Below, one piece after another: positions 1 to 47,234 of a DNA stretch of 47,234 nucleotides. The DNA comes from an uncultured delta proteobacterium. Lineage in GTDB: Bacteria; Desulfobacterota; Syntrophobacteria; Syntrophobacterales; Syntrophobacteraceae. Under the pieces are notes generated by a model. It did not search any database, was not told the origin of the DNA, and saw nothing but the letters and a program-made list of their open reading frames with translations. Location of the stretch: contig CAWEHK010000012.1 in assembly GCA_963808625.1 (NCBI GenBank), positions 1 through 47,234 of the forward strand. Direction: 5' to 3'. A program made the position numbers and the translations under genes. Positions within the stretch are counted from its first letter, which is position 1. Each line of letters begins with the position of its first letter.

Positions 1-1478
<1,478 letters not shown>

Positions 1479-1561
1479 ATCCCTCTAATCCTTCTTACTA
1501 AGGCCCAGCACGTCTTACTCTACCTAGTTTCCAAAGAACAATCCCCCACCAGGGACTCATA

Positions 1562-1590
1562 AACATACTTTCTGACTTGCGCTTTGTCAA
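1562..1590 (-). promoter_or_regulatory. rrn proximal sigma70 promoter (TTGACA-17 bp-TATGTT)
   Basis: Plus strand aacata (1562-1567) and tgtcaa (1585-1590) with a 17-bp spacer, upstream of 16S. Confidence 0.75.
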
Positions 1591-1630
1591 GGGGTTTTTT
1601 TCTCGCCGACCCCCAGGTGACAAGAGCGGC

Positions 1631-1658
1631 ATTCTATGCATTTTCGATCGTCTGTCAA
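1631..1658 (-). promoter_or_regulatory. rrn distal sigma70 promoter (TTGACA-16 bp-TAGAAT)
   Basis: Plus strand attcta (1631-1636) and tgtcaa (1653-1658); 16-bp spacer typical of rrn promoters; A/T tract upstream. Confidence 0.75.
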
Positions 1659-1666
1659 CAACTAAT

Positions 1667-2593
1667 TCAACTTTTTTTTGAGCGCATCTGTTTGGCATGG
1701 GCGGAAGCCTCCAAACCCGCGATGCAGCCTTCTCCTACGGCTTTCGCCATCTGCCAGGGCGGCCCGCAAATGTCCCCGGCCGCATAAACCCCGGCTATGT
1801 TCGTCTCCTGTTTTTTGGTCGTCACGATGTACTTCATCGACTCCGGATCGAGCCCGACATTCAGTCTTCCGGCCAATTCCAGGGCCCCCTTCGCCCCAAG
1901 CTCGATGAACACACCGGCAGCCGCGATCTTCTCCCCGTTATCCAACATCACCGCTTCGACGTTGGTCCCACCTAAAATCGCCTTCACCCTGTGCCCCGCG
2001 TGCTCATGGATGGTGCTCCGCTCAATCTGGTACTGAAGGTTCTCACTGATCTCGAGATGGTCGTAGACGAGGTGAACCTCGCGAGCAATCAGCAGCAGGT
2101 TCAGCGCACCCGAACAGGCCGCGCTCTCATTGCCCACCACCACCACGACTTCATCCCGGAAGAAGTTGGCGTCGCAATCCACGCAATAACTCACTCCTTT
2201 ACCCAGCAATTCCTTTTCCCCGGGCACATTGAGGCGGTTGCGGGAGATCCCCATCGCCAGGATGAGCGACCAGGCATTGAGCCTTTCGCCGCTCTCCAAA
2301 TGGACGGCAAATCGCCCATCCTCTTCGCGGTCCACACCCAGCACATCGTACTCCAGGAAGTGCGCCCCAAATTTCTCGGCCTGGTGCTTGCCCTGCTCCA
2401 GTATTTGCCCGCCCGAAAGCGTGGCCTCCATGCAGCAATAGTTTTCAATATGCGCCTTGTACAGTGAGCTCCTGTGCACCCGCCCCAAGACCGCGACGTT
2501 TGCTTTCGCCCGCGCTGCATGGGTGGCGGCCTGGAGGCCGGCCGGTCCACTGCCCAGGATGACGACATCAAACTCTTGTACCCTGCCGCTCAT
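1667..2593 (-). CDS. trxB: Flavin thioredoxin reductase family oxidoreductase (atypical nicotinamide-binding motifs)
   Basis: DVVILGSGPAG FAD motif, GVSYCVDCD redox CxxC, C-terminal TNIAGVYAAGD...AVGEG. Start taken at MSGRVQ (2593). Confidence 0.85.
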   Translation of the reverse strand: MSGRVQEFDVVILGSGPAGLQAATHAARAKANVAVLGRVHRSSLYKAHIENYCCMEATLSGGQILEQGKHQAEKFGAHFLEYDVLGVDREEDGRFAVHLESGERLNAWSLILAMGISRNRLNVPGEKELLGKGVSYCVDCDANFFRDEVVVVVGNESAACSGALNLLLIAREVHLVYDHLEISENLQYQIERSTIHEHAGHRVKAILGGTNVEAVMLDNGEKIAAAGVFIELGAKGALELAGRLNVGLDPESMKYIVTTKKQETNIAGVYAAGDICGPPWQMAKAVGEGCIAGLEASAHAKQMRSKKS

Positions 2594-2811
2594 TGCTACT
2601 CCTCTAATTGGTTCATAAGATACCGTGTCCTTCAAAGAAGGCTTGCCCAAAACGGTCTGCATGTCAAAATCTCAGTTCACAGCTCCACCAAAATGATCTA
2701 AACTGACACTTTTGGTCATTAACGGTGAGCCCCTTGCCCCGACCATTCTTTAGGGGTTAAATGTTAACCTCCTTGCTTAAAGATAAGGCCCCTTGAAAGG
2801 CAGAGAAAGAG

Positions 2812-4176
2812 ATGCAGCAAAAAAAGGGATTCCTGGATTTTCTCTACCAGAACCTCTCTTCAATGAGACTGACGGTTTTACTCTTTTTGACCCTGGCGGT
2901 GTGTTCAATCGCCGGCACGCTTCTGCCGCAAGGCACCTCAGTGGAAGAATTGCAGAGGCATTATGGCCCCGCTCTTTCCTGGTGGGTCGATACTATTGGT
3001 CTCAACGATCTTTACCGAACGGGTTGGTTTCGGGGGCTCCTGCTCCTCCTTTGCCTGAACCTGATCGTCTGCACCACGCAGCGTCTGCCGAAAACCATAA
3101 AACTGCTCCAACACCGTGATGAACAGATCAGCCCCGAGAAGCTCGAGAAGTTCAATTTCCACAGAGAAATCACCACCAACCGACCCCTGGATGCATCCCG
3201 CACGCTGCTCACCCAAGTCATCTCCGAGGAGTTTGCTCCCCTCCAGTCGATGGCTAGCTCGGAGGCCTTTTGCGCCGTTGCCGAAAGGGGTCGTTGGAGC
3301 CGCCTGATGGTCTACATCATTCATTTCAGCGTGCTGGTGATCCTCCTGGGAGCACTCCTCGGATCGGTCTTTGGATTCAAGGGATTCATGAACCTGGCCG
3401 AGGGCGAAGCTTCCGAAGAAGTCATGCTGACGATGGGGAAAAGCGCTATTGCCCTGCCTTTTCAAGTCCGTTGCGACGATTTCGAGGTGTCGTTTTACGA
3501 CACGGGAGCACCGAAAGAGTACCGGTCCGATTTGACCATCATCGACAACGGCCAGGAGGTCCTCAAACAGGCCATTCGGGTCAACGATCCCCTGAGCTAC
3601 CAGGGAGTGACCTTTTACCAGGCTTCGTATGGTTCCCTGTTGAAGCAGGCCGAAATCGAACTGCAGGACCGCGACAGCGGGACCTCGCACAAGCTCACCC
3701 TGCCCTACCGGGAGGTGGTTCCCATTCCCGGCACCAGTGACGAAATCGAGGTCATGCAATACCAGGAGAATTTCAGCAGCTTCGGCCAGGCTGCCGCCAT
3801 CGTGCTCCTGAAAGGGGGCCAGGAACCCACGGGATCATGGATCCTGGTCGATATGCCCGAATTCCACGGCAACCGCATCCAGAACTATCGGATCAAGGTC
3901 TCGAATATTGAAAAAGGTCACTATACCGGTCTTCAGGTGAAACGTGACCCCGGTGTCTGGTTTGTCTACATCGGCTTCATTGTCATGCTGACGGGGATCG
4001 GCATGACGTTTTACACGAGCCACCGCAAACTCTGGGTTTGGGCTTCTCCCGGCAAGGGCAAAGGCAATGCGACCACGGTCGTCATCGCCGGAAGGACCAA
4101 CAAGAATTCTCTTGCCTTTGAAGAGGAATTCAACCATTTATGTGCACGGCTTGAGGATGGCTTGAATCCCAAGTGA
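2812..4176 (+). CDS. resB: Cytochrome c biogenesis protein ResB/Ccs1 (system II)
   Basis: SSMRLTV..L...SIAGTLLPQ, IHFSVLVILLG, IRVNDPLSYQGVTFYQASY, YTGLQVKRDPGVWFVYIG. Confidence 0.93.
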   Translation: MQQKKGFLDFLYQNLSSMRLTVLLFLTLAVCSIAGTLLPQGTSVEELQRHYGPALSWWVDTIGLNDLYRTGWFRGLLLLLCLNLIVCTTQRLPKTIKLLQHRDEQISPEKLEKFNFHREITTNRPLDASRTLLTQVISEEFAPLQSMASSEAFCAVAERGRWSRLMVYIIHFSVLVILLGALLGSVFGFKGFMNLAEGEASEEVMLTMGKSAIALPFQVRCDDFEVSFYDTGAPKEYRSDLTIIDNGQEVLKQAIRVNDPLSYQGVTFYQASYGSLLKQAEIELQDRDSGTSHKLTLPYREVVPIPGTSDEIEVMQYQENFSSFGQAAAIVLLKGGQEPTGSWILVDMPEFHGNRIQNYRIKVSNIEKGHYTGLQVKRDPGVWFVYIGFIVMLTGIGMTFYTSHRKLWVWASPGKGKGNATTVVIAGRTNKNSLAFEEEFNHLCARLEDGLNPK

Positions 4177-4198
4177 CAATAAGGAAACAAGGTATATC

Positions 4199-5049
4199 AT
4201 GGACAGTTCGTTGCTGTTGAGCATAACCACCTTTGCCTACCTGCTTTGCACTCTGCTCTACCTTTCCGGAGTATTGTTCCGATATCGCCCCTTGCTGGTT
4301 TCAGGAAGCGTGGTGGCGCGTCTGACCTCTCGTCATACAGACCGCAGGAATTCTGCTTCGCTGGCGGGAATCGTATCAACTGGGATACGGCCATGCGCCG
4401 CTTTCGAACCTTTACGAGTCCCTGGTTTTTGCGGCATGGGCCATCATGCTGATCTACCTCATTCTTGAGCTGCGCTCCCGACAGCGCGTTCTTGGCGTTT
4501 TCCCGGCATTGTTTGCCTTTCTTGCCATGGCCTATGCTTCGTTTTCAACCCAGGTGGATTCCAAGATCCAACCCCTGGTGCCGGCGCTCAAGAGCAACTG
4601 GCTGATTGCCCATGTCGTGACCTGTTTCCTTGGCTACGCGGCCTTTGCCATCTCGTTTGGCATCAGCATTCTTTATCTCGTTGAAGAAAACCCATAGCGA
4701 CAATCCCCATCCGAAAGGAATTCTCGGGCTCTTCCCTGAGGCAAGACAACTCGACCAGTTCAACTACCAGATGATCGTGTTTGGTTTTCTGTGGCTTTCG
4801 CTGGGGATAATCACCGGCTCCATCTGGGCCAATTCGGCCTGGGGAACCTATTGGAGCTGGGACCCCAAAGAGACCTGGTCGCTCATTACCTGGTTCGTCT
4901 ATGCCGCCCTGCTCCATGCGCGAACGATGCAAGGATGGCGCGGCGGCCGGGTGGCATGGCTCTCGGTTATCGGCTTTGGTTGCGTGCTTTTCACCTATTT
5001 CGGCGTTAATTTCCTGCTAAGCGGTCTCCACAGCTATGCCACGAAGTAA
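4199..5049 (+). CDS. ccsA: Cytochrome c biogenesis protein CcsA/ResC (two apparent frameshifts near 4330 and 4685)
   Basis: Joined frames give [34 protein letters not shown] and the WWD motif [18 protein letters not shown]...GLHSYA. Confidence 0.92.
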
Positions 5050-5119
5050 TGGACGATGAAGGGACCATCAAGCGGCAACACAGCCGCACCGCATCACCCG
5101 AAACCGGGGAGGGCAGAAC

Positions 5120-5503
5120 ATGTTTGACATTGGTTTTGACGAATTTCTCCTGATTTTGGTTGTAGCCCTCTTCGTCTATGGGCCAAACAAGCTTCCCGAC
5201 CTGGCCAAGGCCCTGGGGCGAGGTTATGCCGAATTTCGAAGAGCCACCAATGAACTCAAGCAAACCTTCGACCAAGACGAAACGGTCCGTGAAATCAAGC
5301 AGGAATTCCATAAAGCTCAAAACGAAGTTCTCTATGGCAAGCGTCTATTGGAGCCGGATGCAGCCAAAACCACACTAACCGCAATGATCAATGGGGTTGT
5401 TGAGTCGCCTGATGCCGCCTCTGATAAGAACGACACCGGGAAAAAACAAGGAGAACCTGCCGCCGCGACTACGGGAACCACCGATGACGCGAAGTTGTAC
5501 TGA
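5120..5503 (+). CDS. tatB: Twin-arginine translocase TatA/TatB family subunit
   Basis: [42 protein letters not shown]; directly upstream of tatC. Confidence 0.85.
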
Positions 5504-5544
5504 TCTTTCCCGACACCAGAGCAGATCCCTCAAGAGACCGGACC

Positions 5545-6321
5545 ATGCCTGAAGAGAAAATGCCCTTCACCCAACATCTGGAAGAACTCCGAAAAAGATT
5601 GGTGATATGCGCCATCGCGATTGGGGTCGGGTTTTTGATCTGCTACGCCTTCGCCGACAAGATTTTTCAGGTCCTCTGCAAGCCCTGGCTCGAAGCCCTG
5701 CCCAAAGAGCAGACCGTAAAGCTCATCGCCACCGCTCCCCATGAAGCCTTCTTCACCTACATGAAGGTTGCCTTCATTGCCGGGACTATGTTGGCGGTAC
5801 CGGTGATTCTTTACCAGCTTTGGCTGTTTATCGCCCCTGGGCTGTATGATAAGGAGAAGCGCGCCGTTCTTCCGGTAGTGCTTTTTTCGAGTCTCTTCTT
5901 TCTCGGGGGGGCGGCGTTCGGCTATTTTTGCGTGTTTCCTTACGGTTTTGCGTTCTTTGCTTCATTTGCCACGGACTACATCACCCCCATGATCACCACC
6001 CGCGAGTTCCTGTCCTTCACGACGCGGATGCTGTTTGGCTTCGGAATGGTTTTTGAGCTGCCCATTTTTGCCTTCTTCCTGGCCAAGCTCGGCTTGATCA
6101 CGGCCCCGCTCATGAGGCGCATGCGCAAGATGGCCATCATTGTTATTTTCATCATCGCTGCGGCCATCACTCCCGGCCCTGATGTTTTTTCCCAGTTGAT
6201 GATGGCGGGGCCCCTGCTGATTCTCTACGAAGCCAGCGTGTGGATCGTTCATATTTTCGGCAAGAAAGAAAAGGTCGAAGAAGCAGCCGAGGAAGAAGAA
6301 CAACCCACCTCCACCACGTGA
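5545..6321 (+). CDS. tatC: Twin-arginine translocase subunit TatC
   Basis: MPFTQHLEELRKRL, YQLWLFIAPGLY, FELP, AAITPGPD, LYEAS motifs. Confidence 0.96.
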   Translation: MPEEKMPFTQHLEELRKRLVICAIAIGVGFLICYAFADKIFQVLCKPWLEALPKEQTVKLIATAPHEAFFTYMKVAFIAGTMLAVPVILYQLWLFIAPGLYDKEKRAVLPVVLFSSLFFLGGAAFGYFCVFPYGFAFFASFATDYITPMITTREFLSFTTRMLFGFGMVFELPIFAFFLAKLGLITAPLMRRMRKMAIIVIFIIAAAITPGPDVFSQLMMAGPLLILYEASVWIVHIFGKKEKVEEAAEEEEQPTSTT

Positions 6322-6348
6322 TCGATTCAGGAGAGGAACAATAACTGC

Positions 6349-7009
6349 ATGGAGAAGGTGCTGCTGGTAGTAGCTACGAGAAATCGCGGAAAATCAAAAG
6401 AAATCCGTGAATTCCTTCGGGATTTTCCGGTGGAAATAAAGGACCTGAACGATTTTGGGCCGATCCCGGAAGCAACCGAGGACGGGGAGACCTTTGAGGA
6501 GAATGCCTACAAAAAGGCAAGCTTTACCGCTAAAGTGCTCGGCTTTCCTGCCCTGGCCGATGACTCGGGTCTCGAGGTGGAAGCGCTGGGAGGTCAGCCG
6601 GGAGTCCACTCGGCCCGCTATGCGGGCCCGAAGGCCAGTGATGAAGAGAATAATGCCAAGCTGCTGGCAGCGCTCTCGGGAATCACCCATCGCAAAGCGC
6701 GATTCTGCTGCGTGCTGTCCCTGGCGGTTCCTTCCGGGCCGGCGCTCACCTATGAGGCCGCCTGCGAGGGACTGATTGTGGACACGCCCCGGGGTCACAA
6801 GGGTTTCGGCTACGATCCGCTCTTTTACTACCCTCCGCTGGGCAAAACCTTCGGGGAAATGGACGCTCGAGGAGAAGTCCCAGGTGAGCCATCGCGGTAG
6901 GGCGCTTATGCAATTGAAGGGCGAGTTCGAAAAGGTCCTTCAGTGGTTAAATCGAAGACTTGAAGAAGAGCGAATCCTGCGCGGCGCCCACGACATCTGC
7001 CGCCGATGA
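6349..7009 (+). CDS. rdgB: XTP/dITP diphosphatase (Ham1/RdgB); frameshift near 6865
   Basis: ATRNRGK..E, TFEENA..KA, LADDSGLEV, PGVHSARYA, GFGYDP; EEKSQVSHRGRA continues in the next frame. Confidence 0.93.
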
Positions 7010-7062
7010 AGCTGATCGGTTGTTTCCATTTATACCGGTCAGGGATGAAGTATTTCTTTCTT

Positions 7063-7144
7063 CACCGCGGAGAACGCAGAGTACGCAGAGGGATTTTCTC
7101 TGGAATATTTTGGTTTCTCTGCGATCTCAGCGTGCTCTGCGGTT
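7063..7144. repeat. Palindromic ccgcagag/ctctgcg-type interspersed repeat
   Basis: accgcggagaacgcagagtacgcagag ... ctctgcgatctcagcgtgctctgcggt; related copy at 23313-23375. Confidence 0.7.
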
Positions 7145-7225
7145 ATAGGAGCATCATCCGCACGGATAGGAACGGGGGGCGGGTTTTCCAACCCGCCATC
7201 GAAACGAGTTGCCGCTTGAGAAGCG

Positions 7226-7651
7226 TCACCTCCGCGTATAGAACTTCTTCCACGGTTGTCGTTCGTTTTCCCTGCCATCGGCAATGGCCAGGCGCAGGAC
7301 CTCAATCGCCTGCTCGGCACAATGATTCTCCTCGGGAGGCAGAGTTTCGAGATAGCCGATGATGTCCTCCGGAGAGAGCGCCAAGCCTTCCTGCAGTGTC
7401 TTTCCCCGAACGAGATGGACCGCAGCATTGGCGCAGACGACGGCGAAAAGACACCCATCGGTCTCAAACGCCGCCGACTCAATCCGTCCGTTGCGAACGA
7501 CCAGGAAGATCTCTATTGTATCCCCGCACTCTCGGGACGTCTTTGCATAGCCATCGGGATTTCTCAAGACTCCCCGCGTATCGGTCCGCAACGCCATTTC
7601 AAGAAAAGGTAGCGACTGATTCTGCCAAAAATCGATAGCAGCCTGGTCCAT
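7226..7651 (-). CDS. NifU/IscU N-terminal domain Fe-S scaffold protein
   Basis: ECGDTIEIFL, FETDGC...VCA, LPPEENHCA: three conserved Cys of NifU_N. Confidence 0.88.
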   Translation of the reverse strand: MDQAAIDFWQNQSLPFLEMALRTDTRGVLRNPDGYAKTSRECGDTIEIFLVVRNGRIESAAFETDGCLFAVVCANAAVHLVRGKTLQEGLALSPEDIIGYLETLPPEENHCAEQAIEVLRLAIADGRENERQPWKKFYTRR

Positions 7652-7798
7652 TAAGTTCGCCTCGCCAAACCCGCATGCATTTCAGGTAAAAATCCCGTCC
7701 TGAGTGCACCCCAGGAACATGCTCTTTCTCAAAGCCCCATGTTAACCGAATCGGCCCCGGCTTTCAAACCCCTCAGCAACCCTCAGCGAATTTGGGTC

Positions 7799-8482
7799 TC
7801 AGGGGTTACATATCCCACAAGGCTTGTACCCCGCCCTTATTGCTTGCTCCCTGCCTTTGAAGACAGCAATGCAGCTGGTGCAGTCAAACTCCTCGCAATT
7901 CGATGAGTGAAATACGTGCCGTACGATATCACCCTGGTAGATGGGTATCAAAGCCCCCTTGCTATGCCGGAATTCCCAGGGAGGGATCGGATCGGGCATC
8001 GACCAGAGGCCGAACCTCTGCCGTTTGGCTCGCTTTTCCAGCTCCTTCCATTCCTTGCATCCCGGTGTCGTGCAGGATTGGTTGGATACCCAGGCAAGGC
8101 CCGCCCTGATGAGTTCTTCATTCAGGCACTTGCCGCTCTCGGTATAGACGAGAGCCAAAGTCCGCCCAAATTGATCCTTGGTCTTCCCTTTGCGATCGAT
8201 GACGACGGGTTCGACTTCGACCGTTTTCCGAAGCGCACGCTGGGAAGTGAAGTCTTTCGCCATCTGGCCAAAAGGCTGGCGCACCCCGGGACAATCGATG
8301 CCGTAGAGGCTAACCCTCTCTCCTTTGCCCTCATGGGAGACGGTGAGGTAGCTGCCGTCGGTGACACCGGTGACCTTACCTTCCCAGGCGTCAGAGGATG
8401 CCGCTGAGGAGACAATAAAGAGGGATAAAACAAAGCAGAAAATGTTTGTCTGTCCCGTGCGATATTTGGCCGTGCTCATCAC
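7799..8482 (-). CDS. Secreted thermonuclease (SNase)-fold protein with C-terminal Ada-type Zn-binding domain; active site degenerate
   Basis: Signal peptide; LYGIDCP..QPFG, DQFGRTLA, LNEELIRAGLAW, GLWSMPDPIPPWEFR; C-terminal FHSSNC...AIRAGYKPCGICNP. Confidence 0.85.
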   Translation of the reverse strand: MMSTAKYRTGQTNIFCFVLSLFIVSSAASSDAWEGKVTGVTDGSYLTVSHEGKGERVSLYGIDCPGVRQPFGQMAKDFTSQRALRKTVEVEPVVIDRKGKTKDQFGRTLALVYTESGKCLNEELIRAGLAWVSNQSCTTPGCKEWKELEKRAKRQRFGLWSMPDPIPPWEFRHSKGALIPIYQGDIVRHVFHSSNCEEFDCTSCIAVFKGREQAIRAGYKPCGICNP

Positions 8483-8560
8483 TTAAAAACTTCCCTCATA
8501 TTATGGAAAAAGTGACGTCATTCCGTTTTGCGTCAAACCTCTCTTGACCAAGTCAACCAA

Positions 8561-8800
8561 TCAAACCTTCAACATCCAATGTCTTTTCCACATCACCCAC
8601 ACTGCCAGGAACACAAAGAGGGTGACGCTCACGGCAAAGATCAGGGAACCAAGTTCCTTGTCGGCCACCGGTGCATGGATGGTGTCGTAGATGGACCTTT
8701 TGAGGGTGGTCCTCCTGCCATCGGCCCGCGTCACCTCAAGCACTCGCATTGTCTTGGAGAGTAACTCTGAGAACACGTAAGCGGCAATAGCATTCATCCC
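8561..8800 (-). pseudogene. C-terminal fragment of a heparan-alpha-glucosaminide N-acetyltransferase-like membrane acyltransferase
   Basis: FGMNAIAAYVFSELL...GSLIFAV...MWKRHWMLKV is the typical C-terminus of this family; no N-terminal part fits before the tRNA. Confidence 0.6.
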
Positions 8801-8908
8801 GAAAAGGACTGAATCGTCTGGCTGGTAGGATCTCTTGTTTTGACTCGCCTCGTCTTGTTTGATCGCTCAACCACAATCAAGGCACGGCTGCATCAACTTT
8901 GTTCTTAC

Positions 8909-8984
8909 TGGTGGGCGAGAGAGGATTCGAACCTCCGACTTCCACCGTGTGAGGATGGCACTCTCACCGCTGAGTTACTCGCCC
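8909..8984 (-). tRNA. tRNA-Val (anticodon CAC)
   Basis: Reverse complement GGGCGAGTAACTCAGCGGTGAGAGTGCCATCCT-CAC-ACGGTGGAAGTCGGAGGTTCGAATCCTCTCTCGCCCACCA; acceptor stem, GGTTCGAA T-loop, encoded CCA. Confidence 0.96.
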
Positions 8985-8998
8985 ACGGACTGCCGGAA

Positions 8999-9027
8999 CT
9001 TATATCGCAAAAGCAGGACCGGTGCAA
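8999..9027 (-). promoter_or_regulatory. sigma70 promoter of tRNA-Val (TTGCAC-17 bp-TATAAG)
   Basis: Plus strand cttata (8999-9004) and gtgcaa (9022-9027), 14 nt upstream of the tRNA. Confidence 0.6.
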
Positions 9028-9326
9028 CAGAAAAGCATTAACAATTTCAACAGGGGGTAGAATTCAAGGGATTTCTTTATCCCGGCGTATTGTATTTTTG
9101 TTCGCGGTAAGCTATCGAACCGTGAGAAGGAATAGTTTTGCAGGAGATTTGGGCTTGTGCGGGCCAGTGGCGCTGCCGATGGGCCCCACGGCGATGACGA
9201 TCAGGGAGTTCCTCCTGGTATTCCTGGGAGAGGTTCGCGTGTCGATCATTGCCGCGCAGTACAGTATGTTGCTCGATCATTGTCGATGGTTCGCATCGGC
9301 TTATAATCGGTCTCACCATTTGCAGT

Positions 9327-10253
9327 ATGCAGTCAATGTTTTCAGACAAAATTGAAGCGGCTCAACGACCCGGCATCCTTACCAGCCCGGCTCTTCGCGG
9401 GATCCTGTGGATGGTGCTTGCACAGGTGCTCTTTTCCGCCATGGGAGTGTTCACGCGACTCGGGGCGCAAAACGTGCCGTGGCAGGAGGCGGCGCTTTCG
9501 CGGTTCGGTGTGGGGGCACTGGTCGCATACCTGATGGCGAGGACGCGCCGCACCAGCCTCGGCATCACGAACAAGAAGCTCATGTGGATTCGCAGCATCA
9601 CGGGGACGCTTTCGGCGCTTTGCGTCTTTTATGTATGGGCATCGCCCGAAATCCCGCTCGGCGACGCCGTGACGCTCACTTCGGTCGGACCGGTGTTCGT
9701 GGTCCTGCTGTCCTGGCCGCTTCTGAAAGAGCGCGTCGGAAGGCTCGTCTGGGGCGCGGTACCCATTGCGTTCAGCGGGATCGTGCTGGTTGTGAAACCA
9801 TCGTTTCACGTGGCAATCTCTTTTGCCGTGATCGCGGTCGTCGGTTCTTTCTTCTATTCCCTGGCGATGATCTCGCTGCGCCAGATCGGCCCGAGCGAGT
9901 CAGGTGAGGCCGTCGTTCTCTATTTCTCGCTTTTCGGAACGCTCGTGATGCTCTGCATTACGCTTCCCGTATGGGAAACCCCTGATCCGGTTACGGGGCT
10001 CTTCCTCGTGCTCACAGGATTGTCCGGAGGGTTTGCGCAGGTCGCCATGACGCGCGCCTACTCGCTCGACCGCGCCGCGCGGATCTCCGCCTTGAACTAC
10101 CTCGGAATCATCTTCACAAACCTCTTCGCCATCCCCGTATTCGGCAACCTCCCGAGCTTCTGGCAAATCGTCGGGTCGGGGCTCGTCATCCTCTCGGGAA
10201 TCTTCATCACGCTCAGCGCGCAACAGGAAAAGGTCCCGCTGGAGATGGCATGA
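9327..10253 (+). CDS. DMT/EamA family transporter
   Basis: About 10 hydrophobic segments in two repeats; LSWPLLKERV, GIVLVVKP, AQVAMTRAY; start uncertain (9327 or 9336). Confidence 0.9.
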   Translation: MQSMFSDKIEAAQRPGILTSPALRGILWMVLAQVLFSAMGVFTRLGAQNVPWQEAALSRFGVGALVAYLMARTRRTSLGITNKKLMWIRSITGTLSALCVFYVWASPEIPLGDAVTLTSVGPVFVVLLSWPLLKERVGRLVWGAVPIAFSGIVLVVKPSFHVAISFAVIAVVGSFFYSLAMISLRQIGPSESGEAVVLYFSLFGTLVMLCITLPVWETPDPVTGLFLVLTGLSGGFAQVAMTRAYSLDRAARISALNYLGIIFTNLFAIPVFGNLPSFWQIVGSGLVILSGIFITLSAQQEKVPLEMA

Positions 10254-10286
10254 AAGGGGTCAGGAAAATCATCGAACGCCGAAGTT

Positions 10287-12585
10287 TCAAGCGGTAGGCC
10301 CTTTTTCCCGCGGTCCGTTTATCCGCCATCGGCTCTGTTTCTGCTCATCCTTATCCCGGTAAGACAGGCCGTATTGATAGTAATAGTAGTCGTAATAGTA
10401 ATAGCCGTCCCTGCCTGACGTCCATCTTGTTCAATACCACCCCGAGGATTTTGGCATTCAGATCGCCGAGCAGTTTGACCGCCCGCTGGGCGAAGTTCCG
10501 CTTGGTATCTCCGGCCTTAACCACAAGCAGCGTCCCATCGACGAAGGAGGTAAGCACGGCCGCATCGGTTGCGGCCCAAAGCGGAGGAGAATCGAGGATG
10601 ATGCGTCGGTAATCCTGGCGCAAGGATTCCAGAAGGGCATGCATGCGTTTTGATCCCAGCAAATCCGCAGGATTTGGAGGCGATCGGCCCGCTGGTGATG
10701 ACATCCAGGTTAGCCTGGGTTGTTTTCTGAACGTACAGCTTGTGGGTCCACTCTCGTGCCTGCCAGCAAATTCGACAACCCCGGGTCGCGATCCAGGCTG
10801 AATGCTTTGTGCAACACGGGTCTCCGCAGATCGCAATCCACCAGCAGCACGCGGCTTCCCGCCTGGGCCATGACGATGGCGAGATTGGCGGCGGTGAGCG
10901 ATTTGCCCTCACTCTTTCCCGGGCTGGTGACGAGCAGCAGTTGCGGCTGAACGTCGGCAGACGAAAGGAGAAGGTTGGTGCGGAGGGCCCGGTAGGCTTC
11001 GGCGCCCGATGATTTTGTTTCGGCAAGCGCAATCAAAGGCCGGAATCGGCCTGCGCGGATTTGCCGTCGAGTGCAAGATTAGGTACCGCCCCGAGAAACG
11101 TCAGCTCGAGATGCTGTTCGATCTGCTCCGGTTTGGTAAAGGTGTTGTCAAGGTGCTCCAGCAAAAATGCCGTGCCCAGTCCCAGGGCAAGGGCCAGCAT
11201 CAAGCCTTTCATCATCTGCCTCTGCACGTCGGGGCTGCTCGGCGCCCCCGGGACTTCAGCCCGCTCGAGAATCGACGCACTCGGACTCCTGCTCAGCTCT
11301 TCCGTGAGCGAGGTTTCCTTCAGCCGGTTGAGCACCAGATCATAGACCTTCTCATTGCTTTCCACTTCCCGCTTCAGGGCAAAATAACTGACCGTGCGCT
11401 TTTTCAGGTCTTCAATTTCGTTCTGAAGGTCATTTCTGGCTTTCGTGATCGATTTTTCCTGGAGCTTGGCGGTGTCATACTGGACCTCCAGGGCGTTGAC
11501 GATCTTCTGGATTTCCTGACCTTTAGCGGACCGGATGTTCTGGAGCTGCCGCTCAATGGAGGAAATTTTCGGGTGATTGCTGCCATAGGTGGCGGAAAGT
11601 TTGATCGTTTCCTGTTGCAGCTGGATCTCCTGGGTGCGCAGTTCGGCGAGGACCTTGTTGGTAAGCGCTTCGGGAATGGTGTCAAGAGGTTTGGAGAAGC
11701 GGCGAGCTTCAGCGTCTGCTGATATTTGATTTCGAGCATTCCCGCGTTTTCACTGGCCGCCCTGGCTTTCTCCTCCAGAAGCTTCAGTTCCTCCTCGAGC
11801 TTGGTGCCGCGCTTTTCGTCGAGACTCAGGATCCCATAGGTATTCATGAAGTCGTACAATTCGATCCGCGAACGATCAAGGCCCGCCTGTTCCGACTTGA
11901 GGTGATTCTGCAGCCAGGTGATCCCCTGCTGGGTGCTTTCCAGACGGCGGGCCAAACGGTCCTGGATAAAGACCTCGGCCGTGGTGTTGGCGATGAGGGC
12001 CGCTTCGCGCGGGTCAGCACAAGTGCAGACAATCAGAAGGATGTCGGTGTCCTTGATGCCCTTAACGCTTAGCCTGGCGCTAACTTGAGCCGCGCTGTAC
12101 AGGGGGCGGTGCGCAGCAAGACCCTTCTCGGAAGCCTCCGCAGCTGACTTTGCCGGGGCTGGTGGGGAGGGGGAGGAGTGCTTCTGGAAGAAGGAAGATA
12201 TGGTGCGGAGACCGGAAAGCAGTATGTGGAAAGGTTCGCCTTGATAGGGATCAACTGTGCCGCTTTCACGGGCACCGGCTGGGTCCGGCTGGTTGAGTTC
12301 GTTGGCGACTTTCCGGAGGAATTCCTTGGACTGCAGGATTTGCCGATGGGTTTCGGTGGAGGCGCCGTAATCCGAGTAGGATGGGTAGACAAACTGGCCG
12401 CCAAGGGGCTGCATCGGCTGCTCAATCAATACCTTGGCACTGGCGGTGAAAAGGGGGGTCTCGGCGGCGAGCCTGATGAAGCCTGAGACAACGACGATGA
12501 GGGCGACACAAAAGACGATCCAGCGCCGCTTCCAAACGATCAGGACATAGCCCCTGATATCGGATGGCAGTTTGTTTTCCAACAT
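10287..12585 (-). CDS. wzc: Wzc/GumC-type polysaccharide co-polymerase with BY tyrosine kinase domain (several apparent frameshifts)
   Basis: Joined frames: N-terminal TM (WKRRWIV), coiled coils, GSNHP-like motif, second TM, AEAYRALRTNL, Walker A SPGKSEGKS, VLLVDCDLRRP, IILDSPP, GVVLN, then the Tyr cluster DGYYYYDYYYYQYG with stop at 10287. Confidence 0.88.
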
Positions 12586-13177
12586 TGGTCTCAAGTCCTC
12601 AAATGGAAGTGGGGCCGCCAGCCTGAACCATGGCGTCAAGGGTGTTCGTTTTTTGGTAACGGTCAAGCACAAAAATGACCGGGCTTTTTCATTTCACCCC
12701 TTAATCATAAAACGATGAGCCAAAGAAATGCAAGTAATGTGCTGATCCCTCACCTGTTCATCGGCACCATCCTTCACCGCGACGGAGGGAGCCAAGGCAA
12801 CTGTCAGAAGCGGTTCGTAGGAACGCTTCTCCCACCAGGGCTATTTTTCATTGACTCGATTAAGCAATATGTTCAAATTGACACTGTTTCTGGGCTTGAT
12901 CTGGGCACGCTGAGTCAGGCAGTAGTAAGACCCGCCTCTCACCGGTAAGAAACGATTATCCGCTCCGGTGAACGAACAAACACTTTCACACCTTATCCAT
13001 ACCCGTTAAGGAACGAAACTTGCATTTTCAATTTGCCGGATGCCCGCCAGTGGCACGCTGGCATGACGACAGGGTGCCTGCAGCCTCACCCCTTTCTGGT
13101 GCCTGGCCGTCATATCCGCAGGCTTTTGCCGGCAATCCGGGACCCGAAACAAATGCAGGATTTCACCCGTAAAGGGT

Positions 13178-16100
13178 ATGAAACTGTTCAAGGAGAGCAT
13201 CATGCGTATCGGCGAACATCTTTTTCGTTTTCGGTTTCCAGGCCGTTGTCACCTGCTGTTCTGGGGCTTGGTGCTGGCACTGGCGGGGATTGCGGGATTT
13301 CCCGGCTTGGCGTATGCGACGCCAGGTTTTGGATCGGTGTCCAGCACCGCAAGCGGCAATACAAATGTAACCAGTCTCACCATCTCTGTCCCTTCGGGGA
13401 CCGCCGCGAACGACCTGCTCCTTGCAACCATTTCCACCGACGGCGACGTTACCTTTAACACTCCCACGGGGTGGACGCTCCTGAACCAGGGCCCGTCGCC
13501 GGGAAATGATTCCACCCTTGCGGTCTTTTACAGGATCGCCGGCGGATCGGAACCCACAACCTATACATTCACCTGGAGCGGCAATCAACAGGCTGCCGGC
13601 GCCATCCTCCGTTACACCGGGGTGGACTCGATCACCCCCATCAACACCTTCGCCACTGCCACGGGCACCAGTGCCAGTCCTACCGCGCCGAGTGTGACGA
13701 CCACCGTGGCCGATACGATGGTCGTTCGGATCTTCGGGGCTGACTTTAGCGGAACCATATCACCCCCGCCTGGCAACACCTTACGCGTCGGTCTCTCAAG
13801 CAGCACCGGCAATGGCGCCACCAGTCTGGGCGCGGCTGACTTGACGCAGGCGGCGGCCGGCGCCACCGGTACTGCGGCGTTTACCTACGTGAATGAACAA
13901 TGGCGCAGCATGACTGTCGCCCTGGCCCCCAGCAAGTTCCCGGGCTGTGCCGATCTCAATAACAGTACTCCGGGCACTAACCTGAGCGGGGTGGTCAATA
14001 CTTATTATCCCGGCACCACCGGGACCGTCAGCATCGGGGCCACCTCCATCCCGGTTGGAACCTCACGAGGCGCCGGTACGCCAATTGCATCGGGCGACCT
14101 CCTGTTGGTTATGCAGATGCAGTATGCAGACATCAATTCCACGAACACCGCCAATTACGGCGCTGGTACGGGCACGGCGAGCGGGGCCACCAGTTACGCC
14201 ACCGCAGGCTACTACGAGTATGTGGTTGCGACCGGAGCCGTAAGCGGCGGGGCTGTGCCCATTGCCGGCGAGGGGCCCGGCAGCGGTTTGTTGAACACCT
14301 ACGTCCAGGCTGCGTACTCGACCCAGGGACAGCGCACCTACCAGGTGGTCAGGGTGCCCCAGTACCAAACGGCCACCGTCACCGGCACGATCACGGCCGC
14401 CCCGTGGAACGGCAGCTCCGGAGGGATCGTGGCCATCGAGGTGGTCGGGCAGTTGACCTTTTCCGGCGGGGGGATCAATGTCGACGGCCAGGGTTTCCGG
14501 GGCGGCGGCGGACAGCAGCTCCAAGGCCAGAGCGGAGCCGGTCTTCTCAATACCGATTACCGTACCCTGGCGACTTATGCCGCCAACGGCAACAAGGGCG
14601 AGGGCGTGGCCGGTTCGTCCAGGTATATGTACGACGGCACCTCGACCCTCGTGAATACGGGCGTAGAAGGCTACCCCAACGGCAGCCGGGCCCGCGGCGC
14701 TCCGGGTAACGCCGGCGGCGGCGGCACGGATGGCGATCCCGCAACCGCTTCCCCCAATGGAAACGATCAGAACTCAGGCGGCGGCGGCGGCGGCAACGGC
14801 GGCGCAGGGGGACGGGGCGGCAACAGCTGGTCTTCAAACCTGGCTGTCGGCGGTTATGGCGGCGCCGTCTTCCCCTATTCCACCAGCCGTTTGGCTATGG
14901 GAGGCGGGGGCGGCTCCGGCAGCCGCAACAACTCGACGGGCGTTCAGTCCAGTGGCGGCTTGGGCGGCGGCATTATCATGGTCCGCGCCGACAGCATTAC
15001 GGGAACCGCCACCCTCAGCGCCAACGGCGGCTGGCCGGCCTCTGACAACTACACCCCGGCCAACGACGGGGCCGGGGGCGGCGGAGCGGGCGGCAGCGTA
15101 CTGGTGTTTGCCCGAACCGGGGTCCTCACCAGCCTCACCATAAGCACCAACGGAGGCAACGGCGCCAATTCCTGGCCCAATCAACCTCCCAACGGTACTC
15201 CAGGAGAACGGCACGGCCCCGGCGGCGGGGGCGGCGGGGGGGTGATCTATCTTTCCAGTGCTGCCGGCGCCACCAGTGTTACCGGTGGCGCCAATGGTAC
15301 GACCACCACCGCGGCGGATGCTTATGGAGCCGCTTCGGGCACTAACGGCGCCGTGGTTGCCACGCTGACCGCCGGGAACATTCCGGGAACGGCTTCGGAT
15401 GCTGTTTGCGCCGCCACGCTTGCCGGTGATCAGGGAGTTCCGCGCGGAAGAGGACGGCGGTCAGGTGGTACTGGCGTGGCGCACCGGGTTCGAGATCGGC
15501 ACCGTGGGCTTCCATGTGGAGCGCCGTGACCCGGTGACCGGGACCTTACGAGCGGATCAATCACCGGCTGCTTCCTGCTCTGCTCGGGGCCCCGCAGGGA
15601 GGCGTCTACCGGTTTGCGGACGGGAACGCCCTGCCGGGTGAGGTCTATACCTACCGTCTGGTGGAGCTGGAGGCCTGGGGCGGCAATCGGTTCCACGGGC
15701 CATACACGGTTGTTGCCGATGCAGCCGCCACGGAGAAAGCGGACATCTCGGCCCCGGCCCGCACCGAAGCGATAACCGGTTCCGGACATGATGATCCGGC
15801 CTCCGGTTACCGGGCGATCCCCAACCCCTTGCGGCCGAAAATTCAGGCCGGCCGGCGCGGCACCGGCCCGGCCGCTTTCCCAACCGCCGATCGTAAAGAC
15901 GAGTCGACTGCGCAAAGCCTCCCGAAAACCTCCTTCTCTGCCGCGTCGCCCGGCAGCGCCCAGGTCAAGGTCCGCGAGGACGGACTGGTGTTCGTCTCCG
16001 CCGCCGATCTCGCCGTGGCGATGGGCACGAGCGAGAGCGAGACGCGCCAGCGGCTCAAGCAGGGTCTATTGAAGACCATGCAGGGAGGGCGGGACGTGGC

Positions 16101-17962
16101 CTGGCTGGGAGCGAGCGACAGCAGCGGACTCTTTTTCTACGGGCAACATCTCGACAGTCTCTACACCCGCGACAACGTCTACCGGTTCAACTCCGGCGTG
16201 GGAAAGAAGATGGGGGTGATCTCGGGCAAGCCGACCGGTTCCGTGGCCGCGGGCGTGTTCACCGACACGATGGTCTTCGAGGAAGACATCCTCGCGGCGA
16301 CCCTTGCGGCCACCGACCCGGAGTCGGACTACTGGTTCTGGGAGGGCTTCATCGGCGGCGATCCCGATTACGGCAGGAAATCGTTCACCCTGAACCTGCC
16401 CGACGCGGTGGCGGGAACCAGCCTGACGGTGCGTCTCAACGGGGTCTCCTCGGGCGCCCATCCGGTGGAGGTGCGGTGGAATGGACAACCGCTCGGCAGC
16501 AGCACCTGGAGCGGTCTTGGTAATCAGCAACTGGTGTTTTCTCTCGGGGGTGCCGCCATGCTGAGCGGAGCCAACACGGTGGAGCTGACAGCCCTGGGCG
16601 ATGCCGAGAACCTGTTCTTCCTCGACAGCTTCGAGGTGACCTACGACCGGCTCGCACGAGCCGTGGGGGATCAACTTAAATTGACGACGGCCCCGAGCGG
16701 CGCCGTGGCCGTGGAAGGATTCGAGCGCTCCGACATCATTGTGCTCAACATCACCGATCCGCGACTGCCCGTCTCCGTTACCGGACTGCGGCTCGATGCC
16801 GGACGGGTCGGGCTACCGGGTCAGCTTTCTCGGCCAGGCGAGCCATCGGTATTTTCTGACCACCCCCGCGGCGGCGACCGTGTTGCGGCCTTACCCGGTG
16901 CTCGCGGGCAAACTCGCGGTAAAAGACAGGGTGGCTTACGTCATCATCACCTGCGACCAGCTTGCGGAGGGGGCGCAGGCGCTTGCCGAGCTTCGCCGGC
17001 GGCGCGGGCTGAACGCTCGGGTGGTGACGCTGGAGGCGATTTACAATGAATTCAGTCAGGGCATTGCCGACCCCCGTGCGATCCGTGACTTCCTGCAGTA
17101 CGCCAGGGGCAAATGGGGAAGCCGGTATGCCGTCCTGGTGGGTTCGGGCACATACGACTATCGCGATTTGGAGGGTCAGGGAGACAACCTGGTACCCACC
17201 TTGATGACGGCCACGCCTTACGGGCTGTATGCCTGTGACGGGTGTTTCGCAGATTTCCTCGGCAATGGCATGCCGCAACTGGCGGTGAGCCGTATCCCTG
17301 CGGGCAACGCCGCTCAGCTCCAGGCCTACGTGAACAAGCTCGCCTCTTATGAGGAGCTTCAGGCATCCGACCGGACCCGAGAAGTTTTGATGTTGGCCGA
17401 TGCGCGCGACCCCCTGGCGGGCGATTTCCCGAAAGACAGTGACGGCGTCGCCTCGCTGGTGCCGCCGGATGTCTCGATTAAGAAGATTTATCTCAGCACA
17501 ACCGACCCTGACCCCGCCCGGCAGTTGACCATTGAAACCATGAACGCCGGCCTGTTCTGGGTCAATTACATCGGCCACGGGGGCATGGACCGGCTGGCCG
17601 ATGCCGGACTGCTGGCCTCGGGCGATGAGGCCGTGCTCAACAATACGAACCTCCTTCCGGTATTGTCGGCCATAACTTGCGCCGTCAACCGCTTTGAGAT
17701 TCCGGGGATGCGGTCCCTTGGGGAAGAACTGGTGCTTGACACCGACGGTGGAGCCATCGCCGTTTGGGCCCCGACCGGACTCTCAATCAATACTTTTGCA
17801 GTTCAAATCAACAAGTCGCTGTTCAACGAAGTGTTTGAGAAGCGGCGGCAGCTTCTTGGCGACGCCGTAAGGCAGGCTTTGGCGGCGAACAGCAAAATCC
17901 CGCCTTTTATGTTGCGCATCTACAACCTTCTCGGTGATGGGGCGCTCCTCCTGAGCGAATGA
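13178..17962 (+). CDS. Large secreted multidomain protein (~1,590 aa): beta-rich N-domain, Gly-rich region, Ig/FN3-like domain, C-terminal gingipain-type C25 cysteine peptidase; frameshifts near 15425, 15545 and 16800
   Basis: Signal peptide ending GLAYA; ORFs 13178-15529, 15399-15641, 15661-17049 and 16739-17962 join into coherent domains; C25 motifs YVIIT, IYNEFSQG, YAVLVGSGTYDY, NYIGHG (His), AITCAVNRF (Cys), YNLLGD. Confidence 0.85.
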
Positions 17963-17968
17963 AAGGAT

Positions 17969-18154
17969 ATGGGCAGAGTGGGATTAGTCGGGCCGCCAGT
18001 GCACGATCAGAAACCATCAATACCAAAGAAGCGCTATGAGAAGCCGAGGATTCTCGCCCGTGAACCTTTGGAAGCGGTGGCCGCAGTTTGCAAACCGGTG
18101 CCTCCGGCAAAAACCAACCGCGTGACCTGTCGCCAGGGACCGAACCGGTCATGA
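17969..18154 (+). CDS. Putative RiPP precursor peptide (61 aa; KKRYEKPRI leader, two Cys, C-terminal Ser)
   Basis: Starts 6 nt after the C25 stop with an aagga RBS; stop overlaps next ATG (ATGA at 18151-18154); YxxPxI RRE-binding motif; PqqD and rSAM genes downstream. Confidence 0.75.
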   Translation: MGRVGLVGPPVHDQKPSIPKKRYEKPRILAREPLEAVAAVCKPVPPAKTNRVTCRQGPNRS

Positions 18155-18663
18155 TCTCCAATGAAAACCCATATTGCTCAACCCAAAATGGTCTCGCCTG
18201 CCGTGATGATCGGTCCGGTGGTGGACCTGATTGGAGAAGGAGCCGCCGGGTCATGGTTCAGGGCTTGGCCGCTATTTCCCTCAAGGATGATCTGCACTTC
18301 CGGGTTACGGGTTCATGCATGGGCTCGGTGCTGGTTGACGGCGGCTCTGTGAAGCTGGCTTCGAGGTCGCGCTATTGGCCCGGGGATGTAGTCGTGGCAT
18401 GGTGGCCGGAAGATGGCTTTCGCCTCCACCGAGTCATCGGGGGATATCGCCGGAATGGCGCCTGGAGACTATTGACCCAGGCGGATGCCGCCGACATGCC
18501 GGATTGTGCCCTGCCAAGAGCTCACGTGGTGGGAAGGGTGGTCGGGGGTGATTGCGATCACGCCATCGCTCGCGTTCCCGTTCGACATCGCCTGTGGGCA
18601 CTGGGGCGCTTCGCAACATTTATCATGTCAACCTTGGTGAGCAAATCACATGGCCTTTGGTGA
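18151..18663 (+). CDS. S24/S26-fold (signal peptidase-like) protein, Cys at the nucleophile position
   Basis: FRVTGSCMGSVL..G, YWPGDVVV, LHRVIG, LLTQAD, VVGRV match the S26 box pattern; start uncertain (18151 or 18253). Confidence 0.72.
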   Translation: MISNENPYCSTQNGLACRDDRSGGGPDWRRSRRVMVQGLAAISLKDDLHFRVTGSCMGSVLVDGGSVKLASRSRYWPGDVVVAWWPEDGFRLHRVIGGYRRNGAWRLLTQADAADMPDCALPRAHVVGRVVGGDCDHAIARVPVRHRLWALGRFATFIMSTLVSKSHGLW

Positions 18664-19582
18664 ATACTTCATGACGAGACCGCCGAGCGAGGTTGAATCC
18701 GCATTAGCCCCGTGGGGAGGGAACCGGGTCGTCCTTGAGATGATCGGCGGCCCCTATGCGTTTTCCGGTCTTTCCGTTCAGCAAAGCCGGTGGATTCGTG
18801 AGCACCTGGAGACACTCTGCAACAACTCCACGGCTTGCACTCCCGCCAGCGAGACAGAAGTCTGCCGTGCTTCCGAAGACCTCTTCAAACCCATTGATGT
18901 GCGAGGCTGGGAATACACGTATGAGCGCGACTACCAATTGGATCATGTGAGCCTGGCAGGGCTTTGTTTTTTCGGTCGGGTCACTCTTCGATCCCCCTGC
19001 TGCGGGCGCTTATGGACCAGTGCGACGTCCCCTGAGAACTTCGAAGGAGTGTTCGAGAACTTCTTGCGCGTTCTGGTCACCTACAGGATCGCCGCAAGGG
19101 GAGGCATACTCCTGCACAGTGCGGCGATTGCGAAGGGGGGGCGTGCGATCCTCCTTGCGGGAAACTCGGGAGCAGGCAAATCAACCGCGTCAAAGCTCGC
19201 TTTGGATGCGGGATGGGAAGTGCTTTCCGATGACCTGAATGCACTGATGCCGGAAGGCGCCGCGTGGACGGTCGAGAAAGTACCCTTTGCCGGCGATTTG
19301 GGTTCAACCACAACGGACGCCCGCTCCTATCCCCTTGACGGTGTGTTTTGGCTGGAAAAGGCCGACAGGCATGGCCTTGTTGAAACATCAAAAGCCCTCC
19401 TTCTGGCGCATCTCCTCAGCTGCGCACCACTGCTCAACGAAGACCCCTTCCGGGTCGATCAGGCGTTGGCGACTCTGAACGCCCTGGTGCTGGCCCTTGG
19501 TCGAGGCACTTTGCGGTTCGCCCGGGATGAGGGATTCCTCGGACTGCTTATGCCAAACGCGGACAGACCCCATGGAAACTGA
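18650..19582 (+). CDS. HPr kinase-related P-loop protein (RiPP-cluster type)
   Basis: ENFLRVL, LLHSAAI, Walker A GNSGAGKST, VLSDDL, VPFAG. Confidence 0.82.
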   Translation: MAFGEYFMTRPPSEVESALAPWGGNRVVLEMIGGPYAFSGLSVQQSRWIREHLETLCNNSTACTPASETEVCRASEDLFKPIDVRGWEYTYERDYQLDHVSLAGLCFFGRVTLRSPCCGRLWTSATSPENFEGVFENFLRVLVTYRIAARGGILLHSAAIAKGGRAILLAGNSGAGKSTASKLALDAGWEVLSDDLNALMPEGAAWTVEKVPFAGDLGSTTTDARSYPLDGVFWLEKADRHGLVETSKALLLAHLLSCAPLLNEDPFRVDQALATLNALVLALGRGTLRFARDEGFLGLLMPNADRPHGN

Positions 19583-19874
19583 GTTCTCCCGGTTTCGCTT
19601 AAAACGAGATGTCCTCTACCGCCGAGTCTGGGACGAAGGCGTGGTGCTCCTCAAGTCTTTGGGTGAGGTGCTCGTGCTCAATGATGTCGGCACCCGCATC
19701 GTCGAGCTATGCGAAACGGGAATCTCAGCGCGCGATCTCGTGACCCGGCTCGTGCAGGAATTTGACGTTGAGCCGGAGCGCCTGGAAGCAGACCTTCGGG
19801 ACTTCATCCAGGACTTGAAGGATGCCGGTGTCCTTGAACCTCTTGATGCCCTCGAGCCGGAGCCGCCGACGTGA
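19572..19874 (+). CDS. PqqD-family RiPP recognition element (RRE)
   Basis: YRRVWDEGVVL...VLNDVGTRIVEL...LVQEFDVEPERLEADLRDFIQDLKDAGVL; 100 aa. Confidence 0.92.
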   Translation: METEFSRFRLKRDVLYRRVWDEGVVLLKSLGEVLVLNDVGTRIVELCETGISARDLVTRLVQEFDVEPERLEADLRDFIQDLKDAGVLEPLDALEPEPPT

Positions 19875-20899
19875 CATACAGCGACCTGCTGACCAGGATG
19901 CTTAATGAGAACTTCTTGTTCTCGGCACTGTTTGAGCTTACCTACCGCTGCAATCTTAATTGTTACCTTTGCTACAATGATCGTAAGCGAACCGGCATGC
20001 CTCTATCGCTTGAAGAATATGTGACGATCTTCCACGATCTGAGGGACCTGGGAACCTTCGAGCTCACCTTCAGTGGTGGCGAGCCATTGCTGTATCCTGG
20101 TTTCTTTGAGTTAGGAAGGGTGGCCCGACAGCTCGGGTTCGCACTGCGCGTAAAAACCAACGGTATCGCTTTAGAGGAGGCGGTGGCCGCGAGACTCCTG
20201 AACGAAGTGGATCCTTTCATCGTTGAGATCAGCCTGCATGGGGCGCGCGCCGCGACATACGAGCGGCAGACGAGGGTATCGGGAAGCTTCGGGAGGTTGA
20301 TGGCTAATCTTCAAAGCCTCCGCAAGCTGGGGGTGCGGGTTCAACTCAACGCCCCTTTGACGGCCTGGAACGAAGCTGAATTGGAGGCGATGATCGATCT
20401 CGCGGAAGCTCTGGGCATGGGAATACAGATCGACCCCAACCTCACCCCGCGTGATGACGGAAGCCTGGAACCCTTGTGCCTTTCCCCATCCCCTCAGGCA
20501 AGCGAGAGCTTGCTCAGGATTTACCGGGAAGCCGTAGAGGTCGCACCGTCACACATGGACCAGGATGCGTCCGGGGTACCGGGACCGGTGCTTTTCACCC
20601 CAGCCAGGCGCAAGTTCTGCGGGGCCGGGTCTTTGGGGGTGGCCGTCGATCCCTGGGGCAACGTTTATCCCTGCGTGCAATGGCGGACGCCGGCAGGGAA
20701 CCTCCACGAAGACTCCATCACCAGCATCTGGAGCGGCTCACCGGTATTGCAGGGCGTTCGCGAGACCCTGGCAAACATTATGGTTAAGAGGCAAGCCCAG
20801 GATGCCGGCTCTTTGGCTACAGCGTTCTGTCCGGGGCTGACACCCCAATTGGAGAGCCGACCGCTGCCGCTGGCAAGTGGTAATAGAGCTTTTGTATGA
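19871..20899 (+). CDS. Radical SAM enzyme with reduced SPASM/Twitch domain
   Basis: ELTYRCNLNCYLCY (CxxxCxxC), FSGGEPL, KTNG, EISLHG; auxiliary CGAG-x-G-x4-C and FCPG; GTGA overlap with the RRE gene. Confidence 0.93.
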   Translation: MTYSDLLTRMLNENFLFSALFELTYRCNLNCYLCYNDRKRTGMPLSLEEYVTIFHDLRDLGTFELTFSGGEPLLYPGFFELGRVARQLGFALRVKTNGIALEEAVAARLLNEVDPFIVEISLHGARAATYERQTRVSGSFGRLMANLQSLRKLGVRVQLNAPLTAWNEAELEAMIDLAEALGMGIQIDPNLTPRDDGSLEPLCLSPSPQASESLLRIYREAVEVAPSHMDQDASGVPGPVLFTPARRKFCGAGSLGVAVDPWGNVYPCVQWRTPAGNLHEDSITSIWSGSPVLQGVRETLANIMVKRQAQDAGSLATAFCPGLTPQLESRPLPLASGNRAFV

Positions 20900-21052
20900 A
20901 ATCCCCCCGCCATTTGTTAAAGGGGAGCGAAGAAGATTTCACGATTCGTTGTGCCCCACGGGTCATGGCGGGGGCATTAGCCAAATGTGAATCAGTCAGA
21001 ACACCATTGACGTCAAATATGCACCCTTGATTTGTGATGTATCCATTATCGG

Positions 21053-21976
21053 TTAATCTTTAAGGATATCCTGAGCGCCCGGGCCTTCTGCAACGCAAAC
21101 GCAGTTTCTTCCCTCGCGCTTGGCCATGTACAGAGCCTCATCCGCCCGTGCGATAAGGGCATTCAGAGGTTCTTCGTAGTCCTGGCAAAAAGAAGCTGCA
21201 CCGAAGCTGGCGGTGAACCGGATGCACTGAGACGGATCAGCGGTGGGGACCCTGAGGTCTTCCACATTCCTGCGCATGCGTTCGGCAACCAAAGCAACGT
21301 CTGAATAATCAAGTCCAGGCAAGCATACTGCAAATTCCTCCCCGCCGTATCTGCCTGCGAAGTCATCTTGTCTCAGTAGTGCGGATAGTTGTTCGGCGAA
21401 TTGCTGAAGCACGAGGTCACCCATCTGATGTCCATACCGGTCGTTAACGTCCTTAAAATGATCGAGGTCGGCAAGCACGAAAGAAAGCGGCCTGCACTCC
21501 CGAACCGCCCGTTCCACTTCGACCTGCAACTTCTCCAAAAAGGCCCGCCGATTCAAAACACCGGTCAAGGAATCCGTGTCTGCGAGCTGGAGAATCCGTC
21601 GTTCAAGGCTAATGATCCGTTCTCCAATCTTAATGCGGATCCTCAGTTCTTCATGGTCAAAAGGTTTGATCAGATAATCATCAGCCCCCGCTTCCAAACC
21701 CTTGATGAGGTCCTCTTTTCTTCCTTTGGACGTGAGAAGGATAAGATAGGTATAGCCTCGTCTTTCACTTTCGCGAATTCGCTTACATAGTTCCAGCCCA
21801 TCCATATGCGGCATCATCCAATCAGAGATGACCAGATTGGGCGCCTCAGGACCCTTAAGAAGTTCCCAGGCTTCCCTGCCATCAGAGGCAGCGACAACTT
21901 CGTAGTTCCACTTGCGCAGGCTGACTTCCAGTAGCCGCCTCGATATGGGTTCGTCTTCAACAATCAGAATCTTCAC
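21053..21976 (-). CDS. Response-regulator diguanylate cyclase (REC-GGDEF)
   Basis: KILIVEDE, ISDWMMP, ADDYLIKPF; TDSLTG, DLDHFK.VND.YGH, RQDD I-site then RYGGEEF. GTG start at 21976. Confidence 0.93.
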   Translation of the reverse strand: MKILIVEDEPISRRLLEVSLRKWNYEVVAASDGREAWELLKGPEAPNLVISDWMMPHMDGLELCKRIRESERRGYTYLILLTSKGRKEDLIKGLEAGADDYLIKPFDHEELRIRIKIGERIISLERRILQLADTDSLTGVLNRRAFLEKLQVEVERAVRECRPLSFVLADLDHFKDVNDRYGHQMGDLVLQQFAEQLSALLRQDDFAGRYGGEEFAVCLPGLDYSDVALVAERMRRNVEDLRVPTADPSQCIRFTASFGAASFCQDYEEPLNALIARADEALYMAKREGRNCVCVAEGPGAQDILKD

Positions 21977-22403
21977 TCTGCAGCTCCGACAGCGCTTGTT
22001 GTACAGCGCTCCCCAAATACTCAACCGCTCTTTGCAGCTCCAGGAATGCTTCTGAAGCTCCCCCTGATAGCCCTTCCCGCGCAAGTTGCTCCAATCGGTC
22101 GGCCGCTGCAACTGCTCTTTTCGCCCCAAGGTTGCCCACGGCGTCCTTCAGGCTGTGCGCAGATCGCTCCACACTGCGGGCATCGTTATGCGATATCGCC
22201 TCCCGAACCCGGGCCAGGTGCTCAGGCAGACTTTTCAAAAGAAGTTCGGCGAGTTCTTTAAAAAGCTTTTGATCGCCCCCAAGCCTTTCCAGTACCTTTG
22301 GCAAATCAAGCTCATCTGCTGTTGCCTCAGGATGTTCTGTCTTTGTCGGTGGCACTGACCCACCCCGGAGCGACCCGGGGTTGCCAGCATATTCTTCCAG
22401 CAT
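21957..22403 (-). CDS. Hpt (histidine phosphotransfer) domain protein
   Basis: LERLGGDQKLFKEL...AHSLKDAVGNLGA...LE; overlaps the cyclase start. Confidence 0.8.
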   Translation of the reverse strand: MLEEYAGNPGSLRGGSVPPTKTEHPEATADELDLPKVLERLGGDQKLFKELAELLLKSLPEHLARVREAISHNDARSVERSAHSLKDAVGNLGAKRAVAAADRLEQLAREGLSGGASEAFLELQRAVEYLGSAVQQALSELQSEDSDC

Positions 22404-22843
22404 CGCGCAGAGCTCTTTGTGGTATCAGGTGATAAGAAATTGCTTTTTGAGGCTTTTTGGATAGCACCTGTCGTGGATGGCGTCAAGAGGATGGGGATTT
22501 CGGTGCCGATTTCTTGGTAAGTGATGACAAAAAACATCAGGATGTGTCACGGTGTCGAGGGAATGATGGGGAGTTCGGCCCAAATTGGTCTTCAAACAGG
22601 GTGTCTTGCTTGCGGGGGTTTGGAAAGAGGGTGTTCGCCCGGACCCTGGATCGAAGTCCGGGACAGTCTTGAGGGCAAACTGCTCCGATGCGGGTTACTA
22701 CAAACCGATCGGCCTCATCACTGTCCAGGGCCAACCCGGAGCCTAGACCCCCGTACACGGCAGTTTCATCGGTGACTTCTTCTTCTCTTCTTTGTCTTGT
22801 GAGGATCTTTTCTTTGAAACTTGCACTTCCTTCTGCACATTCC

Positions 22844-23251
22844 TCACATGGACTCGAGAAAAGGCAGTGCTGTAACGTATCCGATGGCGCTCAGCGCTCC
22901 GGTTATCCCCTGTCCGGTAGCAACGCCGATCTGCTTGAACGCAGGGAATATTCTTTCCAGATTTTCAAAGAATGCCAGCATCCCTTGCTGGAGCGCTTCA
23001 CCCGATATGGCCGGAATAAAGGGCCAATTGGTGCTCTCGGGAATATTGTTGATCTGACCTCCAGTTTCAGGACCACCGGCTATCACTTTGAGGTGCGCTT
23101 CGAGCAAATAGACGAGTGCGGAAAGGCCCGCCGGCCCCAGTCCGGCGACCGTCACATCATACATTTTTCTCGTTTTGGCAGCTTTTATAATGAGCAGTTC
23201 CCCGATGATTTTTTCAACCGTCGCGAGAGCCACGGCGTCGAGGTGCGGCAC
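22844..23251 (-). pseudogene. Internally deleted TrxB/AhpF-like FAD oxidoreductase relic
   Basis: YDVTVAGLGPAGLSA..Y...GGQI....NWP....SG (N-terminal FAD part) is fused almost directly to FKQIGVATGQGITGALSAIGYV (C-terminal helix); CxxC and NAD(P)H domains absent. Confidence 0.6.
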
Positions 23252-23312
23252 GATACGTAGAAATTAATCGTCAATTCCCGGTTGCTGACCCGATGGTCGC
23301 ATACAAAAGCCT

Positions 23313-23375
23313 CACCGCAGAGACGCAGAGAGCGCGGAGAAAACCAATAGACCCTCTCTGCGCCGCTCTGCGGTG
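23313..23375. repeat. Palindromic ccgcagag-type interspersed repeat
   Basis: caccgcagagacgcagagagcgcggag ... ctctgcgccgctctgcggtg; same family as 7063-7144. Confidence 0.7.
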
Positions 23376-23432
23376 GATTTTTCATTCGTTGTGGCTAAGG
23401 CCACGCTTTTGCGCAATAAGAAAACAACGCTT

Positions 23433-24405
23433 TTACGGCAAGAAACAGGCTTGCCGGGATATCGGTGTCCCGGAATGTTGTTCCAGTTCCGCCAGAGCAT
23501 TGCAGATGGCTTCCTTCATGGAAAGGAGCCGGATGGGCACGAGCTCCAATATCCGGTTATCTCTACAGATCACCTCATTCTTCAGCCCCTCGACCAAAGG
23601 CATGACAATTCCCGCAGGAACCGGGGTTACCAGATTGATCCAGTAGGAGGAAAGCACCGGGCTAAGAAAGGGCACGGCAATCATCAACCGTCGTAAACCG
23701 CGCATCTCAGCATAAATGCGCATCAATTCCCGGTAGGTGATGATGTCGGGTCCTCCGATATCGAGCGTCAGCCCGGCGGTGGCGGGCTGGGAGATGCACC
23801 CCATGAGGTAGGCGATCACATTTTCGACCGCGATGGGCTGACAGCGGGTATCGATCCACTTTGGACAAATCATCACCGGGAGACGTTCGGCAAGGTGGCG
23901 CAGCATCTCGAAAGGCGCGCCCCCAGCCCCGATGATATTTGCGGCCCTGAGGACCGTCGTTTTCACCCGCCCCGACTGGAGGATTTGCCCCACCCTCTGC
24001 CGGCTTACGAGATGCGCAGAGAGGTTATCAGCCATTTCTCCAAGCCCGCCCAGATAGATGATGCGCTCTAACCCCGACTGCGTCGGCCGCCTTCACAAAG
24101 TTTTCGGCGGCCTGAAGGTCACGGTCGATGTAGGTTTTGTACTGGAAAATACTGCGGCCCCCCATGGAGTGCACGAGGTAATATGCGACCTCCATGCCCG
24201 CCATGGCTCGCTCAAGACCTTCCCGATCAAGCAGGTCCCCCTGCACGACTTCAACTCCGGGGCGGTCGGCCAAAGCTTTCGGGAATCGATCTCGCGAGCG
24301 GGCAAGGCACCGTGTCGGGACACCCTCCTGGCTCAAGGCACGCAGCAGTCGCCCGCCCACAAACCCCGTTGCCCCGGTCAGAAATACCTGCGGTTTCATT
24401 CCCAT
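23433..24405 (-). CDS. NAD(P)H-binding atypical SDR/NmrA (YbjT-like) protein; frameshift near 24065
   Basis: VFLTGATGFVG, VAYYLVHSM, IIYLGGLG, LSAHLVSR, LRAANIIGAG, PKWIDTRCQPIA. Confidence 0.88.
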
Positions 24406-24465
24406 GGTTCTACGTCCTCTCACATCCGGTTCCGGATTATGGACACCTTCAAAAGAAGGTCCACG

Positions 24466-24514
24466 AAGGCACACGAAGACTTCTTAAGGCACACGAAGAT
24501 TTCTTAAGACACAC
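24466..24514. repeat. 20-bp tandem repeat (~2.5 copies, aaggcacacgaagaYttctt)
   Basis: Read directly; contains the cacgaa core also seen at 34727-34762 and 39551-39627. Confidence 0.7.
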
Positions 24515-24553
24515 TATGACCAGTGTTGCCTGACGAAGTTTGCTTATCACCAT

Positions 24554-25021
24554 TTACGTGATGACGGCTTTCAGCGCATCAAGAACCTGTTGGGCATGCC
24601 CCTTGGACTTGGCGCTCGGCCAGGTGAGCCGGACAAAACCTTTCGGATCAATCAGAACACTGCTGCGAATGACGCCGGCGTATTCCTTGCCGTACATTTT
24701 CTTGGTCCCCCAGGCCCCGTAAGCGTCAAGCACCTTGTGTTCCGGATCGCTCAGCAGTTTTACCGCAAGCTCGTGCTTGTCCTGGAACTTCTTGTGGGAC
24801 GCCGCCGAATCCGGGCTAACTCCAATCACCATGGCGCGAAGTGCCTCAAATTCAGCCAAACGCTCTGAAAACTCCAGAGCCTCGCTCGTTCACCCGCTGG
24901 TGTTGTCTTTGGAGTAAAAGTAGAGCACCACCCATTTGCCTTTGAGGTCCTTCAGGCACACTTCGTCACCGTCTCCTGAAGGCAAACAAAATTCCGGCGC
25001 TTTCTTGCCTTGATCAATCAT
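24554..25021 (-). CDS. bcp: Selenocysteine-containing BCP/PrxQ peroxiredoxin (Sec44, TGA at 24890-24892)
   Basis: ATG at 25021 with aaggaggg RBS reads MIDQGKKAPEFCLPSGDG...WVVLYFYSKDNTSG-TGA-TSEALEF in frame into ORF 24554-24859 (GVSPDS, VIRSSVLID); the TGA is at the peroxidatic Cys position. Confidence 0.9.
24862..24880 (-). promoter_or_regulatory. Bacterial SECIS-like hairpin
   Basis: mRNA UGA-ACGAGCGAG-GCUCUGGA-GUU-UUCAGAGC: 8-bp stem, G-containing apical loop about 17 nt after UGA. Confidence 0.7.
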
Positions 25022-25141
25022 GGTCCCTCCTTAACGTCGATTTGAAATTTCGGATGTGTTGGTCCGGGAGAAAAACACCCGGCCACCTTCAGTCATTCCG
25101 CGAGGCACGTCCGGGATAAAATCAAAGACCTAAACCCCTGC

Positions 25142-26089
25142 CTAGACATGATTCCTGAGCTGCAGTTCAAGGGGATGGGGATTCAGGTAGAACTGGATCA
25201 TGAGATAAGACTGTTCGTATTTCCGCACATAGTGATTGATCAGCGTGATCGGCACAATGAGGGGAAAATGGCCCTGGTAATAGTGGTCGAGGACTTCCAG
25301 CAATTCCTGTTTTTCATCCGGAGACAACTGCCTCTTGAAGTATCCCATCAGGTGCTGCAGGACATTGGTATTCTTCTTCACGGTGGCCCTGAGTTTCAGC
25401 GCCTCCATCAATAAGGCTTCGTACTGCCGGTAAAGGTCCTCTGCCGGGATGGTTTTCGCGGTCGCCACCAGCTTTCCGAGATGGTTGGCATGCTTCGGGC
25501 TGTGAGCCATGACCAGCAGTTTGTGACGGGTATGGAACTCCACCAGAGTGCCGATTTCCCTGCCCTGCCCCACCATTTCCCGCCATCGTTTGAAGACGAA
25601 GATCCTTTCTATAAAGCTTTCTCGCAGTGCCGGATCGTGCAATCGGCCTTCTTCCTCAACGGGAATCAAGGGGAAATGTTTCATGAAAATACCGGCAAAG
25701 ACCCCTATGCCAATCTTCCTCGGCATGCCGTTCGCGTCGAAAATCTTCACCCGCTCCATGCCGCTGCTGGGTGAATTGCTCTTAAAAATGAACCCGCAAA
25801 GATCCTCCCGTTCCAGTTCAGTGACCCGGTTATGGGCCCACGCCAGCATCCGGTCGGTCAAATCCCGTTTGGTACGGGACGTCACCAGCCGGGGCGCCTG
25901 AGGGTCTCCCTCCAGGTGCATGGACTCTCGTGGAATCCCCAGGCCACACTCCGCCTCAGGGCAAACCGGCACGTACTCCACATATTGTCCAAGCGTATCG
26001 CGCACAAACCGATCCAACTTATGCCCCCCGTCATACCTCACCGGTTCTCCCAGAAGGCAGGTGCTGATGCCGATTCTGACTTTTTCCAC
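25142..26089 (-). CDS. DUF523/DUF1722 (YbbK-YbgA, 2-thiouracil desulfurase-like) protein
   Basis: IGISTCLLGEPVRYDGGH, PVCPE.ECGLGIPRE, FKSNSPSSG, EEEGRL.D..LRE, NVLQHLMGYFK, YLNPHP.EL.LRNHV. Confidence 0.9.
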   Translation of the reverse strand: MEKVRIGISTCLLGEPVRYDGGHKLDRFVRDTLGQYVEYVPVCPEAECGLGIPRESMHLEGDPQAPRLVTSRTKRDLTDRMLAWAHNRVTELEREDLCGFIFKSNSPSSGMERVKIFDANGMPRKIGIGVFAGIFMKHFPLIPVEEEGRLHDPALRESFIERIFVFKRWREMVGQGREIGTLVEFHTRHKLLVMAHSPKHANHLGKLVATAKTIPAEDLYRQYEALLMEALKLRATVKKNTNVLQHLMGYFKRQLSPDEKQELLEVLDHYYQGHFPLIVPITLINHYVRKYEQSYLMIQFYLNPHPLELQLRNHV

Positions 26090-26126
26090 TAGCAGATCCT
26101 AAGGTGTTTTGTTCTTGGAGAGTCCC

Positions 26127-26804
26127 TTATGCGTTCGAATGAGGTCGGCAATCCAGGCCGGCGTACAGTTGGCGCAAGGAATTCACAATGATGTGGGCCT
26201 GATAAAGCCTCTCCGGAGGGGCGGTTCCGGTAAGGGCAATCGCCGTCATACCCGCCGTCAGCGCAGCCTCGATACCCGCCGGCGCATCTTCGATTACCGC
26301 GCATGCCTCCGGGTCAAAACCGAGACGCTGAGCAGCCATCAAAAACACCTGGGGATCGGGTTTCCCGCGCGTGACTTCAAGACCATTGACGACAGCGCTG
26401 AAGGAGTCCTTCCGTCCCAGCCCCCGCAAACAGGTTTCGACATTCTCGGGAGGTCCCGAAGACCCGACGGCCAGCAGAAAACCAGCCTGGCGAAGGGCGT
26501 CGATAAGTTCGACGGCGCCATCCATGCCCGGAAAGTTTTCCTCCAGGCTTGCCCGGTACAGAGCTTCTTTCCGCTCATCCATTTGCCTGATTCGCTCTTC
26601 GGAAAGATCCGGTCCCCAGAGGGTCTGGATGATATCCCTGCTGGTGCGTCCGAAGAGTGAGGCGAACTCGGCTTCCGTTTGCGTGCGGCCAAACTCTTTC
26701 CCCAGGAGAAGCCAGCTTTCGAAATGGGCCCGGTAGGAATCCACCAGGACGCCATCCATATCAAAAATCACCGCCATGCGGCATCGTTGCGAGATACCAG
26801 ACAT
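26127..26804 (-). CDS. HAD family phosphatase (beta-phosphoglucomutase-like)
   Basis: VIFDMDGVLVDS, GSSG, GKPDPQVF, VIEDAPAGIEAA. Confidence 0.92.
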   Translation of the reverse strand: MSGISQRCRMAVIFDMDGVLVDSYRAHFESWLLLGKEFGRTQTEAEFASLFGRTSRDIIQTLWGPDLSEERIRQMDERKEALYRASLEENFPGMDGAVELIDALRQAGFLLAVGSSGPPENVETCLRGLGRKDSFSAVVNGLEVTRGKPDPQVFLMAAQRLGFDPEACAVIEDAPAGIEAALTAGMTAIALTGTAPPERLYQAHIIVNSLRQLYAGLDCRPHSNA

Positions 26805-26814
26805 TATCAAGACC

Positions 26815-28146
26815 TTAGAACATGGGAAGATAACGTTCCAATTCATACCGGCTCACCTGGATGCGGTACATCTCCCATTCGATTTTCTTATTTTCGATGA
26901 ACTTGTGAAAGATGTGCTCACCAATGGTTTCCCGCACCAAGTCACTCTTTTCGCACTCGAGAATGGCCTGATAAAGACTGCCCGGAAGGGAATGAATCCC
27001 TCTGGCCAATCGCTCGGCTTCGGTCATGCTGTAGATGTCCTCTTCAATCGGCTGCGGCAATTCGAGCTCGTTCTCGATCCCGTCGAGCCCTGCCGCCAGC
27101 ATAACGGCAAAAGCCAGGTACGGATTGCACGCCGGATCAGGAGCACGAAACTCGATGCGCGTGGCCTTTTCCTTGCCCGGCTTGTACATCGGGACCCGCA
27201 CCATGGTGGAGCGATTCCGATGCGCCCAGGAGATATAGACCGGGGCCTCATAACCGGGAACCAGGCGTTTGTAGGAGTTGACCCACTGGTTGGTGATGGC
27301 CACAATGTCGCAGGCATGGTGGAGCAATCCCGCAATGTAGCATTTGGCGACCTTCGAAAGGTGGAACGGGTCCCGGGGGTCAAAAAACTCGTTCTTGTCA
27401 CCGCGAAAAAGGGATTGATGGACATGCATGCCGCTGCCGTTCTGCCCGAACAGGGGCTTGGGCATGAAGGTGGCATAGACCCCGTTTTGCCTGGCGACTT
27501 CCTTCACCGCAATCCGATAGGTTTGGGTAATATCGGCCATGCGGAGCGCCTCATCATAGCGCAGGTCGATTTCGTGCTGACTCGGGGCCACCTCATGGTG
27601 ACTGTACTCAACGTGGATCCCCATCTCCTGCAACGCAAAGATCGTGTTGCGTCGCAAATCACTGCCCCGGTCCAGGGGACTGAGGTCGAAGTAGCCGCCC
27701 TGATCGAGGACCTCGGGCGCAGCATCCGACTTAAAGTAAAAGTACTCCAGTTCGGGGCCGACATAGAATGTGTATCCCTTTTCGGCGACCTTGTTGAGCA
27801 TGCGCTTCAGCGCATAGCGTGGGTCGCCTTCATAGGGCGTTCCATCGGGGTTCAGGATATCGCAGAGCATCCTTCCCACCGGCTTTTCCCGGGGCCTCCA
27901 GGGGAGCAACTGGAAGGTCGTGGGATCGGGCCGAGCCACCATATCGCTCTCTTCAATGCGCGCAAACCCCTCGATGGACGAACCGTCAAATCCCATCCCT
28001 TCAGCGAACGCCAGCGGGAGCTCATCGATCGTTACCGTAAAACTCTTTAACTGCCCCAAAACATCGGTGAACCAGAACTGAATCGAGGCAACGTCGCATT
28101 CTTTCGCGGCTTTGAGGACATCTTCATGTGATTTGCAGCAAAACAT
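26815..28146 (-). CDS. glnA: Glutamine synthetase type I
   Basis: FDGSSIEGFARIEESDM, HHEVAPSQHEI, TFMPKP...NGSGMHVHQS, NSYKRLVPGYEAP, RIEFRAPDPACNPYL. Confidence 0.97.
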   Translation of the reverse strand: MFCCKSHEDVLKAAKECDVASIQFWFTDVLGQLKSFTVTIDELPLAFAEGMGFDGSSIEGFARIEESDMVARPDPTTFQLLPWRPREKPVGRMLCDILNPDGTPYEGDPRYALKRMLNKVAEKGYTFYVGPELEYFYFKSDAAPEVLDQGGYFDLSPLDRGSDLRRNTIFALQEMGIHVEYSHHEVAPSQHEIDLRYDEALRMADITQTYRIAVKEVARQNGVYATFMPKPLFGQNGSGMHVHQSLFRGDKNEFFDPRDPFHLSKVAKCYIAGLLHHACDIVAITNQWVNSYKRLVPGYEAPVYISWAHRNRSTMVRVPMYKPGKEKATRIEFRAPDPACNPYLAFAVMLAAGLDGIENELELPQPIEEDIYSMTEAERLARGIHSLPGSLYQAILECEKSDLVRETIGEHIFHKFIENKKIEWEMYRIQVSRYELERYLPMF

Positions 28147-28837
28147 CGGAATCCCCCATCAAGTTGGTAGCATGCCAAAGAACTCTGACCGCCTGGAAAG
28201 GAAACGGGAACTCATTCCCGGGCCCCCTCCGGGCGAGTTTCTGAAGGGCCAGGGCAATTTCACGACTCAAATTTCCCAGGGCCCGGCTCTGCGCTGACAC
28301 AAAGGCCCCAAAAGAGGACTCACTAACGGGTTCCATGAAAGTTGACCTCTTCAGGATAAGGACCTTCTTGTCCTTTCTCCCCAGGACAGACCATTGCGCC
28401 TCCAACAAAGCCCGGTTTCCCAAGATGCCGTCAAAGCGATAGACATCGACGACAACCTGGTAGCTTACATCCATTGAACCTGGCCATGGGTAGGGAACCA
28501 CGCTGTCATTCGGGAGCAGGAACATAAGGTTTTCCGCCAGGGTGCGAGAAACGTTACTGGACAGGGGTCCCGCCCAACGGTCAAATTCCGCCAGTTGAAA
28601 GGTGTTCTCGCTCGTACGCGTAACAATTTGTGACCGATCAAGATAATCCGGGAGCGTCACCGGGCCAAGCCCTATGGAAATGGGGCGGTCGAGTGCCGCC
28701 GTTGCCGGCAGTGCGGGGCCACCGGAGAGTGACTCCAACAGGTAAAACTTTGAGGGCGGAGTGCCGGCACAACCGCCCAGGGTCAAGAGCAAAGTACAAA
28801 ACACCATCATGGATGGCCTGAAAACTTGGCTCTTCAT
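28124..28837 (-). CDS. PqiC/ABC_trans_aux family lipoprotein
   Basis: Lipobox LGGC, FYLL, IGLGPVTLPDYLDRSQIV, EFDRWAGPL; true C-terminus may be earlier than the ORF end. Confidence 0.88.
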   Translation of the reverse strand: MKSQVFRPSMMVFCTLLLTLGGCAGTPPSKFYLLESLSGGPALPATAALDRPISIGLGPVTLPDYLDRSQIVTRTSENTFQLAEFDRWAGPLSSNVSRTLAENLMFLLPNDSVVPYPWPGSMDVSYQVVVDVYRFDGILGNRALLEAQWSVLGRKDKKVLILKRSTFMEPVSESSFGAFVSAQSRALGNLSREIALALQKLARRGPGNEFPFPFQAVRVLWHATNLMGDSDVLLQIT

Positions 28838-28841
28838 CTTT

Positions 28842-29918
28842 TTATCTTCCCCTATCTCCACCTTTTCCGCGCAGGAGCGCGTCCGGGTGTCTATCCAGGT
28901 AGTCGGCCAGGGCCCGCACGGAGCGAGCCGTCGTCGTCAGTTCTTTCAGCGCATTGGAGAGCTCAAAGCGAAGCCTTGAATCTTCGCCCACTGCCCCTTC
29001 GATGCCGCCGAACGCAGCCTCAGCCTTCTTGAATGCAAGCTGCGCCGCAGCCAGCGTCTTCTCCATGCTGGTTGCAAGCCCGGTGAGGCGACTATTCATG
29101 GTGCCAACCAGCTCCTTGGTCCCCTTGGTAATCTCCTTCGCGTCTGCTGCCAGTGGTTTCACCTGGGCACGAAGGTCGCGCACCAAACCCTGGGTCTCGG
29201 CAAGGGTCCTTCCGATCTCCGCGAGCAGCGGTTTCGCCTGGTCGCTAATATTTTGGGTGGCGGATTCAACGTGTTTCATGGTCTGACTCAGCGAGGCCAC
29301 GGCTTCCTTAAGCTGCGGCGAATTGATCAAGTTCTCAATTCCTTCCAGAGCATGCCCCACGCGCGTGGCGATTTCATCAATAGGCAGTTTCTCGACGGTT
29401 TTAGAAATCTGTTCAAGGCTTGAGGAGACTGTTGGAATTTCGACATAACCCGCATCGTAACCGACGTAGCGAGCGGGCTTATCGGGATAGAAATCGAAGT
29501 TCACAAAGAGTTGACCGGTGACCAGGCTCTGGAAGTCAAGAGTGGCACGCAAGCCCTTTTTCACAAGGAAGTCCAGGATATCATGTCCCTTCGCCTCTTC
29601 AAGCACTTTATCCAGGGGGACCCCGTGCATCGGCGTCATCCGGCCCGGTTCGATCTCTATAAAAACCGGTATCCGCAGGGCCATGTCGCGCGTGTCAAAG
29701 AGGATTTTGATATCGGTGACGGAGCCAACCCTGACCCCTTTGAAGGCTACCGCAGCACCCTTATTTAGACCTTGGACCGAGCCCTCAAAGAACAGTACAA
29801 ACTTCTTTGTATCTTTGAAGAACCTGCCGCCACCGAAAATGAGGAGTCCGGCAACCACGAGAACAAAAGCCCCGACAACAAAAGCCCCAATGACCGTGGT
29901 ACTCGCTTTCTTGCTCAT
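28842..29918 (-). CDS. MlaD/MCE family protein
   Basis: IGAFVVGA TM, FEGSVQGL..GA.V.FKGV.VG.V, SLVTG, long helical tail ending YLDRHPDALLRGK. Confidence 0.9.
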   Translation of the reverse strand: MSKKASTTVIGAFVVGAFVLVVAGLLIFGGGRFFKDTKKFVLFFEGSVQGLNKGAAVAFKGVRVGSVTDIKILFDTRDMALRIPVFIEIEPGRMTPMHGVPLDKVLEEAKGHDILDFLVKKGLRATLDFQSLVTGQLFVNFDFYPDKPARYVGYDAGYVEIPTVSSSLEQISKTVEKLPIDEIATRVGHALEGIENLINSPQLKEAVASLSQTMKHVESATQNISDQAKPLLAEIGRTLAETQGLVRDLRAQVKPLAADAKEITKGTKELVGTMNSRLTGLATSMEKTLAAAQLAFKKAEAAFGGIEGAVGEDSRLRFELSNALKELTTTARSVRALADYLDRHPDALLRGKGGDRGR

Positions 29919-29962
29919 AATAATCCAGTGCTTAGGCACATTGCGTGCTCCTGAAGATCGCC

Positions 29963-30098
29963 AGCAGGCTGTGAAAAAGTGCCGCAAAGGCCCTGTCCGT
30001 CATTCCCGCCGTTGACCGGAATCCAGCCTCTGCAAGGCTTTCTGGACCCCGGCTTTTGCCGGGGTGACATTGGGCGAGGGTTTTGCAACACCCTGCTA
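29963..30098. mobile_element. MITE-like element with imperfect terminal inverted repeats and an internal gtcattcccg hairpin pair
   Basis: Left end agcaggctgtgaaaaa, right end ttttgcaacaccctgct; internal gtcattcccg..cggaatccag..ctggaccccggcttttgccggggtgac. Confidence 0.55.
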
Positions 30099-30893
30099 AC
30101 CAACAACACACGTCCCGGCGCTTGCCGACTCTTTGGCCGCCCCCGCTTCACCCCGGGTCAGGAAGTCTTGAACGATCGGGTTCTCACATTCTGTCAACAG
30201 CTTGTGAGGATCACCGGAAGCAATCATGGTGCGCGTTTCCGCATCGAGGAAGACCGAATTGTTCGCAATGGCAAAGATGCTTGCCAGTTCGTGGGTGACC
30301 ACCACAATGGTCGCTCCAAGACTGTCGCGCAATTCCAGGATCAGGTCGTCCAGCCTCCGCGCACTGATCGGATCGAGGCCAGCCGAAGGCTCGTCAAAAA
30401 AAAGAATGTCGGGATCGAGCGCCATGGCACGGGCCAGACCAGCGCGCTTGCGCATCCCGCCGCTGAGCTCCGAAGGGTAGAAATCCCCAAAACCGGCAAG
30501 CCCTACCAGAGCGAGCTTCAGCGACACCAGTTCCTGAATCTGGTCGGCGGTCAGCTTGGTATACTCCGCGAGAGGAAGCCCAATGTTTTCCGCAAGGGTC
30601 AGGGAACTCCACAAAGCACCGCTCTGGTAAAGGATTCCAAAACGCCGCATCATGCGCTCGCGTACCTCGGGCTCGGCCTCCCAGAAGCTTACCCCATCAT
30701 AAAATACCTGTCCTCTTGCAGGCTCCTTCAATCCCACCATCTGGCGCAGCAAGGTGCTCTTCCCGCAGCCACTTCCGCCCATGATAATGAAAATGTCCCC
30801 ACGAGCGATGATGAAATTGAGATCGCGCTGAATCACGAAGCTGCCGTAGGCCATCGTGAGGTCGCGTACTTCAATGTGAGCCTGCGTGCTCAT
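30096..30893 (-). CDS. MlaF-type ABC transporter ATP-binding protein
   Basis: GGSGCGKST, LYQSGALWSSLT, PSELSGGMRKRAGLARA, FFDEPSAGLDP, VVTHEL. Confidence 0.93.
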   Translation of the reverse strand: MSTQAHIEVRDLTMAYGSFVIQRDLNFIIARGDIFIIMGGSGCGKSTLLRQMVGLKEPARGQVFYDGVSFWEAEPEVRERMMRRFGILYQSGALWSSLTLAENIGLPLAEYTKLTADQIQELVSLKLALVGLAGFGDFYPSELSGGMRKRAGLARAMALDPDILFFDEPSAGLDPISARRLDDLILELRDSLGATIVVVTHELASIFAIANNSVFLDAETRTMIASGDPHKLLTECENPIVQDFLTRGEAGAAKESASAGTCVVG

Positions 30894-30898
30894 TACTA

Positions 30899-32053
30899 TT
30901 AGATTCCCAGAATTTCGAATAGAACGGCAAACAACCCGTCAAAGACGATGATGAAAACAATAGCGGTCACCACTGCCGAAGTGGTTGCGACCCCCACCGC
31001 GGCCGAACTTCGCCCGCACTGCATCCCCCGCAGACACCCTGACAGAGCGACAATAACGCCGAAAACGACGCTTTTTAGCAGGCCCGTGCTGAAGTCGACC
31101 AGGCTGATGGCATGCTTCGTTTCATTAAAATACTCGATGAGCGAAAGATTGAGCATGCCGACGCCAATGAGTCCTCCGCCCAGAATCCCCATAAAGTCCG
31201 CGTACAGGCAAAGCAGCGGCATCATCAGAATCAGAGCCAGAGTCCGGGGCAACACAAGGAATTCCATCGGTGACAGCCCCAGCGTCTGCAGCGCATCGAT
31301 CTCTTCATTCACCTGCATGGTTCCGAGCTGAGCCGCATAGGCGGCCCCGGTGCGACCGGCCATGATGATTGCGCTCATCATCGCCCCCATCTCTCGGGTC
31401 ATGCCGATCCCAACCAGGTCCGCTACATAAATCTGCGCTCCAAACACCCGCAACTGAACGGCGCCGACAAAGGCAAGAATCAGCCCCACCATAACGCTGA
31501 TAAGGGAAACGATGGGCAGGGCCTGCGCGCCGCATTCCTGAATGAACAACATGAGATCAACACGACGAAAGCGGGCCTTGCCAGCGAAAAGCTTAAGGAA
31601 TGCCAGGGAAATTGCACCGAGGAAGCTGACCATTTCAGCGGTGGCAGAGATGACCGCAATCGTTTTCACGCCAATTCTGGCGAGCAGAGGATCGCGGGCG
31701 GCTGCTTTACGGGCATCTTTCTGCTCCGGCACCGCAGCGGCCAGCGCCAGCAGTTTGATCACACCCTCCGGCAACCCATCTTTAATGACATCGATATGCC
31801 TACCAGAACCGTAATCCATGACCTTGAGGACGAAGGTCACCAAATTACTGTCCCACTCGGTCAGCTTCTCGCAGTCAAAGAGAATGCGTCTTATGCCTGG
31901 TGCTGATTCAATCTCCTCCTTGACATCCTGCAAAGAATGCAGCCCCTGGGAAATCCTCCAACTCCCTTCCAGGCCAATTGTTATAGAGTCTTCCTCCGGC
32001 CTGGAAAGGTTGATTTTTGGACTTTCCGCTACGCTACGCTGGGAAGAACTCAT
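30899..32053 (-). CDS. MlaE-type ABC permease with N-terminal STAS-like domain
   Basis: GAQALPIV, REMGAMM, AGRTGAAYAAQLGTMQVNEEIDAL, VGVATTSAVV. Confidence 0.93.
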   Translation of the reverse strand: MSSSQRSVAESPKINLSRPEEDSITIGLEGSWRISQGLHSLQDVKEEIESAPGIRRILFDCEKLTEWDSNLVTFVLKVMDYGSGRHIDVIKDGLPEGVIKLLALAAAVPEQKDARKAAARDPLLARIGVKTIAVISATAEMVSFLGAISLAFLKLFAGKARFRRVDLMLFIQECGAQALPIVSLISVMVGLILAFVGAVQLRVFGAQIYVADLVGIGMTREMGAMMSAIIMAGRTGAAYAAQLGTMQVNEEIDALQTLGLSPMEFLVLPRTLALILMMPLLCLYADFMGILGGGLIGVGMLNLSLIEYFNETKHAISLVDFSTGLLKSVVFGVIVALSGCLRGMQCGRSSAAVGVATTSAVVTAIVFIIVFDGLFAVLFEILGI

Positions 32054-32159
32054 GATCTGCCGCAGGCCTTAAAATATGCCATCATCACCAAAAGCGTCTC
32101 GAATTCGCAACCCGATCATCTGGAAAGTTCCATTTTGGAGTCACCAACCGACTCTTAAT

Positions 32160-32222
32160 TCCGAAATCCGCCATCCGAAATCCGACATCCGACATCCGAC
32201 ATCCGACATCCAAAATCCGACA
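32160..32222. repeat. Heptamer tandem repeat (TCCGAMA-like, 9 copies)
   Basis: tccgaaa tccgcca tccgaaa tccgaca x4 tccaaaa tccgaca, directly after the MscS stop. Confidence 0.9.
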
Positions 32223-34691
32223 TCAACCCGATTCCCCACCCTGTTCCAGCAGTTTCCGTTTGGCTTCTTCTTCCGCCAAGGCTGCTCCAATCGCTGCTCC
32301 TGCGGCGGCAGAGAGTCCCCCCCGTTTCGCAGAAGTCTTGTCAGGTGAAGGCGCCTCTCCTTCGGCGCCTTGCTTTCCCGAAGTTGGCTCGTCCGGCAGA
32401 CGGACCACGACATCCCGGGTGGCAAACTCGATACCCTTCTCCTTGAAGAGTTCCTTGAGCCGTCTAAAGACCTGGCGCTGGATGACAAACTGCACGCCCG
32501 GCTTGGTCTTAAATTTCACTCTCATGATCAGGCCGGCGTCGTCAAGAGCCAGCACGCCCGCACTCTTAATGGGCCCCAGGAGGTTGGGTCCCATTTCTTC
32601 ATCTGCCTGAATTTCCTTGTCGATCTTCTTAATAATCTTTCGGATCGCGTCGACATCGGTGTCAAAGGGAACCCTGAAGTCAAGTTTGGTGATGTTGTAG
32701 TCCCGGGAGAAATTGACCACCGTGGCCAACTGGCTGAAGGGTACGTTAATCACCATGCCGCGCGTATGGCGGAGCTTAAGGGAGCGGATGCCGATCGCTT
32801 CGATCGTGCCTTTTACTTTAGCACCGGATTCTATATAGTCATTAATGCGAAAGGCATCGTCGAGGAGGAAAAAGAGGCCCGAAACGATATCTTTAATCAG
32901 GTTCTGGGTTCCCAGACCAATCGCCAATCCCAGGATTCCGGCCCCGGCAAGGAGAGGAGTGATGTTGATTCCCACGGCCGACAGGATGATCAGCCCAACC
33001 GTTACCAGCAATACAACCAGCAGGAACTTGCGAAAGAGGAGGAGCAGCGTGCCGACCCGGCTGCCACCCGTACCCCCGGCCTCCGAATCCTCATCGACCT
33101 CACCCCCCCCCTGCACCTCTTTGAGCTTGCGGTTGATAGCGTCTTCGATCAGTCTCCAGCCGACATAAGCAAGGGTAACGATCAGGAGGACTTTGACGGC
33201 ACCCCCGGTGACCTGCTCCCCAATACCGACCTCGAAGCCCCACAATTGGAGCAGCCAGAAAAAGATTACACCTGCTAACGCCAGGCTTAGACAGCGGCGA
33301 AGGATTGGGATAAACCGGCCGACATCAACGGGCCCGGCAGGTGCACATTTTGGTGCTGTGGAAGCTGCGGTGGATTCGTCATCGGGAGCTGCGGGTTCAC
33401 TCTCGAGCGCCGGCGCCGGTGCCGGCGCCTCCGGCTTATCCATCAGCCCAAAAACGGCCGTCAACAGTTTCTGCCCGAGCCAGTCAAGAATCAGAAAGAG
33501 GGGTATGCTCGACAATAATGCGAGAAGCGGAATGACGAGATCGGCCCTTTCGACCAGCAGATAGAACACCCAAAGTCCCCAGATAAGGAGAACGTAGGGC
33601 AACGCAAGGAGGTGCCAGAAGGCTGCCAGCTGGGTGCGAAACAGGTTTATTCCGGCGGCACGATCGCCGGGACCGCTGCAGATGAGCCGGGCAACCGCCT
33701 CGCGGTTGTAAAAAAGGAGGTATACAATCATGACGAGGACCACGGCACCGTTCGTTGCTCGAATGAAAATGATTATTTCCTCACTTACCCCCTGCAGTTC
33801 AAGCAGGCCCCTGAGCAGGAAACCCGCTCCCAGGACCCCGGCAAAGATCATCAGCCAGCGGTGGACGGTGCGCGCGGTCTCGTCCATGATGGCGAGGCAC
33901 CTTAACGCGGGAGTTTTGGGCGCAAAGAAGAAGTGCGACACCAGGCCGATTCCCCGAACAGCGAGGACGATGACCAGGTAAATCATGAGGACAAGGCGTG
34001 CAAATGGCCCACGATTGAAGAAGAGGAAGAAGACAATTAACGTTGCCGCGGCAAAAACAAAGAGAGACATGAATTCGATCATCGCACACAGCCCAAGACG
34101 TTTGATCTTGACCGTCCAATGAGCAGGCGGAGAGGCGATCAGCCGTTGCCTTATGCCGGCGGTATAGCGCCCGAACAACCACTCCGCACCGAGACCCGCA
34201 ACAAGCAAAGCCAGGATCGCGGCAAACATGAGCAGAATGTTCGAAATCCCCCCCTTCCCTCTCAGGTCTGCGTAGGTCTGAGGCAGAAACTCCGGGACTG
34301 CCACCGCTCCCGACTGGATGTCCCGCAATCGTTTATTGAACAGGGTGATGTTTTCTTCCGCCTCTTGGGCGATTTTGGCGAGACCACTGACTTTCTTCGG
34401 TTCTTCTTTCTTTGCGCTCGCGGCGGCAGATCTCTCCAATTCCCGCAGCAGCAGGTGCCTGACTTGATCGTCACTGAGGCCGGCAAGAATTTCATTAATT
34501 TTTGCGTGGTCGAGGTCCGCCGGAATGTCCGGCAGGGCCTTGTCAGCCTTGTCCTGCGTCTTTTTTGAACCGGTGGAAGGAAACAGCATCATCGCGCCGC
34601 CGTTCTTGGCCGGCGCAACTTCGCACCACAGGAAGAGCCCTACGAAAAGAGAGACACACACCAAAAACGACTTAACAAAGTAACTTGACAT
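32223..34691 (-). CDS. Large MscS-family mechanosensitive channel (YbiO-like)
   Basis: Signal peptide, many TMs, PLLAGAGILGLAIGLGTQNLIKDIVSGLFFLLDDAFRINDYIE, NFSRD; gggaggag RBS before 34691. Confidence 0.92.
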   Translation of the reverse strand: MSSYFVKSFLVCVSLFVGLFLWCEVAPAKNGGAMMLFPSTGSKKTQDKADKALPDIPADLDHAKINEILAGLSDDQVRHLLLRELERSAAASAKKEEPKKVSGLAKIAQEAEENITLFNKRLRDIQSGAVAVPEFLPQTYADLRGKGGISNILLMFAAILALLVAGLGAEWLFGRYTAGIRQRLIASPPAHWTVKIKRLGLCAMIEFMSLFVFAAATLIVFFLFFNRGPFARLVLMIYLVIVLAVRGIGLVSHFFFAPKTPALRCLAIMDETARTVHRWLMIFAGVLGAGFLLRGLLELQGVSEEIIIFIRATNGAVVLVMIVYLLFYNREAVARLICSGPGDRAAGINLFRTQLAAFWHLLALPYVLLIWGLWVFYLLVERADLVIPLLALLSSIPLFLILDWLGQKLLTAVFGLMDKPEAPAPAPALESEPAAPDDESTAASTAPKCAPAGPVDVGRFIPILRRCLSLALAGVIFFWLLQLWGFEVGIGEQVTGGAVKVLLIVTLAYVGWRLIEDAINRKLKEVQGGGEVDEDSEAGGTGGSRVGTLLLLFRKFLLVVLLVTVGLIILSAVGINITPLLAGAGILGLAIGLGTQNLIKDIVSGLFFLLDDAFRINDYIESGAKVKGTIEAIGIRSLKLRHTRGMVINVPFSQLATVVNFSRDYNITKLDFRVPFDTDVDAIRKIIKKIDKEIQADEEMGPNLLGPIKSAGVLALDDAGLIMRVKFKTKPGVQFVIQRQVFRRLKELFKEKGIEFATRDVVVRLPDEPTSGKQGAEGEAPSPDKTSAKRGGLSAAAGAAIGAALAEEEAKRKLLEQGGESG

Positions 34692-34726
34692 GGGGTTTAC
34701 TCCTCCCGCAAAAATCAATCCTGGTC

Positions 34727-34762
34727 TTTCGGGTGTTTCGGGTATTTCGTGTGTTTCGTGGT
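34727..34762. repeat. tttcgKgtR-type short tandem repeat (half of the cacgaa palindromic element)
   Basis: tttcgggtgtttcgggtatttcgtgtgtttcgtggtg. Confidence 0.6.
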
Positions 34763-34793
34763 GAAAGATGATGATTCATTCCTGGACCACGCC

Positions 34794-35381
34794 TCACGGT
34801 TTGTGCACCGAAATCGCGACGGCCTCGGTGATGACCAGGACAATTTCATCACCCTTCTTGAGCTTTTCGAAGCGCTTGGCATTCTGGTGCACGACGAAGG
34901 TCTTGGTGTTGCCCTCAGGGCCTTTCAGGGTCACGGTACGGTTTGCGTGATTGATCGCCTCAACCGTTCCCGGCAGTTGGATGGTGTCCACGACCACCAC
35001 TGCAGGCGGCCTGCCCTTTGGAGTCACGGCAACATTGCCTGCCTCGACGACGGCCGGCGGCCAGTCGGGTTTTCGTATATAGACGCCTAGCGCTTCAAGA
35101 TATTCAGCTTTGACCTGATCTCCCTGCTTGATCTGGTCAAAGTTGTTCAAACCCCGGCCAACCTTAAGCGGCAATATTTTACCATCAGATCCCTTAAGGG
35201 AAAGGGTGCGCTTTTGATAATCGATTGCCTCGACGGTCGCGACAACAGCGACTACTTCGGTCAGGAGCGCCTCTGGTTTGCCGGTGCCTTGAGATGCGCT
35301 TGGCTTTTTTCCTGCCCATCCATGACCCGCCAGAGCACAGATGACAATAAACAACAATCCCGCTGAAAACGCCTTTTTCAT
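34794..35381 (-). CDS. Exported protein with two tandem OB-fold-like repeats
   Basis: Signal peptide MKKAFS..AGHGWA; repeated TVEAID/IN..RT.TLKG..G...F..(I/L)K.GD motif. Confidence 0.75.
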   Translation of the reverse strand: MKKAFSAGLLFIVICALAGHGWAGKKPSASQGTGKPEALLTEVVAVVATVEAIDYQKRTLSLKGSDGKILPLKVGRGLNNFDQIKQGDQVKAEYLEALGVYIRKPDWPPAVVEAGNVAVTPKGRPPAVVVVDTIQLPGTVEAINHANRTVTLKGPEGNTKTFVVHQNAKRFEKLKKGDEIVLVITEAVAISVHKP

Positions 35382-35518
35382 GCTATACCTCCAATGTTCC
35401 AGGGCAGCTCGCGTTTGCCGACGAAGCGATCGCGTTGAGCCCCTTCCCTGGATCGATAGTTGTCCAGGATGAGCTCCTCTCCAAGGAAAAAGCTGAAGCA
35501 CGGCAATCTTGCTGTGCT

Positions 35519-36721
35519 TCAGGCACCGTACTTGTTCAGTTTATCCGCATAGGCGAGCGCCAATTGGATGAGCATGGCACCGGGAATAATTCCCCACATG
35601 CCTTTGGCACAAGGTCTTTCACCGAACGCGGCGACATCATCCGGGCGGGTGTTCTTGCCATGAATGAGGAAGGGTATCGGATGATAGGAGTGGGCTTTCA
35701 TCACTGCGGGGGTGGAGTGGTCGCCGGTGACGATCAAAACATCCGGGTGGCAGGCCATGATCTGAGGTACGAAGGCATCCACCTTTTCAATTTCCGCCAC
35801 CTTCCCTTGGAAATCTCCATCCTCCCCCCTGGAATCGGCGTATTTATGGTGGACAAAAAAGAAGTCATACTGGTCCCAGTATCGCTTTAGCGCCTCTGCC
35901 TGGTCGTTCAGGTCCCTCAGGCCATCGATCACGTCCATCCCGACCAGCCGGCTCACTCCCTTGTAATCCGGATAAACCGCCATCGCCGCCGCGTGCAGTC
36001 CAAACCGCGCGGCCATGGAGGGGATGTGAGGCAGTTCGGCAAAGCCGCGCATAAGGATGGCATTGGCAGGAGCGTGGTTTTCAAGAATGACGAGCGCTTG
36101 CCGGACGAATTCCTTCGCCACCGCCGCAGTCCTGACTCCCTTCTCCGAGGTGGACTTGGGTTCGTGGGCCGCAACACCGGTTGCCTGGGGGTCCGTGTCT
36201 TCCACGTGGTCGCTCAGCCCCTCTCCGCGGAAAATCGCCACCGCGCGGTAATCCTTCACCGGGCGCACAAACACCTCGACCCCGGGAATCTGCACCGCCC
36301 CGAGCAGCTCACACAGGTGGCTGCAGGTTTCCGTCGGGATGCGGCCCGCTCGCCGGTCAGTGATCCTGCCGCGTTCATCGCAGGTGGCAAAATTGAGGCG
36401 AGCGGCCACGTCACCCGCCCTCATCGGGAAGGCAATGCCCATCGCCGCAACGACTCCCCGCCCGACGGGGTAGTCAACGGGCTGATAACCGAAGAGCGCC
36501 AGGTGGCCAGGGGCGGAACCCGGCGTTATGCCGAAGCCAACCGGCAGATGGAGGCCGCATTCCGCTTCCGCCGCCAGGGCATCAAGATTCGGCGTGCGCG
36601 CGGTCTCCAGTTCCGTCTTACCGCCTTTCTCCGCGGGCAGCCCGCCCAGTCCGTCTATGACCAGCAGGACAATCTTCTTCTCATTATGGTGAAGCAGTTC
36701 TCTTAGAATCTCCTCGCGCAT
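35519..36721 (-). CDS. apgM: 2,3-bisphosphoglycerate-independent phosphoglycerate mutase (ApgM type)
   Basis: LVIDGLGG, TELETARTPNLD, TPGSAPGHLALFGY, DRRAGRI, DSRGEDG, VTGDHSTP...HSYHP. Confidence 0.93.
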   Translation of the reverse strand: MREEILRELLHHNEKKIVLLVIDGLGGLPAEKGGKTELETARTPNLDALAAEAECGLHLPVGFGITPGSAPGHLALFGYQPVDYPVGRGVVAAMGIAFPMRAGDVAARLNFATCDERGRITDRRAGRIPTETCSHLCELLGAVQIPGVEVFVRPVKDYRAVAIFRGEGLSDHVEDTDPQATGVAAHEPKSTSEKGVRTAAVAKEFVRQALVILENHAPANAILMRGFAELPHIPSMAARFGLHAAAMAVYPDYKGVSRLVGMDVIDGLRDLNDQAEALKRYWDQYDFFFVHHKYADSRGEDGDFQGKVAEIEKVDAFVPQIMACHPDVLIVTGDHSTPAVMKAHSYHPIPFLIHGKNTRPDDVAAFGERPCAKGMWGIIPGAMLIQLALAYADKLNKYGA

Positions 36722-36739
36722 GTTTGGTCCGCCTCTTTT

Positions 36740-37709
36740 TCATTCCACCTTATGCCAGCTCGGGTCGGGATCAAACGCCTTCATGGCTCGGGCGATGCTG
36801 GCTGTGTTCTTGCCCAGGTCCTTTTCGTAGACCACCCCATCGTGGTTCACGATAAAAGTCATGATGCCCGAGTTGCCGTATTCTGCAGGATAGGCAACCA
36901 GGGCAAAACCGCCGATCAGGTGACCCTTGACCAGGTAATTGCGGGCTCCACCCGAAGCGTTCGTCCCCTGCTCTTTCAAGATCCGGTAAAAAGTATCCAT
37001 GATAGGGAACCGGACTGCCGGAGCGTTGCTTCCCGGCATACCCCTCCCTGCCGGCTTTGGCTGCAAGCGGTCCGAGCGGGCTGGGTTCTTCGCCCTCTTT
37101 CGCATCCCAATAAAGTCCGTCCTTATGGCCCTCGGTACTCACCAGTTTCTGCGCGTATTCACGGATGCCGTCGCCGTCACGATCCTTCGCTGCGTATTCC
37201 ACCTCGGCATCGACAATAGCGAGGCATACCTGCATCGCATTGAGTTCATTTTTACCTATACGCCGGTTTAGAATCTCATCTTTCCCTTCACTGGTGGCGA
37301 AATACCAGGAATCACTCTGCTTCACGATGGGCACTGGGAAAGGCCAGTCCTCACTGCCCACGTGGAGAATTACACGATTTTCATCCTTTTTCTCTAACTG
37401 GTTCATCTCCTCGAAGGCTTTTGCAAAACGTTCGCGTCCGGCCTGATCCGCCACCTCATCGCCCGAGGAGATGAGCACCTTTCCGGCAGGGCCGAAAATC
37501 GCCAGGAGTTCGCTGGTATCGTTGGCCTTTATGGCAGTGATCAGGGACTTGACCGCTTCCTCGGGGGACCCGAATTGTTTTTGTTTGGCCGCCGCGGCAA
37601 GGGCGCTGCCCGGGCAGAAGACCACGGCCCCGGCCAAAATCGCGGCAAGCCCAATAATAAAGGCATCGAGGAACGCCTTCTTCGTCGTTTTTCGGTGAAA
37701 TGAAAACAT
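36740..37709 (-). CDS. DUF2950 family exported protein; frameshift near 36990
   Basis: FGSPEEAV, ISSGDEVAD, WPFPVPIV, EILNRRIGKNEL, GLYW, PYHGYF/YRIL..QG, GFALVAYPAEYGNSGIMTFIVNHDG. Confidence 0.88.
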
Positions 37710-37765
37710 TGTTTTCCCTCCCTGAGCCCAGACCCTCACAATAAAGTGACCTTGATCCTTACGCG

Positions 37766-37868
37766 TCATTCCGGTGGCAACCGGAATCCAGGAAAAACTG
37801 CCTGGATACCGGCTTTCGCCGGTATGACGAACTGGACCCGGACACTCATTTATGCGGTGCTGCACTCA
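37766..37868. repeat. gtcattccg/ggaatcc REP/MITE-like element
   Basis: gtcattccggtggcaaccggaatccagg...cctggataccggctttcgccggtatgac, ending ggacactcatttatgcggtgctg; related to 29999-30068 and 39700-39810. Confidence 0.65.
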
Positions 37869-37931
37869 TAGAACAAGAACCATTACGCTAGAGTCCGGCC
37901 GGAAACTGCGGGCATGTTTGCAGTTCGGACT

Positions 37932-38010
37932 GTAGGGGAGGGGTTTATCCCCTCCGGAAAGTGCCGCAATTTATTGATCATTCCGGGCGGGCGTAAAGCC
38001 CGCGCCCTAC
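37932..38010. repeat. GTAG-family REP doublet (inverted pair)
   Basis: gtaggggaggggtttatcccctcc ... gggcgggcgtaaagcccgcgccctac. Confidence 0.7.
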
Positions 38011-38033
38011 GCCAACAGGTGGGTTTCCGGACG

Positions 38034-38075
38034 GCCAACAGCTAAGAGCTAAGAGCCAACAGCTAAGAGCCAATA
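38034..38075. repeat. Heptamer tandem repeat (GCYAASA-like, 6 copies)
   Basis: gccaaca gctaaga gctaaga gccaaca gctaaga gccaata. Confidence 0.85.
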
Positions 38076-38086
38076 CTACCCGTCCA

Positions 38087-39360
38087 TCACCTCCGGCCGC
38101 GTCCTCCACCGCCACCACCACGGGCACCACCGCCGCCAAACGAACCACCACCACGGGAGCTCCGCCACCCGCTCCGATGCTTCCGGCGCTTTGGCGGCTG
38201 GTGCGGCCACGGTCGCTGAACTTCTGGGTGTTATCCCCGCGTTCGATTCCCTGAAAAGCACCAGACGATTTGCGGTCCTGGAACCCCTGTCCACCAGGCT
38301 GTTGGAGGTCCCTGCGTTGGTCAGGCCCTGGTCGGTCAGGCCGATCCAAGTCCTTGCGCTGATCGAGCGCCTGCCTGTCAAGGCCTCCGTCCCCCCGCCG
38401 CTGGTCCAGGTCCTGGCGTCCAGCGCCCTGGCCCAGTTTGTCTTTTGCACTCTGATCAAACCCCCGAAAATCGCTTCTATTGGCCGCATCACCCTTGCCG
38501 GCCTGGCCGTAGCGGTCACGCAAATCCTGACTCCGGTAGGGGTCGCCCCGGCGGTGAGCCGCTTCATGTTGCCATTTCGAGGTTTGGATATTGCTTACAT
38601 TGATGTTGCTGCTGTTGATGTTGACGTTGCGATTGATGTTGGCATTGACCTGACGCCCTCCCCAGTTCCAGGATCCCCATCCCGAGTTCCAGGCAGCCCC
38701 CACTGCTACGCCGGCTGCAAAGGAAAGCATTCCGGTGGCCACAACCGCCCCGGCGGGGTACCAGGCATACGGAGGGTAAGAGGGATACCACCAGGACCCA
38801 TAGACCACCATCGGATTGTAGGTGGGAATATAAATGACCTGGGGGTTTGCCGGTTCGACACGGATTACCTGTTGTTCGACGATGACCTTTTGTTCGCTGG
38901 TGTTCTTCAGACTGCCCTGAGCATACGCCTTGGAGCGCAGTTGCTGGATCGTGTCCATAACCTCAGCTTGCTGATCCAGAAAGGCGTCACCGAGGCGCTG
39001 AGTCCAGTCCAGTTTCTCACTCATCATGGCCAGGACCTGCGGGAACGGCACCAGCGCCTTCACACTGAGGTCCCACTTCTGTTTATCGAGAGCCGCACTG
39101 AACTGTTCCCCTTTGGGGCTTTTGTTGTTCCTCGCCCAGCGGTCGGCCTCCACCACTTCGACCGGGTAAGTCGCTGCCATCAGCATCTGAGCCAGCAAGG
39201 AATCCGGGTAGAGGGCGATCGGGGCCAGCATCTGGTCAAGTTCCTCTTGCGTAAACCGAGTTGGTGGACCCGAGCTCTGCGCAAGGGCACCGCTCGGGAT
39301 TGCAAAAAGAACAATAAGCACCCAGCTCAGAATGCGCTTGCCAATGTTTTTTGCATTCAT
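38087..39360 (-). CDS. DUF3300 family exported protein with low-complexity Gly/Arg tail; frameshift near 38160
   Basis: ELDQMLAPIALYPDSLLAQMLMAATYP, WDLSVKAL, WTQRLGDAF, YIPTYNP.VVYG.W; second frame gives GGGGARGGGGGGRGRR then stop at 38087. Confidence 0.88.
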
Positions 39361-39504
39361 TGTTTCACCTCTCTTATTGGATCGGTGCGATGCATCCCGC
39401 ACCGGATCATCGCCGCCTGCACCGTGCATCGATAGCTCTGGATCTCAACTCCAAGCGGGACACAAGCCCTTCGAACAAGGCACCATCCCCCGGCATTACT
39501 CTCG

Positions 39505-39661
39505 TAGAAAGTGTCCAAAAATAACTTGCACCCATTTCAACCCTTTTTTGAACCACGAAGAACACGAAGAGCACGAAAAAATCACTTCGTGTCCTTGTAT
39601 CTTCGTGTTCTTCGTGCTCTTCGTGGTAAAAGAAGGCGTTTTATTTTTGGACGCCCCCTTA
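39505..39661. mobile_element. MITE-like element (12-bp perfect inverted repeat gtccaaaaataa/ttatttttggac) enclosing a cacgaa palindrome
   Basis: Inverted repeats at 39513-39524 and 39641-39652; internal accacgaagaacacgaagagcacgaa...ttcgtgttcttcgtgctcttcgtggt. Confidence 0.6.
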
Positions 39662-40144
39662 GTGGAGCACAACAGAATAAGGTGTCCATAATCCCAGGAC
39701 GTCATTCCCGCATGCTTTTAGCGGGAATCCACAACAAGAAACCTGGATGCCCGCCTTCGTGAGCATGACGGGCGGATACGGGCACTCATTGATGCCGCGC
39801 TGATTCACTTATACTAAGGCTATATCTTAGCATGCCTCTCCTTCCAATTGAATTAAAAGTCATTGCGAGTCGGAACAATTTCCTTTCGGTCTCCCCGACC
39901 TCTCATCCCCACCGGTTGCTTTCCCCCACATTGATCCTACCTTTGAGGAAAAGAGCCGGGCGTTGCCGGCTGCCTGACCGGAACCTTCGTCGGTAAACTG
40001 GACGCCCGCAGGGTAAGACTTGGTCCGGAAGAACCGGACGCGGAGGCGCGGTAAGAGCGGGGTATGATTGCCCGCCGAAAGATAGTTTCATGTCTCGAAA
40101 ACAGGGGGAACCGGCAGGTTTCCCCGAAGACCAGGAGGAGTTCC

Positions 40145-40617
40145 ATGACAAAAGCGATCCCGGAAGGATATCACAGCGTCACACCGATCTTCGTGTTCAA
40201 GGATGCCCGTAAGGCCATAGAGTTCTACAAACGGGCCTTTGGAGCCCAGGAGCGGTTCGCCATGCCGGGGCCCGACGGCAAAGGGGTGATGCACGCCGAG
40301 CTCCGGATCGGCAACTCGATCATCATGATGGGGGAAGAAAGCCCGCAGCATGCCTGTAAAAGCGCAGAGACCGCCGGCGGCTCCCCCGTCAGTTTTTTCC
40401 TCTATCTCGAAAACGTGGACGAGGCTTTCAGGACAGCCCTGGAAGCCGGCGCGGAGGCCCGGAGCCGGTCCAGGACATGTTCTGGGGGGACCGCGCCGGC
40501 ACCGTGCAAGACCCCTTCGGTTACACCTGGATGCTCGCCACCCATACCAAGGACCTGACGCCGGAGGAAATCCAACAGGGCGCTGAAGCCGAATTCGCCC
40601 GGATGGCAAAGAAATAG
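40145..40617 (+). CDS. VOC/glyoxalase (PhnB-like) protein; frameshift near 40460
   Basis: IPEGYHSVTP, AIEFYKRAFGA, VMHAELRIG; next frame QDMFWGDRAGTVQDPFGYTW; aggagg RBS. Confidence 0.9.
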
Positions 40618-40662
40618 ACCGCCCCGGAGGCGTCCTGGAAAGGAAGTGATAAGGAGCATAAC

Positions 40663-40686
40663 AAAAGCCCGCATCATGCGGGCTTT
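40663..40686. terminator. Bidirectional intrinsic terminator
   Basis: aaaagcccgcat-c-atgcgggcttt between convergent genes. Confidence 0.75.
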
Positions 40687-40727
40687 ATTACTTTCGGAGC
40701 GGAAACACTTCCCGTTCACTCCACCCT

Positions 40728-41262
40728 TTAGCGCACCCGCGTCAGTTTGAAGGTCACTCCTCCCTTATCTTTACCCTTATCGAACAAGGTCCACTTCTCG
40801 GTGATGTGGTCATTATCCGTGACAGGTAATGAGCACGGCGTGCATATGCTTCTCTTTTGCCGGATCGATGTCATTCCCTTTCCTTGCGAACACCAATTCG
40901 ATCGTCTGCGCATCGGCTTTCCGGAGCGTCATGTGGGGCTGATTGCGGAGCATGCAATAATGGGTCATGGCGAGTTTCCCCTTCTGATCGTGATAGACGG
41001 AAACCATCTCTTCGGCACTCCCCGGGAAAAGCGTCTCGACCAGCGCGCTGCCGCCGGCCGTCAGGCGATATTCCACCCTGACCTTCTCCCCTTCTTTCCC
41101 CATGTCCGATGTCCCTTCCCATGCACCGACAAGCTGCTTCATCCGCTCGAACTCCGTGGAGCCGGTATACGGAGCGGACTGGACCTCTCCGGCATGGGCA
41201 ACGAACATCCCGGCAAGTGAAAGGCACACCGCTACGATTAATAAAGGTGCCAGTTTTTTCAT
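40728..41262 (-). CDS. Conserved exported hypothetical protein; frameshift near 40825
   Basis: Signal peptide; FERMKQLVGAWEG, YRLTAGGSALVE, MVSVYH, THYCMLRNQP, HMH; continues DNDHITEKWT..FKLTRVR. Confidence 0.7.
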
Positions 41263-41509
41263 GATGTTGCTCCTTTTGGTTGCATGGTTTCTATCGGCCG
41301 GTCGAACAAGGCGTCGAGGCCCATTTCGAAAGATAAGTCTTGCGTAACGGGACTCAATGCCGGGAGCGCCCCCCTCCTCTTCCCTTATGGGCAAACGATC
41401 CAGCCTCGTCCGGGGACCAGCGTCAGCGCCGGCACGACCGCCCGGGTGGGAAGGACTACTGTTGGGATATGCGTCGGATCATGCCCTGCTGGATTTTCCA
41501 CCCGCCTTC

Positions 41510-41655
41510 GTCCGATTTGCGCCCGGCGATTTGTTCTTGCGTCCGATTTGCGCCTGATCGTCGGACGATTGCGCCCGGTTTGCGCCCGATTTACGCCTGA
41601 TCGTCGGACGATTGCGCCCGGTTTGCGCCCGATTTACGCCTGATTTGCGCCTGAT
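41510..41655. repeat. Perfect 43-bp tandem duplication within an array of ~11-bp gcgccYgattt subrepeats
   Basis: cgcctgatcgtcggacgattgcgcccggtttgcgcccgattta at 41551-41593 and 41594-41636. Confidence 0.9.
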
Positions 41656-43213
41656 GCTCCTGTACATCCGTGTGAGGCGGGGGGATCATGGGAATATAGC
41701 GGGTGGCGCGTCCGGTACCTGTTTTTTCCAGGTAGCCCTTCTCCTTCAAATCATCAAGCATCCGCCATGCAGTGTCCCTGGATACTCCAAGGTTCTGAAC
41801 ACACCACGCGGTGGAGATGTGGCCGGTCTCCAAGGCGCCCTTCAAAGCCGCGTTCTGGCTCTCTGTCAGTTTCGGGTCAGGGGAATATTGTTCAGCAGGT
41901 AAGGGTTCAGCAGCCACTCCATGTGCTTCGACGAGCTTTGGTCGTGAGGCCAGCGTGACCGCAAACTCATCATCGATCAGGGCGAACCGGGGCAACGCGA
42001 GACCATGCCGCTGCATGATCTCCCGCATGCGCCGGATGCCGCTCCCGCGCTCATCCATCAATTCGAGCCAGGTCAATCCCTGAACCACAAGGGGGTTACG
42101 CGCTTTGGACCGTCCTTCTCCGCGCCCAATGCGCTCGATTCTCTGATTGCCCGGAGGAAGACCTGGGCTGGAGAAAACCACACGGTCGGCGAAAACCTCC
42201 ACGGTGATCTTCATGCCGGCGTTTTCATAATCGCGATGGGCCACGGCGTTCACGATGGCCTCCCGCAGCACCTCCTGGGGGAAGACTTCAGCAGCAACGC
42301 GACGAAGGCCTTCAACGTTAAGGGGCTGGGCAGTGTTGCGCCGGACAAAGGCCACCGCCTGTTCAATAGCCGCAGGGAGGGGTTCATCGACGAGAACACT
42401 GTCAAGAGGCCTGGCGTCGCGTTCTTCCCCAGCGTAAGCATCGAGCTGCACGCGCGCCTGGGGGAAGGATCTGGACGGCGATTTTGCCATGAGCAGCACG
42501 GCGGCGGCGGTCGGGCGATACAAGTTGGCTTTGGTGTCAAACCAGAGGTAGCTGCGTGACACGAGCGCCTGGGTGATCATGTTCTCCGTAAGCTTCTCGG
42601 GAGGTTTGTCCTCGGCGGCGGCCACCAGTTCTCTGGTCAAACGGGGCTCAAGGGCCGCGAAAGAGAGGTTGCGAACCCGCTGCCGTTCGAAATCGGATGC
42701 GCACCGAAGGGTTTCACGGGCTTGCGCAGTTTGCTGCAGGCTGGGCTCGGTTTCGAAAGTCCGTTCGAGATGCTCGATCAATCGCCCCCTCGCCTTCTTG
42801 AGCAGGTCATCGAGAGACCCAAAGCGGGTGTAGGTATGACCGTCTTTTCGCACTTCCTCGAGGAAGGCTTTTTCACCCTCTTCACGGTCCAACCCAGCAT
42901 CGCCTTTTACGCAAACCAGCGTCGGCAGCTTTTGCTGCTGGGCGAAGCGGTATTCCTGATGGGTGGCGGAAAGGCCGTCGGCCAGCGTCTGACCATATTC
43001 CTTGCCGATGATCAGAAGGTAGACATGGCAGGTCCGCAGGAGGTCGAGATAGGCTTGTTTATTGGGGCGAAGAGGTGCGGGATATTCCTCGAACAGCCGA
43101 GGCACAGTGCTCGAAGAAAGGAACGGGTCGGTCGCCAGGAGGCCCCCCAGCGCCGCCCGTTCCTCCTGGAGCTCCTTTTGCACGGAACTGATGAAAACCT
43201 TGAGCCGGATCAT
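41591..43213 (-). CDS. DUF4062 + HATPase_c_4 (RecG-C-like) + winged-helix protein
   Basis: KVFISSVQKEL.EER, YLLIIGKEYG, SATHQEY; LREAIVNAVAHRDY, RNP, DERGSGIRRM; VSRDTAWRMLDDL..KG.L.K.G.GRATRY. Confidence 0.85.
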   Translation of the reverse strand: MIRLKVFISSVQKELQEERAALGGLLATDPFLSSSTVPRLFEEYPAPLRPNKQAYLDLLRTCHVYLLIIGKEYGQTLADGLSATHQEYRFAQQQKLPTLVCVKGDAGLDREEGEKAFLEEVRKDGHTYTRFGSLDDLLKKARGRLIEHLERTFETEPSLQQTAQARETLRCASDFERQRVRNLSFAALEPRLTRELVAAAEDKPPEKLTENMITQALVSRSYLWFDTKANLYRPTAAAVLLMAKSPSRSFPQARVQLDAYAGEERDARPLDSVLVDEPLPAAIEQAVAFVRRNTAQPLNVEGLRRVAAEVFPQEVLREAIVNAVAHRDYENAGMKITVEVFADRVVFSSPGLPPGNQRIERIGRGEGRSKARNPLVVQGLTWLELMDERGSGIRRMREIMQRHGLALPRFALIDDEFAVTLASRPKLVEAHGVAAEPLPAEQYSPDPKLTESQNAALKGALETGHISTAWCVQNLGVSRDTAWRMLDDLKEKGYLEKTGTGRATRYIPMIPPPHTDVQEHQAQIRRKSGANRAQSSDDQA

Positions 43214-43484
43214 GACAACAGCCTTTCCGCCGGGGTGATCTGGCTGCCAAGCGAAATGCGTGAAAAGTGCTCGATCTCAGCGCTGAAAATCATAGTACTT
43301 CGTAACATCAACCAACTGCCTGTCGGGACGCTCTATGGGAGCTAAATCGTTGGAAGTAAACAACCTGCCAAGAGATGCTCCCAGCGTATGGACGGCACCT
43401 CGGCAGCGCTTTTTGCCTTCTTCCCGGCTTCCTCATCCCAGGCGCTCACTCCGCCTTCCACTCCGGCCCCATGGGGCGAGGGTT

Positions 43485-46400
43485 TCACTCATCCGCCCCA
43501 TCAGCCTCCGCTCCAGGCTCCGTTCGCTCAGTCCAGCCTGGACCTGCCTGCTTGTCAGACGGAACTAGGGCCACGCGGAAGCCCAGGTTGAAGTCCCGGT
43601 TCGACGGCTCGAACCCGCCCCGGCTCGCCGCACGGCACTCCCTGGCATCATCGTACCAGCCGCCGCCCCGAATCACCCGGATCGCGGCCTCATCAGGGCC
43701 CGTTGGGTTGACCACCAATTCCGCAGGATACCTCCCAAGCCAATCCGCACACCATTCCCACACGTTCCCCACCAGATCGCAAATGCCATCAGGAGTCACT
43801 CCAAGGGGATAGACGCCTACCGGGGTCGCATGCCCAATCTTGCTCTCCCTGTAATTAAGCCGGGATGGATCGGGCTCTTCATCCTCCCATGGATACTTGC
43901 GTCCATCACTACTCCGTGCAGCCCGCTCCCACTCAGCTTCAGTAAGCAGCCGGAGCCCCGCCCAACGGCAGTAGGCCGACGCTTCATTCCAGCTCACCCC
44001 AACCACGGGGCGCGACGGGTGCAACAATTGATCATCCCAACCCTCCGGCCCGGAAAATTCACCAAATCCACCTGCCTTCCACCAGCGCTCGTTTTCGTAA
44101 CCCTCATCGTCGATAAATTTCCGATACAGATCCACCGTGACCGGATAGCGGGCAATCGAGAAAGCATCCAGGTATACCTTGTGGACCGGTGATTTGCTGT
44201 AGACCTCATCTTTATGCAACGCGTCGGGATCATAGTTGGGTTTATTCCGGTCGCCATTCTGTGCTCCCATCCAAAACTCGCCAGCGGGAATAGTCACCCA
44301 GTAGTCATGGCGGTGACGGTCAAGGCGCGGGTCGCCAGCCTGCCCGAGGGCTTCCGCAGCCTCGATGCGGGTTTCAAGGGAGACGGTCTGCGACCCCTTG
44401 CGGTCGAAGATTGCCATTACCCGGTGCAGCAGGTCCTGGTACTGGTGATCCGGAGCCTCGTAAGCCACCGGCGCCAAGCCTAGCAGCATGGCCCCCATCA
44501 GCCCAGCACAGCGAGCCTGGTCGGCCAGCGGGGTGCTGCTCCCCGCGTTATCAAGCATCGCTTTCACCAGATTGTCCACTTTTGCCCGTCCCTGCTCGTG
44601 GAGGATTCCCGCAAAAAGCAACACTACCTCCCTCCACTCGGGCAGATACAGCTTGGCCGGCGGCCCCCACAGCAGACTGTACTGCAAGGCTTCGGGCCGG
44701 GCGGCAATGGCGCGGGCGGCAAGGAATTCCTGGAAGGTGCGGTGCCAGAATTGCACCTGGTTGCCCCGGCGGACCACGATGCCACTGTTCAGCTCCTCGT
44801 CTTCGAGAAACTTCTCAGCACGCGAAATCGCATTCTTGTCTACCTCGCCGCGCGTCCATTCACGGGCAATCTTTCTGCCGCCCAGCGTATTGGCACCCTG
44901 GTGCGCATGCCGTCCGGGTGGTTCTGCATGGCAAGGGCCAGTTCTTGCAGCAAGACTAGGGTACGGTCTGCCTTTTCGCGTCCCGGCCGTTGCTCGCGGG
45001 AGCGGGAGAGCCAGCGAATGATGGATTCGTAAAGATCGGTCCGTTGTTCGGGCAACCTGCGCTCATTCCAGTGCACGACCGCCAGCGCCGTCAGCATCAC
45101 CGGATTACGCGCCATGCGGTGAATCTCCGGCCTCGCTTTCAGCGCCAAAACAATTCCGAAAGCAGTCGCTGTCTGCGGCCTCGGGCTCTCCCGGTAGAGT
45201 GCATCGCACCAACGGGAAAGGAAGGTCTTCATCGCATCGTCGGAAAGAGGATCGGATGTCGAGGCGTGCTGCCGCACGCTCGGGCAGGATGACGCCTCCC
45301 GTATACCCCGCAGGCCGGCTCGTCACGACCAGACGGCACCTCTGGTAGCCCTTGCGGTGGTCTCGATCCACCGGGCAAGTCGCTCGTCGGGCGATGCTGT
45401 CCGCTGCTTCATCCAGTCCATCCAAAGGACGGACAGAGGCCACTTTCCAGTTGCCGGCGGAAGAAGTCAGACCCAGACCCCAGGCCAAATTCACTGCTAG
45501 GACGCAGCTAGGTAGTGCGGCAGCCAGGCTGGTGAATCATTCCGTTGACAGGGGCGGTTGGAGACCTTTCGGTGGCGCGAAATATACTCATGCAATTCAT
45601 TTAGACGCATTAGGATGGGAAACGTTTGCGTGGTGATCCCTAGACGACTTTGGCCGCATCGGGGTATGAAGCCCAGTTCGGTCTGGCAGAGCGCATGGGC
45701 AACCCGACGCACGAAAGTAGTCTTCCCGGCTCCCGGGTCGCCGACTACGACCAGCCGTTCGTGGCGCAGCGCATCCTGCAGCGGTAAAGCCCGGCCCTCG
45801 GGGAGGGACCTTCCCTTCCGGCTTCTTTCGTCCGAAGATTTGCGCCTGCTTTGGGCGGCGGTTTTTCGACGCTGCCAGCAGCTTGGGTTGCGGTAAGGGT
45901 GATGAAAAGGTCCTCGATGGGAAAGCGATGAACTTGCTGCTGGCCTGTCATCAAGCCGCGAATCTCAATGTGGCTGGTCTTGTCAAGCAAGTCCTGCAAA
46001 TATGCCGCGGGATCGGCAGTGGGCACCGACAGCTCACCCGGCGACAGGGGCGCGATGGAATACAAAACTTGCCGCAGATGCTCGTCGACCAATTCGGCAA
46101 AGCTCTCTTTCGAGCCTCTAACTCCTATATAGGTCTTGTAGAGCCCCCTCTTATCCAACTTCTTCATGAATCGCTGGACCTTTGCATATTGCTGCAAGTC
46201 CAGTTCTTCAGGGTTGATCTTTTCCCTACCGAAATAGAAGAGAATCCTGGGCTTCCCGAATGTCCCCCAACGGTTCAGCGCATCATTGAACTCTTTCTCC
46301 GTGCCCGATCCATAATGACCGGTGCGTGTGCCGAAGCGGTGCTTCATGATGCCGAGATAAATATCATAAGAGGGAAGCTGCCGGTCGACCACCTCTTGAG

Positions 46401-46591
46401 GTTCTCGGGCCGATCTGGGGAGCTGTATCTTCCTCCCATTTCCACAACTCGAGTCGCACTTTGCGCTCGGCGCCATCCGTCCGATTGGTGCGAGCAACGA
46501 CTTCATCCAAGGCTTTCCGCTCTTCTGAAACCTCGCTCGGCGAGGACACGAATACACGAATGATGCGCACTGTCTCAGGGTGTCCGTTCAT
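43485..46591 (-). CDS. DUF4062 - NACHT NTPase - FGE-sulfatase (SUMF1) protein, ~1,030 aa, multiple frameshifts
   Basis: RVFVSSPSEVSEER..., SGTEKEF; Walker A GDPGAGKTT (~45715-45745); Walker B LDGLDE; VTSRP; NPVMLT; FWHRTFQEFLAA; IPAGEFWMG, YPVT, RLLTEAEWERAAR, GNVWEW, RGGGW, GFRVA. Confidence 0.87.
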
Positions 46592-46708
46592 AACTCCAGT
46601 CTCCGTTTCACCGTTATCTGTAAGAGCATGCCGAAGAACGTCAAGTGATCAGCGACCGTGCGAGGACGGTGTTCGTGTCCCCCTAAAGGCAATGCTGTTG
46701 AATTAATG

Positions 46709-46814
46709 ATTCAGGAATTGAGGGATTCAGGGATTGAATTTGCGGAACCAAAACAATCTTTGCCTCGCGGCGCAAGAATTCCTCAATTCCTAAATCCCTC
46801 AATCCCTTAATTCA
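46709..46814. repeat. Inverted arrays of 8-mer aattYagg/ggattgag-type repeats
   Basis: attcaggaattgagggattcagggattgaatt ... aattcctcaattcctaaatccctcaatcccttaattc. Confidence 0.7.
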
Positions 46815-47102
46815 GTGGATACTGTCAAGGAGATTTACGCGCCGATTTTTTGGTAAGCAAGGGTTTTTTCCGGGGACTTCGGCAACCCCATCGACCTCGC
46901 TTTCAGGTGCTGGAGCATGGTATGTTCAGACCTTGGGCAGCTGCGGCAGTGGTGGAATAACGTGCTTATATTCTTGTCTGGCAGCCCTGGTAAGGGGAAG
47001 GTATCGATAGGCGAGTGTTCCCTCAATACCTGAGAGGTGATGGATATACCCAATGAAAATTGAGATTCGAACCGGACTACCTGGGGAACACCGGCGATCG
47101 GC

Positions 47103-47234
47103 ATGTTGAGCCTTCCCGCCTTGCTCAAGATCGTGCTGTTTCTGGCTATGTTCTTGGGACTTTCGTCTTGTCTCAACGTTCATCCGGCTCTGGCAGAGTC
47201 GCTTACGGCCAAAGAAATCCTTGACAGGGTGGCA
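47103..47234 (+). CDS. N-terminus of an exported protein (possibly LolA-like lipoprotein-sorting family), truncated by the window end
   Basis: MLSLPALLKIVLFLAMFLGLSSCLNVHPALAESLTAKEILDRVA: signal peptide ending ALA, then LTAKEILDRV. Confidence 0.55.
   Translation, partial: MLSLPALLKIVLFLAMFLGLSSCLNVHPALAESLTAKEILDRVA

Follow-up and report, generated by a model that had tools for sequence, protein, structure and literature searches.

What does an operon make that joins the gene of a giant cysteine peptidase to that of a short peptide and to four genes of the kind that mature such peptides, and does it follow a logic without precedent? The locus in question lies in a window of 47,234 nucleotides (the whole stretch of DNA that was analysed). 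We consider it probable, at roughly 0.7, that the operon matures a 61-residue ribosomal peptide by cross-linking, phosphorylation and cleavage, and that the product is tied to the C25 protease; this is a reading of sequence comparisons throughout. In its logic, the system would be related to the linear polyphosphorylated peptide (LPP) pathway, with a radical-SAM step and a protease partner as additions, and it is uncharacterised.

The six-gene operon is real, and five of its genes, encoding the peptide, a small peptidase, a kinase, a PqqD protein and a radical-SAM enzyme, are intact (Table 1). The C25 stop codon (17960-17962) is separated from the peptide ATG at 17969 by a 6-nt gap, AAGGAT, which resembles a Shine-Dalgarno sequence, the SD-like AAGGA being placed 4 nt upstream of the ATG. 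The stop of the peptide gene and the start of the peptidase gene overlap in ATGA (18151-18154), peptidase and kinase share 14 nt (18650-18663), kinase and PqqD share 11 nt (19572-19582), and PqqD and the radical-SAM gene overlap in GTGA (19871-19874). Gene order, strand and every junction spacing are thus exactly as the preliminary description gave them, and so are the limits of the operon, because neither flanking gene, the Wzz-like one upstream or that of a GGDEF response regulator downstream, is related to it and both lie on the opposite strand. The operon stretch has a G+C content of 0.58-0.68, against about 0.52-0.56 in the flanks.

Table 1. Genes of the operon, with positions in the window and the basis of each assignment
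Feature	Position	Strand	Basis
Giant secreted C25 (gingipain/PorU-type) cysteine peptidase gene, ~1,590 codons	13178..17962	+	Pfam PF01364
Precursor peptide, 61 aa	17969..18154	+	tblastn, pattern search, alignment
ER/archaeal-type (SipW/Sec11-like, S26B) signal-peptidase homologue, 170 aa	18151..18663	+	profile, AF2, Foldseek
HprK/PEPCK-fold P-loop kinase, Pfam family ScmC (PF27840), 310 aa	18650..19582	+	Foldseek, homologues
Stand-alone PqqD-type RiPP recognition element, 100 aa, ATG at 19572	19572..19874	+	Pfam PqqD
Radical SAM enzyme, 342 aa	19871..20899	+	Pfam Radical_SAM

The gene set is kept well beyond this genome. A pattern search of species genomes gave 155 matches, 137 of which encode the kinase, and from these 80 loci were kept; the lack of conservation that had been named beforehand as speaking against the proposal was not observed. 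PqqD accompanies 74 of the 80 loci, the radical-SAM gene 72, the peptidase 61, the peptide 61 (by pattern search, and in the window as well) and C25 46, and many of the 19 loci with no detectable peptide and the 19 with no peptidase are short contigs. Full flanks, meaning at least 9 kb to either side (C25 being sought within 10 kb), are available for 34 loci; among these the radical-SAM gene was found in 33, PqqD in 32, the peptide in 32, the peptidase in 28 and C25 in 24, C25 thus not being found within 10 kb in 10 of the 34. Record titles place the loci in Gammaproteobacteria, Acidobacteriota, Myxococcota and Desulfobulbaceae. Related loci also carry Wzy_C-like genes (32/80) and PF14907-type nucleotidyltransferase genes (24/80), the latter adjoining the cassette in Acidobacterial relatives. 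The earlier statement that the system has no nucleotidyltransferase consequently stands for the window, where no PF14907-like match was found, but not for its relatives.

The short open reading frame is a genuine and strongly conserved RiPP precursor, as had been proposed. By tblastn it was recovered in 52 loci, with Ser before the stop codon in 52/52, and the window's own genome holds one copy. Its leader carries the motif Y23-x-x-P26-x-I28-L29 (YxxPxIL). In the alignment both Cys residues are invariant, the same holds, or nearly so, for Y, P, I, E, A38 and K48, Arg and Lys are among the conserved residues, and conservation covers the whole 23-residue core and not just its C-terminus (GPISS). 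The leader/core junction is predicted to follow A38, because the register of LPP precursors (Y at -16, L at -10) places the cut after A/T at this position; the core would then be A39-S61, with C41, K48, C54 and the C-terminal S61. The residue at -1 of this site is Ala in 47/47 loci, and that at -3 is Ala in 37/38 loci with a Cys-type peptidase and Val or Leu in 8/9 loci with a Ser-type peptidase. These loci are related and not independent, and the two patterns lend weak support to the predicted site.

Together with a recognition element, a radical-SAM enzyme, a kinase and a peptidase, such a precursor makes the cassette RiPP-like, as the preliminary description had it, and a maturation route can be proposed. 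Recognition of the leader would fall to the PqqD protein, which would bind at the YxxPxIL motif, and cross-linking of the core to the radical-SAM enzyme, with the two invariant Cys residues as its sites; a thioether is the likeliest product and the near-invariant Lys48 another possible partner. The HprK-like kinase may then phosphorylate the invariant C-terminal Ser, and the SipW/Sec11-type peptidase, using Cys-His instead of Ser-His, would remove the leader after Ala38 and release the 23-residue core. We infer from homology and from conservation how the core is cross-linked, which residue is phosphorylated and where the leader is cut, and the part played by the C25 protein is likewise proposed. 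In lasso clusters of the paeninodin type, as reported in PMC8498205 and PMC6993621, the C-terminal Ser of the precursor is the residue that HprK-like kinases phosphorylate. The target is nevertheless uncertain, because the LPP kinase is described as acting on Ser3 of the core, and position +3 is here the invariant Cys41.

The peptidase, which had been described as of S26 fold, is an ER/SipW-type signal-peptidase homologue in which Cys replaces the catalytic Ser, and it is the predicted leader peptidase of the operon. It has no match in Pfam or NCBIfam; it carries Cys in the position of the catalytic Ser (GSCMGS), the His in HRVIG and a T-x-A-D-x5-D box. A profile built from 50 homologues matches SEC11A/C first (SEC11A 7p2p, E=3.9e-06), its alignment sets the Cys opposite the catalytic Ser of SEC11A (Ala in the 9rjb entry), and Cys/Ser, His and Asp are in register with the SEC11A triad as given in bioRxiv 10.1101/2020.11.11.378711. 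The AF2 model (pLDDT 90) retrieves 7p2q and 7p2p on top in Foldseek, followed by lambda cI and LexA. The conserved boxes are G-x-[C/S]-M-x-P, H-R and T-x-[GA]-D-x5-D. In 61 homologues the nucleophile is Cys in 48, Ser in 11 and a gap in 2, and the His, the Thr and both Asp are kept in all 61; there are 229 cluster representatives at E<=1e-30, and the top 150 representatives comprise 118 with Cys, 24 with Ser and 8 in which the residue was undetected.

The kinase has the Walker A sequence GNSGAGKST followed by an LSDDLNA motif, and its invariant residues are G171, S173, G174, G176, K177, T179, S193, D194 and N197. Its homologues carry the precomputed family PF27840, named ScmC. The predicted structure (AF2, pLDDT 91) has the HprK/PEPCK fold, with PEPCK on top in Foldseek and then the HPr kinase/phosphatase entries 1knx and 1ko7 at 3e-04. 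The PqqD protein matches Pfam PqqD at 1.7e-15, its best NCBIfam matches being lasso-peptide PqqD chaperones, all under cut-off. In the radical-SAM enzyme the CX3CX2C motif is formed by C27, C31 and C34 (Radical_SAM, 6.2e-20), and the match to SPASM is partial (1e-06, profile positions 1-48 of 67). The C-terminal Fe-S domain is shortened: C250, C268 and C320 are each conserved in 60 of 61 homologues, and there is neither CX2CX5CX3C nor the full seven-Cys SPASM set. The protein had been taken for an rSAM-SPASM enzyme, a claim that we withdraw; because there are just three C-terminal Cys, it is by its sequence twitch-like and not a full SPASM enzyme.

The closest precedent is provided by the LPP clusters of Bacillota (Popov et al., Nat Commun 2026, PMC13381572), which are organised as lppA-K-B-S-D-N, LppS being a SipW-like peptidase, LppB an RRE and LppK an HprK-like kinase. 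As described there, the precursor motif is YxxPxVLxHQxIxFET|xxS with cleavage after T-1 that requires the RRE, the kinase phosphorylates core Ser3, and the catalytic residues of LppS are S29, H68 and D93. Both systems, as far as the published account describes LPP, have a stand-alone RRE and an HprK-like kinase, an archaeal/ER-type (SipW-like) signal peptidase as leader peptidase (predicted in our case), and a leader of the form Y-x-x-P-x-[VI]-L-x-[HR]-[QE]-x-[IL] with a small residue at -1, the common register being Y at -16, P at -13, I/V at -11, L at -10 and A/T at -1. The likeness to LppS, LppK and LppB is one of shared folds and motifs. An uncharacterised nucleotidyltransferase, as in LPP, occurs in some related loci, and both systems tend to adjoin genes for envelope polysaccharides. 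Since peptidase type, RRE, kinase and YxxP leader are shared, the system is best seen as an LPP variant and not as unprecedented. The claim that it fits no characterised class thus survives in part: no NCBIfam system model reaches its cut-off for the operon proteins, but a closely related pathway is known.

The differences from LPP, again as that pathway is set out in its published account, are nonetheless considerable. A radical-SAM enzyme is added here (72/80 loci), whereas the LPP product is linear, and the window has neither an MsbA-like exporter (LppD) nor an NTP transferase (LppN). In the place of Ser29 of LppS, most peptidases of the present family have a Cys nucleophile; at +3 of the core an invariant Cys stands instead of the phosphorylated Ser3; and F-E-T of the LPP motif becomes A-V-A. 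LPP cores are variable, whereas here a short and highly conserved core invariably ends with Ser, and the system is tied to a giant C25 peptidase that has no counterpart in LPP. Finally, LPP is called restricted to Bacillota, whereas the present loci belong to Gammaproteobacteria, Acidobacteriota, Myxococcota and Desulfobacterota; the main text of the LPP paper mentions neither radical SAM nor C25, and neither Acidobacteria nor Proteobacteria.

Other known systems resemble the operon in fewer respects. Phosphorylated lasso peptides (paeninodin, pseudomycoidin and the Bsf family) are reported to share the PqqD-type RRE for a YxxPxL-type leader motif and the HprK-like kinase, whose target there is the C-terminal Ser side chain of the precursor, and the PF14907 nucleotidyltransferase stands beside the cassette in Acidobacterial relatives. 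The precursors of these lasso peptides are described as having little in common beyond that Ser. However, neither a macrolactam synthetase (C) nor a leader peptidase of the B2 transglutaminase type is among the six operon products, and no lasso family was found among the Pfam-scanned representatives of conserved neighbours; leader removal is predicted to fall to the signal-peptidase homologue instead of a B2 cysteine peptidase, and the radical-SAM enzyme and the Cys residues of the core are further differences. The SynChlorMet cassette, grouped here with the HPr-rel-A and GeoRSP systems, shares a kinase of family ScmC (PF27840), a PqqD homologue and a radical-SAM enzyme of the PqqE-like group, but has two radical-SAM enzymes to the one found here, and all its models stay under cut-off (bits, cut-off in brackets: ScmC 53.3 (125), ScmD 26.2 (100), ScmE 65.2 (400), ScmF 81.7 (400)). 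The same applies to HPr-rel-A (kinase HprK_rel_A 37.2 (200), PqqD_rel_X 25.7 (35)) and GeoRSP (geo_PqqD 37 (100), GeoRSP_rSAM 71.2 (400)). Compared with all three, the SipW-type peptidase, the C25 partner and a distinct precursor family are additions; our literature search found no paper on any of these cassettes. Sactipeptides and ranthipeptides, as well as the SkfB-type twitch enzymes, offer a radical-SAM enzyme with an auxiliary Fe-S domain, an RRE and invariant core Cys residues. The analogy with sactipeptide and ranthipeptide maturases is loose because the present enzyme lacks the seven-Cys SPASM set; its matches stay under all family cut-offs, and the kinase and the signal-peptidase-type leader peptidase are foreign to those classes.

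The partner of the peptide is suggested by the first gene of the operon. Its product starts with a hydrophobic signal-like segment and a Gly-rich N-terminal region and has the C25 domain at the C-terminal end, at about 16937-17950 (PF01364, 1.3e-73, 248.9 bits against a cut-off of 23, on 16739-17962). The catalytic G297-H298 and C332 are invariant in 43 homologues, and with the domain and the catalytic His and Cys kept the protein belongs to peptidase family C25. As the T9SS sortase PorU it was rejected, NF033707 giving 205.2 bits (cut-off 420). In 61 genomes around genome G061, the kinase occurs in 8, the peptide in 7, all within those 8, and a strong C25 match in the 8 and one more; the peptide gene lies directly 3' of the C25 domain in 7/7. 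Two genomes (G066 and G070) have the C25-peptide pair on another contig than the kinase, and two loci (L057 and L090) have two C25 genes, each with its own peptide gene next to it. C25 and peptide genes therefore duplicate or relocate as one unit, and the proposed link between the two is real at the genomic level. At three further loci (L059, L064 and L038) C25 and/or peptide genes are also duplicated, by counts alone and adjacency aside.

Because the peptide gene is bound to the C25 gene in this way, we infer that the mature peptide works with or on the protease, as substrate, ligand or inhibitor. A more specific version, which we put forward as tentative, takes the cross-linked, C-terminally phosphorylated 23-mer to be a dedicated ligand of the C25 protease in an undescribed system of two modules, one pairing the protease with the small gene on its 3' side, the other being the maturase set of RRE, twitch-type radical-SAM enzyme, HprK-like kinase and Cys-type signal-peptidase homologue. 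The constrained Cys-x6-Lys-x5-Cys loop might then act as a substrate-mimic inhibitor or activator, or as a tag that the protease transfers, and the operon would make a RiPP for one protein partner and no free antibiotic. A parallel is found in staphopain and staphostatin, where the gene of a small cognate partner lies directly downstream of that of a cysteine protease: in both cases the small gene follows the protease gene at once, and inheritance and duplication involve the two together. In contrast to staphostatin, the small product here has a RiPP leader and a four-enzyme maturation set of its own, and inhibition is conjectural.

We think it unlikely that the mature peptide is instead an independent secreted product, antimicrobial or signal, with C25 as its extracellular processing protease or as an unlinked neighbour. 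Most RiPPs do stand alone, and 10 of the 34 full-flank loci showed no C25 within 10 kb; moreover, gingipain-type enzymes cleave after Arg or Lys, both of which are conserved in the peptide. However, a dedicated leader peptidase is already at hand, the peptide gene stays with C25 and not with the maturase genes where they are on different contigs, C25-peptide pairs duplicate together, and no exporter is conserved with the core genes among the related loci. The window contains no ABC exporter other than Mla. For our main reading, too, the route from a cytoplasmically modified peptide to a Sec-exported protease lacks a conserved exporter.

A different doubt concerns the state of the locus itself. 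The C25 gene had been presented as one intact gene, which does not hold in this assembly: no single open frame covers it, and it runs through four frames: frame 2 as far as about 15424, frame 0 from there until about 15545, frame 1 until about 16850, and then frame 2 once more as far as 17962. Counted against the single-frame homologues L024 and L021 (1,570-1,574 aa), this amounts to three +1 shifts, at about 15420-15428, 15541-15551 and 16820-16893. They could mean that the locus is decaying, with the C25 gene a true pseudogene and the operon no longer functional. A second C25 gene of the same genome is likewise spread over three frames, a search of 60 relatives of the window's genome did not turn up the cassette (no close kinase copy, the best match having 32% identity), and the raised G+C content of the stretch is as expected of acquired DNA. 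Yet rpoB and rpoC of the same assembly, essential genes, are each in five pieces and several frames, as expected if indel errors are general in it; a contig from another run (X4), about 96% identical, has one base fewer at 15428, exactly at the first shift; and the other five genes are intact and the C25 catalytic residues retained. Since rpoB and rpoC are broken too, the frame breaks are most likely an assembly error, and decay seems to us distinctly improbable.

Very unlikely, in our view, is a cofactor pathway like those of PQQ or mycofactocin, in which the peptide would be a sacrificial scaffold and a small molecule would be freed from its conserved C-terminal residues. The best NCBIfam match of the radical-SAM enzyme is indeed the mycofactocin maturase MftC (TIGR03962, 101.3 bits), PqqE matches too, a PqqD partner is present, and the conserved GPISS end and the lack of an exporter would suit such a scheme. 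All radical-SAM matches are, however, far under cut-off (265 for MftC), and the precursor ends in Ser and not in the Val-Tyr of mycofactocin. The entire core is conserved, including two Cys and the Lys; leader peptidase, kinase and YxxP leader fit LPP and lasso logic; and no tailoring oxidoreductases are conserved in the cassette neighbourhoods. That the radical-SAM enzyme, kinase and peptidase mature the C25 protein itself, with the small ORF as helper or decoy, is the least credible alternative: C25 and cassette do co-occur at genome level and some radical-SAM enzymes, such as the anaerobic sulfatase maturases, modify proteins, but it is the small peptide that carries the RRE-type motif YxxPxIL, a motif conserved from phylum to phylum, the LPP peptidase and kinase, called homologous, are described as acting on a small precursor, and C25 is not always found near the cassette (see the full-flank loci above).

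Taken together, we argue that the operon matures a peptide for a role tied to its C25 protease, by a logic that, if confirmed, would carry LPP/SipW-peptidase RiPP biosynthesis beyond Bacillota into several Gram-negative phyla and combine it with radical-SAM chemistry. It would also reveal a natural Cys-His version of the signal-peptidase fold; whether an enzyme is of the Ser or the Cys type appears to go together with the residue at -3 of its predicted cut site. Because the family is large (137 loci) and occurs in abundant uncultured groups, for example Competibacter and Thermoanaerobaculia, a defined product would annotate many genomes. A modified peptide and a giant C25 protease would, moreover, form a heritable pair, which hints at regulation, inhibition or tagging of a surface protease, a function that is rare among RiPPs.

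The cassette is real and conserved, and no artefact. In the window it comprises six co-oriented reading units on the + strand (13178-20899), five of which are intact, and its junctions (a 6-nt gap with a Shine-Dalgarno-like AAGGA, an ATGA, overlaps of 14 nt and 11 nt, and a GTGA) are exactly those reported in the preliminary description. The latter had also staked its proposal of a RiPP-like system on recurrence of the gene set elsewhere, and the set is indeed conserved. Contigs taken from one genome per species gave 155 matches to a pattern derived from the aligned kinases, and 137 of the matched stretches encode a kinase relative; by record title, the carriers are Competibacter and other Gammaproteobacteria, Chromatiaceae, Thermoanaerobaculia, Holophagae and other Acidobacteriota, as well as Myxococcota, Desulfobulbaceae and a Betaproteobacterium. 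Counted over the best 80 of these 137 loci, PqqD accompanies the kinase in 74, the radical-SAM enzyme in 72, the small peptidase in 61, the precursor peptide (by pattern search) in 61 and the C25 peptidase in 46. Where at least 9 kb are available on both sides (34 loci), the corresponding numbers are 32, 33, 28, 32 and 24. Overall, the misses are concentrated on short contigs.

Features of the cassette and of other parts of the window
Feature	Position	Strand	Remark
C25 peptidase unit	13178-17962	+	multiple frames
Precursor peptide, 61 codons	17969-18154	+	intact ORF
Small peptidase, 170 codons	18151-18663	+	intact ORF
Kinase, 310 codons	18650-19582	+	intact ORF
PqqD, 100 codons	19572-19874	+	intact ORF
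Radical-SAM enzyme, 342 codons	19871-20899	+	intact ORF
Wzz-type chain-length determinant gene	11404-12672	-	just upstream of the operon
16S rRNA gene	1-1478	-	truncated by window start
Cytochrome c assembly gene	4630-5049		
tRNA-Val (CAC)	8909-8984	-	
NAD-binding (NmrA-like) gene	23433-24474		

Co-occurrence was also followed in 61 genomes around a Competibacter genome. The kinase is present in 8 of them and the peptide in 7, all within those 8; in the peptide-negative one, the contig that carries the kinase is 3.4 kb long. All 8 kinase genomes and one more have a strong C25 match (E<=1e-88). C25 paralogues that match less strongly are present in three genomes negative for the kinase, and G068, which is positive for it, carries one as a second copy. 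In the surveyed genome G101, a cassette-type C25 domain (contig C64, 11306-12427, E=3.7e-143) is accompanied by neither a kinase nor a peptide match under the thresholds applied, which may reflect either incompleteness or a free-standing protease. This patchy distribution is as expected of transferred DNA. Moreover, the G+C content reaches 0.58-0.68 inside the operon (13001-21000) versus about 0.52-0.56 in its flanks, and none of 60 relatives of the window's own genome has an orthologue of the kinase, the best match being 32% identical; the combination of the two points to horizontal acquisition.

Within the cassette, the association between the C25 gene and the peptide gene is solid. In the window, in all seven peptide-positive genomes of the survey and in most of the fetched loci, the C25 gene is immediately followed, on its 3' side and in the same orientation, by the peptide gene. 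The pair as a whole can be placed upstream of the maturase genes (window, L018, L022), downstream of them (L021, L024) or convergent to them (Acidobacteriota), and in two genomes (G066, G070) it lies on a different contig from the kinase. Two loci, L057 (40-8466) and L090, have two C25 genes each, every one followed by its own peptide gene, and C25 and/or peptide genes are duplicated in L059, L064 and L038. Because the pairing persists across orientations, contigs and duplications, the peptide is, in genomic terms, tied most closely to the protease and not to the predicted modifying enzymes. The C25 gene of a group of Thermoanaerobaculia loci lies several kb away or outside the flank. Complex prediction with the C25 domain and the peptide, run without controls, returned a score of 0.00 in both runs, which weighs on neither side of the question of binding.

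For the C25 gene the proposed six-gene operon needs amending: order and strand hold for all six, and a single open frame does not hold for the first. The reading frame of this unit changes at three points (near 15420-15428, 15541-15551 and 16820-16893), with a shift of +1 at each, and its closest homologues, at L021 and L024, are single frames of 1,574 and 1,570 aa. We read the breaks as assembly errors, since rpoB and rpoC of the same assembly are each broken into five pieces in several frames (contig C22 of the same genome, 89339-97463), and since, in a 151-nt contig of about 96% identity from a separate public run, one base is missing at precisely position 15428; contigs of the four runs consulted covered the first shift only, and the share of sampled words reached at most 0.12 in any run. 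Indel errors are many in this assembly, and frame-based readings of the genome need care. Elsewhere in the window, the cytochrome c assembly gene matches profile positions 89-212 only and the NmrA-like gene seems to be split into ORFs of 148 aa and 200 aa. A second C25 gene of the same genome (contig C25, 96831-97873; loci L002-L004) likewise extends over three frames; it is unrelated to the cassette and has no kinase or peptide nearby. As to the family of the cassette protease, Pfam Peptidase_C25 matches its C-terminal 340 residues at 1.3e-73, the PorU sortase model scores 205 bits, under its cut-off of 420, and the catalytic dyad (G-H and C) is invariant in 43 aligned homologues. Complete homologues measure 1,250-2,700 aa, and their N termini are hydrophobic and signal-like. 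The protease bears an export signal, yet the core genes are not accompanied by any exporter gene.

When the 61-aa ORF served as tblastn query and the matches were lengthened to the following stop codon, 52 ORFs resulted, every one of which ends in Ser. An alignment of 57 peptides shows no variation at P26, E35, C41, C54 or the terminal Ser and almost none at Y23, I28, E32, A38 and K48, where the pattern used to pick the rows itself required Tyr/Trp-x-x-Pro, two Cys and a final Ser, such that the independent evidence for these features is the tblastn set. The consensus, [KR]xYExPRILxREPLEAVAAVCxPxPPAKxNxGxCPxGPISS, is preceded by a variable, hydrophilic region with no signal-peptide-like stretch.

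This peptide can be compared with the precursors of the linear polyphosphorylated peptide (LPP) clusters (Popov et al. 2026, PMC13381572). There, the precursor motif is YxxPxVLxHQxIxFET|xxS, and LppS, a SipW-like signal peptidase whose catalytic residues are S29, H68 and D93, cleaves after T-1 only when the leader is presented by the RRE protein LppB. LppK, an HprK-like kinase, places several phosphates on core Ser3, and the clusters further encode a nucleotidyltransferase (LppN) and an MsbA-like pump (LppD) (PMC13381572). The leader of the cassette peptide falls into the same register, with Y23 at -16, P26 at -13, I28 at -11, L29 at -10, R31/E32 at -8/-7, L34 at -5 and A38 at -1, and this fit predicts cleavage after A38 to give a 23-residue core, A39-S61. 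Signal peptidase sites have a small residue at -1 and a small or aliphatic one at -3, a rule that the predicted cut satisfies. All 47 loci counted have Ala at -1. At -3, Ala is found in 37 of the 38 loci whose peptidase is Cys-type, and Val or Leu in 8 of the 9 whose peptidase is Ser-type, which hints that enzyme and cut site co-vary, related loci in this count not being independent. The lasso spacing rule would place the cut one residue later, between A39 and V40 (Y at -17); the LPP type of the peptidase leads us to favour the LPP register. In contrast to LPP cores, in which position +3 is the phosphorylated Ser, the cassette peptide has the invariant Cys41 there, and its sole invariant Ser is C-terminal. 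Since HprK-like kinases of paeninodin-type lasso clusters use precisely a C-terminal Ser (PMC8498205, PMC6993621), phosphorylation is predicted at the C terminus.

The small peptidase has no match in Pfam or NCBIfam. A profile of 50 homologues searched against all solved structures ranked human SEC11A first (E=3.9e-06) and SEC11C next (1.3e-05), followed by bacterial SPase I and LexA, and Foldseek placed the same two chains first for the AlphaFold model (pLDDT 90), so that the S26 fold originally assigned to it was right. The family's G-x-[C/S]-M-x-P aligns with GSMEP of SEC11A, its H-R with VHRV and its T-x-[GA]-D-x5-D with TKGDNNAVDD, positions that in SEC11A are Ser56, His96 and Asp116/Asp122 (bioRxiv 10.1101/2020.11.11.378711, an SPC structure preprint). 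In entry 9rjb the residue aligned with the nucleophile is Ala, as we would expect of an inactive Ser56 variant. Among 61 homologues adjoining the kinase, the nucleophile position holds Cys in 48, Ser in 11 and a gap in 2, and the His, the Thr and both Asp are kept in all 61. Against 1.84 billion representatives the profile found 229 proteins at E<=1e-30; the best 150 comprise 118 with Cys, 24 with Ser and 8 with no motif, the His being present in 143. Judged from alignment and model, the enzyme is thus a peptidase of the ER/archaeal (SipW/Sec11) type with a predicted Cys-His pair.

For the kinase, all NCBIfam matches are below cut-off (ScmC 53 bits, HprK_rel_A 37 bits), and its homologues carry Pfam PF27840, named ScmC. 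Its model (pLDDT 91) matches ATP-dependent PEP carboxykinases first and HPr kinase/phosphatases thereafter, i.e. the predicted fold is the HprK/PEPCK P-loop fold, and the Walker A and S-D-D-x-N motifs are invariant in the alignment. The 100-codon ORF product is a clear PqqD domain, with lasso-peptide chaperones as the nearest NCBIfam models. The last enzyme had been described as a radical-SAM-SPASM protein. Its radical-SAM part stands (CX3CX2C), and a full SPASM domain does not: the Pfam match spans the first 48 of 67 positions, only C250, C268 and C320 are further conserved Cys among 61 homologues, and CX2CX5CX3C was not found in these. On this sequence evidence, the auxiliary domain is shortened and twitch-like.

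The cassette falls outside LPP proper, SynChlorMet, HPr-rel-A, GeoRSP, lasso, sacti/ranthipeptide and mycofactocin systems when tested for membership. LPP clusters have been called restricted to Bacillota, and radical SAM, C25, Acidobacteria and Proteobacteria do not appear in the main text of that paper (PMC13381572). Our literature search found no paper joining a C25/gingipain peptidase or ScmC/HprK with rSAM, PqqD and RiPP, and the terms kinase, C25, gingipain and signal peptidase are absent from the main text of two RRE-mining papers (PMC12710340, PMC7470986). Capsular polysaccharide loci are the setting of LPP clusters (PMC13381572); that the window is likewise an exopolysaccharide locus we rejected, as only a Wzz-like gene adjoins the operon and the 47 kb otherwise encode housekeeping functions. 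The Wzz-like gene upstream and a GGDEF response regulator downstream are unrelated neighbours on the opposite strand, and a scan of 12600-21200 for promoters and terminators gave nothing exceeding shuffled expectation. In Thermoanaerobaculia and other Acidobacteriota loci (for example L097, 6681-9170), two genes that the window lacks lie directly upstream of the peptidase gene: one for a PF14907 nucleotidyltransferase, present in 24 loci, and one for a Wzy_C membrane protein resembling O-antigen ligases, present in 32. Within a few kb of these genes we also observed a second kinase-like gene, a nucleotidyltransferase pair and a 492-aa DUF3344-like protein. Together, these genes suggest that the peptide is decorated further or is connected with envelope glycans.

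The pathway that we propose builds on what is directly established, namely which genes are present, the families and folds to which their products belong, the conserved nature of the set, the existence of a peptide family with invariant residues and the C25-peptide pairing. The RRE would bind the YxxPxIL leader motif, a step that we hold with high confidence by homology with LPP and lasso systems. The Cys-His SipW-type peptidase is predicted, with fairly high confidence, to remove the leader after A38. With moderate confidence in each case, the radical-SAM enzyme would introduce a cross-link involving C41 and/or C54, and the kinase would phosphorylate S61. The product may then act on or with the C25 protease.

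Taken together, the cassette is best filed as an LPP/lasso-type leader-handling and kinase module combined with a radical-SAM enzyme of the twitch type and a signal-peptidase homologue whose nucleophile is Cys, the whole being bound to a giant C25 protease. Half of this logic already has a 2026 precedent and its chemistry is predicted, which tempers the interest of the system for RiPP and protease specialists.
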